Source of the DNA: Patescibacteria group bacterium UBA5272
GTDB lineage: Bacteria; Patescibacteriota; Minisyncoccia; Phycocordibacterales; UBA5272
Length of the DNA: 64,000 nucleotides
Direction: 5' to 3'
Assembly (NCBI GenBank): GCA_002408565.1
Contig: DHTA01000005.1
Coordinates: 108,049-172,048, forward strand
Made by a program: the position numbers and the translations under genes. Below the pieces are notes generated by a model, which had not been told where the DNA came from, did no database searches, and saw nothing but the letters and a program-made list of their open reading frames with translations. Position 1 is the stretch's first letter. Each line of letters begins with the position of its first letter. Below, one piece after another: positions 1 to 64,000 of this stretch.

Positions 1-413
1 TTCCTAATAAAAATTTCTTTATATATTCTGACGACTTAGATTTCAGTATGAGAGCAAAAAAGATAGGTTATAGTTTCTATATTTCACCTTATTTAATTAT
101 AGAAGATTTACATTTAACTTACAATGACCATTATCCTCATTTCTTCTTTGCGAATAATACCAAAAATTATCAAATATTCTTATCCATTAGAAATTCTATA
201 ATAGCTACAAAGATGAATAATTCTCATAATAGATTTTTATTTATATTAAATATTATTTTCTATTTTTTTGGGATATTGGTTTTAGTCTCCTTAAGAAGGA
301 AGTTTTTATTCAAAAAGACAGACCTAGAAAGGTTTAATCTCATTTTAAGGGCTATAAAAAGTGGATTTGAAATGGATTTTACTATTCCTGATTTTATTGG
401 TTTGCCGAAATAG
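1..413 (+). CDS. Family-2 glycosyltransferase, C-terminal fragment (5' end cut by the window edge)
   Basis: The reading frame is open from position 3. The translation ...PNKNFFIYSDDLDFSMRAKKIGY... matches the GT2 C-terminal DD-x-D/RA-K-GY region. The ORF-track M at 48 is internal. Confidence 0.5.
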   Translation, partial: PNKNFFIYSDDLDFSMRAKKIGYSFYISPYLIIEDLHLTYNDHYPHFFFANNTKNYQIFLSIRNSIIATKMNNSHNRFLFILNIIFYFFGILVLVSLRRKFLFKKTDLERFNLILRAIKSGFEMDFTIPDFIGLPK

Positions 414-461
414 TTGTCTTCTTTATAAAATAATTAAAATAAATTTAAATGAAACAAAACA

Positions 462-1214
462 TTAAGACAACAGGCACTTTGTTTGTCTTAAAAGTAGATA
501 TAAAAATATTTTTAAAGTTATTTTCTCTTTCCAAAGTAATTTTGTATTTCCTTTGTACTTATCTTTTAAAATATCAGTAAGACCTTGGGGTAGGTATCCG
601 TTAGAATCTTTAGTATTTATATCTTTATAAATTACAGTCGCAGGAAGTTTTATAAAATAAAACCACTCCTCTCCATTTTTAATCTTTGTAGAAAATCTAG
701 ATGAGATAGCTAATTTTCTAGAGATTGTGTGTGTGGCATCACCTTTTATATTTTTAAAAAGTAAAATATCCCAAAAATAATTATATTTTTTTTTAATTTT
801 TCTTACTTTAGTTTGAGAAATTTCTTCTATACAAAAATTAGTAACTAACCAGGCTATAGGTATTTTCTTATTTTTTGAAAAGGTAAGAATATCGTTTACT
901 TTCCTTAGGGAGTCTTTTGCTAAAAAATCATCATCATCTAAAAATACTACATAATCACTCGTTTTAGAAATACTTTCCAAAGCAAAATTTCTTGAAAAAT
1001 TCACACCCGTATTTTTTTCATTTTTAAAATATCTGATTCTATTATCTTTGATACCCTCTCCATTTTCAAATTCGCTGTAATCAAAATCAGGAGAATCGTT
1101 AACTATAATCATTTCAAAATCTAAATAATTTTGATCTAAAACACTTTGAACAGCTCTAATAAGTTCTTTAGGTCTTTTATATGTGGGTGTAATTATAGAG
1201 AATTTCATGTCCAA
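462..1214 (-). CDS. Family-2 glycosyltransferase (GT-A fold)
   Basis: N-terminus FSIITPTYKRPKELIRAVQSVLDQNYLDFEMIIVNDSP plus a DDDD acidic motif (VVFLDDDDFL) are typical of GT2 (PF00535). Confidence 0.75.
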   Translation of the reverse strand: MDMKFSIITPTYKRPKELIRAVQSVLDQNYLDFEMIIVNDSPDFDYSEFENGEGIKDNRIRYFKNEKNTGVNFSRNFALESISKTSDYVVFLDDDDFLAKDSLRKVNDILTFSKNKKIPIAWLVTNFCIEEISQTKVRKIKKKYNYFWDILLFKNIKGDATHTISRKLAISSRFSTKIKNGEEWFYFIKLPATVIYKDINTKDSNGYLPQGLTDILKDKYKGNTKLLWKEKITLKIFLYLLLRQTKCLLS

Positions 1215-1218
1215 ATTT

Positions 1219-1977
1219 TTATTCCATTTTTAATTTTTTTTTAATAACTTTTTTGATTCCTAAAAACTCTGTAATCTTTTTAAGAATTTTATGAAGACCT
1301 ATTTTTTTTATAAATTTATTTAAAGGATGTCCCCAAGAATAATTCCACATATGAACGCCATAAGCCTCCTCAGGAGCATTTGTTTTTAAAATATTATCTT
1401 TATAGCTAACACGAAAATTTTTAATCTCATATTGATCAAATGCATAAAAATATTTTTTTGGGTGGATTTTTATAAAAGCATTATCTCCAGATTGATTTCT
1501 GTAATTATGATAATTTTCTGTCATTACAGCTGGTCCAGTTTTTAAAATTCTATAATTTTCGTCATTATATTTTTCGTAATAATCCAAACAAAATTTAATA
1601 AAAGGATTATCTTTTTCTGCTCCAACAGCTCCACAACTTAAATTTTCGTCATCTTCATAAGCGGTAAAACAAGAGTCGTTTAAAAGATTGTCTAAAGACT
1701 TAAGCATAAACATATCAGAATCTAAATAAACCCCTCCGTGATTATATAAAATATATAATCTTAAATAGTCTACGATAAAACCCCATTTTTTTGCGTCGCT
1801 TATATATTTTGTATAAGGATGAGAATTTATATCAAAATTACTTTCATTCCACTCTTTTATCTCATAATCAGGCATTACTTTTTTCCAGCTTTCAATACAT
1901 TTTAAAACCAGGTCTGGTTTTGGATTTCCGCCAAACCAACAATAATGTAAAACCTTAGGAATTTTTGTTTCAGTCAT
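1219..1977 (-). CDS. GT32-like glycosyltransferase with DXD sugar-binding region
   Basis: IPKVLHYCWFGG ... DYLRLYILYNHGGVYLDSD matches the Gly_transf_sug (PF04488) signature. Confidence 0.65.
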   Translation of the reverse strand: MTETKIPKVLHYCWFGGNPKPDLVLKCIESWKKVMPDYEIKEWNESNFDINSHPYTKYISDAKKWGFIVDYLRLYILYNHGGVYLDSDMFMLKSLDNLLNDSCFTAYEDDENLSCGAVGAEKDNPFIKFCLDYYEKYNDENYRILKTGPAVMTENYHNYRNQSGDNAFIKIHPKKYFYAFDQYEIKNFRVSYKDNILKTNAPEEAYGVHMWNYSWGHPLNKFIKKIGLHKILKKITEFLGIKKVIKKKLKME

Positions 1978-1984
1978 ATTTCTA

Positions 1985-3388
1985 TTATACCCCGCTTCGA
2001 CTCAATAAATTTCTCACAGTTTTTACCATCAAAGATAAATCCATTAAGAAAGATCTATGCTTTAAATAGAAAATATCATAACAAAGTTTGTCTCTGGTGG
2101 CATCGGTCGCAATGCCAAACTTTGGAACAGATTTTTGTTCTTGATAAATCTGGGCGTAGCCGGAAAGGCCAGGGGTGACAGTGTGGCGAATTCCATAAAA
2201 AGGAATTTGTTTCGCATATTCTTCTACAAGAGTAGGGACTTCTGGACGAGGTCCAATGAGAGACAAGTCTCCCGAGATAATATTTATAAGTTGAGGAAGT
2301 TCATCTAGTCTAGTTTTTCTTAAAAAGCTTCCAAACTTTGTAATTCTTTTTGCTTCATTTTTACTGCTAGAATCTATGTCTTTATTTTTAAGATCGGTCA
2401 TACTTCTAAATTTATAGACTTTAAAAGGAAGTCCATCTTTACCTATTCTTTCAGAAATATAAAAGAGGCTTCCACCGTCTTGTGCTTTTAAAACAAGAAA
2501 GATAATCGGGTAAATAGCTAGAGAAATCAAAAAGATAGGAATAGACAAATATAAGTCTAAGAGCCTTTTTGCATTTTCGTAAAATTTATTTTTCTTTCCG
2601 TAAAGATTATTAAAGAACCAGCTAGCATCAATATTATCTAGCGGGACTTTTTGAAGCACTTCTTCATAGAGATCGGCAAAATTTACCACCTCTACTTTTC
2701 CGAGTAGGAATTCATAAAAGAAAGAAATGTTGTTTTTAATTTTTGGATGATGCATGTTTATGGCGAGCATGCTTATCTCCTCTTCGGCAACTTTCTTTTT
2801 TATGGAATCCAGACTTTCTATTTCGCTAAGAGATAAAGAGTTTACTTTTTGTATATTTAAAATTTTGTTTTGAGCAATTTCATCTTTTAAGTCTTCTAAT
2901 TCTTTTCCTTCCGCTACCAAGAGGATTCGGGTATTTCCACTTCCTTTAAAAATCTTACGGACGCTTTTTCGCCAAAAGAAAATGAAAAGACTAGAGATCA
3001 AAATGTAAATTATCAAAATAGTTTTGGGAGCGATGGAGAAAAGAGGAATGGTGTAGAAAATAATTGCTCCTAAAATAGAAGAGAGTATTTGGCTCGCGAG
3101 AATTCTCTTGTCTAGCTCGGTGTAGATTTTGATAGTCATCTTGTCATAGAGTCCATACATATAAAAGACCAGCATATTTAAAAAGATGATGATGAGAAAG
3201 GGATAAAACACTCCTAGAAATCTCTCCCAAGACACAAAGCCTATATTTTCAATAGCGAAAGAATATCGGAGAGAGATGGAAAGATATAAAGCCGTGGAGA
3301 GAATTATGAAATCAGTAAATGCGATAAATACCCTTTTTGTGATTTTGGTTGAAATCATATATAATTTTATTATAGAGATATTATACAA
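1985..3388 (-). CDS. Polyprenyl-phosphate glycosylphosphotransferase (WbaP/EpsL-like priming bacterial sugar transferase)
   Basis: N-terminal multi-TM region. The C-terminal bacterial sugar transferase domain has DLSLIGPRPE and PGLSGYAQI motifs. Confidence 0.75.
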   Translation of the reverse strand: MYNISIIKLYMISTKITKRVFIAFTDFIILSTALYLSISLRYSFAIENIGFVSWERFLGVFYPFLIIIFLNMLVFYMYGLYDKMTIKIYTELDKRILASQILSSILGAIIFYTIPLFSIAPKTILIIYILISSLFIFFWRKSVRKIFKGSGNTRILLVAEGKELEDLKDEIAQNKILNIQKVNSLSLSEIESLDSIKKKVAEEEISMLAINMHHPKIKNNISFFYEFLLGKVEVVNFADLYEEVLQKVPLDNIDASWFFNNLYGKKNKFYENAKRLLDLYLSIPIFLISLAIYPIIFLVLKAQDGGSLFYISERIGKDGLPFKVYKFRSMTDLKNKDIDSSSKNEAKRITKFGSFLRKTRLDELPQLINIISGDLSLIGPRPEVPTLVEEYAKQIPFYGIRHTVTPGLSGYAQIYQEQKSVPKFGIATDATRDKLCYDIFYLKHRSFLMDLSLMVKTVRNLLSRSGV

Positions 3389-3419
3389 TTTAAACTAAAA
3401 AATAAAAGCTTTAAAGTCT

Positions 3420-4511
3420 ATGAAAATCTTATACGTAATTACCAAAAGCAATTGGGGCGGAGCGCAAAAATATGTGTTTGATTTAGCTCTCGCTATGAAA
3501 AATTTTGGCTATGATGTGGCAGTGGCTTTTGGAGGCTCTGGCAAGCTTGCGGAGAAGCTAAAAGAAAAGGAAATTCGTACTATTGAGATCCCTAATTTAG
3601 AGAGAGATGTAAACTTTCTGAAAGAGCTATCGGTTTTAAGATATTTAGGAAAAGTTTTTAGAGATGAAAAGCCGAATGTGGTGCATTTGAATAGTTCCAA
3701 GATTGGAGTCTTGGGAGCTATCTTAGCCAGAATGACTAATATTAAAAAAATAATTTTTACTGCACACGGATTTGCTTTCAGGGAAGATAGATCTAAAGTA
3801 GAAGTCACTTTAATCAAATTTTTATCTTGGCTAACAATTTTATTTTCCCATAAGACAATTTGTGTTTCAGAAAGGGATTTGAGAGACGTTGAAGATTGGC
3901 TTTGGATAAAAAATAGATTGACGGTTATTCAAAATGGAATTGAAATTAGGGAAATATCTAAGCCAGAGAGACCGAAAGAAGATTTAATAAAGATTGTTTC
4001 TATAGGCGAGCTTCATAAGAATAAAGGATTTAAATATGCTCTAAAAACTATAAATATTTTGAAAGAGAAAGTGTCAAATTTTAAATACACGATTTTCTCT
4101 TTTGGGGGAGAAGAGGAAAATAAATTGAGAAAGAAAATCGTAAAACTAAATTTACAGAATTTTGTAGAGCTGATCATAACCAAAGAAAAGTCTGACGACG
4201 AACTCAAAAATTTTGATATTTACTTTCTACCTTCTATTAAAGAAGGATTGCCATATGTCCTCTTGGAAGCTTCTCTAAATTATTTACCTATAGTCGCTAG
4301 CGAGACAGGTGGAGCCGGGGAAGTTGTAGAAAATAATAGAAGTGGATTTTTGGTTAAAACAAAAGACAAAGAAGGTTTTGCAGTGGCTCTGGAAAAATTA
4401 ATTAGAGATAAGGAGCTGCGAGAAAGTTTTGGAAAAGAGGCAAGAGAAATCGTAGAGAGTAAATTCAATATCGAGACCATGATCGCCAAAACTTTGAGTC
4501 TTTACAGTTGA
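3420..4511 (+). CDS. Family-4 glycosyltransferase (GT-B fold)
   Basis: N-terminus YVITKSNWGGAQKYVFDLA and a C-terminal EGLPYVLLEA...E motif (E-x7-E) fit Glycos_transf_1. Confidence 0.7.
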   Translation: MKILYVITKSNWGGAQKYVFDLALAMKNFGYDVAVAFGGSGKLAEKLKEKEIRTIEIPNLERDVNFLKELSVLRYLGKVFRDEKPNVVHLNSSKIGVLGAILARMTNIKKIIFTAHGFAFREDRSKVEVTLIKFLSWLTILFSHKTICVSERDLRDVEDWLWIKNRLTVIQNGIEIREISKPERPKEDLIKIVSIGELHKNKGFKYALKTINILKEKVSNFKYTIFSFGGEEENKLRKKIVKLNLQNFVELIITKEKSDDELKNFDIYFLPSIKEGLPYVLLEASLNYLPIVASETGGAGEVVENNRSGFLVKTKDKEGFAVALEKLIRDKELRESFGKEAREIVESKFNIETMIAKTLSLYS

Positions 4512-4679
4512 TTTCGTGTCTTGGTTTGGATCCCTATCTTATTTGTATTTTTTTAAAAAATATGATATATTATTTTCAGTTAAGTTTTGAGTTCTAATCA
4601 AGAGAAACAGCTAAATTTAAATCAAACTTTTTCAACTGTTTTTTCATTTTTCGCTCAATTTTCTATCGAGCCATTTTTT

Positions 4680-4720
4680 ACCCTCTGTCCGTTCTGCGGA
4701 TGGAGGGTTTTTCTTTTATT
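4680..4720 (+). terminator. Rho-independent terminator-like hairpin plus U-tract, about 170 nt downstream of the GT4 stop
   Basis: ACCCUC-UG-UCCG-UUCUG-CGGA-UG-GAGGGU followed by TTTTTCTTTTATTATTTT. Confidence 0.5.
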
Positions 4721-4727
4721 ATTTTCA

Positions 4728-4736
4728 TGCTAAAAT
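4728..4736 (+). promoter_or_regulatory. Extended -10 element (TGcTAAAAT) for tRNA-Trp
   Basis: TGCTAAAAT lies 9 nt upstream of the tRNA 5' end. Confidence 0.4.
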
Positions 4737-4745
4737 CTAAAGACT

Positions 4746-4818
4746 GGGTCTATAGTTCAGTGGTAGAATAGCGGTCTCCAAAACCGTTGACCGAGGTTCG
4801 AATCCTCGTGGACCCGCA
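4746..4818 (+). tRNA. tRNA-Trp (anticodon CCA)
   Basis: Cloverleaf folded by eye: acceptor GGGUCUA/UGGACCC, anticodon loop CUCCAAA, T-arm GGUUCGAAUCC. It aligns nearly position-for-position with E. coli tRNA-Trp. Confidence 0.9.
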
Positions 4819-4860
4819 TCAAAGATCGTATTTTAAAACTATGTTACAATAGTTTCTATT

Positions 4861-5415
4861 ATGACGACTGCCTATTGCTCACAATATAGAGACATTGAAG
4901 ACAAAATCTGGAAAGATAGAGCTTGTTCTCTTTGTGCTCTTTGGATGGCTTTAAAATCTTTAAAAAGTGATTTTAATTTGTCTCCCAATGAATTATTGAA
5001 AAAAGGACTTTATATAAACGCTTTTGTAGATCCTGGATATTGGAGACATGACAGACTGACAGTTCTTTCTCACAATTATGGACTACCTTCTTATGCGGAA
5101 GAGTTTAAAAGTGCCCCTTTTGGAAAAGAGACAAAATACGCGGAAGAAATTTTGAATCATGGAATAAACAAAATTTTTAATTTTTTAAAAAATGGGGAAG
5201 GTATGATTATAGTTTCTGTGCCAAAAGATTTTATACATTTTGATAAGCCACATTCTATATTGTTGCATTCTGTAAAAGAAGAAAATAATGAAAAATATTT
5301 CATCTATAATGATAGCGCCAAAGAAAACGAAGAAGAGGGTAAAAATCTCAAAGTTTCTCTCCAAGATTTTGCAAAGTCTTGGAGGAGATTGGCTATATTC
5401 ATCAATAAGATTTAA
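4861..5415 (+). CDS. Papain-fold cysteine peptidase, C39-like (Peptidase_C39_2/BtrH-like), stand-alone
   Basis: N-terminal Q...C pattern (CSQYRD...DRACSLCALWMAL) resembles the Gln/Cys of the C39 active site. A downstream His (HFDKPHSILLHSV) could complete it. No signal peptide. Confidence 0.4.
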   Translation: MTTAYCSQYRDIEDKIWKDRACSLCALWMALKSLKSDFNLSPNELLKKGLYINAFVDPGYWRHDRLTVLSHNYGLPSYAEEFKSAPFGKETKYAEEILNHGINKIFNFLKNGEGMIIVSVPKDFIHFDKPHSILLHSVKEENNEKYFIYNDSAKENEEEGKNLKVSLQDFAKSWRRLAIFINKI

Positions 5416-5456
5416 ATAAATTTTTAGAGAATATCTGTGCTAAAATTAAAGTATCT

Positions 5457-6089
5457 ATGAAAAAGAAAAATATAATTATTTTAATTTTAATATTATTAAT
5501 AGCATTTATTGGTAGTGTTTATTGGTTATTTAATACCTACGACAAACTTTCTTTAAGGGGAAGGAATGCTCCTTCCGAGATTGTCCTTAGTGACGCCGAG
5601 AAATTCCAAGCTGAATATCCTGGAGTCTCTCCAGATAATGTTTTCGTTTATAAGTCAGCTAGTGAAATTATTGATATTTTAAAAACCGGTACAGGATTAG
5701 TTTATTTAGGTTTTCCAGAATGTCCTTGGTGCCAGAAATATTCTATTTATTTAGATGAAGTAGCTAGAGAGCAAAATTTAGAAAAGATTTATTATTATAA
5801 TGTTCGCCAAATCCGTTCCGATAACGCTCCGGAATATCAGGAAATGGTAGCTCTTCTTCAAGAGTTCTTAGACAAAGATGCAGATGATAATCCTAGAATC
5901 TTCGTGCCAGATTTGACAGCTGTCAAAGATGGTGAAATTATTGCACATGACAATAGCACTTCTTTAAACTCTTCTGCGGATGGTACTCCAGCTGAGTGGT
6001 GGACAGAAGAAAGAGTTCTAAATATCAAAGAGGCTTTCAAAAGTATGATTGAGCCAGTCAATGTTTGTGAGACAACTTGTAATCAATAA
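5457..6089 (+). CDS. Membrane-anchored thioredoxin-fold protein (CPWC redox motif)
   Basis: N-terminal TM helix. LVYLGFPECPWCQ is a thioredoxin-like CxxC after a beta strand. It resembles the thioredoxin-family bacteriocin transport accessory proteins. Confidence 0.55.
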   Translation: MKKKNIIILILILLIAFIGSVYWLFNTYDKLSLRGRNAPSEIVLSDAEKFQAEYPGVSPDNVFVYKSASEIIDILKTGTGLVYLGFPECPWCQKYSIYLDEVAREQNLEKIYYYNVRQIRSDNAPEYQEMVALLQEFLDKDADDNPRIFVPDLTAVKDGEIIAHDNSTSLNSSADGTPAEWWTEERVLNIKEAFKSMIEPVNVCETTCNQ

Positions 6090-6173
6090 TATATAAATTC
6101 TTCGAAATTTATTTTTCGAATCAACCCCGCTTCGCGAAAATTCCAAAAACAAATTTCTCGAATTTTCTATAAA

Positions 6174-6206
6174 AAACGCGCCAAAAGAGCGCGTTTTTTA
6201 TTTTTT
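6174..6206 (+). terminator. Rho-independent terminator
   Basis: AACGCGC-CAAAAGA-GCGCGTT followed by TTTTTTATTTTTT. Confidence 0.6.
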
Positions 6207-6221
6207 CTAAGAAAGGCTTTA

Positions 6222-6230
6222 TGATATAAT
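6222..6230 (+). promoter_or_regulatory. Extended -10 promoter element (TGATATAAT) for alaS
   Basis: Part of the recurrent motif CTTTATGATATAATGCT, 31 nt upstream of the alaS ATG. Confidence 0.45.
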
Positions 6231-6260
6231 GCTTTCAAATCATTTAACTTAAAAGCTATT

Positions 6261-8111
6261 ATGACAATTAATGAAATTAGAAAAAAATATTTAGAATTTA
6301 TGAGAGGTAAGGGACATGTTATTGTCAGATCTGCTTCTCTTGTTCCAGAAAATGATCCAACTACTCTCTTTACTGCAGCTGGCATGCAACCTATGATTAA
6401 CTATATTCTCGGCGCGACTCATACAGCTGGAAAGAGAATTGTTGATACTCAAAAATGCTTTCGCTCTCAGGATATAGAAGAAATTGGGGATAATAGACAT
6501 ACCACTTTTTTTGAAATGCTTGGAAATTGGAGTTTTGGAGATTATTTTAAAAAAGAACAAATTGCTTGGATGTATGAATTTTTGACAAATAAAGAAGTTG
6601 GTCTTGGTCTTTCCAAAGATAGACTTTATTTTTCTTGCTATGAAGGAAATCAAAAGTTGAATGTTCCTAAAGATGAAGATTCAAAAAATTTCTGGTTAGA
6701 GAATGGTGTCACAGAAGATAAAATTTATTTTTACGATGATAAGAAAAATTGGTGGAGCCGAAGTGGAATTCCAGAAAATATGCCAGTCGGTGAGCCGGGT
6801 GGACCAGATTCAGAAATCTTTTTTGATTTTGATCCAAAAGGTGAAAAGAAGATTCACAAAAATAGTAAATTTGCTAAAGAAGCTTGTCATCCAAACTGCG
6901 ATTGTGGACGATTTGTAGAAATTGGAAACAGTGTTTTTATTCAATATAAAAAGACTGAAAACGGACTTGAAGAATTGATTCAAAAAAGTGTGGATTTTGG
7001 TGGAGGGTTAACTAGAATGGCGGCAGCTGTAGAAGACGATGAAGATATTTTCAATTTAAATGTTTTTGAACAGGCTAAAAAGATTATAGAAGAAAAATCT
7101 GGAAAAAAATATAAGGAAAGTGAAGAGAATAAAATTAATTTCAGAATAATTTTAGATCATATTCATGCAGCTACATTTTTAATAGGGGATGGAGTTTTTC
7201 CTGGCAATAAAGATCAAATGTATTTTGTGAGAAGGCTTATTCGTCGAGCGATTGTGGCTGGGCATAAACTTGGAATCCAAAACAATTTTACTAAAGAAAT
7301 TGCTAAAACTTTTGTTGAAAATTATAAAGAAGCAGAAGAGTATTTAGGAAATAATCTTTCCAAAAATAAAAGTGTGATTTTAGAAGAAATGGAGAAAGAA
7401 GAAAACAAATTCCGAAAGACTTTAAATAATGGCATGAAAGAATTTAGTAAAGTCACCAGTGAAGGTATTACTGGAGAAGAAGCTTTCAACCTTTTGCAGA
7501 CTTACGGTTTTCCAATTGAGCTCACTTTAGAATTGGCTGAAGAGAAAAATCTAAAAGTAGATTTAGAAACTTTTATCAAACTTAAAGAAGAACATTCTTT
7601 AAAAAGTAGAACCGCTAGTGAGGGTATGTTTAAAGGAGGGTTGGCTGATCAATCTGAAATCACTACCGCACTTCATTCCACTTGTCACTTGATGTTGGCT
7701 GGTATGCGAAAAATTTTAGGAGAAAATGTCACTCAAGCTGGAAGCAATATTAATAGCGAAAGACTACGATTTGATTTTGCTTTTGATAGGAAGGTGGAAA
7801 AAGAAGAAATTGAAGCTATAGAAAATTATGTAAATCAAGCTATACAAAAAGGTTTTTCTACCAAAATTGAAGAGATGAATAAGGAAGAAGCTAAAGCTAA
7901 AGGAGTGACTGGAGCTTTTTGGGAAAAATATCCAGAAATTGTGAAAGTTTATAATATGATTGGCGAGGATGGTGAGATTTATTCTCGAGAATTATGTGGT
8001 GGTCCACATATAGAAAATAGTAGAGATTATTTAGCCAAGAAAACTTTTAAAATTGTAAAAGAAGAATCTGTCTCCGCAGGGGTACGAAGATTTAAAGGGA
8101 TATTGGAATAA
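6261..8111 (+). CDS. alaS: Alanine--tRNA ligase, short form (catalytic plus editing domains, no C-Ala domain)
   Basis: N-terminus matches the AlaRS catalytic core (PTTLFTAAGMQP, HTTFFEMLGNWSFGDYFK). The editing-domain HxxxH (HSTCHLM) and the CGGPH zinc site are present. 616 aa against about 870 for canonical AlaRS. Confidence 0.9.
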   Translation: MTINEIRKKYLEFMRGKGHVIVRSASLVPENDPTTLFTAAGMQPMINYILGATHTAGKRIVDTQKCFRSQDIEEIGDNRHTTFFEMLGNWSFGDYFKKEQIAWMYEFLTNKEVGLGLSKDRLYFSCYEGNQKLNVPKDEDSKNFWLENGVTEDKIYFYDDKKNWWSRSGIPENMPVGEPGGPDSEIFFDFDPKGEKKIHKNSKFAKEACHPNCDCGRFVEIGNSVFIQYKKTENGLEELIQKSVDFGGGLTRMAAAVEDDEDIFNLNVFEQAKKIIEEKSGKKYKESEENKINFRIILDHIHAATFLIGDGVFPGNKDQMYFVRRLIRRAIVAGHKLGIQNNFTKEIAKTFVENYKEAEEYLGNNLSKNKSVILEEMEKEENKFRKTLNNGMKEFSKVTSEGITGEEAFNLLQTYGFPIELTLELAEEKNLKVDLETFIKLKEEHSLKSRTASEGMFKGGLADQSEITTALHSTCHLMLAGMRKILGENVTQAGSNINSERLRFDFAFDRKVEKEEIEAIENYVNQAIQKGFSTKIEEMNKEEAKAKGVTGAFWEKYPEIVKVYNMIGEDGEIYSRELCGGPHIENSRDYLAKKTFKIVKEESVSAGVRRFKGILE

Positions 8112-8112
8112 A

Positions 8113-8136
8113 AAAATTGCCTATTCAGGCAATTTT
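8113..8136. terminator. Bidirectional terminator hairpin between convergent alaS and the 118-aa ORF
   Basis: AATTGCCT-ATTC-AGGCAATT overlaps the stop of the minus-strand ORF. The T-run is better on the minus strand (TTTTTTTATT). Confidence 0.45.
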
Positions 8137-8477
8137 ATAAGGATTAATTCTGTGCATATGGGCGAAGTGTCTAAATCTGGTCTTTTATTCCAAAAGTAAG
8201 CCACATTTTGCCCTTTGATGATTTTGAAGAAAGTTTCTGCGTTTACAGAATAATTGTTTCTGGCTCGAAAAATTGTTAAACCAGTTTCAGGTTTCATCTC
8301 TTTCACTTTTTCTCGAAAATCTTCATTCAACAAGAAAAGTGAATCTTCGGTAAACCTTTTTGGCTCATAAACTTCCAGCTTTAAATCTTTAGTTAAATAA
8401 CATTCTTCAAATTCTTCTTCCCCGTCTTTTTTTATAAAAACACGACGACTATTGGCTCTTAAAAACAAAATTCTCAT
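8121..8477 (-). CDS. Hypothetical protein (118 aa)
   Basis: Intact ORF with its own terminator. No family recognised. Confidence 0.45.
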   Translation of the reverse strand: MRILFLRANSRRVFIKKDGEEEFEECYLTKDLKLEVYEPKRFTEDSLFLLNEDFREKVKEMKPETGLTIFRARNNYSVNAETFFKIIKGQNVAYFWNKRPDLDTSPICTELILIKLPE

Positions 8478-8610
8478 GTCTTTAATCTTTAAAGGTTTTT
8501 AAAAGTTACTATTTGACTGACTTCAACCTAACAAAGATTTAGATTTTCGTCAAATGATTTTTTTATTAAAAATTTTAAAATTTGATAGCTATTTGTGTTA
8601 AAATATTTGT

Positions 8611-9105
8611 ATGAACGAAAATTATTTGAGGAAGTATTTGGATATTAAAGTCTTTGACGACAAGACTCAAGTTCAATTTTGGAAAGATGAAGTTTTGGTT
8701 GAGAGTTCAGAGTTTGCTTTAGGTTTAAATCAAATCTCTGAAAATTTGGTGTCTGATTATATTATGAATAATTGGTTAGCTGGGATTCTTTATATTTTGG
8801 ATAAAATTTCTCTTTTAGATAGAATACCAACTTTTTTTTATGTGAGTGCTGAGAGATATGGTAGTGTCTTTGAAAAATTTTTGAAAAAACCTGAAACTTA
8901 TTCACAGTTTTATTTAGAGCCGACCGAATACGGTTTAGGTGTCCATGTTATAATAAAAAAGATAAATCCTATCAATATTAATTCTCATCGAGAGGATTAT
9001 ATAAAGAATGAGGGCATCAGGGATAAAGTTATTATTAAAGATAATAAAGAAGATTCAAAATCATATGAGAGATATACGAAGGCCATATCGCAATTCAAGG
9101 TCTGA
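8611..9105 (+). CDS. Hypothetical protein (164 aa)
   Basis: ORF heading the infA/ribosomal-protein operon. It overlaps the next ORF by 40-100 nt. Confidence 0.4.
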   Translation: MNENYLRKYLDIKVFDDKTQVQFWKDEVLVESSEFALGLNQISENLVSDYIMNNWLAGILYILDKISLLDRIPTFFYVSAERYGSVFEKFLKKPETYSQFYLEPTEYGLGVHVIIKKINPININSHREDYIKNEGIRDKVIIKDNKEDSKSYERYTKAISQFKV

Positions 9106-10516
9106 GGAAAAAAATCCAGCCAGACACAAAGATAACTCTTCTCGTTTTTCGGAGAGAGAAGAGATTATTTCTAGAGACGAAGAAGTTTCTAGAAGAAAAA
9201 AAGAATTTGGAGATGTTGAGTATACCAGAGAAGGCAGACCAATGATTAAAGCTTCCTCTCATTTTGATGTCAAACCAGCAAATTATAGAAGAGAGAGATC
9301 GGGAGAAGAGTTTGATGTTTTAAAAAGAAGTGAATTTTTCAATAATACTAGTCAAAGAAATTTTGATGAAGACAAACTTAAAGAGTTTAAACAAAAAAGA
9401 AATAAAAAGAAAACTGAAAGGAGGGCTTTTGGTATAATTTTTCTTATTTTAATTGTGGGAGGTTTAGCCGCTTGGACTTTCTTATTTAATAGCGTCAAAC
9501 TTTATGTCAATCCAAAATATGAAGATATAGAGCTCACTGGAAGTTTTTTGGTTTTTAAGGATGACATAGTGGTAAATTATGCCAGCTCAACCTTAACCAA
9601 AACTGTCTTAAAATCTGAGCCAAAAGAAGTCAATCAAAAAGCTGCTGGAGAATTGACCATTTACAACAATTATTCTGAAGCCCCTCAAGTTTTGATTACT
9701 AATACTAGATTTCAAACTCCAGACGGAAAGATTTTCAGGATTGGTGAAAGTGTGACCGTGCCTGGGAAAAAGGGGACGACTCCCGGATCTGTTAAGGTGA
9801 AAGTTTCAGCTGATGCTTATGGGGCAGAATATAATATTTCTGCTACCGAATTTACTATTCCTGGTTTTAAAGGTACAGCTAGATTTGATGGCTTTTATGC
9901 AAAGTCCACCGAGCCTATGACTGGCGGAGTTTCAGGAATTGTACAAATTGTTTCTCCAGATGATATAGCCAAGGCTAAACTAGAGCTTTCTTCTTCTATT
10001 AAATCAAACATAATCGCGGAGGCTGAGAAAATCAAAAGAGAAAATTATGTGACTTTAGTTAAAGCTCCTTTAATCACTTACACTGACAATCAAGAAGATC
10101 TCATGACTACTGAAAAAACTTCTTATGAATTGACTGGCTCAGGAATTATTCTTTCTATACGAGAAGAAGTTTTAGCAAAAATGTTAGCTCAACATGCTTT
10201 AGGAGATTCTTACAATGAGTTGGAAAGTGTTCGTTTAGATAATGAAGAATATTTAATCTTTTCTCTAGATGAAAAGACAGACTTGGCAGCTGATATTATT
10301 AAAATTGATATCACTGGAAGAGCGAGAATCGTTTGGACTTATGATGTTGAAAATATTAAAGCTTCTTTGGTAGGTCAAAGGTTGACTACTTTAAATGAAG
10401 TTCTAGCAAATTATAGTTCAGCTATTACTGATAGCTCATACAACGCTTCTCCTTCTTGGATTAAAAAGTTTCCAACTTCTATAGAAAGAATTAGACTTAT
10501 TGAAGAAATAAGGTAA
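9065..10516 (+). CDS. Hypothetical membrane-anchored protein (start ambiguous: 9008 or 9065)
   Basis: Basic Arg/Ser/Glu-rich N-terminal region, a single TM (FGIIFLILIVGGLAAWTFLF), then a roughly 330-aa extracytoplasmic domain. No family recognised. Confidence 0.5.
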   Translation: MRDIRRPYRNSRSEEKNPARHKDNSSRFSEREEIISRDEEVSRRKKEFGDVEYTREGRPMIKASSHFDVKPANYRRERSGEEFDVLKRSEFFNNTSQRNFDEDKLKEFKQKRNKKKTERRAFGIIFLILIVGGLAAWTFLFNSVKLYVNPKYEDIELTGSFLVFKDDIVVNYASSTLTKTVLKSEPKEVNQKAAGELTIYNNYSEAPQVLITNTRFQTPDGKIFRIGESVTVPGKKGTTPGSVKVKVSADAYGAEYNISATEFTIPGFKGTARFDGFYAKSTEPMTGGVSGIVQIVSPDDIAKAKLELSSSIKSNIIAEAEKIKRENYVTLVKAPLITYTDNQEDLMTTEKTSYELTGSGIILSIREEVLAKMLAQHALGDSYNELESVRLDNEEYLIFSLDEKTDLAADIIKIDITGRARIVWTYDVENIKASLVGQRLTTLNEVLANYSSAITDSSYNASPSWIKKFPTSIERIRLIEEIR

Positions 10517-10530
10517 AATAGGTATTAATT

Positions 10531-10788
10531 ATGAATAAAGAAAATAAAAATATAGAAGATATAGAAGAGTTCGAAGACGAAGATGTTTTGGAAGTCAAAG
10601 AGGGACGGGTTATAGAAGCTTTGCCGGCAGCTCTTTTCAGAGTAAAATTTAATAGTGATGGTAAGGAGTTGATTTGTTTTTTGAAAGGTAAAATTAAAAT
10701 CTTTAAAATTAAGATTTTGGTAGGGGATAAGGTCTTGGTCGAGATCGATCCGTATGGAGGAAGAGGTAGAATTATAAGAAGGCTCTAA
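10531..10788 (+). CDS. infA: Translation initiation factor IF-1, with a roughly 20-aa acidic N-terminal extension (an internal TTG alternative start is possible)
   Basis: KEGRVIEALPAALFRVKFNSDGKELICFLKGKIK...ILVGDKVLVEIDPYGGRGRIIRR matches IF-1 S1-like OB-fold motifs. Confidence 0.85.
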   Translation: MNKENKNIEDIEEFEDEDVLEVKEGRVIEALPAALFRVKFNSDGKELICFLKGKIKIFKIKILVGDKVLVEIDPYGGRGRIIRRL

Positions 10789-10884
10789 AAGCTTTAGAGA
10801 TATAGCTAGAAAGTTTGCAATTTTTTATTAATTATAGTATACTTTCTCTCACAAACTAAATACTAGTTTTTTATTTTTTTGCTT

Positions 10885-10998
10885 ATGAAAGTAAGATCAT
10901 CTGTTAAAAAGTTTTGCGGAAATTGTAAAATGATAAAGAGGAATGGCGACCTCCGTGTTATTTGTACTAATCCAAAACATAAGCAAGTACAAGGATAA
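10885..10998 (+). CDS. rpmJ: 50S ribosomal protein L36
   Basis: Translated by hand to [37 protein letters not shown]. This closely matches E. coli L36 (C-x2-C-x12-C-x4-H). It is too short for the ORF track. Confidence 0.85.
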
Positions 10999-11014
10999 TT
11001 TATTATTAAACATT

Positions 11015-11395
11015 ATGCGTATTGCAGGTATTACAATTCCAGAAGACAAGAGATTAGAGGTGGCTCTGACTGTGGTTCACGGTATCGGTCGCCCAAGAGC
11101 TAAGACTATTTTAAATAGTCTTAATATTGATTCTGCTAAAAAGGTTCCAGATCTTACAGCTGATGAAGAAAAAGATGTGAGACGTGAAGTGGAAGCTTTT
11201 AAAATCGAAGGAGACTTGAGAAGAGAAAAACAAATCAATATTAAAAGGCTCAAAGATTTAAAATGTTATCGTGGCGTCAGACATACTCGCGGTTTGCCAG
11301 TCAGAGGACAAAGAACCAAAACCAATAGTCGCACAGTAAGAGGCAATCAAAGAAAGACTATGGGCTCTGGTAGAAGAAAAGTCGAAAAGACCTAG
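11015..11395 (+). CDS. rpsM: 30S ribosomal protein S13
   Basis: MRIAGITIPEDKRLEVALTVVHGIGRPRAKTIL... is the S13 signature. The start is trimmed from the track ORF, which overlaps rpmJ. Confidence 0.9.
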   Translation: MRIAGITIPEDKRLEVALTVVHGIGRPRAKTILNSLNIDSAKKVPDLTADEEKDVRREVEAFKIEGDLRREKQINIKRLKDLKCYRGVRHTRGLPVRGQRTKTNSRTVRGNQRKTMGSGRRKVEKT

Positions 11396-11419
11396 AAATA
11401 TAATTATTATTAAAAAAAT

Positions 11420-11854
11420 ATGGGAAAGAAACGTGTAGTTAAAAAAAGTGGTTCAGGATTAGATCATGCTCTTAAAAACAGAGCTCTTTCTAAGTCCGTC
11501 AAAAGAAAACTCTCAGAAGGTATTCTTTATGTTGAATCTACTTACAACAATACAAAATTAACTCTGACAGATTTGTCTGGTAATGTAATTATTTGGTCCA
11601 CTTCTGGTTCTCTTGGATTTAAAGGAGCCAAAAAAGGTACCCCTTATGCCGCTGGAAAAATTGCTGAAGTGATTGGAGAAAAAGCTTCTCTAGCTGGAGT
11701 GAAAGAGGTAAAAGTTATAGTTAACGGTGTCGGTTCAGGAAGAGAGGCGGCTATTAGATCTTTTGCTGCTTTCGGAATTGATTTAACTTCTATCGAAGAT
11801 AAGACTCCTGTTCCTCACAACGGTCCAAAACCAAAGAAACCAAGAAGAATTTAA
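11420..11854 (+). CDS. rpsK: 30S ribosomal protein S11
   Basis: GILYVESTYNNTKLTLTDLSGNVIIWSTSGSLGFKGAKKGTPYAAG is the S11 core. Confidence 0.9.
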   Translation: MGKKRVVKKSGSGLDHALKNRALSKSVKRKLSEGILYVESTYNNTKLTLTDLSGNVIIWSTSGSLGFKGAKKGTPYAAGKIAEVIGEKASLAGVKEVKVIVNGVGSGREAAIRSFAAFGIDLTSIEDKTPVPHNGPKPKKPRRI

Positions 11855-11872
11855 TTTTAATATTATAAAAAT

Positions 11873-12505
11873 ATGATGGATAAAAAATGTAAAATTTGTA
11901 GAAGAGCCGGTGAAAAACTTTTTCTAAAAGGGGAAAGATGTTTTACTCCTAAATGTGCTATGAACACAAGAGCTTATCCTCCTGGAAAACTTGCTTCTGA
12001 AAAGAAACGTAGATCTCCAATTTCTGAATATGGTATTCAAATGAGAGAGAAACAAAAAATCAAAAATATCTACGGCGTTTCTGAAAAACAATTTGTAGCT
12101 TATGTCAAAAATGCAGAGACTTCAGCTGTAAACACAAAAGTTATGCCTGCTCTTGGTGCTTATATCAATCTAGAAACTCGTTTAGACAATGTGGTCTTTA
12201 GAATGGGTCTAGCTAAAAGTCGTCCTTTGGCGAGACAAATTGTCTCTCATGGACACATATTGGTCAACGGGAAAAAGATTAATATCCCTTCTCACAGAGT
12301 AAGAGTGGGAGATGTGGTGGCAATCAGAGAGGGTTCAAAAAGTAGCAAGCTTTTCAGTGAGGCTACAAACAAATTGAAAGATGTTTCCTCACCAGATTGG
12401 TTGGCTTTAGACGCTACCAAACTTGAGGCTAAAGTAAATTCTTTCCCTAAAGAAATTGAAGGAGGATTTGACTTTGCGAAGGTTCTCGAATTTTACAGCA
12501 AATAG
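11873..12505 (+). CDS. rpsD: 30S ribosomal protein S4
   Basis: N-terminal zinc-ribbon-like CKICRRAGEKLFLKGERCFTPKC and an S4 domain. Confidence 0.9.
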   Translation: MMDKKCKICRRAGEKLFLKGERCFTPKCAMNTRAYPPGKLASEKKRRSPISEYGIQMREKQKIKNIYGVSEKQFVAYVKNAETSAVNTKVMPALGAYINLETRLDNVVFRMGLAKSRPLARQIVSHGHILVNGKKINIPSHRVRVGDVVAIREGSKSSKLFSEATNKLKDVSSPDWLALDATKLEAKVNSFPKEIEGGFDFAKVLEFYSK

Positions 12506-12525
12506 TAAGAATATCGGTTTTCCCC

Positions 12526-12555
12526 TTGATTTTCTTAGGCTTTTTGTGTTATAAT
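12526..12555 (+). promoter_or_regulatory. Putative internal sigma-70-type promoter for rpoA (TTGATT, 18 nt, TGtTATAAT)
   Basis: -35 TTGATT at 12526-12531 and extended -10 TGTTATAAT at 12547-12555, in the rpsD-rpoA spacer. Confidence 0.4.
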
Positions 12556-12639
12556 AACCTCCGTCAATTTTTGTCGGTTAATTTATTAATTTTATTAATT
12601 ATTAAGAACAATAGGTCAGAAAAATAATAAGATAAAACT

Positions 12640-13608
12640 ATGCATTCACAAAATATCAATCTCCCATCCAAGCCAAAAATTATCAAAGAAGAAGATAATA
12701 AAGGTATTTACGAAATCGATGGATTATATCCTGGATATGGATATACTTTAGGCAATTCTATTAGAAGAATTATAATTTCTTCTATTCCTGGAGCAGCTAT
12801 CACTTCTCTTTCTATCGAAGGAGTCAAACATGAATTTTCCACCATTGAAGGCATCAAAGAAGATGTCATTTCTCTTATTTTAAATTTAAAAGAGATTAAC
12901 TTTACTTTACACTCAGATGAGCCTCAAAAGATTTCTCTCAAAGTTAAGGGGCCAAAAGTTGTCACTGCAGCAGACTTGGATGTCAATTCTGAAGTGGAAG
13001 TTTTAAATAAAGATGCATATCTTTGCGAAATTACTGGTAAAGTCACTTTAGAATTTGAAATGACTGTAGAAAAAGGTATTGGTTATATTTCTAAAGAGCA
13101 AGTGGAAAAAGAAAGAACAGCTATTGGAGATATTGCTTTGGATGCAGCTTTTACACCTGTAAAAAGAGCGAGTTATGAAGTAGAAAATATGCGTGTTGGA
13201 GATAGGACAGATCACAATAGATTAAGACTTTTTATTGAAACAGATGGTACAATTTCTCCTAAAGAAGTTTTAGAATATTCTATTTCTCTTATGATCAAAC
13301 AGCTTCAAGCTGTAGTTGGTTTTAAGGAAAATGTCATTGAAGCAGAAGACGGTATGATGTCAGACAATATGGTAGAAGGAGCTCAAGATACTGCAGAGTC
13401 TCCATCTAAAATCAAAATTGAAGAGTTACAATTTTCTACTCGTACCGAAAACGCTCTCTTGGCTGGAGGGGTAAAGACTTTATCTGGCCTTTTGAAAAAA
13501 TCAGAGTCTGATTTGAAGGCTCTTGGAGGGCTTGGTGACAAAGCAGTAGAAGAAATAAGGGAGCTCTTAGAAGGAAAAGGTCTTTATCTTAAACAAGAGA
13601 AGAAATAA
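12640..13608 (+). CDS. rpoA: DNA-directed RNA polymerase subunit alpha
   Basis: EIDGLYPGYGYTLGNSIRRIIISSIPGAAITSLSIEGVKHEFSTIEG is the canonical RpoA N-terminal domain. Confidence 0.9.
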   Translation: MHSQNINLPSKPKIIKEEDNKGIYEIDGLYPGYGYTLGNSIRRIIISSIPGAAITSLSIEGVKHEFSTIEGIKEDVISLILNLKEINFTLHSDEPQKISLKVKGPKVVTAADLDVNSEVEVLNKDAYLCEITGKVTLEFEMTVEKGIGYISKEQVEKERTAIGDIALDAAFTPVKRASYEVENMRVGDRTDHNRLRLFIETDGTISPKEVLEYSISLMIKQLQAVVGFKENVIEAEDGMMSDNMVEGAQDTAESPSKIKIEELQFSTRTENALLAGGVKTLSGLLKKSESDLKALGGLGDKAVEEIRELLEGKGLYLKQEKK

Positions 13609-13654
13609 GAGTTGCAAAAATACTTAAAAAAGTGTATAAAATATAGACAAAAAC

Positions 13655-14008
13655 ATGAAGCATCATAAAAATTTTAGAAAATTTGGACGAGAGAAAAATC
13701 AGAGAAAGGCTTTTATTAAAGGTCTAGCTGTGAACTTGATTCGTCACGAAAAAATAGAGACAACTGAAGCTAGAGCCAAAGAGATTAGACCTTTTGTGGA
13801 GAGATTGGTCACTTTAGCTAAAGAAGATACTGTAGCAAGAAGGAGATTAGTAGCTAGCAGAATTCTCAATCAAGAACCTGAAACTAAAAAACTTTTCACC
13901 GAGATTGCTCCAAAATATAAAGATGTGAATGGTGGATATTTAAGAATTACTAAATTAGGACAAAGAATTGGAGACGGTTCACCAATTGCTATAATTGAAT
14001 TTGTATAA
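13655..14008 (+). CDS. rplQ: 50S ribosomal protein L17
   Basis: RKFGREKNQRKAFIKGLAVNLIRHEKIETTEARAKEIRPFVERLVTLAK is the L17 signature. Confidence 0.9.
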   Translation: MKHHKNFRKFGREKNQRKAFIKGLAVNLIRHEKIETTEARAKEIRPFVERLVTLAKEDTVARRRLVASRILNQEPETKKLFTEIAPKYKDVNGGYLRITKLGQRIGDGSPIAIIEFV

Positions 14009-14012
14009 AAAT

Positions 14013-14378
14013 ATGACAACTCTAAAAGAAACAAAAGAATATACAATTGATGCGACAGGAAAATCTTTAGGAAGATTATCTTCTCAGGTAGCAGCTCTTT
14101 TAAATGCTAAAAATTCTACTAGTTTTGCAAAAAATGTAGTGGCTCCAGTAAAGGTTAAAGTTATTAATGCTTCAAAAGTAAAAGTGACAGGTAAAAAAAT
14201 GAATCAAAGTGTTCACAAGACTTATTCTGGTTATCCAGGAGGACAAAGAGTGAAAACTTTAGCTACAGTTGTAGAGAAAAAAGGATATAAAGAAATTGTG
14301 AGACATGCTGTGGAAGGAATGCTTCCTAAAAATAAATTACAAGACAAGAGAATGAAAAATCTTTTAATAGAAGAATAA
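14013..14378 (+). CDS. rplM: 50S ribosomal protein L13
   Basis: KTYSGYPGGQRV and the L13 family pattern. ATG at 14013, immediately after the rplQ stop. The track's 13995 start is TTG inside rplQ. Confidence 0.9.
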   Translation: MTTLKETKEYTIDATGKSLGRLSSQVAALLNAKNSTSFAKNVVAPVKVKVINASKVKVTGKKMNQSVHKTYSGYPGGQRVKTLATVVEKKGYKEIVRHAVEGMLPKNKLQDKRMKNLLIEE

Positions 14379-14396
14379 GTTTAATATTATAAAATT

Positions 14397-14795
14397 ATGA
14401 GTAAAGAAAAATACATTGAAGGCATAGGAAGAAGAAAAACTGCGACAGCTAGAGTTCGTATAACTCCATCAGCTAAAGCTTCTTTTATCGTAAACGATAA
14501 AGATGTTCACGATTATTTTCCAACTTCAGAACTTCTCACTGTAGTAAATTCGGCTTTTGCTAAAGCTGATATTCCAAATAAATATTCTATTACCGTCAAA
14601 GTTTCAGGTTCTGGTATTCATTCTCAAGCCGAAGCTGTTAGACATGGTATCACTAGATGTTTGGTAGAAGAAGATAAAGAGCTTAGAACTACTCTCAAAA
14701 AACTTGGTTTCCTCAAAAGAGATCCTAGAAAGAAAGAAAGAAAGAAATTCGGTCTTAAAAAAGCTCGTAAAGGTCCAACTTGGTCAAAAAGATAG
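14397..14795 (+). CDS. rpsI: 30S ribosomal protein S9
   Basis: GRRKTATARVRITP... with a C-terminal KKARKGPTWSKR tail characteristic of S9. Confidence 0.9.
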   Translation: MSKEKYIEGIGRRKTATARVRITPSAKASFIVNDKDVHDYFPTSELLTVVNSAFAKADIPNKYSITVKVSGSGIHSQAEAVRHGITRCLVEEDKELRTTLKKLGFLKRDPRKKERKKFGLKKARKGPTWSKR

Positions 14796-14798
14796 TAA

Positions 14799-14826
14799 AA
14801 ACCCGGATATTCCGGGTTTTTATTTT
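14799..14826 (+). terminator. Rho-independent terminator after rpsI
   Basis: ACCCGGA-UAU-UCCGGGU followed by TTTTTATTTT. Confidence 0.7.
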
Positions 14827-14911
14827 ACAAAAACCCCATTTGACAAACATCTTAAAGCTTGATAGATTAAAACTAGAAAATGTTATTTGAAATCTTTTAA
14901 AATAATCATTA

Positions 14912-15445
14912 ATGAGAAAAGATGTTTTAACAATCGTTGGGGAAGGGTTGTTTGGCGCAGACTGGATTCCAATTATGGAAAACCAAAAGTTTTCTTTTCG
15001 AAAAGAGTTTAAGACTTCATTGTCTAGAAAGTATAATGAAGAACAAAGACTTCCGTCCAAAAAGAAATACAAAGTACACATTTTGGCTGGAAATGAAATT
15101 GAAAAGAAACAGGAGCGTACAACCGAAAATCTAAAAAGATTAGCCGAAGAAAAGTATGGCTTTAAATCTTTTGAAACATTGAAAGGTGAAGGAGTCTTTT
15201 TGTGTAGACTCAAAATCTCAAATCAAAAGATGAGGGAGATGGGCTTTGATTATATTTCTATGCTGCATAAACCTTATGAAGATGACTATGGAGATGAGGG
15301 ATTTATAATCTTTGACGATTCCTTGCAGGATAATATTTATTTATATTATGCTGAAATGAATGATTATTGGGCAAAAAATGGGGGATTTATTTTCTTGGAA
15401 GAAATTCCTGTCCCTCAATCGAAAAAAGATAAAAAACCTTTGTAA
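14912..15445 (+). CDS. Hypothetical protein (177 aa)
   Basis: Intact ORF between two terminators. No family recognised. The antisense ORF 14755-15213 is judged spurious. Confidence 0.45.
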   Translation: MRKDVLTIVGEGLFGADWIPIMENQKFSFRKEFKTSLSRKYNEEQRLPSKKKYKVHILAGNEIEKKQERTTENLKRLAEEKYGFKSFETLKGEGVFLCRLKISNQKMREMGFDYISMLHKPYEDDYGDEGFIIFDDSLQDNIYLYYAEMNDYWAKNGGFIFLEEIPVPQSKKDKKPL

Positions 15446-15468
15446 TTTTACAAAGGTTTTCTTTTTTG
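15435..15468 (+). terminator. Rho-independent terminator overlapping the stop codon of the preceding ORF
   Basis: AACCTTTGTAA-TT-TTACAAAGGTT followed by TTCTTTTTT. Confidence 0.55.
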
Positions 15469-15491
15469 CTTTTTGTTAAAAATATTTTTTA

Positions 15492-15500
15492 TGATATAAT
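15492..15500 (+). promoter_or_regulatory. Extended -10 promoter (TGATATAAT) of the grpE-dnaK-dnaJ operon
   Basis: TTTTATGATATAATGCT, the same motif as upstream of alaS. About 115-nt leader to grpE. Confidence 0.45.
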
Positions 15501-15616
15501 GCTAATATCACTAATAGGTTGTAAATGATAGATGTTTCTCGCATGACTTTTATTAGTGTTTTGTTATTTTAAAAAATCGCCTACAATAATTAATTTATGG
15601 CGTGATAAAGCTAATT

Positions 15617-16264
15617 ATGAAAGATAAAAAAGATAAAAATGATTCTGAGATTGAGGAGAAAGAAATTACTGAAGAGGAGGCGAACGATGTGGTTTTTGAA
15701 GAATTGGATGAGGATGGCGAAGAGATGACCGGAAGACAGAAGAAAAAAAACGAAAAAGATAAATTAAAAGAAAAGTTTGAAGATAAAATTAAAAGACTTG
15801 AGAAAGAGAGAGATGAATATTTGAGAGGTTGGCAAAGAGCTCAAGCGGATTATAAAAATAGAGAAAAAGAATTAGAAGATTATAGAAAAGGTATTGTCAA
15901 ATTTGCTAACGAAAATTTGGTAAAAGAAATGCTGCCAGTTTTTGATGGATATGATGCTGCCCGTAGCAACAAAAAGCAATGGGAAGATGTCAATCCAGAT
16001 TGGAGAATAGGAGTAGAATATCTCTTTTCTCAGTTCTTAGATATTTTAGCTGATGCTGGAGTCGTGATTTATGGAAAAGAAGGAGATGTATATGATCCTT
16101 CACTTCACGAAGCTATAGAATTAATAGAATTATCTCCTGAAGAAAAAGCTAAAGATCATAAAATTGTTTCCGTTTTACAGAAAGGATATAAAATGGGAGA
16201 CAAGATTTTGCGAGCAGCCAAAGTGAAAGTTGGCAAATTAAAAGAGAATGACAATTTATTATAA
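15617..16264 (+). CDS. grpE: Nucleotide exchange factor GrpE
   Basis: Coiled-coil region KRLEKERDEYLRGWQRAQADYKNREKELED and a C-terminal GrpE beta domain. First ATG at 15617; the track's 15602 start is GTG. Confidence 0.85.
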   Translation: MKDKKDKNDSEIEEKEITEEEANDVVFEELDEDGEEMTGRQKKKNEKDKLKEKFEDKIKRLEKERDEYLRGWQRAQADYKNREKELEDYRKGIVKFANENLVKEMLPVFDGYDAARSNKKQWEDVNPDWRIGVEYLFSQFLDILADAGVVIYGKEGDVYDPSLHEAIELIELSPEEKAKDHKIVSVLQKGYKMGDKILRAAKVKVGKLKENDNLL

Positions 16265-16290
16265 AATATTAAGAAAAGAAAGAAACGAAT

Positions 16291-18192
16291 ATGAGTAAAA
16301 TTATTGGAATCGACTTAGGAACCACAAATTCAGCAGCGGCAATTATTGAAGGAGGACAACCAAAAATAATTGAAAATGTTGAGGGATATAGAACTACTCC
16401 GTCTGTGATTTCCTATGCAAAAAACGGAGAAAGAACAGCTGGAATTGTAGCTAAAAGACAGGCCGTTATCAATCCAGAAAATACTATTTATGGAGTAAAA
16501 AGATATATGGGTCACTCTTTTAAAGATAAAGAAGTGCAATCTGATATTTCTAAAGTAGCTTATAAATTAAAAGAGGGGCCAAATGGTTCAGTTTTAATTA
16601 CTTTAGGAGGAAAAGATTATCGTCCCGAAGAAGTTTCAGCTATGATACTTCAAAAATTAAAAGCCGACGCAGAAGCTAAACTTGGAGAAAAAATTACTGA
16701 AGCTGTTATTACAGTGCCTGCTTATTTTAATGACACTCAAAGACAAGCTACGGTAGATGCTGGAAAAATTGCTGGCTTGGAAGTTAAAAGAATTATTCCT
16801 GAACCTACAGCAGCAGCTTTGGCTTATGGATTTAATACAAATAAAAATGAAAAATTAGCTGTCTATGACTTTGGGGGAGGGACTTTCGATATTTCCATTC
16901 TAGAAGTAGGAGACGGTGTGGTGGAAGTAAAATCTGTGGACGGAGACTCTCATCTTGGAGGTCGTGACATCGACCATGAAATAATGAAAGTCATTATAGA
17001 TAAATTTAAAGCTGAAACTGGTATTGATGTTAGTGGAGACACTTTGGCTTTGCAAAGAATTGATGAAGCAGCAGAAAAAGCTAAACATGAGCTTTCTACT
17101 CAATCTGTAGCTGAAATCTTTCTTCCATTCTTGACTGCTGGTCAAGATGGACCAAAGAATCTTCAAATGAATCTCACTCGTGCCGAGCTTGAAAATATTG
17201 CTCGTCCATTTGTAGAAAGAACAATAGAAATTACTAAAAGAGCACTTGAAAGTTCTCCTTTCAAAAAAGAAGAAATTCATGATGTGATTTTAGTAGGCGG
17301 ACAAACCAGAATGCCTATGGTTGCAGAAGCTGTAAAAAATCTTTTTGGTAAAGAGCCAAATAGAAATATCAATCCAGATGAAGTGGTGGCTATGGGGGCA
17401 GCAGTGCAAGCTGGTGTCTTACAAGGAGACGTGAAAGACGTTTTACTTTTAGATGTTATACCTCTTTCTCTTGGTATTGAAACTTTAGGAGGTGTGGCAA
17501 CCAAATTGGTAGAAAAAAATACCACTATCCCAACTCAAAGATCGCAGACTTTCTCTACTGCGGGCGATAATCAAACTTCAGTAGAGATTCATATTGTCCA
17601 AGGAGAAAGACCAATGGCGGCTGACAACAAATCTTTAGGTAGATTTATTTTGGATGGCATTCCTCCAGCTCCACGTGGAGTTCCGCAAGTAGAAGTATCT
17701 TTTGATATCGATGCAAACGGTATTTTAAATGTCACCGCTAAAGATAAAACTTCTGGTAAAGAACAATCTATCAGAATTGAAGCTAGCTCCGGTTTAACCG
17801 ATGAAGATATTAAAAGAATGCAAAATGAAGCTGAAGCCAATGCGGAAGCTGATAAAAAGAAAATGGAAGTCATTGAAGCTAGAAATCTTGCTGACCAAAC
17901 AATTCATATTGCGGAAAAAGCTTTAAAAGATGCGGAAGGTAAAATTTCTGATGAGATTAAAAATGAAGTTACTCAAAAAAGAATTGATTTAACTTCTGTT
18001 AAAAATAATCCAGAATCTACTGTAGAGCAAATCAAAAAAGCTACAGAAGAATTATCGGAAGCTATGATGAAAATTGGCGAAGCTATGAAGTCATCTAACG
18101 ACGCTAACTCAAACCCAAATCCTAATCCTGAAAATCAGGAAAATAAAGAAAATCCTGAAAATACAGAAAATAACGAATCACAAACTAATTAA
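16291..18192 (+). CDS. dnaK: Chaperone DnaK (Hsp70)
   Basis: [14 protein letters not shown] and DLGGGTFD signatures. 633 aa. Confidence 0.95.
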
Positions 18193-18203
18193 AGTTTTTT
18201 AAA

Positions 18204-18227
18204 GTAGAAAATAAAAATATTTTCTAC
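18204..18227 (+). promoter_or_regulatory. Intercistronic 10-bp hairpin between dnaK and dnaJ
   Basis: GTAGAAAATA-AAAA-TATTTTCTAC, a perfect stem, 12 nt after the dnaK stop and 24 nt before the dnaJ ATG. Confidence 0.4.
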
Positions 18228-18251
18228 TTGATAAAGATTTTACATAAACCT

Positions 18252-19376
18252 ATGGCTAAAAAAGATTATTATCAAATATTAGGGGTTAATAAAAGCGCTT
18301 CAAAAGACGAAATTAAGAAGTCTTTTTACAAACTTGCCTCAAAGTATCATCCAGACAAAAAAGACGGTGACGAGGCCAAATTTAAAGAAATAAACGAAGC
18401 TTATCAAGTACTCTCCAACGATCAAAAGAGAAAAGAATATGATACTTATGGCCAAACTTTTTCTGGAGCTGGTTCAAATGGGGCTGGTGGCTTTAATGGT
18501 GGACAAGGTTTTGGGGGATTTGATTTTTCTGGGTTTAAAGAAGGAGATTTTCAAGGGGCGAATTTTGATTTTGGAGATTTAGGAGATATTTTTGGAGACA
18601 TATTTGGTGGGGGAGGTTTCTCTTCTCCTTTTGGAAGACAAAAAGAAAAAAGAGGTAGAGATATGGCTATGGAAATGGATATTAATTTTGAAGAATCTAT
18701 TTTTGGAGTTGAAAAAAATGTAGTCATTACTAAAATTTCTAAATGTAAAACTTGTGTTGGTTCAGGAGCAAAACCTGGCACCAAAATGGAAACTTGTAAA
18801 AAGTGTAATGGTAAAGGAAGAGTTAGTGAAGTAAAAAGAACTATTTTTGGAGCTATGCAGTCTGAGCAAACTTGTTCAGTCTGTAATGGTAAAGGACAAA
18901 TTCCTAAAGAAAAATGTGTTACTTGTAATGGGGCTGGAGTGCTTAACGCTAAAGAAGACATAAAAATAAATATTCCAGCTGGAATTCGAAGTGGAGAAAC
19001 TATAAAAATTACTGGTATGGGTGAAGCGGTCTCTAATGGTAGAACAGGGGATTTATATGTAACCATTTTAGTCAAACCTCACAAAATCTGGAAAAGAGAA
19101 AATTATGATTTAGTAATAACTCATGACATCAAACTCACTGATATACTTTTAGGAGCTAAGCAAACTATTTCTGGTCTTGATGGAAATATTGAATTTGAAA
19201 TTCCGGCTGGCATTTCTTTAAATGAGGTTATTAGAATCAAAGGACGAGGTGTGCCTATAGCTAATAATAGAAATCAAAGAGGGGATGTCTTGATTAAATT
19301 AAATGTGCAACTTCCTAAGAAAATGAGTAAAAAATTAGAAGATTTAATTAAAGATTTAAAAAAAGAAGGACTTTAA
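18252..19376 (+). CDS. dnaJ: Chaperone DnaJ (Hsp40)
   Basis: J-domain DYYQILGV...KYHPDK, a G/F-rich region and four CxxCxGxG zinc-finger repeats. Start at the ATG encoding MAKKDYY. Confidence 0.9.
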
Positions 19377-19424
19377 AAATGGCTTAAATTTTTAGTTTAA
19401 ATAAGTTATAATACTGAAGCAAAT

Positions 19425-19498
19425 TGCCCATTCGTCTAATGGTAGGACAACAGTTTCTGGCACTGTTAATTGAGGTTCGACTCCTTGATGGGCAGCCA
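19425..19498 (+). tRNA. tRNA-Gln (anticodon CUG)
   Basis: Acceptor UGCCCAU/AUGGGCA with U1:A72 (a GlnRS identity feature). Anticodon stem ACAGU/ACUGU with loop UUCUGGC. T-loop GGUUCGACUCC. A TATAAT box lies at 19407-19412. Confidence 0.85.
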
Positions 19499-19546
19499 AA
19501 TTGAGCTAGCACGAGGATATTGCTATGTGTATGCTAAAATTAATTT

Positions 19547-20854
19547 ATGAAAGAATTTGTGCCAAAGGCTAATATAGATAAAGACGGAGATAGAAAAAAT
19601 AAAGAGAGTTTAGAGGATCAAAAAATAGACTTAAAAGTTTTTATTCGAGAGATATCCAAAGAGATATCTGAGTGTGAACCAGATTCTTTAGAATTTTTTA
19701 AATTAAAAAACTCTTTTATAAAAGCCGCGCCTATATTTAGGGAAAGTATAAAAGAATATATAGAATTATCCAAAGAATATCTTTTTATCATGGATTCTGA
19801 AAAAGAAGATTATTTTAGATTGGCCGATAAATTAGACTTAATGGAAGAAGAAGATAGGGAGATATTTTTTCAGGTCTTTAGACGAGGACAGGTGTATGGG
19901 CAATTAATTGATAATATTTTAGAAAAAAAAGAATTTTATCTAAATCAAAATGAAATAGAAAGAGATAAAGAAAAGGAAGAAATAAAAGAAGCTAAAGAAG
20001 AGCTTTTAGAATTTATTTTAGAAAGATTTGGATTTTCTGAAATAGAAGTAAAAAAGCTTATCAAAAGTTGGCTCACTATAGAGGATGATGAAATTGCTCG
20101 TTGGTATGTTGCTAGAAATTTACAAAATATAAATTTTCTAGAAAATCGTGAAGTTGGCTCAGCAAAATATTTATTTGATAATTTTGGTATTAGAGGTTTC
20201 GGGAGATATGAAATTCATGAACTCAATAAACAATATAGAGAAAGAGAAAATATGGGACCATACGGAATATATTATCAGGCAGTTATGGATTGGAATGGTT
20301 CTTTTATAAACTCAGATAATTCCGAAGACTTAGGTAGAAAAATAGAAAAACAAGGTTTTCTTATGAGAATAATAGAAGCAGATGGAAAAATCGATTCAGC
20401 TAAGAGATTACTCTCTTTAAGAGACAAATATGAACAGAAAATAAAATTTATGTATGTGCACGCTCATGGCAATACAGATGTTATAGGTCTCGGAGATGAC
20501 AAGATGTCCAGCAATAGATTGTTTGAACAGAAAGACTTAAAAGGCAAAGGAGTTCAGAGAGTCAAAGATTTATTTGAAGATGATGCGGAAGTTATCTTAT
20601 CTAGTTGTCTAACCGGTGTTAAAGGTGGTCTCGCAGAAGAAATTGCAAATACTTATGGGGTGAAAGTTATAGCTGCCGATAAACCAACAGTATGTAGACC
20701 TATTTCTGTAGATATTGAAAAGACAAAAGATGGGAATAATTTAGAATTTGATATTATCTTTAATACTGTAGACCTAGAAGTTGCAGAGGAGAGAGAAGAT
20801 AAAAAAAGATCTGATTTATTAGGCACTGTTATTTATAACCCAAAAGGTAGATAA
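19547..20854 (+). CDS. Acidic hypothetical protein with a C-terminal caspase-fold-like (His...Cys) domain
   Basis: FMYVHAHGNTDVIGLGDD ... EVILSSCLTGVKGG resembles the His-Gly and hydrophobic-strand-Ser-Cys dyad of CHAT/C80/caspase-like peptidases. The N-terminal roughly 250 aa are Glu/Lys-rich and helical. Confidence 0.45.
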   Translation: MKEFVPKANIDKDGDRKNKESLEDQKIDLKVFIREISKEISECEPDSLEFFKLKNSFIKAAPIFRESIKEYIELSKEYLFIMDSEKEDYFRLADKLDLMEEEDREIFFQVFRRGQVYGQLIDNILEKKEFYLNQNEIERDKEKEEIKEAKEELLEFILERFGFSEIEVKKLIKSWLTIEDDEIARWYVARNLQNINFLENREVGSAKYLFDNFGIRGFGRYEIHELNKQYRERENMGPYGIYYQAVMDWNGSFINSDNSEDLGRKIEKQGFLMRIIEADGKIDSAKRLLSLRDKYEQKIKFMYVHAHGNTDVIGLGDDKMSSNRLFEQKDLKGKGVQRVKDLFEDDAEVILSSCLTGVKGGLAEEIANTYGVKVIAADKPTVCRPISVDIEKTKDGNNLEFDIIFNTVDLEVAEEREDKKRSDLLGTVIYNPKGR

Positions 20855-20873
20855 TATAAAATTAATCCCCTCT

Positions 20874-21602
20874 ATGAAAAACTTAAAGAAAAAATACATA
20901 CTTATAACACTTGCAATATTCTTATTGTTTGTTGCTGGTGTCTTTTATATATTTTATAATATACAAGAAAAAAAATCTGATACAACTAGCTCAGAATCTG
21001 TTAGTGTTTGGGATGCAGAAACAGCATCTTTCAAAAAATATGCTTCTTATTCTGAAATGGAAGAAGAAATGGAAAGTGAGAAACGAATAGATCTTGAAGA
21101 ATATAATAGGGCCATAAAAGGAACTGTCGTAGAGCAGATTCAAAATATAGAAATACCCTCATATGATAGTGATGAGCGCCTCTTCCGGTTAGAAGATGGA
21201 AAGATAGAAGTAAGATCTATGTCTCCAATGAAAGACGACTTATCTAAATATGCTTTACTCTGGTCTGCCTCTTTGGAAAAAAACCTAAGATCTTTTACTG
21301 TGGCTGATTTTAATAATGACGGATTGGAAGACGTTGCTCATATTATTGGATATACTGGTGGGGGTAGCGGGTATTTTTACTATCTCAATATTTTTATAAA
21401 TGAACAAGGTAAATTAAAATATCTTACTCAGCGTGAATTGGAAGATAGGATTATCATTAAGGGTCTGAAATATAGTGCTGGAGATTTTTTGCTAGATGTT
21501 ATTGCTCACGGAGAAGGGGAAGATTTTTTGGGATATTGTTGTCCAAATGTGCCTAAAACACTCACGTTTCAATTGCAAGACAATAAGTTGATAGAAAAAT
21601 AA
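20874..21602 (+). CDS. Membrane-anchored hypothetical protein with an FG-GAP-like Ca-binding motif
   Basis: N-terminal TM helix. DFNNDGLEDVAHIIGY fits the DxNxDGxxD FG-GAP/VCBS-like pattern. Confidence 0.45.
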   Translation: MKNLKKKYILITLAIFLLFVAGVFYIFYNIQEKKSDTTSSESVSVWDAETASFKKYASYSEMEEEMESEKRIDLEEYNRAIKGTVVEQIQNIEIPSYDSDERLFRLEDGKIEVRSMSPMKDDLSKYALLWSASLEKNLRSFTVADFNNDGLEDVAHIIGYTGGGSGYFYYLNIFINEQGKLKYLTQRELEDRIIIKGLKYSAGDFLLDVIAHGEGEDFLGYCCPNVPKTLTFQLQDNKLIEK

Positions 21603-21622
21603 ATTTTTTTTAAAAATAGAAT

Positions 21623-22606
21623 CTAATCCCTCACTATCACCGTAGTACCTAAAGGTGCCCATTCGTATAATTTTTGAGCGTCATCTAAAACTAAATTCAC
21701 ACAACCGTGAGACCACTGTTTACCAAATTTATCATGCCAATAAGCGCCGTGAATGGCTCCACCTTGATAAGTGAAATACATTGTCCAAGGGACTCCTGGA
21801 AGATCATAGTATTGATCTGAGATACCAGGTAAGGGTCCTTGCATATAACGAGTAGGAGTTTTTTCAAAAATATGAAAAGTGCCACGAGGGGTCGGTAAAT
21901 CATCTAGACCAGTAGAAACTAAAATTTCCATAAATAATTTTTCACCATCATAAGCGTAAAGTTTTTGTTCGCTTCGGTCTATAATTATTTTTTTCTCAGT
22001 AAGATTTTCTATTTTAGCGTCTTTCGTATATCGAGTTTTATAGCTATCAATTTCTTCTAAAAATTCGCTTGAAACATACCACTCGCTACCAGTTCTATCT
22101 GAATAACGCACCCATTCATCAAAGATTATGTGATACCATTTAATGCCATCACTTTCCGTGATTTCTCCGTCAGTTTTCAAAACCATACCATTACGCAAAG
22201 TTGTGGTTACGGGACAGTTGATGCTTGGGCAAACTCTAGCTCTCACGCAGACACCACTAAAATGAGCATCACAACTATCTATTACTTTGACATATTTTCC
22301 TTCAGAAGTGATTACGGAAGCTTTTTCAGGAATAGGAGAAGTTGTGGTGGAGGTGGTAGCGGAAATAGAGCTGCTGGTCGCCAATTCTTGGCTGTCGAGT
22401 ATAGGTTCTGTAACTTGTATAATTTCTGGATTTTGATAATAAGAGTCATTTATCTCACTATTTGAAGAAAAACTGTTTTTTGTTAAAGCGTTTGTGACTA
22501 AATAAACCAAAAGAAAAGCCAAAAAAATGGCAATAGAAATAAGTAAAACTTTTTTAATATTTGAATTAAATATTTTGTTGTAGAGTTTATTTTCTCCTTT
22601 TTTCAT
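21623..22606 (-). CDS. L,D-transpeptidase (YkuD-fold) with N-terminal TM and Ser/Thr-rich linker
   Basis: Catalytic region HGAYWHDKFGKQWSHGCVNL matches the YkuD HG...SHGC motif. N-terminal TM and an S/T-rich stretch. Confidence 0.7.
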   Translation of the reverse strand: MKKGENKLYNKIFNSNIKKVLLISIAIFLAFLLVYLVTNALTKNSFSSNSEINDSYYQNPEIIQVTEPILDSQELATSSSISATTSTTTSPIPEKASVITSEGKYVKVIDSCDAHFSGVCVRARVCPSINCPVTTTLRNGMVLKTDGEITESDGIKWYHIIFDEWVRYSDRTGSEWYVSSEFLEEIDSYKTRYTKDAKIENLTEKKIIIDRSEQKLYAYDGEKLFMEILVSTGLDDLPTPRGTFHIFEKTPTRYMQGPLPGISDQYYDLPGVPWTMYFTYQGGAIHGAYWHDKFGKQWSHGCVNLVLDDAQKLYEWAPLGTTVIVRD

Positions 22607-22621
22607 TTCTTTTTTATTTTT

Positions 22622-23140
22622 TTATTTTTTGATTTTATTATCCAACAAAGCAAAAATACTCCCTAACATTATACCAAAAAAATTACTTGTTAAATCGAGC
22701 CAAGTATCGTTCAAATTGTCAGCGAAAACTAAATTGGTATTAATTTGAATAATAAATTCTAAAATTTCGTTTAAAACACCTAAAAAAGTAACTACTAAAG
22801 CACTTAATAAAATAATTTGTAATTTATTGATTTCGACTTGGCTATCTTTAAAAGCTAAATAAGAAATTAACATTGCTAAAAAACCTCCAGCTATAGCATG
22901 TTGAAATCTGTTGGCTAATTCAGGATCTTTTATTAAAAAGACTATAGAAAAAATTGTCACCGAAGAGAGGGCTATTAAAATAAATGATTTTTTTTGAAGA
23001 GTTTGTTTGTTAATTTTTTTCTTCAAAACTAATTGCAGGGCATAATTTAAGATTATATATAAAAGTAAGTAAGCAATTGTAAAAAAAATTGAATAAATCA
23101 TACAAATCTTTATTGGCTGCCAGACCTGGAATCGAACCAA
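22622..23140 (-). CDS. VanZ-like polytopic membrane protein
   Basis: Four to five TM helices. EILEFIIQ...FADNLNDTWLDLTSNFFGIMLG fits the VanZ E-x-x-Q...D..D..N..G..LG pattern. Confidence 0.45.
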   Translation of the reverse strand: MVRFQVWQPIKICMIYSIFFTIAYLLLYIILNYALQLVLKKKINKQTLQKKSFILIALSSVTIFSIVFLIKDPELANRFQHAIAGGFLAMLISYLAFKDSQVEINKLQIILLSALVVTFLGVLNEILEFIIQINTNLVFADNLNDTWLDLTSNFFGIMLGSIFALLDNKIKK

Positions 23141-23187
23141 GATTCACAGCTTCAAAGGCTGCTGTCCTACCATTAGACGATCTGGCA
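23114..23187 (-). tRNA. tRNA-Gln (anticodon UUG)
   Basis: Reverse complement: UGCCAGA...D-arm GUCUAAUGGUAGGAC, anticodon stem GCAGC/GCUGU with loop CUUUGAA, T-loop GGUUCGAUUCC, acceptor 3' UCUGGCA-G-CCA. U1:A72 as in the other tRNA-Gln. Confidence 0.85.
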
Positions 23188-23254
23188 ATAGATAAAATAT
23201 AACACAAAGAAAGAGGGAATTCAATTTTTATTTAAAAATATATAAAAAGTAAAA

Positions 23255-23278
23255 GCTCTGACCGAAGTCGGAGCTTTT
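23255..23278. terminator. Orphan terminator-like hairpin (reads as hairpin plus U-run on both strands)
   Basis: GCUCUGAC-CGAA-GUCGGAGC followed by TTTT. No obvious upstream gene on either strand. Confidence 0.4.
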
Positions 23279-23514
23279 ACAGCGTTGCGATACGAATACC
23301 ACAACAGTACTAATATAACATAAACGAAAATAAAATGCAAGTCTTTTGAAATTATTTTCAGAAAAAAGATAATTTGTCAAATTTTTTATATTCTGCCACA
23401 AAAAAATATTTTTACTAGTTGATTTTGTTTTTAACTTTAGGCTATAATTGAAAAAACGTTTACTAAGTTTTTAGTTTCTTTTATTAAAATAATTAATTTA
23501 AAAAACACAAAGAT

Positions 23515-23745
23515 ATGACATTCATAAATGAAAATCCTATTAGAACTCCTGTAAATAATACTGAAAAAATTTTCTCTCTAAGAGATGTGCCAAAGAATGT
23601 CATAGAGAAAGCTAATACTAAATTAGAATCTTTAACTAAAAACGAAAAAGCTAAATTAGAATCTTATGGAAGTTACGGAAAAATAATACAAATGATGAGT
23701 AAAGCCTCTATTTATCGAATGGATTTTGCCCCAGCTAGAGCTTGA
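23515..23745 (+). CDS. Hypothetical protein (76 aa)
   Basis: Short ORF preceded by a TATAAT box at about 23443. No family recognised. Confidence 0.35.
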   Translation: MTFINENPIRTPVNNTEKIFSLRDVPKNVIEKANTKLESLTKNEKAKLESYGSYGKIIQMMSKASIYRMDFAPARA

Positions 23746-23816
23746 CATGTTGTGGATAAAAAATAGGAGCTTTTCTAATGCGTGATATTATAAATATATA
23801 AAAAGTATATAAAAGT

Positions 23817-24137
23817 ATGGATGATGAAATGATCAATGAGAATCGCGATTTGAACGTCGAGATCAAAAATATCTTATACAAATCCAATCTTTCTTTTGAC
23901 GAGACAAGAGCTTTTTTCGATGGTCTACAATATTTGCCAGACGAAGATAAGACTCAATTTATAGAAATTCTTTCTGAAGAGCCAGAATTGATTTATCCTC
24001 TTTATATCAATTTTAAAGCTAAGCTAAAAGCTTTAGAGGCTGAAGATCCAGAAAAAGAATGGGAACAAATTGTGGAAGACGAGCTTGCACAATTGGACGA
24101 ATATTTAGACAAAAAAGGAGGGAAAAACGATAATTAA
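23817..24137 (+). CDS. Hypothetical acidic protein (106 aa)
   Basis: Glu/Asp-rich helical ORF. No family recognised. Confidence 0.4.
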   Translation: MDDEMINENRDLNVEIKNILYKSNLSFDETRAFFDGLQYLPDEDKTQFIEILSEEPELIYPLYINFKAKLKALEAEDPEKEWEQIVEDELAQLDEYLDKKGGKNDN

Positions 24138-24140
24138 TTT

Positions 24141-24326
24141 ATGGCTAGTGTCGCAAGAATCTTATTAATTATAGGAGGAATAAATTGGGGTCTGGTAGGC
24201 CTTGGTTATTTTTTGGATAAAAAATTAAATTTTATAGATTTGTTTTCTGCTTATCATATCGATTTGCCAGCTATAATTTATTGTGTAATGGGAGCTGCAG
24301 GCATTTGGTTAATTTTTAAAAGATAA
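24141..24326 (+). CDS. DUF378-family small membrane protein
   Basis: LLIIGGINWGLVGLGYF...AIIYCVMGAAGIW matches the DUF378 two-helix GG-NWG signature. Confidence 0.6.
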   Translation: MASVARILLIIGGINWGLVGLGYFLDKKLNFIDLFSAYHIDLPAIIYCVMGAAGIWLIFKR

Positions 24327-24327
24327 T

Positions 24328-24996
24328 ATGGTATCTCTTAGTGATCTTCCGCAACCAGCAAAAAATATTGCTAGAATAGTTTTCCTTATTATAGTTATTG
24401 CTATTTTTGTGGCTATTTTCCAATTTGGAAAAGAATATTTGATTTCCAAAGGATATTTGTCATCAACTAATATTCCCAGAAAAGCTTTTATTCAAGATTT
24501 AAAATTTGATTACAAAATAATTAGAGTAGTAGACGGCGACACTTTGGAAATAAAAAGGTTGGACGGTAAAGCTGTTGAAGATGTTGAGAAAGTGATGAAG
24601 GTGAGATTAATAGGCATCAATTCTCCAGAATTAGTGGATCCTAGAAGGCCTGTAGAATGTTTTGGTAAGGAAGCTAGTGCTTACATGAAAAATGTCGCAG
24701 AGGGGAGAGTGGCAGCTTTAGAATTTGATTTTACTCAAAATAAATTTGATGACTATGGAAGACTTTTGGCTTACATTTTTGTAAAAGATTCTGGTTTGGC
24801 AGATAATAATGTTCGCTTCTTAAATGAAGAGATGATTAAAGAAGGTTATGCTTATGAATATACTTATAACTATCCTTACAAATATCAAGCTCAATTTAAG
24901 TTGTTAGAAAACACCGCTAGAATAAATTATGTCGGTCTTTGGTCTACCAATACTTGTAGTGGCTTAAAAACACCAGTAGGCTCGCCAGCGAATTAA
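24328..24996 (+). CDS. Membrane-anchored thermonuclease (staphylococcal nuclease/SNase homologue)
   Basis: N-terminal TM. VVDGDTLEI and VRLIGINSPE match the SNase Ca-binding/catalytic motifs (DGDT, R...PE). Confidence 0.7.
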   Translation: MVSLSDLPQPAKNIARIVFLIIVIAIFVAIFQFGKEYLISKGYLSSTNIPRKAFIQDLKFDYKIIRVVDGDTLEIKRLDGKAVEDVEKVMKVRLIGINSPELVDPRRPVECFGKEASAYMKNVAEGRVAALEFDFTQNKFDDYGRLLAYIFVKDSGLADNNVRFLNEEMIKEGYAYEYTYNYPYKYQAQFKLLENTARINYVGLWSTNTCSGLKTPVGSPAN

Positions 24997-25033
24997 TTTT
25001 TACTGCCGTTTTTCGATGCTATAATTATTTTAT

Positions 25034-25753
25034 ATGAAAAACTTTTTTGCTTTGATGTGGAGAAAAGGCTGGAAATTTATTTTAATTTTAATAATTATTT
25101 GGCTAATTTATTTTTTAATCACTTTCTTTTATCCTAAAGCTTTTGATTTTGTTAGAAATAAACAAATAGAAAATCCTCAAACTTCCGAGTCTTCAAATTT
25201 GGAAACAAAACCTCCTTTAAGATTAAGAATCTATAACACTCTTTTCAATAATCCCGTTTTAAAAGGTTTGACTGGACGCAACAACGCTAGCGGTACTGAA
25301 ATCTCTACAAAAAATAAAGAGCCTTATATTTGGGGATCTGAAGCTGGTTCTGCGCAAAGAAATAAAAACTTTCTAAAAGCTGAAGACCTATATGTTTTTC
25401 CAAATACTAAAGTTAATGCCGTAGCTCAAAATTTTCGTTTTGACGACGTTTTGGTTAAAGAAAATAGTGAAAATATTTTAAAAGACGGTACAATTATTAC
25501 TGGAGAAATCAATACTCATTATCTTTCTACTCCATTTTTTACAATTGATATTTATGATGCAGAAGGTGCTTTTTTATACGCGATTTCAGCTAGTGGAAGA
25601 ATTTTAGAAGATAATGAAAATCTTATAGCCTTTTCAGCTACCAATATAGCTTCCTATAATTTCTCACAATACAAAGGGGAGGGTTTTTTAGTAATTTGGA
25701 CAGACAATTTAGATGTAGAAAGTGTTTTAATTAGCCAAATAACTATTGAATAA
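25034..25753 (+). CDS. Hypothetical membrane-anchored/secreted protein (239 aa)
   Basis: N-terminal TM/signal anchor. No family recognised. Confidence 0.45.
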   Translation: MKNFFALMWRKGWKFILILIIIWLIYFLITFFYPKAFDFVRNKQIENPQTSESSNLETKPPLRLRIYNTLFNNPVLKGLTGRNNASGTEISTKNKEPYIWGSEAGSAQRNKNFLKAEDLYVFPNTKVNAVAQNFRFDDVLVKENSENILKDGTIITGEINTHYLSTPFFTIDIYDAEGAFLYAISASGRILEDNENLIAFSATNIASYNFSQYKGEGFLVIWTDNLDVESVLISQITIE

Positions 25754-25773
25754 TTTTAAGAAAGATTTTCCTC

Positions 25774-26361
25774 TTAGTCTTCGTCTTGCTCTTTTTGAGA
25801 TTCGTAAAAATTTCTTGGAGGGTTAGCATTATATTCTTCTGCTTTTACTTTAGCTTTATATTCTTGTTTAATTTCTTCTCTTAAATTACTTAGCTCTTTA
25901 TAAGAAGCTTTTTTATTTATTTTATTAAAATAAGTCTTAGCTAAAACTTCAGCTGAAAAAGCTACCCACCAATCCCAATCATCTTTTCTTAAATAATGTT
26001 CATAATAATTTGAATTTATTTGTTCGGTAATAAAAGATTCGTCCATCATTTCTTTTAATTCTTCTAAGATTTTCAGTTTTTCTTCTTTAAGGTTTTCTTT
26101 GTTTTCTCTTCTTTTTTCTCTTTCAAATTCCTCCCAGTCTTTCACCATTTGCCATTCTCTTTTTAAAGCTTCTTTTTCTTTAATTTCATGTTCTTTGGCA
26201 AAATATTTTTCCAAAGTTTCCCGAAGTTCATCTTTTAATTCAGTTCTAGCTTTAGGCAATTCAGAATCTACTATTTCTTCAATAGAAAAATGAGAAGGAT
26301 ATTTCTCTACTATTTTCTCAGGGTTTATTTTAGGTCTTGACGCTCTAAAACCTTCTAACAT
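25774..26361 (-). CDS. Hypothetical charged protein (195 aa)
   Basis: Lys/Glu-rich ORF. No family recognised. Confidence 0.45.
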   Translation of the reverse strand: MLEGFRASRPKINPEKIVEKYPSHFSIEEIVDSELPKARTELKDELRETLEKYFAKEHEIKEKEALKREWQMVKDWEEFEREKRRENKENLKEEKLKILEELKEMMDESFITEQINSNYYEHYLRKDDWDWWVAFSAEVLAKTYFNKINKKASYKELSNLREEIKQEYKAKVKAEEYNANPPRNFYESQKEQDED

Positions 26362-26364
26362 AAA

Positions 26365-26811
26365 TTATTTAATTAATTCGTCTATAGCTTCTTTTACCAA
26401 AGCTCCATCAGCAGAATCTCCAAGCTCTTTTAGCATTAAGCCAACGAATTGTCCTTTTTTAGAAGAATCAATTGGATCAGTAGCCAATTTAGCAGAAACC
26501 TTTGCTAAGATTTCTTCTTTAGACATTTGAGTTGGTAAGAATTCTTCAATGATTTTAGCTTCAGCCAATTCTCCTTCAACCAATTCTGGTCTTCCAGCGG
26601 TAGTAAATTGTTCAATGGCGTCTTTTCTTTTCTTTAATTCTCTTTTTAAAACCTTCAAAACTTCAGCGTCTTCTAAAGTGTCGGTAGGGAGTTTTTGCAT
26701 ATAAACGAGTTCGTTGGTAAGAGCGGCCGAAAGCATACGAAGCACTCCTAATCTTTCCATCTTTTTATCCATCATGGCTTGTTTAAGTTCAGCTTTAATT
26801 TTTTCTTGCAT
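26365..26811 (-). CDS. GatB/YqeY-domain protein
   Basis: MQEKIKAELKQAMMDKKMERLGVLRMLSAALTNE is the typical YqeY N-terminus. Confidence 0.7.
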   Translation of the reverse strand: MQEKIKAELKQAMMDKKMERLGVLRMLSAALTNELVYMQKLPTDTLEDAEVLKVLKRELKKRKDAIEQFTTAGRPELVEGELAEAKIIEEFLPTQMSKEEILAKVSAKLATDPIDSSKKGQFVGLMLKELGDSADGALVKEAIDELIK

Positions 26812-26901
26812 ATTTTTATTTTCTAGTTATTTTTAAGTTTTATTTTTAAATTATATCACAAAAATAAGATTTTATTTGCTTTATTTAGACAGCTTTCTTT
26901 A

Positions 26902-26910
26902 TGATATAAT
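26902..26910 (+). promoter_or_regulatory. Extended -10 promoter (TGATATAAT) for rmuC, giving a leaderless or near-leaderless mRNA
   Basis: CTTTATGATATAAT ends 8 nt before the rmuC ATG. Confidence 0.4.
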
Positions 26911-26918
26911 CTCTAAAT

Positions 26919-28019
26919 ATGGATACTTTGACTATTTTTTTATTTTCTTTTGTGGTGGTTTTATTGTTGGCTTTAGTGATAGTCTTTTTTCTTTTAAATA
27001 AAAAATTAAAAGAGAAAGACAGTAGGGGAGAAATGTTAGTTTTGGCAGAAACTATGAAAGCTTTAAAAGAAGATATAAAGACAGATATTCGCGAAACTCG
27101 TCGTGAACTTGATCAAAAAATCTCTTTTGGGCAAAAAGAAAGTAATGAAAATGTAAAATATCAATTTGAGGCTTCTCAAAAATTGATTAAAGATATAAAT
27201 GAGCATTTAGGAAAGGTTAGTGAAAGTAACAAACAAGTAGTCAGTATGACTGAGCAACTTTCTAATTTGGAAAAAGTTTTAACCAATCAAAAACAAAGAG
27301 GAAATTGGGGAGAGGGATCTCTACAATTAATTCTTTCAAATTTTTTACCAACAGGAGTTTATCAAATGCAATATTATTACAAAAATGGAGAGGTGGTAGA
27401 TGCGGTAATCTTTATTAAAGATAAAATCTTGCCAATCGATTCCAAATTTTCTATAGACAATTACACTCGCTCTTTGGATGCTCAAAATGAAGAAGATAAA
27501 AAATACTTTGGTGAAGAATTTAAAAAAGACATTAAAAAAAGAGTTGATGAGACTTCTAAATATGTGGACGAGATAAAGGAAAACACTTTGCCATTTGCTT
27601 TTATGTTTTTACCTAGTGAATCAATTTACTATGATTTAAATGCTGGAGACAATGGAAATTTGAAAGTCAACACCCAAAAACTTTTAGATTATGCTCAATC
27701 TAAAAAAGTGATTTTTGTTTCTCCTACTTCTATTTTGGCTTATTTGCATTTAGTGATTTCTGGCATTAAAGACGGCAAGATTGAAGAAAACGCTAGAGAA
27801 ATTAAAAAAAAAGTGGAAGAGTTGGGTAAACATATGCAAAAATATGAAGAGTATGTGCAAAAGCTTGGCAATTCTTTAAATACTACAGTTAACCATTACA
27901 ACGCTTCCTATAAAGAGCTTAAAAAAATAGATAAAGACGTTTACAAAATTACAGACGGTGCTAGCGATATGACCATAGAGCCAACGCTTTTAGATAAGGT
28001 AAATCTTGAAGAGGAATAG
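26919..28019 (+). CDS. rmuC: DNA recombination protein RmuC-like
   Basis: N-terminal TM, a coiled coil, then QRGNWGEGSLQLILSNFLP, similar to the RmuC RGxWGE motif. Confidence 0.6.
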   Translation: MDTLTIFLFSFVVVLLLALVIVFFLLNKKLKEKDSRGEMLVLAETMKALKEDIKTDIRETRRELDQKISFGQKESNENVKYQFEASQKLIKDINEHLGKVSESNKQVVSMTEQLSNLEKVLTNQKQRGNWGEGSLQLILSNFLPTGVYQMQYYYKNGEVVDAVIFIKDKILPIDSKFSIDNYTRSLDAQNEEDKKYFGEEFKKDIKKRVDETSKYVDEIKENTLPFAFMFLPSESIYYDLNAGDNGNLKVNTQKLLDYAQSKKVIFVSPTSILAYLHLVISGIKDGKIEENAREIKKKVEELGKHMQKYEEYVQKLGNSLNTTVNHYNASYKELKKIDKDVYKITDGASDMTIEPTLLDKVNLEEE

Positions 28020-28093
28020 GTTTTTTATTTGCAAAAATAAGGATTTTGTGATAATATTTCTTTATTAAAAAATCTAAGATTTTATTAAAATTA

Positions 28094-28420
28094 TTGAAAT
28101 TTATGACCAATTTTGCAGTTATTCAAACAGGAGGAAAACAGTATAAAGTTTCCGAAGGATTAAAACTAAAAATAGAAAAAATTATTGGAGACTATAAAGT
28201 AGGCGACAAGCTTTCTTTTGAAAATGTACTTCTTGTGGTCAATGGAGACGATGTAAAAGTCGGAACTCCTTTTGTTTCTGGAGTGAAAGTGGAGGCAGAA
28301 ATCACAGATATTGCTAGATACAAAACTGTAGAAGTCATAAAATATAAAGCAAAAGCTAATTATTACAAGAAAAATGGACATAGACAACCATATTTTGAAG
28401 TTAAAGTATTAGCTATCTAA
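28094..28420 (+). CDS. rplU: 50S ribosomal protein L21 (alternative start at 28103)
   Basis: AVIQTGGKQYKVSEG...VLLVVNGDDVKVGTPFV...KNGHRQPYFEVKV matches L21. Confidence 0.85.
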   Translation: MKFMTNFAVIQTGGKQYKVSEGLKLKIEKIIGDYKVGDKLSFENVLLVVNGDDVKVGTPFVSGVKVEAEITDIARYKTVEVIKYKAKANYYKKNGHRQPYFEVKVLAI

Positions 28421-28440
28421 TCCAAAACTAAACAAAATAA

Positions 28441-28470
28441 AAACCTGAAATATTTCAGGTTTTTATTTTT
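28441..28470. terminator. Bidirectional rho-independent terminator shared by convergent rplU and recR
   Basis: AAACCUGAAAUAUUUCAGGUUU with T-runs on both sides. Confidence 0.6.
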
Positions 28471-28471
28471 A

Positions 28472-29101
28472 TTAGCCTCGATGTTCAAAAGCTTCTTTAA
28501 AAGTATTTTTGTCTACATATTCAATATCTAAGCCGGAAGACAAACCTCTAGCCAAAGTAGAAATTTTTACCTTTTCTATACCGACAATTTGAGAAAGAGT
28601 TTTTCTTAAATAGTTAATAGTATTTTCTCCTTCATCGGTAGCTGGTAAAGCAAAAATAATCTCTTCGATTTTTTCTTCTTTTTGTAAACTGGTATGAATC
28701 AGATTTACAAGCTCGCGAATATTTATGACTTCACTTGGTTTTTCTGTTAAAAAAGGAAGTAAATTTCCTAAAACAAAATATTTTCCACTGTAAAATTTTG
28801 TTTTTTCTATGGCGTCAATGTCTAATTCTTTGACGACTATCATTAAAGATCTTTCATCTCTCATTTTGTTGGCGCAGATTTCGCAAAGTTTAGATTCTTT
28901 TTGATTTATATTTTTACTAAAGACTCTTAAACATTTTTCACAAATATTAGCTGAATCTTTTAAAGCTTCAATATTTTTTGCTAACTCTTGTTTATAATTA
29001 TTTTTTTCTCGCATTAGAAAATAGACAAAGCGAGCAGCTTGTTTGGGGCCAATACCAGGAAATTTAAGGAATAATTCTTGTAGTTTTTCAGAAGGATTCA
29101 T
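28472..29101 (-). CDS. recR: Recombination protein RecR
   Basis: N-terminal HhH (FPGIGPKQAARFVYFL), a C4 zinc finger (CEKC...CEIC) and a Toprim domain. Confidence 0.9.
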   Translation of the reverse strand: MNPSEKLQELFLKFPGIGPKQAARFVYFLMREKNNYKQELAKNIEALKDSANICEKCLRVFSKNINQKESKLCEICANKMRDERSLMIVVKELDIDAIEKTKFYSGKYFVLGNLLPFLTEKPSEVINIRELVNLIHTSLQKEEKIEEIIFALPATDEGENTINYLRKTLSQIVGIEKVKISTLARGLSSGLDIEYVDKNTFKEAFEHRG

Positions 29102-29130
29102 AAAGTTTTTTTATTTTAACTCAAATTTTT

Positions 29131-30621
29131 CTAGAAGTCGTCTGGTGTCTCTACGCTAGGCATTTCAAAATCTCCAAATTCATTTTTATCAATAGATAAG
29201 AAAGAGGTCTTTTTATTATCAAAGTAGAGCTCAGCTTTTCCGGTAGGACCATTTCTGTGTTTTTCAATTAAGATTTCTACAATGTTTTTCTTATCAGAAT
29301 TTTCGTCGTGCTTATCTTCTCTGTGAATAAACATCACTACGTCAGCATCTTGTTCAATAGATCCGGAATCACGCAAGTCTGAGAGGCGTGGACGTCCACC
29401 ACGAGCCTCTACAGCACGAGAAAGCTGAGAAAGGGCAACTACGGGCACATCAAACTCTTTAGCTATACCTTTTAAAGAGCGAGAGATTTCGGTGACTTGA
29501 TTTACCATGCTGTCATAGCTTTTAGCTGTGCCCATTAATTGCAAATAGTCTACTATTACCAAACCCACTTGTTTTTCGTGATTTATTTTTCGTAGAACTG
29601 AGCGCATATTCATGGCCGTGTTGGCTGGCTTGTCATCAATAAAAATTGGAGCTTGCATAAGTTTATGCATACCTTCTTGCAATCTTTCAATTTCTTCTTC
29701 CATATTTAGTTTGCCAGTACGAAGTTTCCAGCCATCTACTTGAGCTTCAGCTGAAAGCATTCTGTCTACTAGTTGTTGTTTACTCATTTCTAGAGAAAAG
29801 ATAACGGTGGGGACATTGTATTTTACAGCAGCATTTCTAGCCAAGTCTAAAGCCAGTGAGGTTTTACCGACAGAAGGACGAGCTGCTAAAATAATTAAGT
29901 CTGATTTTTGAAAACCAGAAAGTTTATTATCTAAATCTCTAAATCCAGTTGGTACTCCACGAACTTCATTTTGATTTTCAGCTAAGTGAATAAAACGAGA
30001 AATAGTTTCTTCTCCCAGATCTTTCATAGCCACCACATCACTTTTATTATTGGTTTTGGAAGTAATGTCAAAAATTTTTCTTTCAGCTTCTTCTAAAACA
30101 TTTTCCAACTCTTCTTCCTCTCTAAAAGCCATCTCTCCAATGTATCCACTAGCCACAATTAATTTTCTTAAAATAGATTTCTTTTTGACAATATCTGCAT
30201 AGTAAACAATATTGGCTGCAGAACCAACCAAACCAAGTAGGCTGGATAAATAATCGGTGCCTCCAATTTGTTCTAATTCTTTTTTCTCTCTTAATTTAGC
30301 TGAAACAGTCAAAAGATCAATCGGCTCTTTACGGCTAATCAAATCAGTTACAGTTTCAAAAATAATTTTATGTTTTTCAGAATAAAAATCATGTCTTTCT
30401 ATAAGATGAGCAATTTCAAAAAAAGAATCTGGCACCAAGAGCAAAGACCCTAGTAAAGCTTTTTCAGTTTCTAAATCTTGTGGTGGAACACGAAGAGAAG
30501 AAAGCTCATCAAAAGGTGAAAGAATGTTTTTGTCTTGAAAATTTTTTTTAGAGAAATCATTTCTTTCTCTTTTTTGATTTTCTTTGTCGTTTTGACGGGC
30601 TAAATCTTTTGAAGTTAACAT
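29131..30621 (-). CDS. dnaB: Replicative DNA helicase DnaB
   Basis: GFRDLDNKLSGFQKSDLIILAARPSVGKTSLALDLA (Walker A) and the DnaB C-terminal motifs. Confidence 0.9.
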   Translation of the reverse strand: MLTSKDLARQNDKENQKRERNDFSKKNFQDKNILSPFDELSSLRVPPQDLETEKALLGSLLLVPDSFFEIAHLIERHDFYSEKHKIIFETVTDLISRKEPIDLLTVSAKLREKKELEQIGGTDYLSSLLGLVGSAANIVYYADIVKKKSILRKLIVASGYIGEMAFREEEELENVLEEAERKIFDITSKTNNKSDVVAMKDLGEETISRFIHLAENQNEVRGVPTGFRDLDNKLSGFQKSDLIILAARPSVGKTSLALDLARNAAVKYNVPTVIFSLEMSKQQLVDRMLSAEAQVDGWKLRTGKLNMEEEIERLQEGMHKLMQAPIFIDDKPANTAMNMRSVLRKINHEKQVGLVIVDYLQLMGTAKSYDSMVNQVTEISRSLKGIAKEFDVPVVALSQLSRAVEARGGRPRLSDLRDSGSIEQDADVVMFIHREDKHDENSDKKNIVEILIEKHRNGPTGKAELYFDNKKTSFLSIDKNEFGDFEMPSVETPDDF

Positions 30622-30755
30622 AGTTTTAGAAATGATGTTTAAGGTCTTTTAATGTTATAAATCATAACAAAAAGTAAAGTATATTTATAATTCAAAAACC
30701 TGTTGAAAACGGGGATTAGGTGGAAAACTAAAAAATAAGCTTTAAAATGAGTCTT

Positions 30756-32024
30756 TTAAACCTTATTCTTCTCTCGAGAGAGGTTAAGTCCTAAATATTT
30801 ATCAAAATAAAGAATTAAGGTGTGTTTTTCTGTGTCGAGAATACTTTTATCATTGATTAAGGACCACATTTTAGCTAAAGCTATAGAAGTATTTAAATCG
30901 TCATTCATAGCTTCTTCAAATTTTTCTTTATAGTTATTAGCCTCGAAGGTTAGCTCTTCTAAACTAACTCTTTTTTGTCCATTTTCAACAATAGTTTTAA
31001 ATTTCTTTAACAACTTTTGATAAGCATTGTTTGCAGCTTCTAGAGATTCCCAAGAGAATTTTAATTCTTTTCTATAATGAGTCATCAAAAGTAAATAACG
31101 ATAAGAAAGGGGAGAGAAATTTTTTTCTTTAAGATTTTCTAATCTTAAAAAGTCTCCACTACTTTTGCTCATTTTTTCTTTATCAGCATTTAAAAAATTG
31201 ACATGCATCCAATAATTTACAAATCTTTGCCCATCTTCTAAAGAAGATTCGCTTTGAGCAATTTCATTTGTGTGATGAACTGGAATCAAATCGACTCCTC
31301 CAGTATGAATATCTATGTGTGGTCCAAGTACCGCGCGACTCATAGAGCTACATTCAATATGCCAACCAGGAAAACCGACTCCCCAAGGTGAATCCCATTC
31401 CATTTGTCTTTTTTTATCTTTAGGAGAAAATTTCCAAAGAGCAAAATCTGTTTTATTCCTTTTTTCATTATTTTCGTCAACAATTCTTTTACCCTTTTGC
31501 AATCCTTCAATATCAATATTTGCTAGCTCTGTATATCTCTCAAATTTACTAGTATCAAAATACAAGCCATCTGAAGTTTTGTAGGTATAATTTTTCTCTT
31601 CTAAAAGTTTTACCATTTCAATTTGTTCTTTTATATAATCTGTAGCTTTGGTCCAAATAAATTTTTCTCTATCAATGTTTAAATCCAAAAGGTCTGCAAA
31701 AAAAGCTTTAGTGTAAAATTCGGCTACCTCCCAAACGCTTTTTCCTTCCCTGAGAGATCCTTTTTCCATTTTATCTTCTCCTTCATCATCGTCTGAGACC
31801 AAATGTCCCACATCAGTGATATTGATTTGATGCTTCACGGTATAACCATTTTGGCGTAAAGTATTATTCAAAATATCCGCAAAGACAAAAGCCCTCAAAT
31901 TTCCAATATGAGCATAATGATAAACTGTGGGACCACAAGAATAGACTAAAATTTTGCTTTTAGAGAGCGGTAAAAACAACTCTTTTTCTCTTTTTAAAGT
32001 GTTATAAAAATATAATTTTGCCAT
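30756..32024 (-). CDS. cysS: Cysteine--tRNA ligase
   Basis: YSCGPTVYHYAHIGNLRAF (HIGH) and KMSKSSGDF (KMSKS). Confidence 0.9.
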   Translation of the reverse strand: MAKLYFYNTLKREKELFLPLSKSKILVYSCGPTVYHYAHIGNLRAFVFADILNNTLRQNGYTVKHQINITDVGHLVSDDDEGEDKMEKGSLREGKSVWEVAEFYTKAFFADLLDLNIDREKFIWTKATDYIKEQIEMVKLLEEKNYTYKTSDGLYFDTSKFERYTELANIDIEGLQKGKRIVDENNEKRNKTDFALWKFSPKDKKRQMEWDSPWGVGFPGWHIECSSMSRAVLGPHIDIHTGGVDLIPVHHTNEIAQSESSLEDGQRFVNYWMHVNFLNADKEKMSKSSGDFLRLENLKEKNFSPLSYRYLLLMTHYRKELKFSWESLEAANNAYQKLLKKFKTIVENGQKRVSLEELTFEANNYKEKFEEAMNDDLNTSIALAKMWSLINDKSILDTEKHTLILYFDKYLGLNLSREKNKV

Positions 32025-32077
32025 AGATTTTTTAATTTTAGCACATTTTAACTCGCATATTAATCACTCTAAGAATA

Positions 32078-32086
32078 TGGTATACT
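32078..32086 (+). promoter_or_regulatory. Extended -10 element (TGGTATACT) for the ctp gene, with a very short leader
   Basis: TGGTATACT ends 14 nt before the ATG at 32101. Confidence 0.4.
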
Positions 32087-32100
32087 CTTAAGGTAAAAAT

Positions 32101-33345
32101 ATGCCTAACTTTTTTCAAAAGAATTTTAAAAATTCCAACCTTAAATATATATTTTTAGTAGTTATTTCTATCTTTTTCTTTGGATTTGGATACTTATTTG
32201 GAGATTTGACCAACAAAAATGTCTTCAGTAAAGCTGCAGCTTCAGACTCTCCAATTATGATTCCTTCAGTTTTGAGCGAAGTCAAATATTATTTAACCAA
32301 TTATTTTGTTTCCTCTAAAGCTACTTCCACTTTACCGACCGACGAAGATTTGGCTTATGGCATGCTTAAGGGTTATGTGAATGCTTATGGAGACCCTTAT
32401 ACTCAATTTTTTGATCCAGAAGAATCTAAACAATTCGAAGAGGATGTCAAAGGTAGCTTTGGTGGTATAGGTGCAGTGATTGGCTATAAAGATCAAATAC
32501 CGGCTGTTATTTCGGTAATGAAAGATAATCCCGCTGAAAAAGCTGGAGTTCGAGATGGGGATTTGATTATTTCTGTAGATGGTACTTTTGTGCAAGGTAT
32601 GTCTGTCGATGAGATTGTGCGCTTGGTGCGTGGAGAGGTAGGCACGACTGTGACTTTGGGAGTACTTCATAAAGATGAAACTAAAACTAGCGAAATTGCT
32701 ATTACCAGAGGAGAAATTCATACTCCAATTTTAGACACAGAAATTATTAATGATGTCTTTGTGATTCATTTTTATTCTTTTACCGAAACTTCTTCTGTTA
32801 AATTTAGTCAAGCCATGATAGAATTTTTGAATTCTGGTAAGAATAAATTAATTATTGACTTACGAGGTAATGGTGGAGGATATTTGGAAAGTGCTATAGA
32901 TATCGCTTCTTTCTTTTTACCGTCAGACAAATTGATTGTGATAGAAAAGAGCGGTAAAGGTTTACCAGAAAAAGCTACTTATTCTAAGGGTTTTAATTAT
33001 TTTGCTAATAAAAATCTAAAAGTTGCTGTCTTAATTAATGAAGGCTCAGCTTCCGCTTCAGAAATTGTGGCTGGAGCTTTGAAAGATCACAAGGTGGCCA
33101 CAATTATTGGTGAAAAATCTTTTGGTAAAGGTAGTGTGCAACAATTAATTAAGCTTTCTGATGGTTCAGATTTAAAGTTTACTGTGGCTAAATGGTACAC
33201 TCCAAACGGAGTAAATATTTCTGAAAGCGGTATTGTTCCAGATATACTGGCTACCAGTTCTTCTAAAGTTTTACTTGATGAAGCTGGAGATCCAATTGAT
33301 GAGCAATTAAATAAAGCTGTAAAAATTATTAGAAATTTAAAATAG
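32101..33345 (+). CDS. Carboxyl-terminal processing protease (S41A, Ctp/Prc-like), membrane-anchored
   Basis: N-terminal TM, a PDZ domain (GGIGAVIGYKD...AEKAGVRDGDLIISVDG) and the S41 catalytic region (RGNGGGYL, GSASASEIVAGALKD). Confidence 0.85.
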   Translation: MPNFFQKNFKNSNLKYIFLVVISIFFFGFGYLFGDLTNKNVFSKAAASDSPIMIPSVLSEVKYYLTNYFVSSKATSTLPTDEDLAYGMLKGYVNAYGDPYTQFFDPEESKQFEEDVKGSFGGIGAVIGYKDQIPAVISVMKDNPAEKAGVRDGDLIISVDGTFVQGMSVDEIVRLVRGEVGTTVTLGVLHKDETKTSEIAITRGEIHTPILDTEIINDVFVIHFYSFTETSSVKFSQAMIEFLNSGKNKLIIDLRGNGGGYLESAIDIASFFLPSDKLIVIEKSGKGLPEKATYSKGFNYFANKNLKVAVLINEGSASASEIVAGALKDHKVATIIGEKSFGKGSVQQLIKLSDGSDLKFTVAKWYTPNGVNISESGIVPDILATSSSKVLLDEAGDPIDEQLNKAVKIIRNLK

Positions 33346-33370
33346 TTTAAATAGTTTTGAGATTTGTCTT

Positions 33371-33835
33371 ATGAAAGTTATTTTTATACAAAATGTAGCC
33401 AAACAAGGAAGAGTAGGTGAAATCAAAGAAGTGGCGGATGGTTTTGCGGTCAATGTTTTAATTCCTAAAAAGCAGGCTGTGATAGCTACTCCAGGAGCTA
33501 TTAAAAAACTAGAAGCTGAAAAGAAAAATAAAAAAATTAAACAAGAGCTTGATAAAAATCTTTTCCATCAAGCTTTGAATGATTTGCAAAAGATTTTAGA
33601 TGAAAAAACAAAGGGTATTTTAGAAATACTTGGGCACAAAAATGATGGCAAAGGAAATCTTTTTTCTCAAGTGAAAGAAGTAGATATTGCTGAAGCTATT
33701 TTCTCTTTAATAGGCATCTCTTTAAATCCTAGTCAAATAATTTTACCTAAAGAACCGATTAAGAAAATAGGGGAATACGAAATAGAAATTAAAGAAAAAG
33801 ATTTAAAAAAGAAAATTAAAATCGCTATAAAATAA
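33371..33835 (+). CDS. rplI: 50S ribosomal protein L9
   Basis: MKVIFIQNVAKQGRVGEIKEVADGFAVNVLIPKKQA is the L9 N-domain. Confidence 0.85.
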   Translation: MKVIFIQNVAKQGRVGEIKEVADGFAVNVLIPKKQAVIATPGAIKKLEAEKKNKKIKQELDKNLFHQALNDLQKILDEKTKGILEILGHKNDGKGNLFSQVKEVDIAEAIFSLIGISLNPSQIILPKEPIKKIGEYEIEIKEKDLKKKIKIAIK

Positions 33836-33853
33836 AAATAAATAAATCAAAAC

Positions 33854-33884
33854 AAATCCCGCTTTCGCGGGATTTATATTTTAT
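33854..33884. terminator. Bidirectional terminator shared by convergent rplI and rpmA
   Basis: AAAUCCCGC-UUUC-GCGGGAUUU flanked by A/T runs. Confidence 0.6.
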
Positions 33885-34153
33885 AAAACGCTGACTACTT
33901 TTTTCTTGATTGTAGTATTGTCAAATTTGGTTTGTCTTTTTTCAGTAAAAGTAACTTTACCTTCTTTAAGAGCAAAAAGAGTATGATCTTTTCCTATACC
34001 GACATTTTTGCCAGCGAGGTATTTTGTACCTCTTTGTCTTACAAGAATGTTTCCAGGAATAACAGCTTCTCCAGAACCTTTTTTAAGGCCTAAATACTTT
34101 GGATTACTGTCTCTCAGGTTTTTCGCTGTTCCAGCGGCCTTACGTTGTGCCAT
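33881..34153 (-). CDS. rpmA: 50S ribosomal protein L27
   Basis: [29 protein letters not shown]...[24 protein letters not shown] matches L27. Confidence 0.9.
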
Positions 34154-34180
34154 AGATTTAGTATATAATTAATTAATATT

Positions 34181-34531
34181 ATGGGTGAAAGTATATCAAA
34201 AACTTGGAAAAAAATCAATGTTGAGTTAAAAGGAAAGCCATTTTTATCCATTATTCTAACTCTTATTTTATGTATTAGTTATTTAAGTTATAAGATATTA
34301 ACCCATCCTAAGCTTTTTTCCGCTAAAGCTTTTGATTATCAAGCTTCCAATATCTCAGCTGAAACTCTAAAAAAAGCTAATTCTATTCGCTATATCTATG
34401 CTAGTCGCAGAGGCAGTAAATATTATTTTTACAATTGTAAATCTAGTATTAAAGAGACTAATAAAATCTATTTTGATTCAGAAGCCGCCGCCCAAAAAGC
34501 TGGCTACACTTTAGCCAAAACTTGTCAGTAG
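34181..34531 (+). CDS. Membrane-anchored small protein with an Ada-like metal-binding C-terminal motif
   Basis: TM helix, then KYYFYNCKSSIKETNKIYFDSEAAAQKAGYTLAKTCQ. This resembles the Ada_Zn_binding pattern YH..C....I...N..F.S..A..AGY.PCK.C. Confidence 0.45.
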   Translation: MGESISKTWKKINVELKGKPFLSIILTLILCISYLSYKILTHPKLFSAKAFDYQASNISAETLKKANSIRYIYASRRGSKYYFYNCKSSIKETNKIYFDSEAAAQKAGYTLAKTCQ

Positions 34532-34572
34532 CTAGATTTTTTGTGATATAATATTCCTATAAATATAAAATT

Positions 34573-34665
34573 ATGGCAAAAGGTGATTTTAGAGAAAGAA
34601 AAGAAAAAAAGAAACCAAAAAAATGTGGTTGTATGGGAAAGTGTAAGTGTAAAAAAGAATTTTAA
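34573..34665 (+). CDS. Putative 30-aa basic Cys-rich peptide (MAKGDFRERKEKKKPKKCGCMGKCKCKKEF)
   Basis: Hand-translated short ORF, not in the ORF track. It has its own extended -10 upstream (TGTGATATAAT at about 34541) and a terminator 27 nt downstream. Confidence 0.3.
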   Translation: MAKGDFRERKEKKKPKKCGCMGKCKCKKEF

Positions 34666-34691
34666 TCTATATCTTACTAGTTTAAAATAAA

Positions 34692-34719
34692 AAACATCTC
34701 GGGAACGAGGTGTTTTTTA
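34692..34719 (+). terminator. Rho-independent terminator after the small peptide ORF
   Basis: ACAUCUCG-GGAA-CGAGGUGU followed by TTTTTT. Confidence 0.5.
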
Positions 34720-34811
34720 TCTTTTAAAATTCAAAATGGCTCTTCAAAAAGTCAAAAAATATGGTATATTAAAACAATGGGGAGGGGAGACTAATGTAAA
34801 TATAAATTTGT

Positions 34812-35294
34812 ATGTCAGGAGAGGAAAAAAAAGAAAGAACAGAAATACCTGTATTAAAAGAATATCTAAAGTTTAATAGTATAAGTTTCGATCAGAAACT
34901 GTTACAAACAAAAGTCAAAGAACCTGCTGATTTAATTTATGACAATCAAGGCTATCAAATAACCACAGCTGACGGAAAACATTTCGGAAAGCTAAGGAGC
35001 AACACTGATAAATATGATATAGAAGATGTTAAAAATAGAACAGTTTATAGGTGTATAAATACAAATAAGGTTCTCGAAGAGAAGTTGAAAGATATCTTGG
35101 AAAAAAAAAGAAAAAGATCTGATAAAAATATTATTTTACTCATTAAAGACTACTTAGCAGATCCTTTCACTTCTGAAGAAGACAGGTTGAGACATTACGA
35201 AAAATTTAAATCATCCTATAAAAATTTGATAGATGTTTGGAAAGATGTCTATTTAATTGATCTGAATAAAAATGTAATAAAATTATCAGATTAG
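34812..35294 (+). CDS. Hypothetical protein (160 aa) heading the R-M module
   Basis: Intact ORF directly upstream of the methyltransferase, preceded by TGGTATATT (about 34757). No family recognised. Confidence 0.4.
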   Translation: MSGEEKKERTEIPVLKEYLKFNSISFDQKLLQTKVKEPADLIYDNQGYQITTADGKHFGKLRSNTDKYDIEDVKNRTVYRCINTNKVLEEKLKDILEKKRKRSDKNIILLIKDYLADPFTSEEDRLRHYEKFKSSYKNLIDVWKDVYLIDLNKNVIKLSD

Positions 35295-35347
35295 AATTGG
35301 TAGGCTAAATACTCTATAAAAACACCCTTTGTGCTTTAATTCTACAA

Positions 35348-36166
35348 ATGTCTATGACTCAAATTTTAAAAAATATAAAATCTAAACCTTATTTTTCTTC
35401 TAATGATTTTGTTCTGTATTTAGGAGATAGTATTGAATATTTAAATCAATTACCTGAAAATAGCGTAGACATGATTTTTGCTGATCCACCTTATAATTTA
35501 TCTAATGGGGGTTTTTCTTTGCATGCTGGGAAAAGGGTTCCTGTGAATAAGGGAGACTGGGATAAAAGTAAAGGCTTTCAAAATGATTATGAATTTCATT
35601 TAACTTGGTTACGGGCTTGTTATAGAGTTTTAAAACCAGACGGAACGATCTGGGTTTCTGGGACATATCACTCTATATATCAATGCGGGTCAGCTATGCA
35701 ACAAATTGGTTTTCATATTTTAAACGACATTTCTTGGTTTAAACCAAATGCATCTCCTAATTTATCTTGTAGATTTTTTACAGCTTCACACGAAACTTTA
35801 ATTTGGGCTAGAAAAGATAAAAAAGGAAAACATTATTTTGATTATAAGTTAATGAAAGAGGGAGATTGGAAGGAGGATTTTATCAAAAAACCCAATTTAC
35901 AAATGAGATCAGTTTGGTCAATTTATCCTCCTAAAACTTATGAAAAAGTCCATGGAAAACATCCTACCCAAAAACCTTTAGAGTTATTAAGAAGGTGTAT
36001 TCTGGCTAGTACAAAAGATGGGGATATTATAATAGATCCGTTTACTGGCAGTTCTACTACTGGGATTTCTTCTAAAATTATAGGAAAAAGGAAATTTGTT
36101 GGTTTTGATCTTGAAAAAAAGTTTTTGGATGTTAGTATTAAAAGGTATAAAGATTTATTGAAATAA
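35348..36166 (+). CDS. DNA methyltransferase, beta-class amino-MTase (N6-adenine or N4-cytosine; PF01555)
   Basis: Motif IV DPPY (MIFADPPYNL) precedes the C-terminal motif I region HPTQKPLELLRRCI...IIDPFTGSSTTG. The order IV then I indicates the beta class. DPPY favours N6-adenine. Confidence 0.8.
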   Translation: MSMTQILKNIKSKPYFSSNDFVLYLGDSIEYLNQLPENSVDMIFADPPYNLSNGGFSLHAGKRVPVNKGDWDKSKGFQNDYEFHLTWLRACYRVLKPDGTIWVSGTYHSIYQCGSAMQQIGFHILNDISWFKPNASPNLSCRFFTASHETLIWARKDKKGKHYFDYKLMKEGDWKEDFIKKPNLQMRSVWSIYPPKTYEKVHGKHPTQKPLELLRRCILASTKDGDIIIDPFTGSSTTGISSKIIGKRKFVGFDLEKKFLDVSIKRYKDLLK

Positions 36167-36171
36167 AAAAT

Positions 36172-36696
36172 ATGAAAAAAGGTGGAGTGGGTGGTGGAAA
36201 TACATTAACGGGTTTAAATTTTGAAAGAGAAAGAGATTTTTTATCTGTTTTAGATAAATCTAAAGGATATTCTATAAAAGATAATATAATATATTTCAAA
36301 AATAAAGAGGTTGCTAGAAACTATAGAAAAAATAGTTTATATAAATACTTAGAATCAAGAGGGGTAGATTATAAAAATCATATAAGTAAAAAATTATTAC
36401 CTGATGACGCTATTTATGTTATTAAAAATAACACTCTATTTATTATAGAAATGAAATTCCAAACTGTTGCTGGATCTGTAGATGAAAAATTACAAACTTG
36501 CGATTTCAAACTAAAACAATATAAAAAATTAATGTCTCCTTTGAATATAGATGTAGAATATATTTATATATTAAATGACTGGTTTAGAAAGTTTGAATAT
36601 AAAGACGTTTTAGATTATATAATTTCTGTAGGATGTGATTATTATTTTGAATATCTGCCACTTAAAAGACTGGGTTTGCCAGTTCCTAAACAATAA
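36172..36696 (+). CDS. Putative Type II restriction endonuclease (small PD-(D/E)xK fold)
   Basis: Immediately downstream of the MTase (5-nt gap). LLPDDAIYVIKNNTLFIIEMKFQ gives PD-x13-E-x-K. Confidence 0.5.
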   Translation: MKKGGVGGGNTLTGLNFERERDFLSVLDKSKGYSIKDNIIYFKNKEVARNYRKNSLYKYLESRGVDYKNHISKKLLPDDAIYVIKNNTLFIIEMKFQTVAGSVDEKLQTCDFKLKQYKKLMSPLNIDVEYIYILNDWFRKFEYKDVLDYIISVGCDYYFEYLPLKRLGLPVPKQ

Positions 36697-36744
36697 AACA
36701 AAAGAGGCGTATTCACACCTCTTTTGTTTTTTTAGTAATTAAAA

Positions 36745-36972
36745 TTATTCATTATGACATGATGTGCAGTAATAGCACCCATCCACGTTGTCAGCAATCT
36801 CCTTAGAGAAATTTTCTTTTACATAATTGATTGCGGTATGACAAGAAGTAAAAATTCCTAAAAATTTTTGATTTTCTGATTTTGGTAGAAGAGAACAACT
36901 AGAATTATGTACTTCGTAATTTTCTCCACTTTTAGAATCTTGTTTGTTTAAATTTAAAATATATTTATTCAT
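36745..36972 (-). CDS. Small Cys/His-rich protein (75 aa), putative zinc-binding, Ada-like N-terminal motif
   Basis: YEVHNSSCSLLPKSENQKFLGIFTSCH ... DGCYYCTSCHNE gives C-x3.. and C-x2-C-x2-CH clusters. Convergent with the R-M genes. Confidence 0.4.
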   Translation of the reverse strand: MNKYILNLNKQDSKSGENYEVHNSSCSLLPKSENQKFLGIFTSCHTAINYVKENFSKEIADNVDGCYYCTSCHNE

Positions 36973-37294
36973 ATTTTTTATTTACCATTAATAATAAGTT
37001 TTTGTTCTTTATCCAACTAGAAATTTTACAGCTGGGTATATTCTTTATCTCTATCGATTCTTGCTTTAATAAATCTTTTCTCTGAATCTCAAGAACTATA
37101 AATTAATATTTTTTACTGAATTTAAACCCTTAAGAACTATTAAATTATACAAAAATTCAAACCCTGTCACAAATATTATGGTGTTTTAATTGTGTGGATA
37201 GTGTGGAAAAGTAAAAACATTCATACATTCATATTTGCCAATAGATATAAACACTTGTTTATTCATGATCTTTATAAAATGCTATAATCTACCT

Positions 37295-40200
37295 ATGAAT
37301 AATCTAAATCAAACCTTCGAAACCCGCTATAAAAACCTAAATGAAAAGCAAAAAGAAGCTGTAGATACGATTGATGGCCCGGTTTTAGTAGTGGCTGGAC
37401 CAGGGAGTGGAAAGACAGAACTTCTCTCACTTCGTGCAGCAAATATTTTGAAAGAAACTCAGGCAACTCCTGGAAATATATTACTCCTCACATTTACTGA
37501 AAATGGAGCTAAAAATATGCGTGAGAGAATAGTCTCTCTAATTGGTGAAGCTGGATATAGGATAGCGATTTATACTTTCCACGCTTTCGCGAGCGACATT
37601 ATGAATAAATATGCCGAATTCTTTTTTGATGGAGCAAATTTTAAACCAGCCACTGAAGTGGAAAAGATAAATATTATTGAAAAAATCCTAGAGGCACTTC
37701 CAAGAGAAAATCCTCTGACCAGTCTTCATCCTGAAAAAGGCTACGCCTATCTCTATGATATTATTGCCCTCATCTCCGCTCTCAAAAAAGGAAATCTCAC
37801 CGGTGAAGAATTTAAAGAAAAAATTAAAAGAAATGAGAGTGAATATAAAGAGATAAATGAAAAAGTCAGCGAATACTTTTTAGAGATCGCAGGTAAAAGA
37901 AAATTTGAATTACTTCGCGATGTATATTTACAGATTTATAATGAATTAAATTTAATGGGGCAAAATGACAACAATGTGGCTAAGTTTTTGGCGGATATTT
38001 TATCTTTAGAGATAAAGCACGCTGAAGAAGTTGGTAAAGGGAACAATTTAACCAAATGGAAAGACCAATATTTTACCAAAAGCGAAGATGGCAGATTTAT
38101 TTTAAAAGATAGCCGCGAAGAAAAGATCAAGAAATGGATGGCTGTTGAAGATGTCTATGAGAAATACAACGCCAAAATGTATGAGGTTGGGCTATACGAC
38201 TTTGACGATATGATTTTTAAAGTTGGGCGCGAGCTTGAGAAAAATGAGGGACTAAGAAATGAGCTAGAAGAAAGATTCCAATATATTATGATTGACGAAT
38301 TCCAAGACACTTCGGACTCACAGTTTAATTTAGTTTTAAATCTAACTAAAAGTCTGGTAAATGAGGGAAGACCAAATGTTTTGGCTGTTGGAGACGATGA
38401 TCAGGCTATTTTCAAATTTCAAGGAGCTGAATTGGACAATATTACTAAATTTATAAAAAGTTACAAAGAAGTTAAACTTGTCACCTTAGATAAAAACTAT
38501 CGCTCTACTCAAAATATTTTGGATGAAGCGAGAAAGCTTATTACAAAAATTGGAGACAGACTAGAAACTAGGTACCCAGAAATAAATAAAGAAATCAAAG
38601 CGGAAAATGAAAAATTAATCAAGGCTCACAAAGGAGAAATCGTAGAGAAAAATTTTGACAATATTCATAGCGAGTTTAATTTTGTAGCTAAAGAGATAGA
38701 ATCTTTAATTAAAAAGGGAGTAAATCCAGAGGAAATAAGCGTCATCTCACGAACCCATAAAAATTTGAAAAACTTAGCTTCTATTTTTAATGAATACAAA
38801 ATCCCTTATAGCTATGAAAAAGAAGAGAACGTTTTTGATAAAGAACCGATTAGAGAAATAATTACTTTGGTAGAATTTGCGGAAAGTGGACTTGAAAATA
38901 TTAAAGAGGAATTGCTTCCAGAAATTTTGTCTTATAAATTCTGGGGTCTAGATAGAATAGAGGTTTGGAAAATAGGGGAGGTGGTCAGACAGGGAGAGAT
39001 TAGTTTAGGAGAGTTTGGAGAGAGAGTTTATATTAAACCATCTTGGCTTAAAGTAATGTTGGAAAGTCAGAATGAAAAAGTAAAAGGTGTTGCAAAATTT
39101 TTAATAGAACTAGTTAGCGATGCAAAATCTTTACCACTCCTTCACTTGATAGATAAAATAGTCGGTACTCGTGAATGGGAAGTGAATCGTGAATACGACG
39201 ATGGGGAAGAGGGAGAAAAAGAAATTAATTTTATTTCTCCATTTAAAGGATATTATTTTGGAAAGGAAAATTTTGATCACAATAAACCAGAATACCTAGA
39301 CTTCCTTTTTGCGCTTCGCACATTTATTGGTTCTCTTCGCGAATACAAAGGTGGTGATACCCTGTATGCTAGAGATTTGAAAGATTTTGTAGCTATTTAT
39401 GAAAATAATAAAAACTTAACCCTTTCTACCATTTCTCCTTTTGCGACTAGTGAAAAAGCGGTAGTACTTCAGACGGCCCACAAAAGTAAAGGACTTGAAT
39501 ATGAATATATTTTTATTTTAAATAGTGATGAAAATGAGTGGAATGGTAGGAAAGGTGTAAATAAAATTGGACTTCCAATCAATTTGCCACTCTTGCCGTC
39601 AGATGATGATATTTCGGACAGGGTGAGACTTTATTATGTAGCTATGACTAGAGCTAAACATACTCTTTATATCACTAATAATAAGGAAAAGTTTTCTATG
39701 CTTTTAACGGAAAAAGAAGAGAAAGAGAAAAACGAAATAGATGACGACTTGATTAAGACTTTATATCCGGTAGAGAAAAAGATATTTTTGGAAGATGAAA
39801 AAGCCCTTTTAAAAAGAGTTTTAGAGGATTATAAAATGCCGGTTACTCATATTATAAATTTCTTAAATATTGGAAAAATTGGTCCAGAAAAATTCTTGGA
39901 GCAAAATTTACTTCGTTTTCCACAAGCTATGAGTCCATCTAGTGTCTATGGAACAGCTATACACGAGGCTATTCAAAACTACTATCTTTATAAAAAGAAA
40001 TATGAAAAGAATCCAGATCTTGACAGAGTAATCTCTTTTTTTAAGAACGCTTTAAATAGAGGAGCTCTTTCAAAGATAGAATACGAAAAATATTATAATT
40101 CCGGAGTGAAAAATTTGGAAATATTTATTCAAAATTTAGAGAAGCAAAAAGAGTTAGGGCAGATTGAAGTGGAAGTAAACTTTGCTAACGAAGGAGTGCA

Positions 40201-40675
40201 GATAAAAGATGTGCCAGCAACTGGAAAGATAGATAAATTAGTCTTGAATGGAAATTCTGCTGTGGTCACTGATTTTAAGACGGGAAAAAGTTTTAGAGAT
40301 TGGAATGATGGAGATAGCAATTATGACAAAATAAAATTGCATTTCTTTGAATATCAGCTGGCTTTTTATGCCCTACTTCTACGAAATTCCAGAACCTATG
40401 AAAGGGTTAATTTTGAAAAAGGAATTATAGAGTTTGTAGAAGCTGATTCAAAAAATAAAGTAAATATTTTGGAAATAAAAGATGGTGAGGAATTTGAGGT
40501 TATCATAGATAGGGTAGAGTCTTTGGCTAATGCTATTTACAAAAAGATAGTCGATTTAGATTTTCCAGATACTGCGAGATATAAACTGAAAAAAGATAGA
40601 GCGGAAGAAAAAGATGAAGTCACCCTGAGAGATATTATTCAATTTGAAGATGATTTATTAAGTGGTAATATATAA
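37295..40675 (+). CDS. AddA-like ATP-dependent helicase/nuclease (UvrD/PcrA-type SF1 helicase fused to a C-terminal RecB-family PD-(D/E)xK nuclease)
   Basis: Walker A VVAGPGSGKTE, UvrD motifs (MIDEFQDTS, VGDDDQAIFKFQGA, YRST) and the C-terminal nuclease motif GKIDKLV...VVTDFKTGKS. TATAAT at 37283-37288. The track's 37235 start is in-frame upstream junk. Confidence 0.8.
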   Translation: MNNLNQTFETRYKNLNEKQKEAVDTIDGPVLVVAGPGSGKTELLSLRAANILKETQATPGNILLLTFTENGAKNMRERIVSLIGEAGYRIAIYTFHAFASDIMNKYAEFFFDGANFKPATEVEKINIIEKILEALPRENPLTSLHPEKGYAYLYDIIALISALKKGNLTGEEFKEKIKRNESEYKEINEKVSEYFLEIAGKRKFELLRDVYLQIYNELNLMGQNDNNVAKFLADILSLEIKHAEEVGKGNNLTKWKDQYFTKSEDGRFILKDSREEKIKKWMAVEDVYEKYNAKMYEVGLYDFDDMIFKVGRELEKNEGLRNELEERFQYIMIDEFQDTSDSQFNLVLNLTKSLVNEGRPNVLAVGDDDQAIFKFQGAELDNITKFIKSYKEVKLVTLDKNYRSTQNILDEARKLITKIGDRLETRYPEINKEIKAENEKLIKAHKGEIVEKNFDNIHSEFNFVAKEIESLIKKGVNPEEISVISRTHKNLKNLASIFNEYKIPYSYEKEENVFDKEPIREIITLVEFAESGLENIKEELLPEILSYKFWGLDRIEVWKIGEVVRQGEISLGEFGERVYIKPSWLKVMLESQNEKVKGVAKFLIELVSDAKSLPLLHLIDKIVGTREWEVNREYDDGEEGEKEINFISPFKGYYFGKENFDHNKPEYLDFLFALRTFIGSLREYKGGDTLYARDLKDFVAIYENNKNLTLSTISPFATSEKAVVLQTAHKSKGLEYEYIFILNSDENEWNGRKGVNKIGLPINLPLLPSDDDISDRVRLYYVAMTRAKHTLYITNNKEKFSMLLTEKEEKEKNEIDDDLIKTLYPVEKKIFLEDEKALLKRVLEDYKMPVTHIINFLNIGKIGPEKFLEQNLLRFPQAMSPSSVYGTAIHEAIQNYYLYKKKYEKNPDLDRVISFFKNALNRGALSKIEYEKYYNSGVKNLEIFIQNLEKQKELGQIEVEVNFANEGVQIKDVPATGKIDKLVLNGNSAVVTDFKTGKSFRDWNDGDSNYDKIKLHFFEYQLAFYALLLRNSRTYERVNFEKGIIEFVEADSKNKVNILEIKDGEEFEVIIDRVESLANAIYKKIVDLDFPDTARYKLKKDRAEEKDEVTLRDIIQFEDDLLSGNI

Positions 40676-40677
40676 TT

Positions 40678-41556
40678 ATGGCTGATAAATATAATGCAGT
40701 TTGGCTCTCCCATTCATCTTTTAACGACTTTTTAAGTTGCCCTAAAGCTTATTATCTTAAAAATGTCTATAAAGACCCTAAAAGTAGAAATAAAATCTCT
40801 CTAATTTCTCCACACACCTCTCTTGGCTCAGCCGTTCATTTAACTATTGAAACTCTTTTAGATTTTCCTTCAGAAAAGAGGACAGAAAAACTAAATACTT
40901 TAGAAAAAGACTATGAAAAAATTTGGCAAGCTAATTTTCAAGGGAAAAGAGGTGGATTTTTGAGCGAAGAGGAAGAAAAAGATTTTTTTGAAAGAGGTTT
41001 AGCAATGATTAAAAATATCAAAGAAAATCCAAATTTTTTATTAAATAAAATTATAAAAAGAGAAAGTTATTATAAGGGAGATATTTTACCAAACTTTTTT
41101 ATTGATGACGAAGAAGAAATTTTGCTTTGTGGAGTACCAGACTGGGTAGAATATTTAGACGATGACACTTTGCACGTGATAGATTTTAAAACTGGAAAAA
41201 ATGAAGAAAGAGAAGATAGTTCTCAATTACCAATTTATGTTTTACTTTTAGAAAATTTACAAAAAAGAAAAGTCTCTCGGGCTAGCTATTGGTATTTGTC
41301 CAAAGATAAGAAAGCACAAGAAAAAGAAATCAACAGAGAAGAGATTGAAGACCTTAAAAATAAAATTGTTAAAACCGGAAAAGATATTAAAGATTTAAAA
41401 AATGAAGCCTTAAAAAAAGACTGGCGAGAAGTCTTTTTTTGTGGAAGAGGGGAGGAGGGTTGTATACATTGTAAAGATTATGAGAAAATAGTTTCTGGTG
41501 AAGCAGAATATGTCGGTAAAGATATTTACAATAAAGATGGTTATATTTTAAATTAA
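40678..41556 (+). CDS. Stand-alone RecB-family/Cas4-like PD-(D/E)xK nuclease with a 4-Cys cluster (AddB nuclease-domain-like)
   Basis: N-terminal Cys (FLSCPKAYYL), nuclease motifs (GVPDWVEY, HVIDFKTGKN) and a C-terminal CGRGEEGCIHC cluster: the 1+3 Cys Fe-S arrangement seen in AddB/Cas4. A 2-nt gap after the helicase suggests translational coupling. Confidence 0.65.
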   Translation: MADKYNAVWLSHSSFNDFLSCPKAYYLKNVYKDPKSRNKISLISPHTSLGSAVHLTIETLLDFPSEKRTEKLNTLEKDYEKIWQANFQGKRGGFLSEEEEKDFFERGLAMIKNIKENPNFLLNKIIKRESYYKGDILPNFFIDDEEEILLCGVPDWVEYLDDDTLHVIDFKTGKNEEREDSSQLPIYVLLLENLQKRKVSRASYWYLSKDKKAQEKEINREEIEDLKNKIVKTGKDIKDLKNEALKKDWREVFFCGRGEEGCIHCKDYEKIVSGEAEYVGKDIYNKDGYILN

Positions 41557-41557
41557 C

Positions 41558-43291
41558 TTAGTTTTTAATTTGTAAACGAAGAAGCTTGAGAGAATCGTAA
41601 TCTATTTTTATTTTTAAATCTTTATTTAATTTATCAAACTTAGTCTTTAGTCCAGAGTCTTCTGCTAAAACTTTTTTAATAGCTTTTAATTGAATATTAG
41701 TATATTTTTTCTCAATTTCTTTCCAAATATATTTCAAATCTTTTTCTTCTATTTCTCTCCCTTCAAATAATTCTTCAATATGACTAATAATAGTATTGGT
41801 TTTTAAGCTTCTCTTTTTAGCAATTTCTTTTGGCAAAAGTTTTTCTTTGAGAAAGTCTAAAGTCACTAAAGTGGTTTTAGTTTTTACAGGTTTTTCAAAA
41901 GTTTCTTTTTCTAGTTCGTGAGGAACTAAATCCCCATCAGAAGCCAAGATAAAATCTTCTTGTAATCTTTTGAGTTTATTTTCCATTTCTTTACTAGAAA
42001 AATATTTTTCTAAAGCTTGACTAGCTTTCTCGGATCTAGCTCGAAAAACTTTATCTTGCTTTGTAACCCCAGGATTAATTTTTAAAGCTTTATCATGAAT
42101 ACCCAGAAGACAAATATTTTCAAATTTCCTTACTCTAGATAAGGCTACGTAACCCATGCCTGTACCAAAAGCTTTAGAAAGGTCAATTTCGGCAGCGTCT
42201 AAAGTCATACCTTGAGATTTGTGCACTGTAATAGCCCAAGCGTAGCGAAGAGGCAATTGTGAAATTTCAGCCAAGACTTTGCCGTCATCATTTACATATT
42301 GCCAATTTTCTCGAGAGACCGAAATCTTTTTTCCATCAAAAGTTTTAACTATAGGCATATTGGAGACATCAAAGTCTATAATTTCTCCCAAAGTTCCATT
42401 TTGATATTCGCGATTTTTATCATTTTTTACAAAAATAACTTTAGCTCCTTTTTTGAGATTAATACTTTCTGGAGCCAGACAGTTAGCTTTCAAAATTTCT
42501 ACAAAGTTTTTCTTCCCGTTGCAAATCACTTCATAAGAAAATTCTGGAGAGTCAATTTTTAAATCACAATATTTTTCTAAATTAATAGTATCTACATCAA
42601 TATTATGAGTGTAAAGTTTTAAAGTTTCAGTTTTTGTTTGAGAAGAAAGGTTTTTGTTTAATTTTTGAAGAATTTTATTTGTGTCTCTTTCAAAACGAAT
42701 ATCGTTTAAAATTTTTGTTAAAGTTTCACCTTCTTTTTGGCGATAATTTTCTTCTAAATAACAAATTATCGGATTTAATTCTTTCCAAGCTAGAGAGTTA
42801 TAAGCAAATTCCTGATCTTCGTCCGGATAATCTTCCATCTTTCCATATCTTTTAACCACTGGTGGAAGCTGAAAAAAATCTCCACAGAAAACTATTTGTA
42901 TTCCACCAAAAGGTAAATCATTTTTTCTAAAAGTTTTAAAAAGAGTATTAATCATATCAAGACGATTGGCGTGAAGCATGGAAATTTCGTCGATAATTAA
43001 AACTTTAACATTTGCATAACGTTTATAAAGTTTTTCATTTTGTTCAAGTTTATCTAAAGTATATTTATCTAATTTTTCATAGACACCAATTCCGCTCCAA
43101 GAATGAATAGTTTGTCCTCCAATATGAGTGGCTGCGATACCAGTAGAAGCTGTAATAGCTGGAGGAATAGAATGAGACTTTAAATATTCAATATATTTAT
43201 TTAAAACAAAAGTTTTACCAGTGCCAGCAGCTCCAGTCAAAAATACCGAATGTCCCATTTTCATTATATCCAAAGCTTCTTTTTGAGTCAT
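41558..43291 (-). CDS. Pif1/RecD-like SF1B DNA helicase with a C-terminal extension
   Basis: Walker A LTGAAGTGKTF, Walker B LIIDEISM, Q-motif and RecD/Pif1 family motifs (VHKSQGMTLD). About 130 extra C-terminal residues. Confidence 0.7.
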   Translation of the reverse strand: MTQKEALDIMKMGHSVFLTGAAGTGKTFVLNKYIEYLKSHSIPPAITASTGIAATHIGGQTIHSWSGIGVYEKLDKYTLDKLEQNEKLYKRYANVKVLIIDEISMLHANRLDMINTLFKTFRKNDLPFGGIQIVFCGDFFQLPPVVKRYGKMEDYPDEDQEFAYNSLAWKELNPIICYLEENYRQKEGETLTKILNDIRFERDTNKILQKLNKNLSSQTKTETLKLYTHNIDVDTINLEKYCDLKIDSPEFSYEVICNGKKNFVEILKANCLAPESINLKKGAKVIFVKNDKNREYQNGTLGEIIDFDVSNMPIVKTFDGKKISVSRENWQYVNDDGKVLAEISQLPLRYAWAITVHKSQGMTLDAAEIDLSKAFGTGMGYVALSRVRKFENICLLGIHDKALKINPGVTKQDKVFRARSEKASQALEKYFSSKEMENKLKRLQEDFILASDGDLVPHELEKETFEKPVKTKTTLVTLDFLKEKLLPKEIAKKRSLKTNTIISHIEELFEGREIEEKDLKYIWKEIEKKYTNIQLKAIKKVLAEDSGLKTKFDKLNKDLKIKIDYDSLKLLRLQIKN

Positions 43292-43356
43292 AAATTATTC
43301 TAAGTATAACAAATTTCTTTCTTTTTAAGTTGTGTAAAATATGTTATTTTGTATAA

Positions 43357-44730
43357 ATGATTTTTAATCTATTTAATTCTAAAAAAAATCTTAAAAAAGA
43401 AGAGGATTTCTCTTTTGGTTTAACCAAAAAGCTAGTAAAAAGCATTTCTAAAGACAAAAAAGAGCCAAAATGGATGCTTAAAAAGCGTTTAGAGGCTTTT
43501 GCCGTCTATAAAAGTACTCCTTTACCAAATTGGGGACCAAGTTTAAAAGATTTAAATTTAAATGAAATTGTCTATTATGTGCCAAGTAATTTGAAAGAGC
43601 AAAGTAGTTGGGAGAAAGTCCCTAAAGAAATTGCTGAAACTTTTGAAAAATTGGGTATTCCAAAAGCTGAGAAAGAATATTTAGGAGGGGTGGGAGCTCA
43701 ATACGATTCCGGAGTAATTTATCATTCTATAAAAGAGTCTCTTAAAAAACAGGGAGTGATTTTTGAAAACTTAGATACCGCTCTCAAGCTTTATCCTGAT
43801 TTAGTGAAAAAATATTTCATGAATGATTGTATAAAAATAAATGAGCATAAATTTGCTTCTTTGCATGCGGCTTGCTTTAGTGGTGGAACATTTATTTACG
43901 TACCTAAAGGAGTAGAAGTTCGTATGCCACTTCAATCTTATTTTCGAATGAATAAAGAAAAGGGTGGACAATTTGAGCACACTATTATTGTGGCAGATGA
44001 AAATAGTTATGTAGAATATATTGAAGGGTGTTCTGCGCCAAGATATTCTTTTTCAGCTCTTCACGCTGGTGGAGTAGAAATTTTTGTTGGTAAAGGAGCT
44101 AAAGTAAAATATTCTAGCATTGAGAATTGGAGTAAAAATGTTTACAATTTGAATACTAAAAAAGCTTTAGTTTTTGAAAGGGGAGAAATAGAATGGCTAA
44201 ATGGAAATACTGGATCTTCTACTACCATGCTTTATCCATCTTCTATTTTACTTGGAGAATATGCGAGGAGTGAAAGTCTGGGTATAGCTATGGCCGGTAA
44301 AGGACAATTTCAAGATGTAGGGAGTAAAGTCGTACATATTGCTCCAAATACTTATTCTGTCATTAAATCAAAATCTATAGCTAAAAACGGAGGAGTTTCA
44401 AATTATAGAGGCTTTGTGGAAATTGGCAAAAAAGCCAAAAATTCTAAAGCTGTAGTAAATTGTGACACTTTAATATTAGATGAAAATTCTAAAGCTCTCG
44501 CTGTGCCAGTCAACAAAGTTTCTAATCAAGATGTAGAAATTTCTCATGAAGCTAAAGTGGGGCAGCTTTCTCTTAAAGAAATTTTCTATACCAATCTCCA
44601 CGGTTTTGATGAATATGGAGCACAAAGATTAATTATCGGTGGATTTGCTAATGAAGTTATTAAAAAACTTCCTTTAGAATACGCGATAGAGTTAAACAAA
44701 TTAATTGACTTAGAAATAGAAGGAATGTAA
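43357..44730 (+). CDS. sufB: Fe-S cluster assembly protein SufB
   Basis: SufB/SufD beta-helix core, IIVADENSYVEYIEGCSAP (conserved Cys) and a C-terminal KEIFYTNLHGFDEYGAQRLI. Confidence 0.8.
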   Translation: MIFNLFNSKKNLKKEEDFSFGLTKKLVKSISKDKKEPKWMLKKRLEAFAVYKSTPLPNWGPSLKDLNLNEIVYYVPSNLKEQSSWEKVPKEIAETFEKLGIPKAEKEYLGGVGAQYDSGVIYHSIKESLKKQGVIFENLDTALKLYPDLVKKYFMNDCIKINEHKFASLHAACFSGGTFIYVPKGVEVRMPLQSYFRMNKEKGGQFEHTIIVADENSYVEYIEGCSAPRYSFSALHAGGVEIFVGKGAKVKYSSIENWSKNVYNLNTKKALVFERGEIEWLNGNTGSSTTMLYPSSILLGEYARSESLGIAMAGKGQFQDVGSKVVHIAPNTYSVIKSKSIAKNGGVSNYRGFVEIGKKAKNSKAVVNCDTLILDENSKALAVPVNKVSNQDVEISHEAKVGQLSLKEIFYTNLHGFDEYGAQRLIIGGFANEVIKKLPLEYAIELNKLIDLEIEGM

Positions 44731-44734
44731 ATAT

Positions 44735-45307
44735 ATGGAAAAAGTAAAATACGGATTAAAAATTTATACTGATTTTAAAGAGAGTGAAATAAAAGAAAGG
44801 ACTCGAATTATTAATATAGACGAGGCTAAACATCTTGAGATCAAAGAAGAGAATTTTGAAAATGATTTTCTTTCACACATTATTATAAATCTAAATGTAG
44901 CAGAAGCTAGTGTGAAATTTATTGGCAGATATAGAGCGGAAAAATCTTTATGTGATATTTCTTGCGTGATTAATCATAAAGCCGATTACACCAAATCCGA
45001 AATCGATATTAAAGGCATTGCAGAAGCAGAGGGAAAAATAATTTCTCGTTCCAATATTTTTGTAGATGAAGATGTGAAAGGTGCAGAAGGGGAAGAAAAA
45101 GTAAAATTTATTTTTGTAGTTAAAGAAGGTGGAGAAGCAGGGGAGATAGACGCTATTCCAAATCTAGATATCAATAGTCACGATGTAAAAGTCTCTCACG
45201 CTCTTTCTATCTCAAAAATAAAAGAAACTGATATTTGGTATGCCAATCTTCATTCTTTTGACGAAAAAGAGTCCGAAGTCTTTTTTAAGGAAAACTTTTT
45301 AAATTAA
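44735..45307 (+). CDS. sufD: SufD-like protein (short, beta-helix core only)
   Basis: Parallels the SufB C-terminal core (VKVSHALSISKIKETDIWYANLHSFDE). 190 aa. Adjacent to sufB. Confidence 0.55.
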   Translation: MEKVKYGLKIYTDFKESEIKERTRIINIDEAKHLEIKEENFENDFLSHIIINLNVAEASVKFIGRYRAEKSLCDISCVINHKADYTKSEIDIKGIAEAEGKIISRSNIFVDEDVKGAEGEEKVKFIFVVKEGGEAGEIDAIPNLDINSHDVKVSHALSISKIKETDIWYANLHSFDEKESEVFFKENFLN

Positions 45308-45398
45308 AACAATACTTAGTTATTGTCAAGGCTAAAAAGGCTTTATTTTATGATATTATTTAAGAATTATCAGGTTTTTATTATTTTTTTAGAAGACT

Positions 45399-46667
45399 AT
45401 GTTAGATATTAAATTTATTAGAGAAAATCCAGAGCTTATTAAAATGGCAGCTCAAAAAAAACATTCTGATTTTAATGTTGACGAGTTAATAGAATTAGAC
45501 AAAAAAAGAGTTGAATTTTCTCAAAAAATAGAAGAGTTTCGAGCTAAACAAAATGCTGTCTCAGAAGAAATTGCAAAACTCTCTGGAGAAGAAAAACAGC
45601 GTAAGATTGCAGAGATGAGTCTTGTAAAAGAAGAAATGAAAAAGCTAGATCCTAAACTAACTGAGATTAGTGAAAAATGGAAAGAGCTAATGTTGAAAGT
45701 ACCAAATGTTCCAGATATGACTGTGCCAGATGGTAATTCTGATGCTGACAATCAAGAAGTAAAAGTTTGGGGAGAGAAAACGAAATTTGATTTTGAACCA
45801 AAAGATCATATTGAGATTATGGAAAATCTAAAGATGGTAGATTTTGAAAGAGGGTCTAAGGTACACGGTTTTAGAGGATATTTTTTAACTGGCGAAGGAG
45901 TTAGACTTTCTTTTGCGATTTGGAATTATGCTTTAGATTTTTTTAGCAAAAGAGGCTACAATCCTGTGATTCCTCCAGTCATTGTTCGTAAAGAAAATCT
46001 TTATGGCACTGGACATCTTCCTGGAGACGCTGATGACTATTATGTGACTCAAGATGATGACGCTTTAGCTGGTACAGCCGAAGTGCCACTTATGGGGTTC
46101 CATCGTGATGAGATTTTAGATATAAAAAGTCTTCCTATCAAATATCTTGGCTTTTCTCCTTGTTTTAGAAGAGAAGCGGGCAGCTATTCCAAAGATGTGA
46201 AAGGATTGATTAGGGTGCATGAATTTTATAAATTTGAACAATTTATACTTTGTGAAGCTAACCATGAAGAGTCTGTAAAATATCATGAAGAGTTAAATAG
46301 AAATACGGAAGAGTTTATCGAATCTTTAAAAATTCCATATCATACTGTTATTAATTGTGGCGGAGATTTGGGACAAGGTCAAGTTAAGAAGTATGATGTT
46401 GAGCTTTGGGTGCCAAAAGAAGAAAAATACAGAGAGATTTCTAGCGCTTCTTATTTTCACGATTTTCAAGCTAGAAGATCAAATGTAAAATATAGAGATG
46501 AAGAAGGTAAGGTTCGTTATGTACACTCTTTAAATTGTACAGCTATTCCTACCCCAAGAATTTTAGTTTCTTTAGTAGAAAATTATCAAAACGCAGACGG
46601 AAGTATTACTATTCCAGAAATTCTTGTTCCTTATATGCAAGATAAAAAAATAATTACTCACTCTTAA
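45399..46667 (+). CDS. serS: Serine--tRNA ligase
   Basis: N-terminal coiled-coil arm (MLDIKFIREN...) and the class II catalytic core (FRREAGS, GLIRVHEF motifs). Confidence 0.9.
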   Translation: MLDIKFIRENPELIKMAAQKKHSDFNVDELIELDKKRVEFSQKIEEFRAKQNAVSEEIAKLSGEEKQRKIAEMSLVKEEMKKLDPKLTEISEKWKELMLKVPNVPDMTVPDGNSDADNQEVKVWGEKTKFDFEPKDHIEIMENLKMVDFERGSKVHGFRGYFLTGEGVRLSFAIWNYALDFFSKRGYNPVIPPVIVRKENLYGTGHLPGDADDYYVTQDDDALAGTAEVPLMGFHRDEILDIKSLPIKYLGFSPCFRREAGSYSKDVKGLIRVHEFYKFEQFILCEANHEESVKYHEELNRNTEEFIESLKIPYHTVINCGGDLGQGQVKKYDVELWVPKEEKYREISSASYFHDFQARRSNVKYRDEEGKVRYVHSLNCTAIPTPRILVSLVENYQNADGSITIPEILVPYMQDKKIITHS

Positions 46668-46671
46668 AAAG

Positions 46672-47289
46672 ATGGCGAAAAAGAAGAAAAGAAAATTTAA
46701 AAAAGGATTTAAGGCTTTACTTTGGTTAATAATTTTGCTTTTAATAGCTGGAGGATTATTTTATTTGAATAATAAAAAAATAATTAGTTTTCAAAATATT
46801 TGGACGGAAACCAGTAATAAAGTTTTGAAAATAAAAGATTATTTAGAGAAAAAAGAAAAATCTACTGAGGCCACCGAAAATTCTCTTACCGATATTTTTG
46901 AAAAAGATAAGATAAACAAAGAAGAATATATTAGGATTTTTAGAACTCGTTTGCCAAGCAAAAATCTAAATTTTGCCTCTTCTAGCGAACCCTCTTTAAA
47001 TGGAGACATGAAAATCTTTTTACAGGACACCAGAGAAGAAATGGGATATTTATACGTCAATATTAATAATGATCCAGAATATGTTTGGATTACTTTTGTT
47101 TCAGCTGTAGACGCTGAGCCTTTAAAAACAGATTTGAAAAAGAAATTAAAATATTTAGATTATTTGGATTTGAGATTTTCTAACAAAGTTTTTTATAGAT
47201 TCCATAAAGAAAATGAAATTATACCTACCGTTAACACAAACATAGAAATGCCGATAGAGATTGCTACTTCTACCACAGAAATAAATTAA
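46672..47289 (+). CDS. Hypothetical membrane-anchored protein (205 aa)
   Basis: Basic N-terminus plus a TM helix. No family recognised. Confidence 0.4.
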   Translation: MAKKKKRKFKKGFKALLWLIILLLIAGGLFYLNNKKIISFQNIWTETSNKVLKIKDYLEKKEKSTEATENSLTDIFEKDKINKEEYIRIFRTRLPSKNLNFASSSEPSLNGDMKIFLQDTREEMGYLYVNINNDPEYVWITFVSAVDAEPLKTDLKKKLKYLDYLDLRFSNKVFYRFHKENEIIPTVNTNIEMPIEIATSTTEIN

Positions 47290-47295
47290 CAAAGT

Positions 47296-48369
47296 ATGAA
47301 AAATGATTTTATTCAAGAGCTGAAAGAGAAAATCAAAAAAGGAAAACCTTTAACCGCTTTAGCTCCTATGGCTGATGTGACAGATGAAGTTTTCAGAGAA
47401 ATGATAGTTAAATATTCTAAACCTTCAGGTCCGGATATTTTTTGGACAGAATTTGTTTCAGCTGACGGATTAAATAGCGTTGGTAAGAAAAATTTGATGC
47501 GTGATTTAGTTTTTAACAAAAAAGAATCTCCGATACTGGCTCAAATTTTTAGTTCTAAAAAAGAGAATATTTTAGAAGCTATAAAATTAGTTTACAAACT
47601 TGGTTTTAATGGGGTAGATTTAAATATGGGGTGTCCAGATAGAAGCGTAGAAAAACAACTTTCTGGTTCAGCTATGATGAAATATCCAAAGCTCTCTCGA
47701 GAAATTGTTGAGGCTTCCAGAAAATTAGTTGACGAAATAAATAAAAAAGATAAAACTAGACACTTTAGTTTTTCTGTAAAAACTAGACTGGGCTACAACA
47801 AAATAGAATATGAAAAATGGTTTCCAAATATTTTAGATTTTGAACCAGATATTTTTTCTGTACATTTGAGAACTAGAAAAGAATTGAGCTTAGTAGAGGC
47901 TCACTGGGAAATAAGTTTTGAAGTTGTAGATTTTATTAAAAAATATTGCAAAGGAAATGATCTGAAGACTCCTATTATATTTTTAAATGGAGATGTTAAG
48001 AGCCCGATACAAGTCAAAGAAAAAATAAAACTTTCCACTTGCGATGGAATAATGATTGGCAGGGGAGCCTTTGGCACACCTTGGTTTTTTAATGAAAAAG
48101 AATTTAAAAAAAGAGAAGAGCAAAATTTAGATAGTAAAAAAGGGAAAGAGAACATTTTATACAGATTAGAAATTTTAAAAGAACATACCAAACTTTTTGA
48201 GAAAAAATTAAACAATTTCAAAAGTTTCAACTTAATGAAAAAGCATTATAAAGCCTATGTAAATGGTTTTGATGGGGCTAAAGAGTTGAGAGTAGATTTG
48301 ATGGAAGCTAAAGATTATAAAGAGGTAAAAAAGATTGTAGATAATTTTATAAAGAATAGACTAAAATAG
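47296..48369 (+). CDS. tRNA-dihydrouridine synthase (Dus family)
   Basis: LAPMADVTDEVFREM (Dus signature LAPMAxVTD) and a TIM-barrel FMN-binding core. Confidence 0.8.
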   Translation: MKNDFIQELKEKIKKGKPLTALAPMADVTDEVFREMIVKYSKPSGPDIFWTEFVSADGLNSVGKKNLMRDLVFNKKESPILAQIFSSKKENILEAIKLVYKLGFNGVDLNMGCPDRSVEKQLSGSAMMKYPKLSREIVEASRKLVDEINKKDKTRHFSFSVKTRLGYNKIEYEKWFPNILDFEPDIFSVHLRTRKELSLVEAHWEISFEVVDFIKKYCKGNDLKTPIIFLNGDVKSPIQVKEKIKLSTCDGIMIGRGAFGTPWFFNEKEFKKREEQNLDSKKGKENILYRLEILKEHTKLFEKKLNNFKSFNLMKKHYKAYVNGFDGAKELRVDLMEAKDYKEVKKIVDNFIKNRLK

Positions 48370-48423
48370 ATTTATATTCTTGTCAAATTTTAAAAAACAA
48401 GCATTTTATAATATACTTTTAAT

Positions 48424-49509
48424 ATGAAAGATGAAAAAACGACCCAAAAAGACGAAAACGTCCGTCATTTAGCTTTATATAGAAAATATCGTCCTCAGGA
48501 ATTTAAAGAGGTCTTAGGGCAAGATTTGGCCATTCAGGTACTAGAAACTGCCATTGAGCAAGACAAAATCTACCACGCTTACATTTTTGCTGGAGATCGT
48601 GGTACTGGTAAAACCACTGTGGCCAGGATTTTTGCGAAAAATATTGGTTGTTCTCAAGATGACATTTTTGAACTAGATGCAGCCAGTAACAATAAAGTAG
48701 AAGATATTCGTCTCATTATTGATGCTACTCAAGCTTCAACTTTTGGCTCCAGATATAAAGTTTACATCTTAGACGAAGCTCACATGCTTTCTAGATCAGC
48801 TTTTAATGCACTCCTAAAAACTTTAGAAGAGCCACCAAGTCATGTGATTTTTATTTTGGCTACTACGGATAAATATAAAATTCCAGACACCATCATTTCT
48901 CGTTGTCAGGAAATCAATTTTGCTTCACCAGATATTAAAAGTTTAGAAAAACTAATTACTTCAGTTAGCAAAAAAGAAGGTATTGAAGTTGACTCTGGGG
49001 CTAAAAAGAAAATCGCTGAAGAAGGTCGTGGATCATTTAGGGACACTTTAAGCGTTTTAGAGAAAATTTTAAACACCTTAAATAAAAAAGAAATTTCTCT
49101 TGAAGATGTAAAAAAGATTTTTGGTACAGTGGAAGACGATGAAATCTTTAATGTCTTAGAAGCTATTACTGAAAAGAATGTTTACAAGCTTTTAACTTCT
49201 CTAAATAATTTAAAACTTGAAACCAGTCAAATAGTAGACAGAGTTTATGTGGAAATAGTAAAAATGTTTGAACTAGCTCTTTTTATGAGATATTTGACCC
49301 TAGAGGAAGCTAAAGAAATTTTTATGGGACAAGAAGGGGAAAAGCTTATCAGAAAAACCAAAGCTTTAGCCGAGAAACATCCAAAAGTTATTTCTTCTGG
49401 TAATTTGTATAGTTTGTTAGAAATAGAGAAAGAATTAAATCAGAATTCAAATCTTAAGAAGAGTATATTAAAAACTGGTTTGATTAGAATATTAGAGAAT
49501 GTAGAATAA
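48424..49509 (+). CDS. dnaX: DNA polymerase III subunit gamma/tau, short gamma-like form
   Basis: KYRPQEFKEVLGQD, Walker A FAGDRGTGKTT, DEAHML and SRC motif (ISRCQ). 361 aa. Confidence 0.8.
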   Translation: MKDEKTTQKDENVRHLALYRKYRPQEFKEVLGQDLAIQVLETAIEQDKIYHAYIFAGDRGTGKTTVARIFAKNIGCSQDDIFELDAASNNKVEDIRLIIDATQASTFGSRYKVYILDEAHMLSRSAFNALLKTLEEPPSHVIFILATTDKYKIPDTIISRCQEINFASPDIKSLEKLITSVSKKEGIEVDSGAKKKIAEEGRGSFRDTLSVLEKILNTLNKKEISLEDVKKIFGTVEDDEIFNVLEAITEKNVYKLLTSLNNLKLETSQIVDRVYVEIVKMFELALFMRYLTLEEAKEIFMGQEGEKLIRKTKALAEKHPKVISSGNLYSLLEIEKELNQNSNLKKSILKTGLIRILENVE

Positions 49510-49875
49510 CTAAATCTGAAGGCTAAATCAGGTTTAAGATAGATTAAGTCTTTATATTAATAAACAAAGCTTTTCTTGTTTTTTATATGTATAGTGTCGT
49601 AAAAGAGAGATTGTGCGACACTGTATAAATTAAAACATCCTAAACCCTTTTTCTTATTAAAGCACTTTTATCAAGATTCAAGATTTTTAATATAAACAAA
49701 ACACACGGTGTCGAACCGTGTGTTTTGCTAGTCACCCAGACTATTAATATTTTGTAGATTCAATTTCTTGAATCTGTAGGAGAGACAGAAATGTGGGATT
49801 TTTCTATCTCCCCTATTAAAAAGTATAGCAAGATATCAAAGAGCGAAAAGATTTACAAAATTAAAAAATATTGTA

Positions 49876-50115
49876 TTATTTTTTACCAAAAACTTCTAAT
49901 TCTATTCCTGTAGTAAACTTTACAATCGAAACCACACCTTTCCAAAAGCGTTCAAAGATTTCTGGCAAATTGACGCTTTTAAAAATATAGAAGAAATCAA
50001 ATTTTCCTTTCTCATGATTTCCTTTAGTCAAAGTAGCGCAGATAGCCGAATAGCCCAACAAGAAAGCTATAAAACAATAAATTATAAGTCTTAATAAATA
50101 TATTTCTACCACCAT
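49876..50115 (-). CDS. Hypothetical small hydrophobic protein (79 aa); uncertain
   Basis: The only sizeable ORF in a 750-bp gap. TM-like N-terminus. Its ATG overlaps the stop of an upstream 38-codon hydrophobic ORF (ATGGTGGTAG). Confidence 0.25.
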   Translation of the reverse strand: MVVEIYLLRLIIYCFIAFLLGYSAICATLTKGNHEKGKFDFFYIFKSVNLPEIFERFWKGVVSIVKFTTGIELEVFGKK

Positions 50116-50222
50116 ATAAAGAAATTTCTTTTAACAGTCAAAAAGAAACCTAGGACTATACCGAGGATGAATAGGAGAATAAATAAAAGTAATAAGTCGT
50201 TTAAAGCCATTCTGATTAACAT
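50106..50222 (-). CDS. Putative 38-aa hydrophobic mini-ORF (MLIRMALNDLLLLFILLFILGIVLGFFLTVKRNFFIWW); uncertain
   Basis: Hand-translated. It is translationally coupled by a 10-nt overlap to the 79-aa ORF. It may be spurious. Confidence 0.2.
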   Translation of the reverse strand: MLIRMALNDLLLLFILLFILGIVLGFFLTVKRNFFIWW

Positions 50223-50261
50223 GGTTTTATACTACAATATTCAAAAAAAGATTGCAATTCT

Positions 50262-51602
50262 TTAAAAATTTACTAAAGCTTTCAAAGCATTATCAATTCT
50301 AAGCAGAGATTCTTCCTTACCTAAAATATTTAATAAAGATTTTGGATCTGGAGATTTATCTTTGCCTGATAGAACGTAACGTAATGGCCAAAGTATGTCT
50401 CCTTTACCTTTTTCTTCGGCTAATTTGTATATTTCTTCCCAGCACTCTTCTATTTCTTTTGATTCAGCAAGAATGTTTTTAATTAGATTTAAATTGATTA
50501 CAGCATTATCTTTATCTGACTTTTTCCAAATTATCTCTGAAGGATTATTATAAACTGGAGCGTTAAGGTAAAAATCTAATTCTCCATCTTCTTTCATTTT
50601 TTTCAATTCTCCATAATAGCTAAGTCTGTCTACTAAAATCGGTCTTAATTTTTCTAACATAACAGAAGTATATTTTTCAGATTCTGGTAAATATTTTTTA
50701 AGATATTCTAATTGTTCTGCTTCAGATTGAAGTTTGATATATTCCTTATTAAACCAATTTAGTTTTTCAATATTAAAAACCGCTCCACCTTTTTGTACCC
50801 TTTCTATATCAAATTTTGAAATAAGCTCTTCCAAAGAATAAATCTCTCTTTCTCCGCCCGGATTCCAGCCTAAAAAAGCTAAGAAATTTATAAAAGCTTC
50901 TTTTAGGTAACCGTTGTTTTTATAATGTTCCACAGAAACTATTTCTCCGTGTTTTCTTTTAGAGAGTTTTTCTTTGGTTTCTGAAAGAATTAGTGGTATA
51001 TGAGCATAAGTAGCTCTCTCTCTTTCTCCAATAGCTTCCCAAATCAAAATTTGACGTGGAGTGTTAGCTAAATGTTCTTCCCCACGAATAATATGAGTTA
51101 CATTCATGAGAATATCATCTACAACATTGGAAAGATGAAAGACTGGTTCGTCTAAACTTTTAGCAATAACAAAGTCTCCAAGATCTGTAGTGTCTACTGA
51201 AACTTCTCCCCGAATAAGATCGGTGAAAGTGATAATTTTATTTGGATTTTTAAAACGAATCACTTCGTCTCTTTGACTTTCTTCCAAAACTTCTTCTTTA
51301 GAAAAATAAGCGTGACCGTTCTCAATTAATTTTTCTAAATATTTTCTATGAATAGGAAAATTGTCGGACTGCTTTTTTGTCTCATCAAATTTTAAATCTA
51401 ACCACTCAAAAGCTCTCAAAATACCTTCTGTAAATTCTTCTTTATTTCTTTCTAAATCAGTATCTTCTATTCTTAAAAGAATTTTACCTCCCTTTTGTTT
51501 AGTGTAAAGATAATTAAAAAGTGCAGATCTAGCTCCGCCAATATGAAGGAATCCTGTGGGACTAGGAGCAAAACGAGTTATTATATTATTGGTTTTTGAC
51601 AT
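50262..51602 (-). CDS. gltX: Glutamate--tRNA ligase (probably non-discriminating)
   Basis: RFAPSPTGFLHIGGARSALFNYL (HIGH region) and KLSKRK (KMSKS-type). Confidence 0.9.
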   Translation of the reverse strand: MSKTNNIITRFAPSPTGFLHIGGARSALFNYLYTKQKGGKILLRIEDTDLERNKEEFTEGILRAFEWLDLKFDETKKQSDNFPIHRKYLEKLIENGHAYFSKEEVLEESQRDEVIRFKNPNKIITFTDLIRGEVSVDTTDLGDFVIAKSLDEPVFHLSNVVDDILMNVTHIIRGEEHLANTPRQILIWEAIGERERATYAHIPLILSETKEKLSKRKHGEIVSVEHYKNNGYLKEAFINFLAFLGWNPGGEREIYSLEELISKFDIERVQKGGAVFNIEKLNWFNKEYIKLQSEAEQLEYLKKYLPESEKYTSVMLEKLRPILVDRLSYYGELKKMKEDGELDFYLNAPVYNNPSEIIWKKSDKDNAVINLNLIKNILAESKEIEECWEEIYKLAEEKGKGDILWPLRYVLSGKDKSPDPKSLLNILGKEESLLRIDNALKALVNF

Positions 51603-51664
51603 AAAAAGCTTTATTTACAAAGGAAATATAACACAGAATCCCCTGTTTTTACTATTGACAATTC

Positions 51665-52801
51665 TTAATAATTGTGTGATATACCTATTTTTACAATCTC
51701 TTCAGCTATTGTCTCTGCGGCTCCGGCTTTAAAATTTTCAACATTATTAAGCTGTAATTTTAAATATTTTTCTTTATTTTCTAGAATATTTTCTATAGTG
51801 TTTGATAGAATATTTCTTTTCAAATTAATCTCTTCGATAACTACAGAACATCCAGCTTTTTCAAAAATATAAGCATTATTCATTTGATGATTATTGTTGC
51901 TATTGGTAATAGGAATAATTATTGACGGAATACCCCAAGCAGACAATTCGAAAAGAGTTGAACCTGCTCTGGTAATACAAAGATCAGCTGACTCGTAATA
52001 TTTAGAAAGCTGACCAAAAGGAAAGTAAAAGTAATTTTGTCTATTTGGATTATTTTTTAACAAGACTTCGCTAGCGATTTCTACTGCTTTTAAATTGTTA
52101 TCCCCCACTTGATGAATCACATTATATTTTTCTAACAATTCTGGTAAAATTTCTAAAACTGTATTGTTTATAATTTCACTTCCTTGCGAGCCACCGATTA
52201 CTAAAATATTTTTTCTTTGATTTTCACTATGAATGATTTCATTTTTTGTATCTAAAAGTTTTTTTTCAATTTGAGCTTTCGTAGGCAAATATTCTTGCAT
52301 AATAGGTTGTCCGGTATAAGCAGTCTTTTTAAGATTAAAATATTTGGCGGCATCAACATAACTAACGGCAACTCTTTTCGCTAATTTAGATGCTAGAATA
52401 TTACTTCTACCTGAAGCTGAGTCACTTTCGTGAACAATAATAGGAATAAATAAAAATTTAGCTGCAAAAACCACAGGCATACTAGCATAACCGCCTTTAG
52501 CAAAAACTACATCTGGATAAATTTTAAAAAGATGATATAGGGCTACAAAAAAACCAAAAATAGATTTTAAGGGATCTAGAAAATTTTTCAAAGAAAAATA
52601 AAGCCTTAATTTCCCAGCAGGAATTTTTACAAATTTTATTTTTTTCCTTTCCAGTAATTGCTTATCATATTCTTTATCTGACAAGAAAAAAATCTCAGCG
52701 TCAATAATTTTTTGAGCCTGAGCTTCTTTTTCTACCTTTTCAGCTACAGCTATTAAAGGGTAAAAATGTCCTCCTCCCGCTCCTGTTAAAACAACTCTCA
52801 T
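51665..52801 (-). CDS. murG: UDP-GlcNAc:lipid I GlcNAc transferase MurG
   Basis: MRVVLTGAGGGHFYP (G-loop), a GT28 C-terminal domain and dcw context. Confidence 0.85.
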   Translation of the reverse strand: MRVVLTGAGGGHFYPLIAVAEKVEKEAQAQKIIDAEIFFLSDKEYDKQLLERKKIKFVKIPAGKLRLYFSLKNFLDPLKSIFGFFVALYHLFKIYPDVVFAKGGYASMPVVFAAKFLFIPIIVHESDSASGRSNILASKLAKRVAVSYVDAAKYFNLKKTAYTGQPIMQEYLPTKAQIEKKLLDTKNEIIHSENQRKNILVIGGSQGSEIINNTVLEILPELLEKYNVIHQVGDNNLKAVEIASEVLLKNNPNRQNYFYFPFGQLSKYYESADLCITRAGSTLFELSAWGIPSIIIPITNSNNNHQMNNAYIFEKAGCSVVIEEINLKRNILSNTIENILENKEKYLKLQLNNVENFKAGAAETIAEEIVKIGISHNY

Positions 52802-52861
52802 AATCTTTTATTTGTTAATTTATATTAATATAATTATATCTTATATGTCCTGAAAAGAAAA

Positions 52862-53989
52862 CTATATCTCTACTCTGTGACGAGAAATATTTAACAAAAC
52901 TCCTAGCTCAAACATTAAAAATGTGAGAGAAGTTCCCCCTTTTGAAACCAAAGGAAGTGGAATACCCGTTAAAGGAGTGATGCCAATAGATGAACTAATA
53001 TTTAAAGCCATTTGGAAAAAGAAAGTCGAAATTATGCCTATAATTAATAATTTTCCAAAACTATCAGTGGCTCTTTTGGAAATAAAGATACCTCTCATAA
53101 TAATAGAAAAAAAGAGACTTAATAGAATGATTGATCCGACAAAACCAAGCTCTTCAGCATAAACCGCAAATACTGAGTCTGAAATTTGTTCTGGTAAATA
53201 ATTGAATTTTTGTATAGATTGTCCTACCCCTCTACCAAATAGACCGCCAGAACCTACAGCTATCAAAGACTGATTTAAATGATAGCCAGAACCTAAAACT
53301 TCTCTTTCTGGTTGTATAAAAGTTAAAACCCTTTCTTTCATATAAGGTCTGACTTGAATCAAAACCAAAAAAGTTAAAATTCCGGCAACTATTAAAATCA
53401 ACACATCTCTCATTTTTGCTCCACCTACAAAGTACACAATAAAAGCCGGAATTAAAACAACTAAAAATGTTCCAAAATCTGGTTGAACCAAAAGTACCAA
53501 ACCCACTATAAATACAAAAGTCAAAAAGGGTAAAAGTCCAAATTTTATTTTGTTAAATTGTTTAGAATATTTGCTACAGTAGGCAGCGATTAAAATTACG
53601 CTAGCAAATTTCAATGATTCACTAGGTTGAATCGAGATATTAAAAATATGAATCCAACGATTAGACCCATTATAAGCGAATCCTAAATTTGGGATAAAAA
53701 CGCTTAAGGTAAACAAAACAGCCAAAATAAATAAAATGATAGAATATTTTTTATAATATTTATAATCTATTTTAGAACCTATAAAGAGTGCCAAAAATCC
53801 AAAAATAAAAACATAAAACATCTGGGATTTTACGACAGAAAAAAATTTTAATTCGTTACTAGGAAGTATACCTAGAGCTGCTGACAAGAAAATTAATATA
53901 CCAACAACAATCAAAACTATGATTAAAATCAAAAAAACTTTATCTACTTTCAATTTACTATTTTTAAAATTCTGAAAAACTTTTGCCAT
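52862..53989 (-). CDS. ftsW: SEDS-family peptidoglycan polymerase FtsW
   Basis: Ten-TM FtsW/RodA family pattern. Sits between mraY and murG. Confidence 0.8.
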   Translation of the reverse strand: MAKVFQNFKNSKLKVDKVFLILIIVLIVVGILIFLSAALGILPSNELKFFSVVKSQMFYVFIFGFLALFIGSKIDYKYYKKYSIILFILAVLFTLSVFIPNLGFAYNGSNRWIHIFNISIQPSESLKFASVILIAAYCSKYSKQFNKIKFGLLPFLTFVFIVGLVLLVQPDFGTFLVVLIPAFIVYFVGGAKMRDVLILIVAGILTFLVLIQVRPYMKERVLTFIQPEREVLGSGYHLNQSLIAVGSGGLFGRGVGQSIQKFNYLPEQISDSVFAVYAEELGFVGSIILLSLFFSIIMRGIFISKRATDSFGKLLIIGIISTFFFQMALNISSSIGITPLTGIPLPLVSKGGTSLTFLMFELGVLLNISRHRVEI

Positions 53990-53992
53990 AAA

Positions 53993-55093
53993 TTAGGATA
54001 TGATGTATATAGCAATACCAAGTAAAGCGAAAATTGCTCCAAAAATCCAATATCTCATCACCACTTTTTCTTTACTCCAACCAAGATACACAAAAGTGTT
54101 GTGAATTGGTGTAACGGGAAAGATTTTCTTTTTCCTGAATTTTTTAGATAATAATTGCAAAATGGTGGTTATTTCGGTAATCACAAAAGGCATAGCAATA
54201 ATTAAAAGCAAAAATACAGCATCAGTCATTACAGCAATTAAGCCAAGCAATATGGACAAAGGCATATAACCTACTTCTGAAAGATAAAATCTAGCTGGAG
54301 GTATATTAAACCAAAGAAAAGCCAAAATTCCTCCAACTACCACAAAACAAAGAGTAGCAATGTCTATTTGGTTATTGATAAGAGCTATCACGCCATAAGC
54401 TGAATATAAAATAGCGAAAAGCCCACCAGAAAGGCCATCTAATCCATCTATGTTTGAAGCTCCGTACATTCCTAAAAAGACCAAAATGAATAGTAGTATT
54501 ATATATTTACCAAAATAAATCTCCCCCAAAAACGGAATCGTGAGAGTTGTAAAATCAAGTTTTAAGAAAAACCAAAGCCCAGCTACTATGGCAAAAGCTA
54601 TAACAAATATTAAACGAATCTTGAGAGGCATACCCACTTCTCCTTTTTTTTTCACTTCTAAGACTCCAACTGAAGCCAAATCGTCTAAAAGTCCTATTAA
54701 GGCTGCCAAGATAAAAATGATTATTGGAAGCCAGGTTTGATTTCTAGAAATAAAATTTAGTTTTTCAAAAATATTAAAATGAAAGAAATCTGGCAAGATT
54801 GCGTAAAGTAAAATACAAAATAATACAGAAAAAACAATAATCAGCCCTCCCATTCTAGGAGTTTCTCTTTTTCCATCATTCAAAATGGAGGCAGTAATGG
54901 TAGCTTGATTACCATCAATAGTTTTGGCTACATTTTTCTTTTTCCAAAGCTTTTTTTTGTAAAGAAAATCCGACAAAATCGGAGTAATTAAAATTCCAAA
55001 GAAAAAGGCCGTAATACTAGGCCAAAGTATTTTAAAAATAGAAAGAGATGAGAAGGCAAGTTCTAAATTTTGCCCACTAATTGGTCCAGGCAT
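53993..55093 (-). CDS. mraY: Phospho-N-acetylmuramoyl-pentapeptide transferase MraY
   Basis: LIGLLDDL and ASNIDGLDGLSGG (NxxDGxDGL) motifs. Polytopic membrane protein. Confidence 0.8.
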   Translation of the reverse strand: MPGPISGQNLELAFSSLSIFKILWPSITAFFFGILITPILSDFLYKKKLWKKKNVAKTIDGNQATITASILNDGKRETPRMGGLIIVFSVLFCILLYAILPDFFHFNIFEKLNFISRNQTWLPIIIFILAALIGLLDDLASVGVLEVKKKGEVGMPLKIRLIFVIAFAIVAGLWFFLKLDFTTLTIPFLGEIYFGKYIILLFILVFLGMYGASNIDGLDGLSGGLFAILYSAYGVIALINNQIDIATLCFVVVGGILAFLWFNIPPARFYLSEVGYMPLSILLGLIAVMTDAVFLLLIIAMPFVITEITTILQLLSKKFRKKKIFPVTPIHNTFVYLGWSKEKVVMRYWIFGAIFALLGIAIYIIS

Positions 55094-55169
55094 ATGTTTT
55101 TATTGTTTTATTAAATAATAAAAACATTATATCACTATTTTATCTTTGCAAAACCTTGACAATTTTTGA

Positions 55170-56168
55170 TTATTTTCTAGAATCAATTACAGTTTGATAC
55201 AACTTATCTACATCCGTAAACCGATCTTCTATTGTAGAACTTAAAACTACAATCACAATTGGACGATTCACATCATAATCAAACATTATAGCTAAATTTC
55301 CTCCAGCTAAATCAGTAAAGCCTGTTTTGGAAGCTAAAAGACCGACTGACTGACTAGCATAAATATTTGTATTAGGAATTTTATACAAATTTCTATAATC
55401 AGAATAGATGTCCACTTGAGAATCTATGGTGTATGACATAATGTCTGGAATTAATTCATAACTTTTAGCAAAAAATCTTGCATATTCTGCCGCTGTTCCT
55501 ACTCCACCAAGCACTTCGCCATAGTCTAAGCCGGAAGCAGAATTGAAACGAAAATTTTTAAAACCTAAACTTTTTACATAATCATTCATTTTTGAAACAA
55601 AAGCAGAATTTGAGGTGCTCACAGTAGAAGCAATTATGTCCATAGAAGAATTAGAAGAAATAGCTAAGCCATATTTCAAAAGAGCGTCCATCTTCCAAAT
55701 TTGTCCTTCAGCCATACCTAAGTCTAACTTTTCATCTTCTCTCATTAAATCGCTTTTGATTGTAATATTGGTGTCTCTATCTTTTAAATTTACAGCTGTG
55801 GCTGCAGTGACAACTTTTGTAAGAGAAGCTAAAGGTAAAATCGTATTAGGATTTTTAGAATATAAAATCTCATCATTTCGAACATCATAGACCACATAAC
55901 TTTTTGCCACAATATTCTCAGAAAGACTTTTTGTTTCAATTTTTTGAGAGCTGTGTCTATTGTTAAGCTCATTTATATTTTGATCAAACAATTCTTTTTT
56001 TGATTTGTTAATCAAGTTTGCATATTTATTATTAATCTCTAAAGGATTTTTTCCTAAAAACTGAGGCAAAGTATCTAAAGATACCACCAATAAAATTGCA
56101 GCTATTACAGTGGTCACAGCTAATTTTTGCAGACTTTTTTGTTTTATCAAATCTCCCGTTTGCTTCAT
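55170..56168 (-). CDS. D-alanyl-D-alanine carboxypeptidase (PBP5/6-like, peptidase S11)
   Basis: SxxK (ASLTK), SxN (SSNSS) and KTG (SKTGFT) motifs with an N-terminal TM. Confidence 0.7.
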   Translation of the reverse strand: MKQTGDLIKQKSLQKLAVTTVIAAILLVVSLDTLPQFLGKNPLEINNKYANLINKSKKELFDQNINELNNRHSSQKIETKSLSENIVAKSYVVYDVRNDEILYSKNPNTILPLASLTKVVTAATAVNLKDRDTNITIKSDLMREDEKLDLGMAEGQIWKMDALLKYGLAISSNSSMDIIASTVSTSNSAFVSKMNDYVKSLGFKNFRFNSASGLDYGEVLGGVGTAAEYARFFAKSYELIPDIMSYTIDSQVDIYSDYRNLYKIPNTNIYASQSVGLLASKTGFTDLAGGNLAIMFDYDVNRPIVIVVLSSTIEDRFTDVDKLYQTVIDSRK

Positions 56169-56175
56169 AATTTTA

Positions 56176-56757
56176 TTATTTTAAATTTGAAGAAGTTTCT
56201 TCTTTTTCTGTTTCCAAAACTTCTTTTAATCTCTCTGAAAAATCAGTTTTTATCTTCTCATATTCTGGTAAGTCTTCTATTTTTGTTAAACCTAACATTT
56301 GCAAGGCTTCAGTAGAAAGAGTATATTTTTCACCTTCTCTTTTTAAAAGTCCCCGCACTGAAAGAGAGCGAATACTTTGAGAAGATTGTATTCCTCGAAT
56401 AAAAGATATTTCAGATTTTGTAGAAGATCCTAAATAGGCGCAAATTGTTAAGACCTGTAAAGAAGCTGGAGTCAATTCTCCTTCCAACTCATCAGCACGA
56501 ATCTTTTTGGCGATTTCATTTAAATCACTATTTACTGCGATAGAATATTCAGATTTATTTTCGTTTTTAGATTCATTTTTTATAATAACTAAGCCAATTT
56601 TAGAAAGAGAAATTTCTAAATCTTTTATAGCTTCTAAAATAATTTCTTCAGGCAATTCTTCATCGCCTAGAAAAGTTTTTAATTTTTGTATGTTTATGGG
56701 CTCATTATATAAAAAAAGAATCGCTGAAATCTTTTTTGTTAAATCGTAATTTGGCAT
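56176..56757 (-). CDS. scpB: Segregation and condensation protein B
   Basis: Tandem winged-helix pattern (LTPASLQVLTICAYLG...IRGIQSSQSIRSLSVRGLLK). Confidence 0.8.
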   Translation of the reverse strand: MPNYDLTKKISAILFLYNEPINIQKLKTFLGDEELPEEIILEAIKDLEISLSKIGLVIIKNESKNENKSEYSIAVNSDLNEIAKKIRADELEGELTPASLQVLTICAYLGSSTKSEISFIRGIQSSQSIRSLSVRGLLKREGEKYTLSTEALQMLGLTKIEDLPEYEKIKTDFSERLKEVLETEKEETSSNLK

Positions 56758-56774
56758 AAAAAAATTATAGCATA

Positions 56775-57512
56775 CTATATTTTACTAATGTTTATATCAT
56801 TAAATCCTTGTCCTTGTTCAGCGTGCAAGACTCCATTTTTAATAAGCTCAAGCATAGCTAAAAATGAGACTATAAAAGCAGATTTTTTTTCTTCTAAAGT
56901 CTTAGTTTCTCCAGAAAGAGAGTTGGAAAAATCTTTGAAAGATAAGCTGAAACTACTTTTCACTCTCTCTAAAAGTTTCTCTATAACATCTTCTATTTTT
57001 AAAACTTGACGAACAGCCACTTGTTTCAATCTTTCTTTTTTAGGTATTTTTAAGAGTGAAGCTATAGCTATAGAATGAAGCAAAACCGTATCAACTCTTT
57101 TATCCCAAACAAAAACATTTTCTTTATTTTCAAATTTAGAAACATTGTGTAGTCCATTTTTTCCAAAAATTTTATTAACATTTTTGCCAGCCTCTAAAAC
57201 TAGTTTATATAATTCAAGTTTTTTTTCTAAATTAGAAACAGACTCCTGCTCTTCTGAAGAATAAGAAATTGTAGGAAAAAGAGATTTGGCTTTGATTAAC
57301 ATCAAAGTAGAAGCTACAGAAATAAATTGAGAGATATCTACAATATCTTTTTGCCCTCTGTCCCCCATTTCTTTGATATAAGTAATATACTCATCAGTAA
57401 CCTGACTTAAAGAGAATTCATTAATAGAAAGTTTTCTTTGTTCAATCAGCTCTAGCAGTTTAGAATATGGCCCAGAAAATCTTTCCAGGGTTACGCTAAA
57501 TCTTTCTGTCAT
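56775..57512 (-). CDS. scpA: Segregation and condensation protein A
   Basis: ScpA family N-terminus (LLELIEQRKLSINEFSLSQVTDEY), adjacent to scpB. Confidence 0.8.
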   Translation of the reverse strand: MTERFSVTLERFSGPYSKLLELIEQRKLSINEFSLSQVTDEYITYIKEMGDRGQKDIVDISQFISVASTLMLIKAKSLFPTISYSSEEQESVSNLEKKLELYKLVLEAGKNVNKIFGKNGLHNVSKFENKENVFVWDKRVDTVLLHSIAIASLLKIPKKERLKQVAVRQVLKIEDVIEKLLERVKSSFSLSFKDFSNSLSGETKTLEEKKSAFIVSFLAMLELIKNGVLHAEQGQGFNDINISKI

Positions 57513-57536
57513 AATATTACATCAATTATATCACGC

Positions 57537-58553
57537 TTAAAAATCCAAGCCTGTTTCCTTTCTAACTTTTTTCAACATGAGACTTGCTTTTTTGTTAGCT
57601 CTTTTAGAGCCAGATTTTAAAACTGAAAGCATTTCTTTTTTTCCTTTAGGAGTATTCAAATAATAATTATATTTCTTTTTCATTTCAGAAAAATAAGAAA
57701 GAATGGTCTTTAAAAGTTCTTCTTTGGCCTCTTTATAGCCGTAAGGATTTTTATCGCTATTTAAAAATTTCTGTCTTAGCGCCTCATCTTCTTTTTTGTT
57801 TAAGAAGATCTTATGAATCTTATAAATTAAAACCTCATCTGGATTTTTCTTTTCATTTGGAGCTTTGCTGTCAGTTTTGATGTTCATAACTTTCTTTTTT
57901 ATTTCCTCATCTGAAGCAAACATTGCTATAGCATTGCCTTTACTTTTGCTCATTTTTTCTCCATCAATACCAGGAATAACTTCCAACTCTTTTACAGAAT
58001 AAGCTTTGGGAGATTTAAAAGTGTTTGTATTATAAGCTCTGTTATATTTGCCAGCAATTTCTCTAGTCATTTCCAAATGCTGTTCTTGATCTTTTCCAAC
58101 AGGAACAATATCTGCCCCATAAATCAAAATGTCTGCTGCCATTAAAACTGGATAATTTAAGAGACCAATATTCACATCTTTTTTCTCATTAGCTTTATCT
58201 CTTTCTTTGTCTTTAAATGCGTGAGCTAAAAATAGCATAGGAAGAGGTGTGACAGTATCCAATATCCAAGTCAATTCTGTAACCAAAGGCACATCGCTTT
58301 GTTTAAAAATGGCGACCTCCTTCTTATTAAAACCACAAGCTAAATACGCAGCAGCCGTTTCTAAGATTTTATTATTTCTTTCTTTTTTGTCTATCAAAGT
58401 TGTCATAGAATGATAATCTGCCAAAAAGATATAAGACTCGTAATTTCCAGAATTCACTAACTCCACCATTTGTTTGATGGCTCCAAAATAATTCCCAAGA
58501 TGAAGCTCTCCGCTAGTTTGCACTCCCGACAATAACACTTTTTGTTTTTTCAT
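57537..58553 (-). CDS. trpS: Tryptophan--tRNA ligase
   Basis: VLLSGVQTSGELHLGNYFGA (HIGH-type) and KMSKSKGN. Start trimmed to Met-30 of the track ORF (MKKQKVLLSGVQ). Confidence 0.9.
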   Translation of the reverse strand: MKKQKVLLSGVQTSGELHLGNYFGAIKQMVELVNSGNYESYIFLADYHSMTTLIDKKERNNKILETAAAYLACGFNKKEVAIFKQSDVPLVTELTWILDTVTPLPMLFLAHAFKDKERDKANEKKDVNIGLLNYPVLMAADILIYGADIVPVGKDQEQHLEMTREIAGKYNRAYNTNTFKSPKAYSVKELEVIPGIDGEKMSKSKGNAIAMFASDEEIKKKVMNIKTDSKAPNEKKNPDEVLIYKIHKIFLNKKEDEALRQKFLNSDKNPYGYKEAKEELLKTILSYFSEMKKKYNYYLNTPKGKKEMLSVLKSGSKRANKKASLMLKKVRKETGLDF

Positions 58554-58566
58554 AATTTTTACAATA

Positions 58567-60963
58567 CTAATCTTCTGTAGTAGTGGTAGCTGTTTCAGAA
58601 TCAGAAACTGTTGATACAATTTCTGCAGTTGTACTAGCATTTAATAAAGATTGGACTTTTTCTGTATTTAAGAGTGTTGCCCTTAATTCTTGAACACTTT
58701 CATCGTCAGGTAAAATTTGACTCAAAATATCAACCAATTCATAAGCTTTATCATATTCTTTCGCAATTGTATAAGTGATAGCTAAATAGTACGCGGCAGG
58801 CACGCTATTTGAATCCAAAGTCAAAGCGGAAACAAAAGCTGTGTAAGCTTGATTGAGTTCATCTTGTGTGAGCTCTCCTTTATTTAAAATTAAAATACCA
58901 TATTGCAAATAAGCTTCAACATTTTGAGAATCAGACTGAATAGCTTTAGTTGCATACTCTAAAGCTAGTTCTTGATTATTGTTTTGTGCAGCCAATTGAG
59001 AGAAAAGATTATAAGCTTCAGAATAGTTAGATTTTGTATTTAATGATTGCTGAATGGCTTCTAGAGTACTTGTGGAGTTTTGATTATATGAATATTCTAA
59101 ATTGGCTAAAGTTAAATAAAGAGAAGGATTTTTTGGATACAAGGAAATAGCTGTCGTATATAATTCTTTAGCTTTTTGATAATTTGAATCTTTATTTTGT
59201 TTATCAAGATTCATTAAATAAACGTAAACCGAGCCAGAAGAAAGATAGTTGTTAAAATCTTGTGAGTCTATTTTTATAGCTTTTTCAGCAAAACTTACAG
59301 CATTATTAATTGAAGCTATAACTTCTTCTTGTAAAAGAGCTTTATCGGTAGAAGTTGAATTTGATATTACCCCAGCCTTAAATAGATAAAACTGGGACAA
59401 CAACCTATAACCTCCATCATTTCTTTGTACAAGATTGGTGCTTTTAGTTAAATCTTTTTCCATTTGAACAATGTCTCCATTATTTCTATAATTAATTAAA
59501 GCGTTATTTGTGATATAAACAGATCTAATTCTATTAATGGATAAAATTGTACCAAATAAAAGCAATAAAAAGGCTATTAAGGTTATTAGATTATAAGGTT
59601 TTGAAACTTCATATCTTTTCCACTGATAAAATGTCCCCAAAACTAAAGCCAGAGCCAGAGCAAAAACAAAAGTAGCGATATTTATATTAGCAAAAAAGAT
59701 CATTAAGAAAACAGAAAAGATAAATAATGTAGCTGTGGCTAGAAGATAAAATAGCTCTTCTTGATTAAATTCAAGATCTTCGCCGTCTTCATTTTTAAAT
59801 TTTATTCTTTTGACTCCTTTAAAAACTTTAACTGTTGGTAAAATCAAAATTGCTAAAATAAATAATAATCCTATTACCCCAAAGGTCACAGCTAAAGTTG
59901 TTATTGCTGAAAAAGAAGAAGAAAATTCTACACTCCAATAAGAAGAATCTATAACAGATTGAGGTTTTTCTTGTTGCCAAACTTTATAAAAATTTGCTGG
60001 ACCAGATCCAAAAATCCTGCCCTTTATTAATTCAGACTTAATTAAGCCTAAACTCAAATTTATATTTGGTTTAATAAAACCATAATTAATGCCAGAAACT
60101 TGGTTTGCAAAAGTAGAATAAGCTTGATTTAATTTTGAAGTTGGACCTGAAGAAAAAATAAACATCAAAGAAAAAAGGAAAGAGATAAGAAAAACATAAA
60201 AAGTGGCTGTTTTAAAAATCTTTACTTTTTTGGATTTTTTAGTAAATAGAAGAATAAATAAAGAGGAAAAAGCTAAGGCGTACCAAATGTCAGGAATAAG
60301 AATGAAAGATATTAATACTAAATGAAGTAAAATCAGTATTAAAGAAAATATTCTTTGAGCTTTGGTTGAAGCTATTGTTTCAAAATAGATTAGAGCTAAA
60401 ATCACAATAACAGCAGAAGCGGTGGCGACAATATCCCAATTTTCAATAAAAAAGATAAGCTTACCAGCAAGATTGAACACTTCAAATTTTGCCAAAATTA
60501 AAGCTAGTATAGACGGCAAAGTGACTAGCAAGCTTCCTAAAGTCAAAACTCCCCAGGTCAACCTTTTAAAATGTTTGGTATAAGAAGCAACTATTAGGAC
60601 CAGACAAAAAAGTGCAAAATAAGTTAAACCACTTTGTAAATAAACGTATTTACCAAAAAAGGAATCAAAAAAATCAGCTGTCAAAAAACTGATAAGAAGA
60701 ATTAAAATAGGGAAAACAAATAATAAAATCTTTGCTATTTTATTTTCTGGTAACAGAATTTCTTTTTTCTTAAAAATCAAAATCGAATACAGAGCTACAG
60801 CTAAAGTTGTAATTATCAAAAGAGTGGTATTCCTTACCATTTCAGGAGAAATTAAAGAAGTTGAAGAGGAAAATTTGTAAAAAATGGAAAAAATCAAACC
60901 CAGAAAACTCAATAAAAAACTCAAAAACAATAAAACCCTATTCCACGATATTTTTTTTGTCAT
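58567..60963 (-). CDS. Polytopic membrane protein with C-terminal TPR repeats (O-antigen ligase/Wzy_C-like)
   Basis: About 12 TM helices in the first 450 aa, an extracytoplasmic loop, then multiple TPR-like repeats (AYNLFSQLAAQNNNQELALEYATKAIQSDSQNVEAYLQYGILIL...). Confidence 0.5.
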   Translation of the reverse strand: MTKKISWNRVLLFLSFLLSFLGLIFSIFYKFSSSTSLISPEMVRNTTLLIITTLAVALYSILIFKKKEILLPENKIAKILLFVFPILILLISFLTADFFDSFFGKYVYLQSGLTYFALFCLVLIVASYTKHFKRLTWGVLTLGSLLVTLPSILALILAKFEVFNLAGKLIFFIENWDIVATASAVIVILALIYFETIASTKAQRIFSLILILLHLVLISFILIPDIWYALAFSSLFILLFTKKSKKVKIFKTATFYVFLISFLFSLMFIFSSGPTSKLNQAYSTFANQVSGINYGFIKPNINLSLGLIKSELIKGRIFGSGPANFYKVWQQEKPQSVIDSSYWSVEFSSSFSAITTLAVTFGVIGLLFILAILILPTVKVFKGVKRIKFKNEDGEDLEFNQEELFYLLATATLFIFSVFLMIFFANINIATFVFALALALVLGTFYQWKRYEVSKPYNLITLIAFLLLLFGTILSINRIRSVYITNNALINYRNNGDIVQMEKDLTKSTNLVQRNDGGYRLLSQFYLFKAGVISNSTSTDKALLQEEVIASINNAVSFAEKAIKIDSQDFNNYLSSGSVYVYLMNLDKQNKDSNYQKAKELYTTAISLYPKNPSLYLTLANLEYSYNQNSTSTLEAIQQSLNTKSNYSEAYNLFSQLAAQNNNQELALEYATKAIQSDSQNVEAYLQYGILILNKGELTQDELNQAYTAFVSALTLDSNSVPAAYYLAITYTIAKEYDKAYELVDILSQILPDDESVQELRATLLNTEKVQSLLNASTTAEIVSTVSDSETATTTTED

Positions 60964-61040
60964 AATAAAATCAATAATCTATAATAAACAAGCTTTTAAT
61001 AGATTTAATTATATCACACTCTAGACACCCTATATTAGAA

Positions 61041-61973
61041 TTATATCTTTAAATATCTTCTGATTGCTAAAAGTGAAGAAAAGGTAGCTAAAAGCAAACT
61101 TATAATTAAAAGTAGTAAAAATAACACAAAGAAATTTTGTAGATAATATTGAAAAATATCTAAACCACTAAAAAAGTCTATAGTATTTTTAGCTAAATAA
61201 AAAGTAGTAGGAAAAAAGAAAATCATGGCTAACAAAGAAGAAATTACAGCATAAATACTTGACTCCACCAAAAACGGCCCTCGAATATGCATATTAGAAG
61301 CTCCTACAAGCTTCATAACAGCTATTTCTTCTTTATAAATGAAAATAGAAAGTCTTATGGTGTTAAATATAATAAGTGAACTAATAACAAGGAATAAAAG
61401 AGTTATCCAATATCCAATTGAATTAAATAAGCGAATCATGTTATTTAATCTGTCGATAGTAGGTTTTAATTCAAAATAGTTAATTTTATCTATAGCCGAA
61501 TAAGATTCACCCAAAAAATCTGACTCTGAGCTTAAGGTGTTAGAAATATAATCGTAGCTATTTGTATCTTTCGCAAAGACGGTAAGCATAGCTCCAAAAG
61601 GATTGGTGTCCAATTCCGCTAAAGCTTGAAGAGTTACAGGATCATTAGAATGTTTTTCTTGAAAATCTGTCAAAGATTGCTCTGCCGTCACTAATTCTAT
61701 GCTCTGAACCTCTGGCAAAGTTTTAATCTTGTTTTTTATATCTAAAATTTGAGAATCTTCAGCGTCGAGTTTAAAATAAATTTTTATATCAACTTTATTT
61801 CTTACTTGATTTAAGGAATAATCAAAAATTCCTCTAAAGAAAAAAAAGACTCCAATAATTATAAGCGTTGTAGTGAGTATGCCAATAGAAGAAAGAGAAA
61901 CTGTTTTGTTTCTTAAAAAACTAACAAATCCTGATTTTAAAACTCTTTTAGTTGATATAATTTTCTTTTTCAT
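61041..61973 (-). CDS. ftsX: Cell division permease FtsX-like
   Basis: Four-TM topology with a large first extracytoplasmic loop. Immediately downstream of ftsE. Confidence 0.75.
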   Translation of the reverse strand: MKKKIISTKRVLKSGFVSFLRNKTVSLSSIGILTTTLIIIGVFFFFRGIFDYSLNQVRNKVDIKIYFKLDAEDSQILDIKNKIKTLPEVQSIELVTAEQSLTDFQEKHSNDPVTLQALAELDTNPFGAMLTVFAKDTNSYDYISNTLSSESDFLGESYSAIDKINYFELKPTIDRLNNMIRLFNSIGYWITLLFLVISSLIIFNTIRLSIFIYKEEIAVMKLVGASNMHIRGPFLVESSIYAVISSLLAMIFFFPTTFYLAKNTIDFFSGLDIFQYYLQNFFVLFLLLLIISLLLATFSSLLAIRRYLKI

Positions 61974-61996
61974 ATTTTTAAAAATTAATATTAAAA

Positions 61997-62677
61997 TTAA
62001 ATTGCATATTTTCCAATTCTTTCATCTTTCAAAATTCTGCCATCTTGCATAGTCACCACCCTCTTTTTTAAGTGATCAATTACTCCTTTATTGTGGGTGG
62101 TTAAAATTACAGTTGTACCTAAGTCATTAATCTTTTTTAAAACCTGAATAATATCGTAAGTGTTTACTGGATCAAGATTTCCTGTTGGTTCATCAGCTAT
62201 CAAAATTTCTGGACGATTAACCAAAGCTCTAGCTATGACCACTCTTTGTTTTTCACCACCAGAAAGTTGATCTGGGAAATGAAAAATTTTATTACGCAAA
62301 TCTACCAAATCTAAAACATTTGGCACATCTCGAGCAATCTCTTCGTCAGTCTTTCCAGAAGCTTCCATAGCAAAAGCGATATTTTCAAAAACAGTTTTAT
62401 TTTTTAAAAGTCTGTAATCCTGAAAAACCACACCGATTTTTCTCCTAAAATCAGTTAAATCTTTTCCTTTTAATTTATTAACCTGACTGGAATGAAAAGA
62501 CACTCTACCATAAGTTGGTTTCTCTTCAGCCAAAATCATTTTTATTAGAGTAGTTTTACCTGCTCCAGAATGACCAACAATTGATACGAGTTCTCCTTTA
62601 TCAATTGTTAAATTGATATCATCCAAGGCAACGAATCCTCCAGGATATTCTTTTCTTAAATTCTCAAAATAGAGCAT
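61997..62677 (-). CDS. ftsE: Cell division ABC ATPase FtsE
   Basis: Walker A GHSGAGKTT, ABC signature LSGGEKQRV, Walker B ILIADEPTGNLD. Confidence 0.85.
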   Translation of the reverse strand: MLYFENLRKEYPGGFVALDDINLTIDKGELVSIVGHSGAGKTTLIKMILAEEKPTYGRVSFHSSQVNKLKGKDLTDFRRKIGVVFQDYRLLKNKTVFENIAFAMEASGKTDEEIARDVPNVLDLVDLRNKIFHFPDQLSGGEKQRVVIARALVNRPEILIADEPTGNLDPVNTYDIIQVLKKINDLGTTVILTTHNKGVIDHLKKRVVTMQDGRILKDERIGKYAI

Positions 62678-62761
62678 AAAAAATAGCGTTCTAGCTTAAC
62701 TTTAATATTCTAACACATTTTTCTCTTTGCAAACATATTTATTAACAACAGAAAAATTCTA

Positions 62762-63661
62762 TTAATTTAAATCCTTTTCAGCATCTATAAACTCATCCAA
62801 TTTTCCTTTTTCTAAAACCTCTTCCAAATTACTAGTCTCCACTCCTGTTCTTAAGTCTTTAATTAATTTATATGGGTGTAAAACATAATTTCTAATCTGA
62901 TTCCCCCACTCTATTTCGACAGTTTTAGAAATTTGTCTCCCTTCTAGCTCAGCTTTCTTTTTCTCTTCTTCTCTAGTAAACAATTTTGCAAAAAGCAAAC
63001 TCAAAGCTTTTTCCTTATTTTTCTCCTGACTTCTTTCAGAAGAAATGTGAGCTGAAATATTTGTGGGCCTATGCACAACCCTGACGGCAGTTTCTCTTTT
63101 ATTTACATTTTGCCCTCCAGGTCCTGAAGCTTTAGAAGTCTCAATTTCAATGTCTTCTTCATTTACACTTTCTTTAAACTTGTTAAATTCTAATTTTGGC
63201 AAAATAGGTAAAACTTCTACCATAGCAAAACTAGTGTGTCTTTTTCCATTGGCGTTAAAAGGAGAGATGCGAACAAGTCTATGCACTCCAGATTCATTTT
63301 TTAATTTGCCATAAACATTTCTTCCTTTGATTTCAAGAGAAAGATTTCTAAAACCTCCATGGTCATTTTGATTTTCGTGTAATTTTAAATAATTCCAACC
63401 ATTATTTTCAAAATATTTTGAATACATATGAAATAACATTCTTGCCCAATCTTCACTATCGTCTCCACCAGCTCCAGCTAAAATATTCATGGTGGCACCA
63501 CCAACATCAAGAGTGTCACCCCCTTCTAATTCAAGTTTTAGGCTCTTTATTTTTTGTATAATTTCTTGAGCTTGAATTTTATCATTCCAAAAATCTACAC
63601 TATTCATCTGTATTTCTAATTCCTCTATTTCTTTTTGAATATTTTCTTTATCGAGATCCAT
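62762..63661 (-). CDS. prfB: Peptide chain release factor 2, N-terminally short, no programmed frameshift
   Basis: SPF tripeptide (VRISPFNANGKRHTSF), GGQ motif (SGPGGQNVNK) and an RF-2 core. Only about 60 residues precede the conserved AGAGGxxxxDW region, against about 125 in E. coli. Confidence 0.85.
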   Translation of the reverse strand: MDLDKENIQKEIEELEIQMNSVDFWNDKIQAQEIIQKIKSLKLELEGGDTLDVGGATMNILAGAGGDDSEDWARMLFHMYSKYFENNGWNYLKLHENQNDHGGFRNLSLEIKGRNVYGKLKNESGVHRLVRISPFNANGKRHTSFAMVEVLPILPKLEFNKFKESVNEEDIEIETSKASGPGGQNVNKRETAVRVVHRPTNISAHISSERSQEKNKEKALSLLFAKLFTREEEKKKAELEGRQISKTVEIEWGNQIRNYVLHPYKLIKDLRTGVETSNLEEVLEKGKLDEFIDAEKDLN

Positions 63662-63703
63662 ATTTAATAAGAGTATATTAGAAAATCTCTACATTTTTAA
63701 GAC

Positions 63704-63733
63704 TTGACATATAGTATAGATATATCGTATTAT
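63704..63733 (+). promoter_or_regulatory. Putative sigma-70 promoter (TTGACA, 18 nt, TATTAT) for the downstream small ORF
   Basis: TTGACA at 63704-63709 and TATTAT at 63728-63733, in the divergent region shared with prfB. Confidence 0.35.
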
Positions 63734-63796
63734 TAAAATTAGAAGTTCTTGCAAATAACAAACAATTTTAAATACAAACACTTAAAATCGAAAAAG

Positions 63797-64000
63797 ATGG
63801 AAACAATGACACCCGAGTATGCTGCCATAATCTTTATGGTTATACTTATCTTAGGTTTTTTTACTTTTACCGCTTACTCAAAAAATAAGCTCCCTTTACC
63901 AAAAAGAACGGTAAAGAGAAGAAAAGAAAAACTGCAGAGATTAGAGACCTTATTCCTGGGAAAGAAGCTATTTTTAGATCTCACAACTGAAGATCTAAAA
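63797..64000 (+). CDS. Hypothetical small membrane protein, 3'-truncated by the window end
   Basis: Hand-translated METMTPEYAAIIFMVILILGFFTFTAYSKNKLPLPKRTVKRRKEKLQ... with a TM helix then a basic stretch. No stop before the window end. Confidence 0.35.
   Translation, partial: METMTPEYAAIIFMVILILGFFTFTAYSKNKLPLPKRTVKRRKEKLQRLETLFLGKKLFLDLTTEDLK

Follow-up and report, generated by a model that had tools for sequence, protein, structure and literature searches.

The 750 bp between the convergent genes dnaX and gltX of Patescibacteria group bacterium UBA5272 hold a predicted operon for a 38-aa and a 79-aa protein, a predicted small RNA gene, and a 28-bp DNA recombination site of dif type. We consider it likely that this region, at the probable replication terminus of the chromosome, forms a compact and conserved junction composed of three independent functional units; it is neither decayed DNA nor one single structured RNA. 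All coordinates refer to the analyzed stretch of 64,000 nucleotides, called the window. The features are as follows:

48424..49509, plus strand: dnaX (DNA polymerase III gamma/tau, 361 aa; Pfam DNA_pol3_delta2 and AAA), left boundary, converging on the region
49566..49573: semi-conserved palindrome AAAGCTTT, on the dnaX side of the dif-type site, from alignments
49594..49621: dif-type 28-bp recombination site, plus strand GTGTCGTAAAA-GAGAGA-TTGTGCGACAC, minus strand GTGTCGCACAA-TCTCTC-TTTTACGACAC
49694..49814, minus strand: predicted small RNA gene of ~121 nt, in the order H1, H2, H3, terminator, U-run, from homologues and a covariance model
49696..49728, minus strand: intrinsic terminator of the small RNA, a 14-bp stem followed by UUUUGUUU, from RNAalifold and folds
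49729..49743, minus strand: H3, short hairpin UAGUC-UGGGU-GACUA, from per-sequence folds
49756..49775, minus strand: H2, variable hairpin, in the window 8 bp with a GAAA loop, from per-sequence folds
49778..49814, minus strand: H1, 14-bp 5' hairpin with the invariant 9-nt loop AAUCCCACA, from covariation
49822..49858, minus strand: predicted small RNA promoter, with extended -10 TTGCTATACT (49822-49831), a TTGnnn -35-like element and upstream TTGTAAAT (49851-49858), from conservation
49876..50115, minus strand: orf2, 79-aa protein with one N-terminal transmembrane helix (74-107 aa in 13 lineages)
50106..50222, minus strand: orf1, 38-aa single-pass membrane peptide (34-40 aa in 13 lineages)
50229..50257, minus strand: predicted orf1-orf2 promoter of sigma-70 type, TTGCAA-17 nt-TAGTAT, read from alignments
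50262..51602, minus strand: gltX (glutamyl-tRNA synthetase, 446 aa; Pfam tRNA-synt_1c), right boundary

Layout and Conservation of the Locus

Syntenic loci were retrieved from relatives with dnaX as the anchor, the nearest genomes being those of Ca. Elulimicrobiales and other Patescibacteria MAGs. Down to 63% DnaX identity, relatives retain the same arrangement of dus-dnaX, the region itself and, on the opposite strand, gltX-murG-ftsW, with gltX standing as the final large gene after the mraY-ftsW-murG block. The first-pass annotation had described the region as the largest gap in the window, and this is about right, given that 49510-49875 (366 bp) is the longest non-coding stretch even when the small ORFs are counted as genes; at 57513-58566 there is a complete 335-aa trpS-like ORF and hence no gap, and the remaining apparent gaps are filled by ORFs of 75-164 aa or by a tRNA.

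All four hairpins of that annotation are also present, as is its overlapping pair of minus-strand ORFs, 1-4 nt away from where it had placed them. The inverted repeat AGTGTCG-N16-CGACACT, of which this is the sole exact copy in the window, lies at 49593-49622; ACACACGG-TGTCGAA-CCGTGTGT lies at 49701-49723 and is followed by TTTTG on the plus strand and by TTTTGTTTAT on the minus strand; AGATTCAA-TTTC-TTGAATCT lies at 49756-49775 (earlier given as 49752-49771); and the pair GGAGAGA...TCTCCCC lies at 49778-49814. Folding of 49510-49880 gave z = -5.97 on the plus strand and -6.86 on the minus strand, with none of 100 shuffles as stable.

A Predicted Small RNA Gene on the Minus Strand

Three of the four hairpins fall within one predicted small RNA, so that the earlier suggestion of an unannotated structured ncRNA holds for them, while the RNA is neither 6S nor any other Rfam family and the first hairpin is instead a DNA site. 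This hairpin block would be transcribed on the minus strand: G.U pairs form there only, and the covariance model (R1) gives 117.8 bits there vs. 27-28 bits on the plus strand, with one copy in the window. Fourteen distinct homologues of 96-131 nt share one fold architecture. GGAGAGA...TCTCCCC, which had been taken for a weaker pair, is actually the strongest helix: on the minus strand, two of its pairs are G.U instead of the C.A of the plus strand, which gives it 14-15 bp. In this hairpin H1, one G.U pair (positions 4-34) is invariant, and at a second wobble position (9-29) 12 sequences have U.G and the other 2 of the 14 have C-G; 98% of cells are paired, compensatory changes occur at four pairs (11 cells), and none of 500 shuffles equaled the covariation score. 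RNAalifold finds 12 covarying pairs in H1 and the terminator together, 8 of them in the terminator helix. Of the checks proposed in the first-pass annotation, the search for covariation across relatives gave a positive result, in H1 and the terminator, and the Rfam search returned no family.

The other elements are more variable. H2 is unrelated in sequence between lineages, being replaced by unrelated hairpins, and is missing in 5/14 homologues, and the H3 loop has UGGGU in 10/14 sequences. The small RNA also has a CUCA terminator loop, the motif (G/C)CUCA(A/U) being found in 13/14 sequences. The terminator is near-palindromic and could stop dnaX read-through on the plus strand as well.

Upstream of the block, the extended -10 TTGCTATACT stands 7 nt before AGGGG; (C)TTGnTATAaT and TTGTAAA are kept in 14/14 lineages, and a consensus promoter scan misses this promoter because its -35 is poor. 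A pattern scan of metagenomes found six loci, all six with promoter, H1, H3 and terminator. The block therefore has the marks of an independent small RNA, namely its own promoter and intrinsic terminator and a structure supported by covariation, and we predict that 49694-49814 is a small RNA gene. It is new, having no match in Rfam 15: there was no hit at gathering score in the window, only noise at E<=10 on 49300-50400, and only noise at E<=5 on four divergent homologous loci. ARAGORN found no tmRNA, and with the Rfam result this agrees with the earlier remark that no RNase P, tmRNA or SRP elements were recognizable. The small RNA is absent from the Saccharibacteria (TM7) and viral contigs described below and from distant dnaX loci; one lone 20.5-bit match to its model, in the contig L072, overlaps an ORF of the prophage region. 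A 40-aa ORF on the plus strand, starting in the H1 loop behind GGAGAG, has only 9 codons in L001 and is not a gene.

The block might alternatively be nothing but a structured 3' UTR with a terminator that stabilizes the orf1-orf2 mRNA, which we regard as rather unlikely, albeit with some weight. The block is on the strand of the operon and is not separated from the orf2 stop (49876) by any terminator, and the order orf1-orf2-RNA is kept in every lineage. This reading is opposed, however, by the near-consensus extended -10 (TGnTATAAT), which is found 6-8 nt ahead of the first base of H1 in 14/14 lineages, and by the H1 loop and lower stem, which are invariant despite saturated synonymous sites and so exceed what a stabilizing hairpin needs. 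The two readings are compatible with each other. With no terminator between orf2 and the small RNA, part of the RNA pool could be the 3' end of the operon.

How the Small RNA May Work

In the model we favor for the independent gene, the extended -10 promoter would give an RNA of ~121 nt that has the highly stable 14-bp H1 directly at its 5' end, then an optional hairpin, the short hairpin with the UGGGU loop and lastly the intrinsic terminator. We infer that this RNA acts in trans, and its contact surface would be the apical loop AAUCCCACA together with the sequence-invariant lower H1 stem and its fixed G.U. A protein or a structured RNA is the more likely partner than a Shine-Dalgarno region, because the genome is almost without Shine-Dalgarno sequences: GGAG stands upstream of 0/65 genes, and GGAG or GAGG upstream of only 1/65. 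On the same count, a Shine-Dalgarno mimic or anti-SD small RNA was rejected. Kissing between the loops of H1 (CCCA) and H3 (UGGG) was likewise rejected, given that 4/14 lineages weaken the pairing with no compensation in H1.

Staphylococcal and other Firmicute small RNAs with C-rich (UCCC) hairpin loops, such as RNAIII and RsaE/RoxS, pair with Shine-Dalgarno regions. The RNA described here resembles them as a stable multi-hairpin RNA with its own predicted promoter and intrinsic terminator and with a C-rich apical loop (AAUCCCACA), but it differs from them in the near absence of Shine-Dalgarno sequences from its genome and has no sequence or Rfam relationship to them.

A dif-Type Recombination Site at the Probable Terminus

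The first of the listed stem-loops we find to be not an RNA structure and instead a DNA recombination site of dif type, poorly kept as a stem and invariant as a core. It has an 11-6-11 layout, with two 11-bp imperfect inverted arms (9/11 positions symmetric in the window, 7-9/11 across 15 sequences), a 6-bp spacer and TATA-rich flanks. The core TCGCACAAT-N4-CTTTTACGA is invariant in 15 distinct sequences, the variation being confined to the 4 central spacer bases. The site lies sixty to about a hundred bases beyond the dnaX stop codon, where there is no gene to regulate. The palindrome AAAGCTTT on its dnaX side reads TAAAGCTTTA in most relatives and has no counterpart beside the Saccharibacteria sites. 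In three lineages (L040, L042, L047), the aligned sequences show, by eye, a separate dnaX terminator hairpin, which places the site between convergent terminators. The window and each syntenic locus contain a single copy, and half-sites are not above chance in this DNA. No tyrosine recombinase was found among the 39 window proteins scanned.

The cumulative GC skew of the 64-kb window peaks at 49.5-50 kb. The coding-strand GC3 skew is +0.091 in plus-strand genes on the left, -0.107 in minus-strand genes on the left and +0.077 in minus-strand genes on the right (p ~0.016-0.019), a pattern which implies that the replication direction flips between 43.3 and 50.2 kb. A position at the replication terminus is therefore probable, on a skew examined over 64 kb.

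Use of the Site by Filamentous Phages of Saccharibacteria

We also found the core in 22 IMG/VR contigs with unrelated flanks; these matches were picked by the search pattern itself, and the flanking G and C, which were not part of the search, are common to all 22. In six TM7 contigs (L061, L066, L068, L070, L072, L075), a full copy of the site is accompanied, 5.3-5.9 kb away and in direct repeat, by a hybrid copy. This hybrid retains the left arm together with most or all of the spacer, its right arm is different, and in all six contigs the identity between full and hybrid copies stops at or within the last three spacer bases. In L066, Zot-like and rolling-circle Rep genes lie between the paired sites, where no integrase was detected, and the flanks of the pair contain the host murG, a gene of FtsQ-like type and a DUF3048 gene with 100% identity to a TM7 protein. 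Similar inovirus genes lie between the two sites of L061, and L059 and L064, unrelated in nucleotide sequence, share this phage gene pair, which there adjoins a single site. A 31-mer query of annotated phage and plasmid collections gave no significant match. From these junctions, the core is read as the attachment site of integrase-less filamentous phages in Saccharibacteria, the junctions all coming from that group and not from the lineage of the window. Such use without an integrase would be the behavior of elements exploiting the host Xer system.

CTXphi, VGJphi, TLCphi and the gonococcal genetic island are known to exploit Xer (PMC5357621), and the integrase-less filamentous prophages of TM7, bounded by a full and a hybrid site, resemble them. 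As in difGGI (PMC5357621), the TM7 hybrid keeps one arm and most or all of the center, with the other arm divergent. Our case differs from these four elements in that the hosts are Patescibacteria, the window itself has no such element, and the process is read here from sequence.

Comparison with Known Xer Systems

The architecture of the site, its invariance, its skew-reversal position and the recombination junctions in relatives are all directly seen, and from them Xer would be the acting enzyme and chromosome dimer resolution the host function: the two 11-bp arms would bind a tyrosine recombinase of the Xer kind, and strand exchange across the 6-bp spacer would resolve chromosome dimers. 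Strand exchange at the central region is seen indirectly, through the six TM7 contigs of relatives. The site shares with XerCD/dif a length of 28 bp, two 11-bp partly symmetric arms, a 6-bp center, a non-coding location at a GC-skew shift (within 64 kb) and the arm/spacer boundary AA-N6-TT, and its left arm and spacer are near the XerC side (GTGTCGCACAA-TATATC vs. GGTGCGCATAA-TGTATA). In contrast, its right arm is TTTTACGACAC and the canonical XerD arm is TTATGTTAAAT, and its symmetry is in the outer, not the inner, arm positions. Compared with the dif sites of E. coli (GGTGCGCATAATGTATATTATGTTAAAT) and B. subtilis (ACTTCCTAGAATATATATTATGTAAACT) (PMC3025954), it has 13-17/28 and 10-17/28 identities, respectively (14-17/28 in the better orientation for each sequence), and random 28-mers have 9.1 +/- 2.1 identities to E. 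coli dif. A profile of the E. coli, B. subtilis and F. alni dif sites misses it, ranking it 1460th in the window at -4.2 bits, and finds no canonical dif anywhere in the window.

Single-recombinase Xer systems (archaeal XerA/dif, PMC2958812; XerH/difH and XerS/difSL, PMC5357621) are similar to the site in having arms more symmetric than those of XerCD dif. Archaeal dif was discovered in silico by 11-bp imperfect inverted repeats with a 6-bp spacer, intergenic and conserved among relatives, with AT-rich flanks, a terminus location and ~14/28 positions in common with bacterial dif (PMC2958812), and the site described here has the same properties. Unlike with XerS and XerH, no recombinase gene adjoins it, and its sequence is unrelated to difSL and difH.

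We give a small chance to the alternative that the 28-bp site is a conserved attB for an unrecognized phage-encoded recombinase, with no role in dimer resolution. Several prophage ORFs are indeed without a PHROGs or Pfam match, and the miss by the canonical dif profile would fit as well. The site is, however, invariant in prophage-free lineages, including the window (no half-site nearby), and conserved between hosts whose MurG proteins are just 30% identical, and this conservation without a prophage and across distant hosts implies a host function. The 11-6-11 layout and the skew-reversal position also stand against a mere attB, as does the use of the site by at least four nucleotide-unrelated inovirus groups, in the manner of known Xer-exploiting elements (PMC5357621).

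It seems to us highly improbable that the repeat at 49593-49622 is an RNA stem-loop, whether as an element of the dnaX 3' UTR or as a small RNA, instead of a DNA site. A stem of 7-12 bp can form, and at one of its positions both bases are changed in 2 sequences, from G-C to U-A, but the share of paired cells is just 85.6%, 7/15 sequences have uncompensated mismatches at two stem positions, and the 16-nt "loop" is invariant bar its 4 central bases. The strand evidence conflicts, with G.U pairs on either strand depending on the lineage; the dnaX terminator hairpin lies upstream of the repeat in the three lineages named above; and the identical core recurs at prophage-host junctions, with the hybrid copy lacking one arm. 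A short peptide read through the repeat (SHNxSFTT) was discarded, there being no start codon in L046 and L047, and sigma-70, sigma-54, NrdR, LexA, CIRCE, parS, matS and DnaA-box sites gave no fit by eye, with nothing downstream to regulate.

A Predicted orf1-orf2 Operon

The first-pass annotation had proposed a small-membrane-peptide locus of type I toxin kind; its ORFs prove to be real genes, and the toxin part finds no support. Substitution patterns show that orf1 and orf2 evolve as coding genes under purifying selection in 13 lineages, with dN/dS of ~0.1-0.36 for both (0.22-0.36 for orf2) and pN of 0.14-0.34 vs. pS of 0.47-0.86 (0.66-0.86 in orf1). Both are single-copy and syntenic wherever found and have no match to a known family in Pfam or NCBIfam. 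The orf2 family, which has the conserved tail FDFFYxFK...W...TGIxLE, is narrow, with only 16 cluster representatives among 1.84 billion. The two ORFs overlap by 10 nt (ATGGTGGTAG) in the window, and an orf1 stop that overlaps or abuts the orf2 start suggests translational coupling. The -10 element of their promoter ends 6 nt before the ATG, a distance of 6-7 nt in 8/11 lineages, and a Shine-Dalgarno sequence is absent; the promoter reads TTGACA-17-TAGTAT in L047 and TTGTAA/TTGCAA-17-TATTAT in L045 and L046. The orf1-orf2 mRNA is thus probably leaderless, and in the proposed scheme the sigma-70-type promoter abutting the start codon would give a leaderless two-gene mRNA for the 38-aa and 79-aa single-pass membrane proteins.

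A type I toxin-antitoxin locus, with orf1 (perhaps also orf2) as a membrane-damaging toxin and the small RNA as its antisense antitoxin, we hold to be extremely improbable. Type I toxin-antitoxin loci are typically patchy and multi-copy. With its 34-40 aa, single hydrophobic helix and basic tail, orf1 is like many type I toxins, such as Hok, TisB, Fst and BsrG, its ~38 aa and single transmembrane helix being the likeness, and a small RNA gene adjoins it. However, the small RNA is co-directional with the ORFs and does not overlap them, and its best duplexes with the orf1-orf2 mRNA equal shuffled controls in 14 lineages (z -1.6 to +0.6), so that the small hydrophobic peptide is present and its adjacent RNA is no antisense RNA to the mRNA. 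The genes are also conserved, single-copy and syntenic under purifying selection down to 63% DnaX identity, orf2 is always encoded alongside orf1, and the mRNA is predicted to be leaderless.

We also considered orf1 and orf2 as inovirus remnants and rejected this, given that neither resembles an ORF on the 22 viral contigs and no hybrid site lies nearby. A decaying remnant (a pseudogene or dead mobile element), as the first-pass annotation had allowed and as a region AT-rich and ORF-poor at first glance might suggest, has practically no chance of being correct and is refuted by non-coding blocks that are invariant across lineages and more conserved than the flanking coding sequence while synonymous sites are near saturation, by both small ORFs being intact in every lineage, and by their dissimilarity to every inovirus-contig ORF.

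Are the Three Units Linked?

Every lineage in the clade of the window has the three units together, and the Saccharibacteria site again adjoins murG-ftsQ; synteny is the one positive sign that they could be functionally connected. It is very unlikely, in our estimate, that the small RNA, the two membrane proteins and the dif site form one functional module ending the cell-wall/division gene cluster. One version of such a module would be an RNA-protein device coupling terminus processing or division to translation, in bacteria without Shine-Dalgarno sequences and probably reliant on leaderless mRNA, where the invariant H1 hairpin would be the binding site of an essential lineage-specific protein.

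Significance

Patescibacteria (the candidate phyla radiation) are, to our knowledge, almost entirely uncultured, with their chromosome biology and RNA regulation close to blank, and we know of no regulatory RNA characterized in them. In literature searches on Xer, dif, Patescibacteria and Saccharibacteria, we found no paper linking Xer or dif to Patescibacteria, and a paper on a TM7 prophage does not mention Xer. The 28-bp motif GTCGCACAA-N6-TTTTACGAC is common to Saccharibacteria and the clade of the window, and it may serve as a simple replication-terminus marker in MAGs, for orienting or checking assemblies and for estimating replication from coverage. The site is also a defined substrate on which candidate recombinases for dimer resolution in these reduced genomes could be tested, and its use as an Xer-type site would explain how integrase-less filamentous prophages enter oral TM7 genomes. 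The predicted small RNA, conserved and having a promoter, a terminator and covariation, belongs to a group that offers no Shine-Dalgarno pairing as a target, and would offer a clean experimental entry point in the few cultivable relatives.

Setting of the Stretch between dnaX and gltX

The window is AT-rich (31% GC), its nearest relatives are uncultured Patescibacteria, and its DnaX shares 93% identity with that of a 'Candidatus Elulimicrobiales' MAG. The flagged stretch (49510-50260) lies between the stop codons of the convergent dnaX and gltX genes, and its features are read as follows:

48424-49509, plus strand: dnaX, whose stop codon bounds the stretch on the left
49594-49621: putative dif-type site, read as DNA as GTGTCGCACAA / TnnnnC / TTTTACGACAC, with two 11-bp arms, a 6-bp spacer and AT-rich flanks
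49814 to 49694, minus strand: predicted small RNA, with hairpin H1, optional hairpin H2, hairpin H3 and terminator
49876-50115, minus strand: orf2 (79 aa)
50106-50222, minus strand: orf1 (38 aa)
Directly upstream of orf1, minus strand: orf1-orf2 promoter, conserved TTGCAA-17-TAGTAT (TTGACA-17-TAGTAT in lineage L047)
50262-51602, minus strand: gltX, downstream of mraY-ftsW-murG, whose stop codon bounds the stretch on the right

The first-pass annotation had singled this stretch out as the outstanding gap of the window, and that is essentially right because the larger apparent gaps elsewhere are gene-map artefacts, one being a full trpS-like ORF and the remaining ones ORFs or tRNAs. At 57546-58553 (minus strand), there is a complete 335-aa tryptophanyl-tRNA synthetase-like ORF, judged by eye from HLGN/KMSKS-type motifs, which can go unseen in simple longest-ORF maps because an upstream in-frame start enters the neighbouring gene; an otherwise empty 538-bp gap contains, at 36745-36972 (minus strand), an ORF of 75 aa with two CxxC-like pairs. 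The four stem-loops and two minus-strand ORFs first described by eye were all recovered, with coordinates shifted by 1-4 nt, and the non-coding part folds far above dinucleotide shuffles on both strands (z -5.97 and -6.86). The proposed Rfam check, run on the window, gave no match at gathering score, only noise was seen at E<=10 over 49300-50400, and ARAGORN found no tmRNA.

For comparison, a DnaX genome scan gave two close loci, an outward walk via DnaX homologues of 82% down to 63% identity gave seven further lineages with the convergent arrangement kept, and a metagenome pattern scan added six loci; homologues of the 79-aa ORF form just four 90%-identity clusters, all with identical gene order. 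Synonymous sites among the compared genomes are near saturation (pS 0.47-0.86), and therefore the invariant non-coding stretches are under selection. Two metagenomic loci, L049 (ENA UOOK01000496, fermentation metagenome) and L051 (Ga0208195_1000027), differ from the window by a few bases over the span compared (the small RNA with flanks of ~70 nt on its upstream and ~50 nt on its downstream side), so those samples contained the organism of the window or a closely related strain.

A Small-Protein Operon

The two tiny ORFs are genes, given that they are intact in 13 lineages with pN of 0.14-0.34 (dN/dS ~0.1-0.36 where computable). Across these lineages, orf1 encodes 34-40 aa and orf2 74-107 aa, each with one hydrophobic helix and conserved motifs, and the two reading frames either share 10 nt or lie a few bases apart. 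Neither matches a Pfam or NCBIfam family, and a profile searched exhaustively against 1.84 billion cluster representatives gave just 16 small relatives. The end of the promoter -10 lies 6-7 nt from the orf1 ATG in 8 of 11 lineages, no Shine-Dalgarno sequence was seen before orf1, and this promoter/ATG geometry fits an mRNA that is probably leaderless. Among the start regions of the window (-20 to -4, n=65), GGAG occurs in none and GAGG in one, and a TATAAT-like box precedes the ATG of many window genes by 6-12 nt; thus, the mRNAs of this genome seem as a rule to be leaderless or to carry a very short leader.

A Predicted New Small RNA Family

The initial suggestion of a structured non-coding RNA holds for three of the four hairpins, which belong to one predicted minus-strand small RNA, and fails for the first. 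Its 14 distinct homologues (96-131 nt) share the same fold order, H1, optional H2, H3 and terminator. H1 is a 14-bp helix with the invariant loop AAUCCCACA, and the suggested covariation check bore it out: the helix is 98% paired, four pairs show double compensatory changes, and none of 500 shuffles reached the covariation score, with RNAalifold reporting 12 covarying pairs across H1 and the terminator. One G.U pair of H1 never varies and another pair is U.G in 12 of 14 sequences; both would become mismatches on the plus strand. H2 is unrelated in sequence between lineages, forms a hairpin whenever present, and is absent from five homologues. In all lineages, an extended -10, (C)TTGnTATAaT, stands 6-8 nt upstream of the first G-run, accompanied by a conserved TTGTAAA further upstream. 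On the minus strand the covariance model reaches 117.8 bits, with one copy in the window and none in loci with DnaX <=51% identical or in viral contigs; the divergent homologues match no Rfam family.

As to function, the lower H1 stem, fixed G.U pair included, does not vary, which would suggest recognition by a protein or structured partner. Shine-Dalgarno targeting, prompted by the C-rich loops, was rejected, such sequences being almost absent from the genome, as judged from the 65 start regions. The type I toxin-like reading was dropped since pairing of the small RNA with the orf1-orf2 operon is at chance level. A 40-codon ORF at 49791-49913 (plus strand), starting in the H1 loop behind GGAGAG, is not a gene, given that only 9 codons are left in the comparison locus L001.

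In every lineage but the window, 13 of the 14, the terminator loop carries (G/C)CUCA(A/U); that of the window (49708-49716) has UUCGACA. Sequence conservation in a terminator loop is unusual. In one lineage (L045:6247-6456, minus strand), the small RNA is set apart from the dif-type site by an additional 69-aa ORF that has a terminator of its own; the site is still near dnaX, so the two elements are separable.

A Putative Divergent dif-Type Site

The first stem-loop is better read as a DNA site than as a hairpin: two stem positions are mismatched, uncompensated, in 7 of 15 sequences, and the core TCGCACAAT-N4-CTTTTACGA is invariant in all 15 distinct sequences, with variation restricted to the four central bases. 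Its arm/spacer layout is that by which dif sites are defined (PMC5357621, PMC2958812), with an arm symmetry of 7-9/11. The site follows the dnaX stop codon at a distance of sixty to about a hundred bases, and in three lineages (L040, L042, and L047) a separate dnaX terminator hairpin precedes it, leaving nothing for it to regulate. Coding-strand GC3 skew is +0.091 for plus-strand genes left of the site, -0.107 for minus-strand genes left of it and +0.077 for minus-strand genes right of it (p about 0.016-0.019), which indicates, as judged within the 64-kb window, that replication direction reverses between 43.3 and 50.2 kb.

Identity to the E. coli and B. subtilis dif sites is 10-17/28 over both orientations, or 14-17 when the better of the two is taken, against a baseline of 9.1 +/- 2.1 for random 28-mers versus E. 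coli dif, and the likeness lies mainly in the XerC arm and spacer side. A canonical dif profile did not recover the site, no recombinase was identified among the 39 window proteins scanned, and in the window a single intact copy of the site is present, with no hybrid.

On the dnaX side, 8-20 nt from the site, the window (49566-49573) and most relatives carry a semi-conserved palindrome, TAAAGCTTTA, which might be an accessory binding site and is absent beside the Saccharibacteria sites. In one lineage only (L053), the spacer that separates the dif-type site from the small RNA terminator contains a perfect DnaA-box nonamer, TGTGGATAA, probably by chance.

Prophages at the Site in Saccharibacteria

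Twenty-two IMG/VR contigs also contain the 18-base core; their flanks are unrelated, their GC content is 30-47%, and in all 22 the match is extended by an identical flanking G and C outside the search pattern. We read these contigs as prophage-host junctions; the evidence for this is from Saccharibacteria (TM7), outside the lineage of the window. The contig L066, whose host genes are from oral Saccharibacteria, has in this order a fragment of host murG, an FtsQ-like gene, the full site, eight phage-like ORFs (among them those for a Zot-like ATPase and a rolling-circle Rep), the hybrid site (GTCGCACAATATATC, then unrelated sequence), and a host DUF3048 gene with 100% identity to a TM7 protein. 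Full and hybrid sites stand as direct repeats 5.3-5.9 kb apart in six contigs (L061, L068, L070, L072, and L075 besides L066), and Zot-like and Rep genes lie beside the site in at least four nucleotide-unrelated contig groups, the L061 Zot match being to a related PHROG family. The contigs L059, L061, L064, and L066-L075 carry inovirus-like filamentous prophages that have a Zot-like ATPase and a rolling-circle Rep, and the scan of prophage proteins detected no integrase. This pattern, here read from sequence, is the signature of Xer-exploiting elements (PMC5357621). Literature searches turned up no link between Xer or dif and Patescibacteria, and one published study of TM7 prophages does not mention Xer. 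The MurG of the L066 host is just 30% identical to that of the window, so the site has been kept in Patescibacteria that are only distantly related, an argument that it serves the host.

Conclusions

The finding is real, and it comprises three elements of ordinary kinds, all of them lineage-specific: an operon encoding small proteins, probably leaderless; a new family of small RNA, predicted from its sequence; and a putative divergent dif-type site, which phages would exploit in related bacteria.
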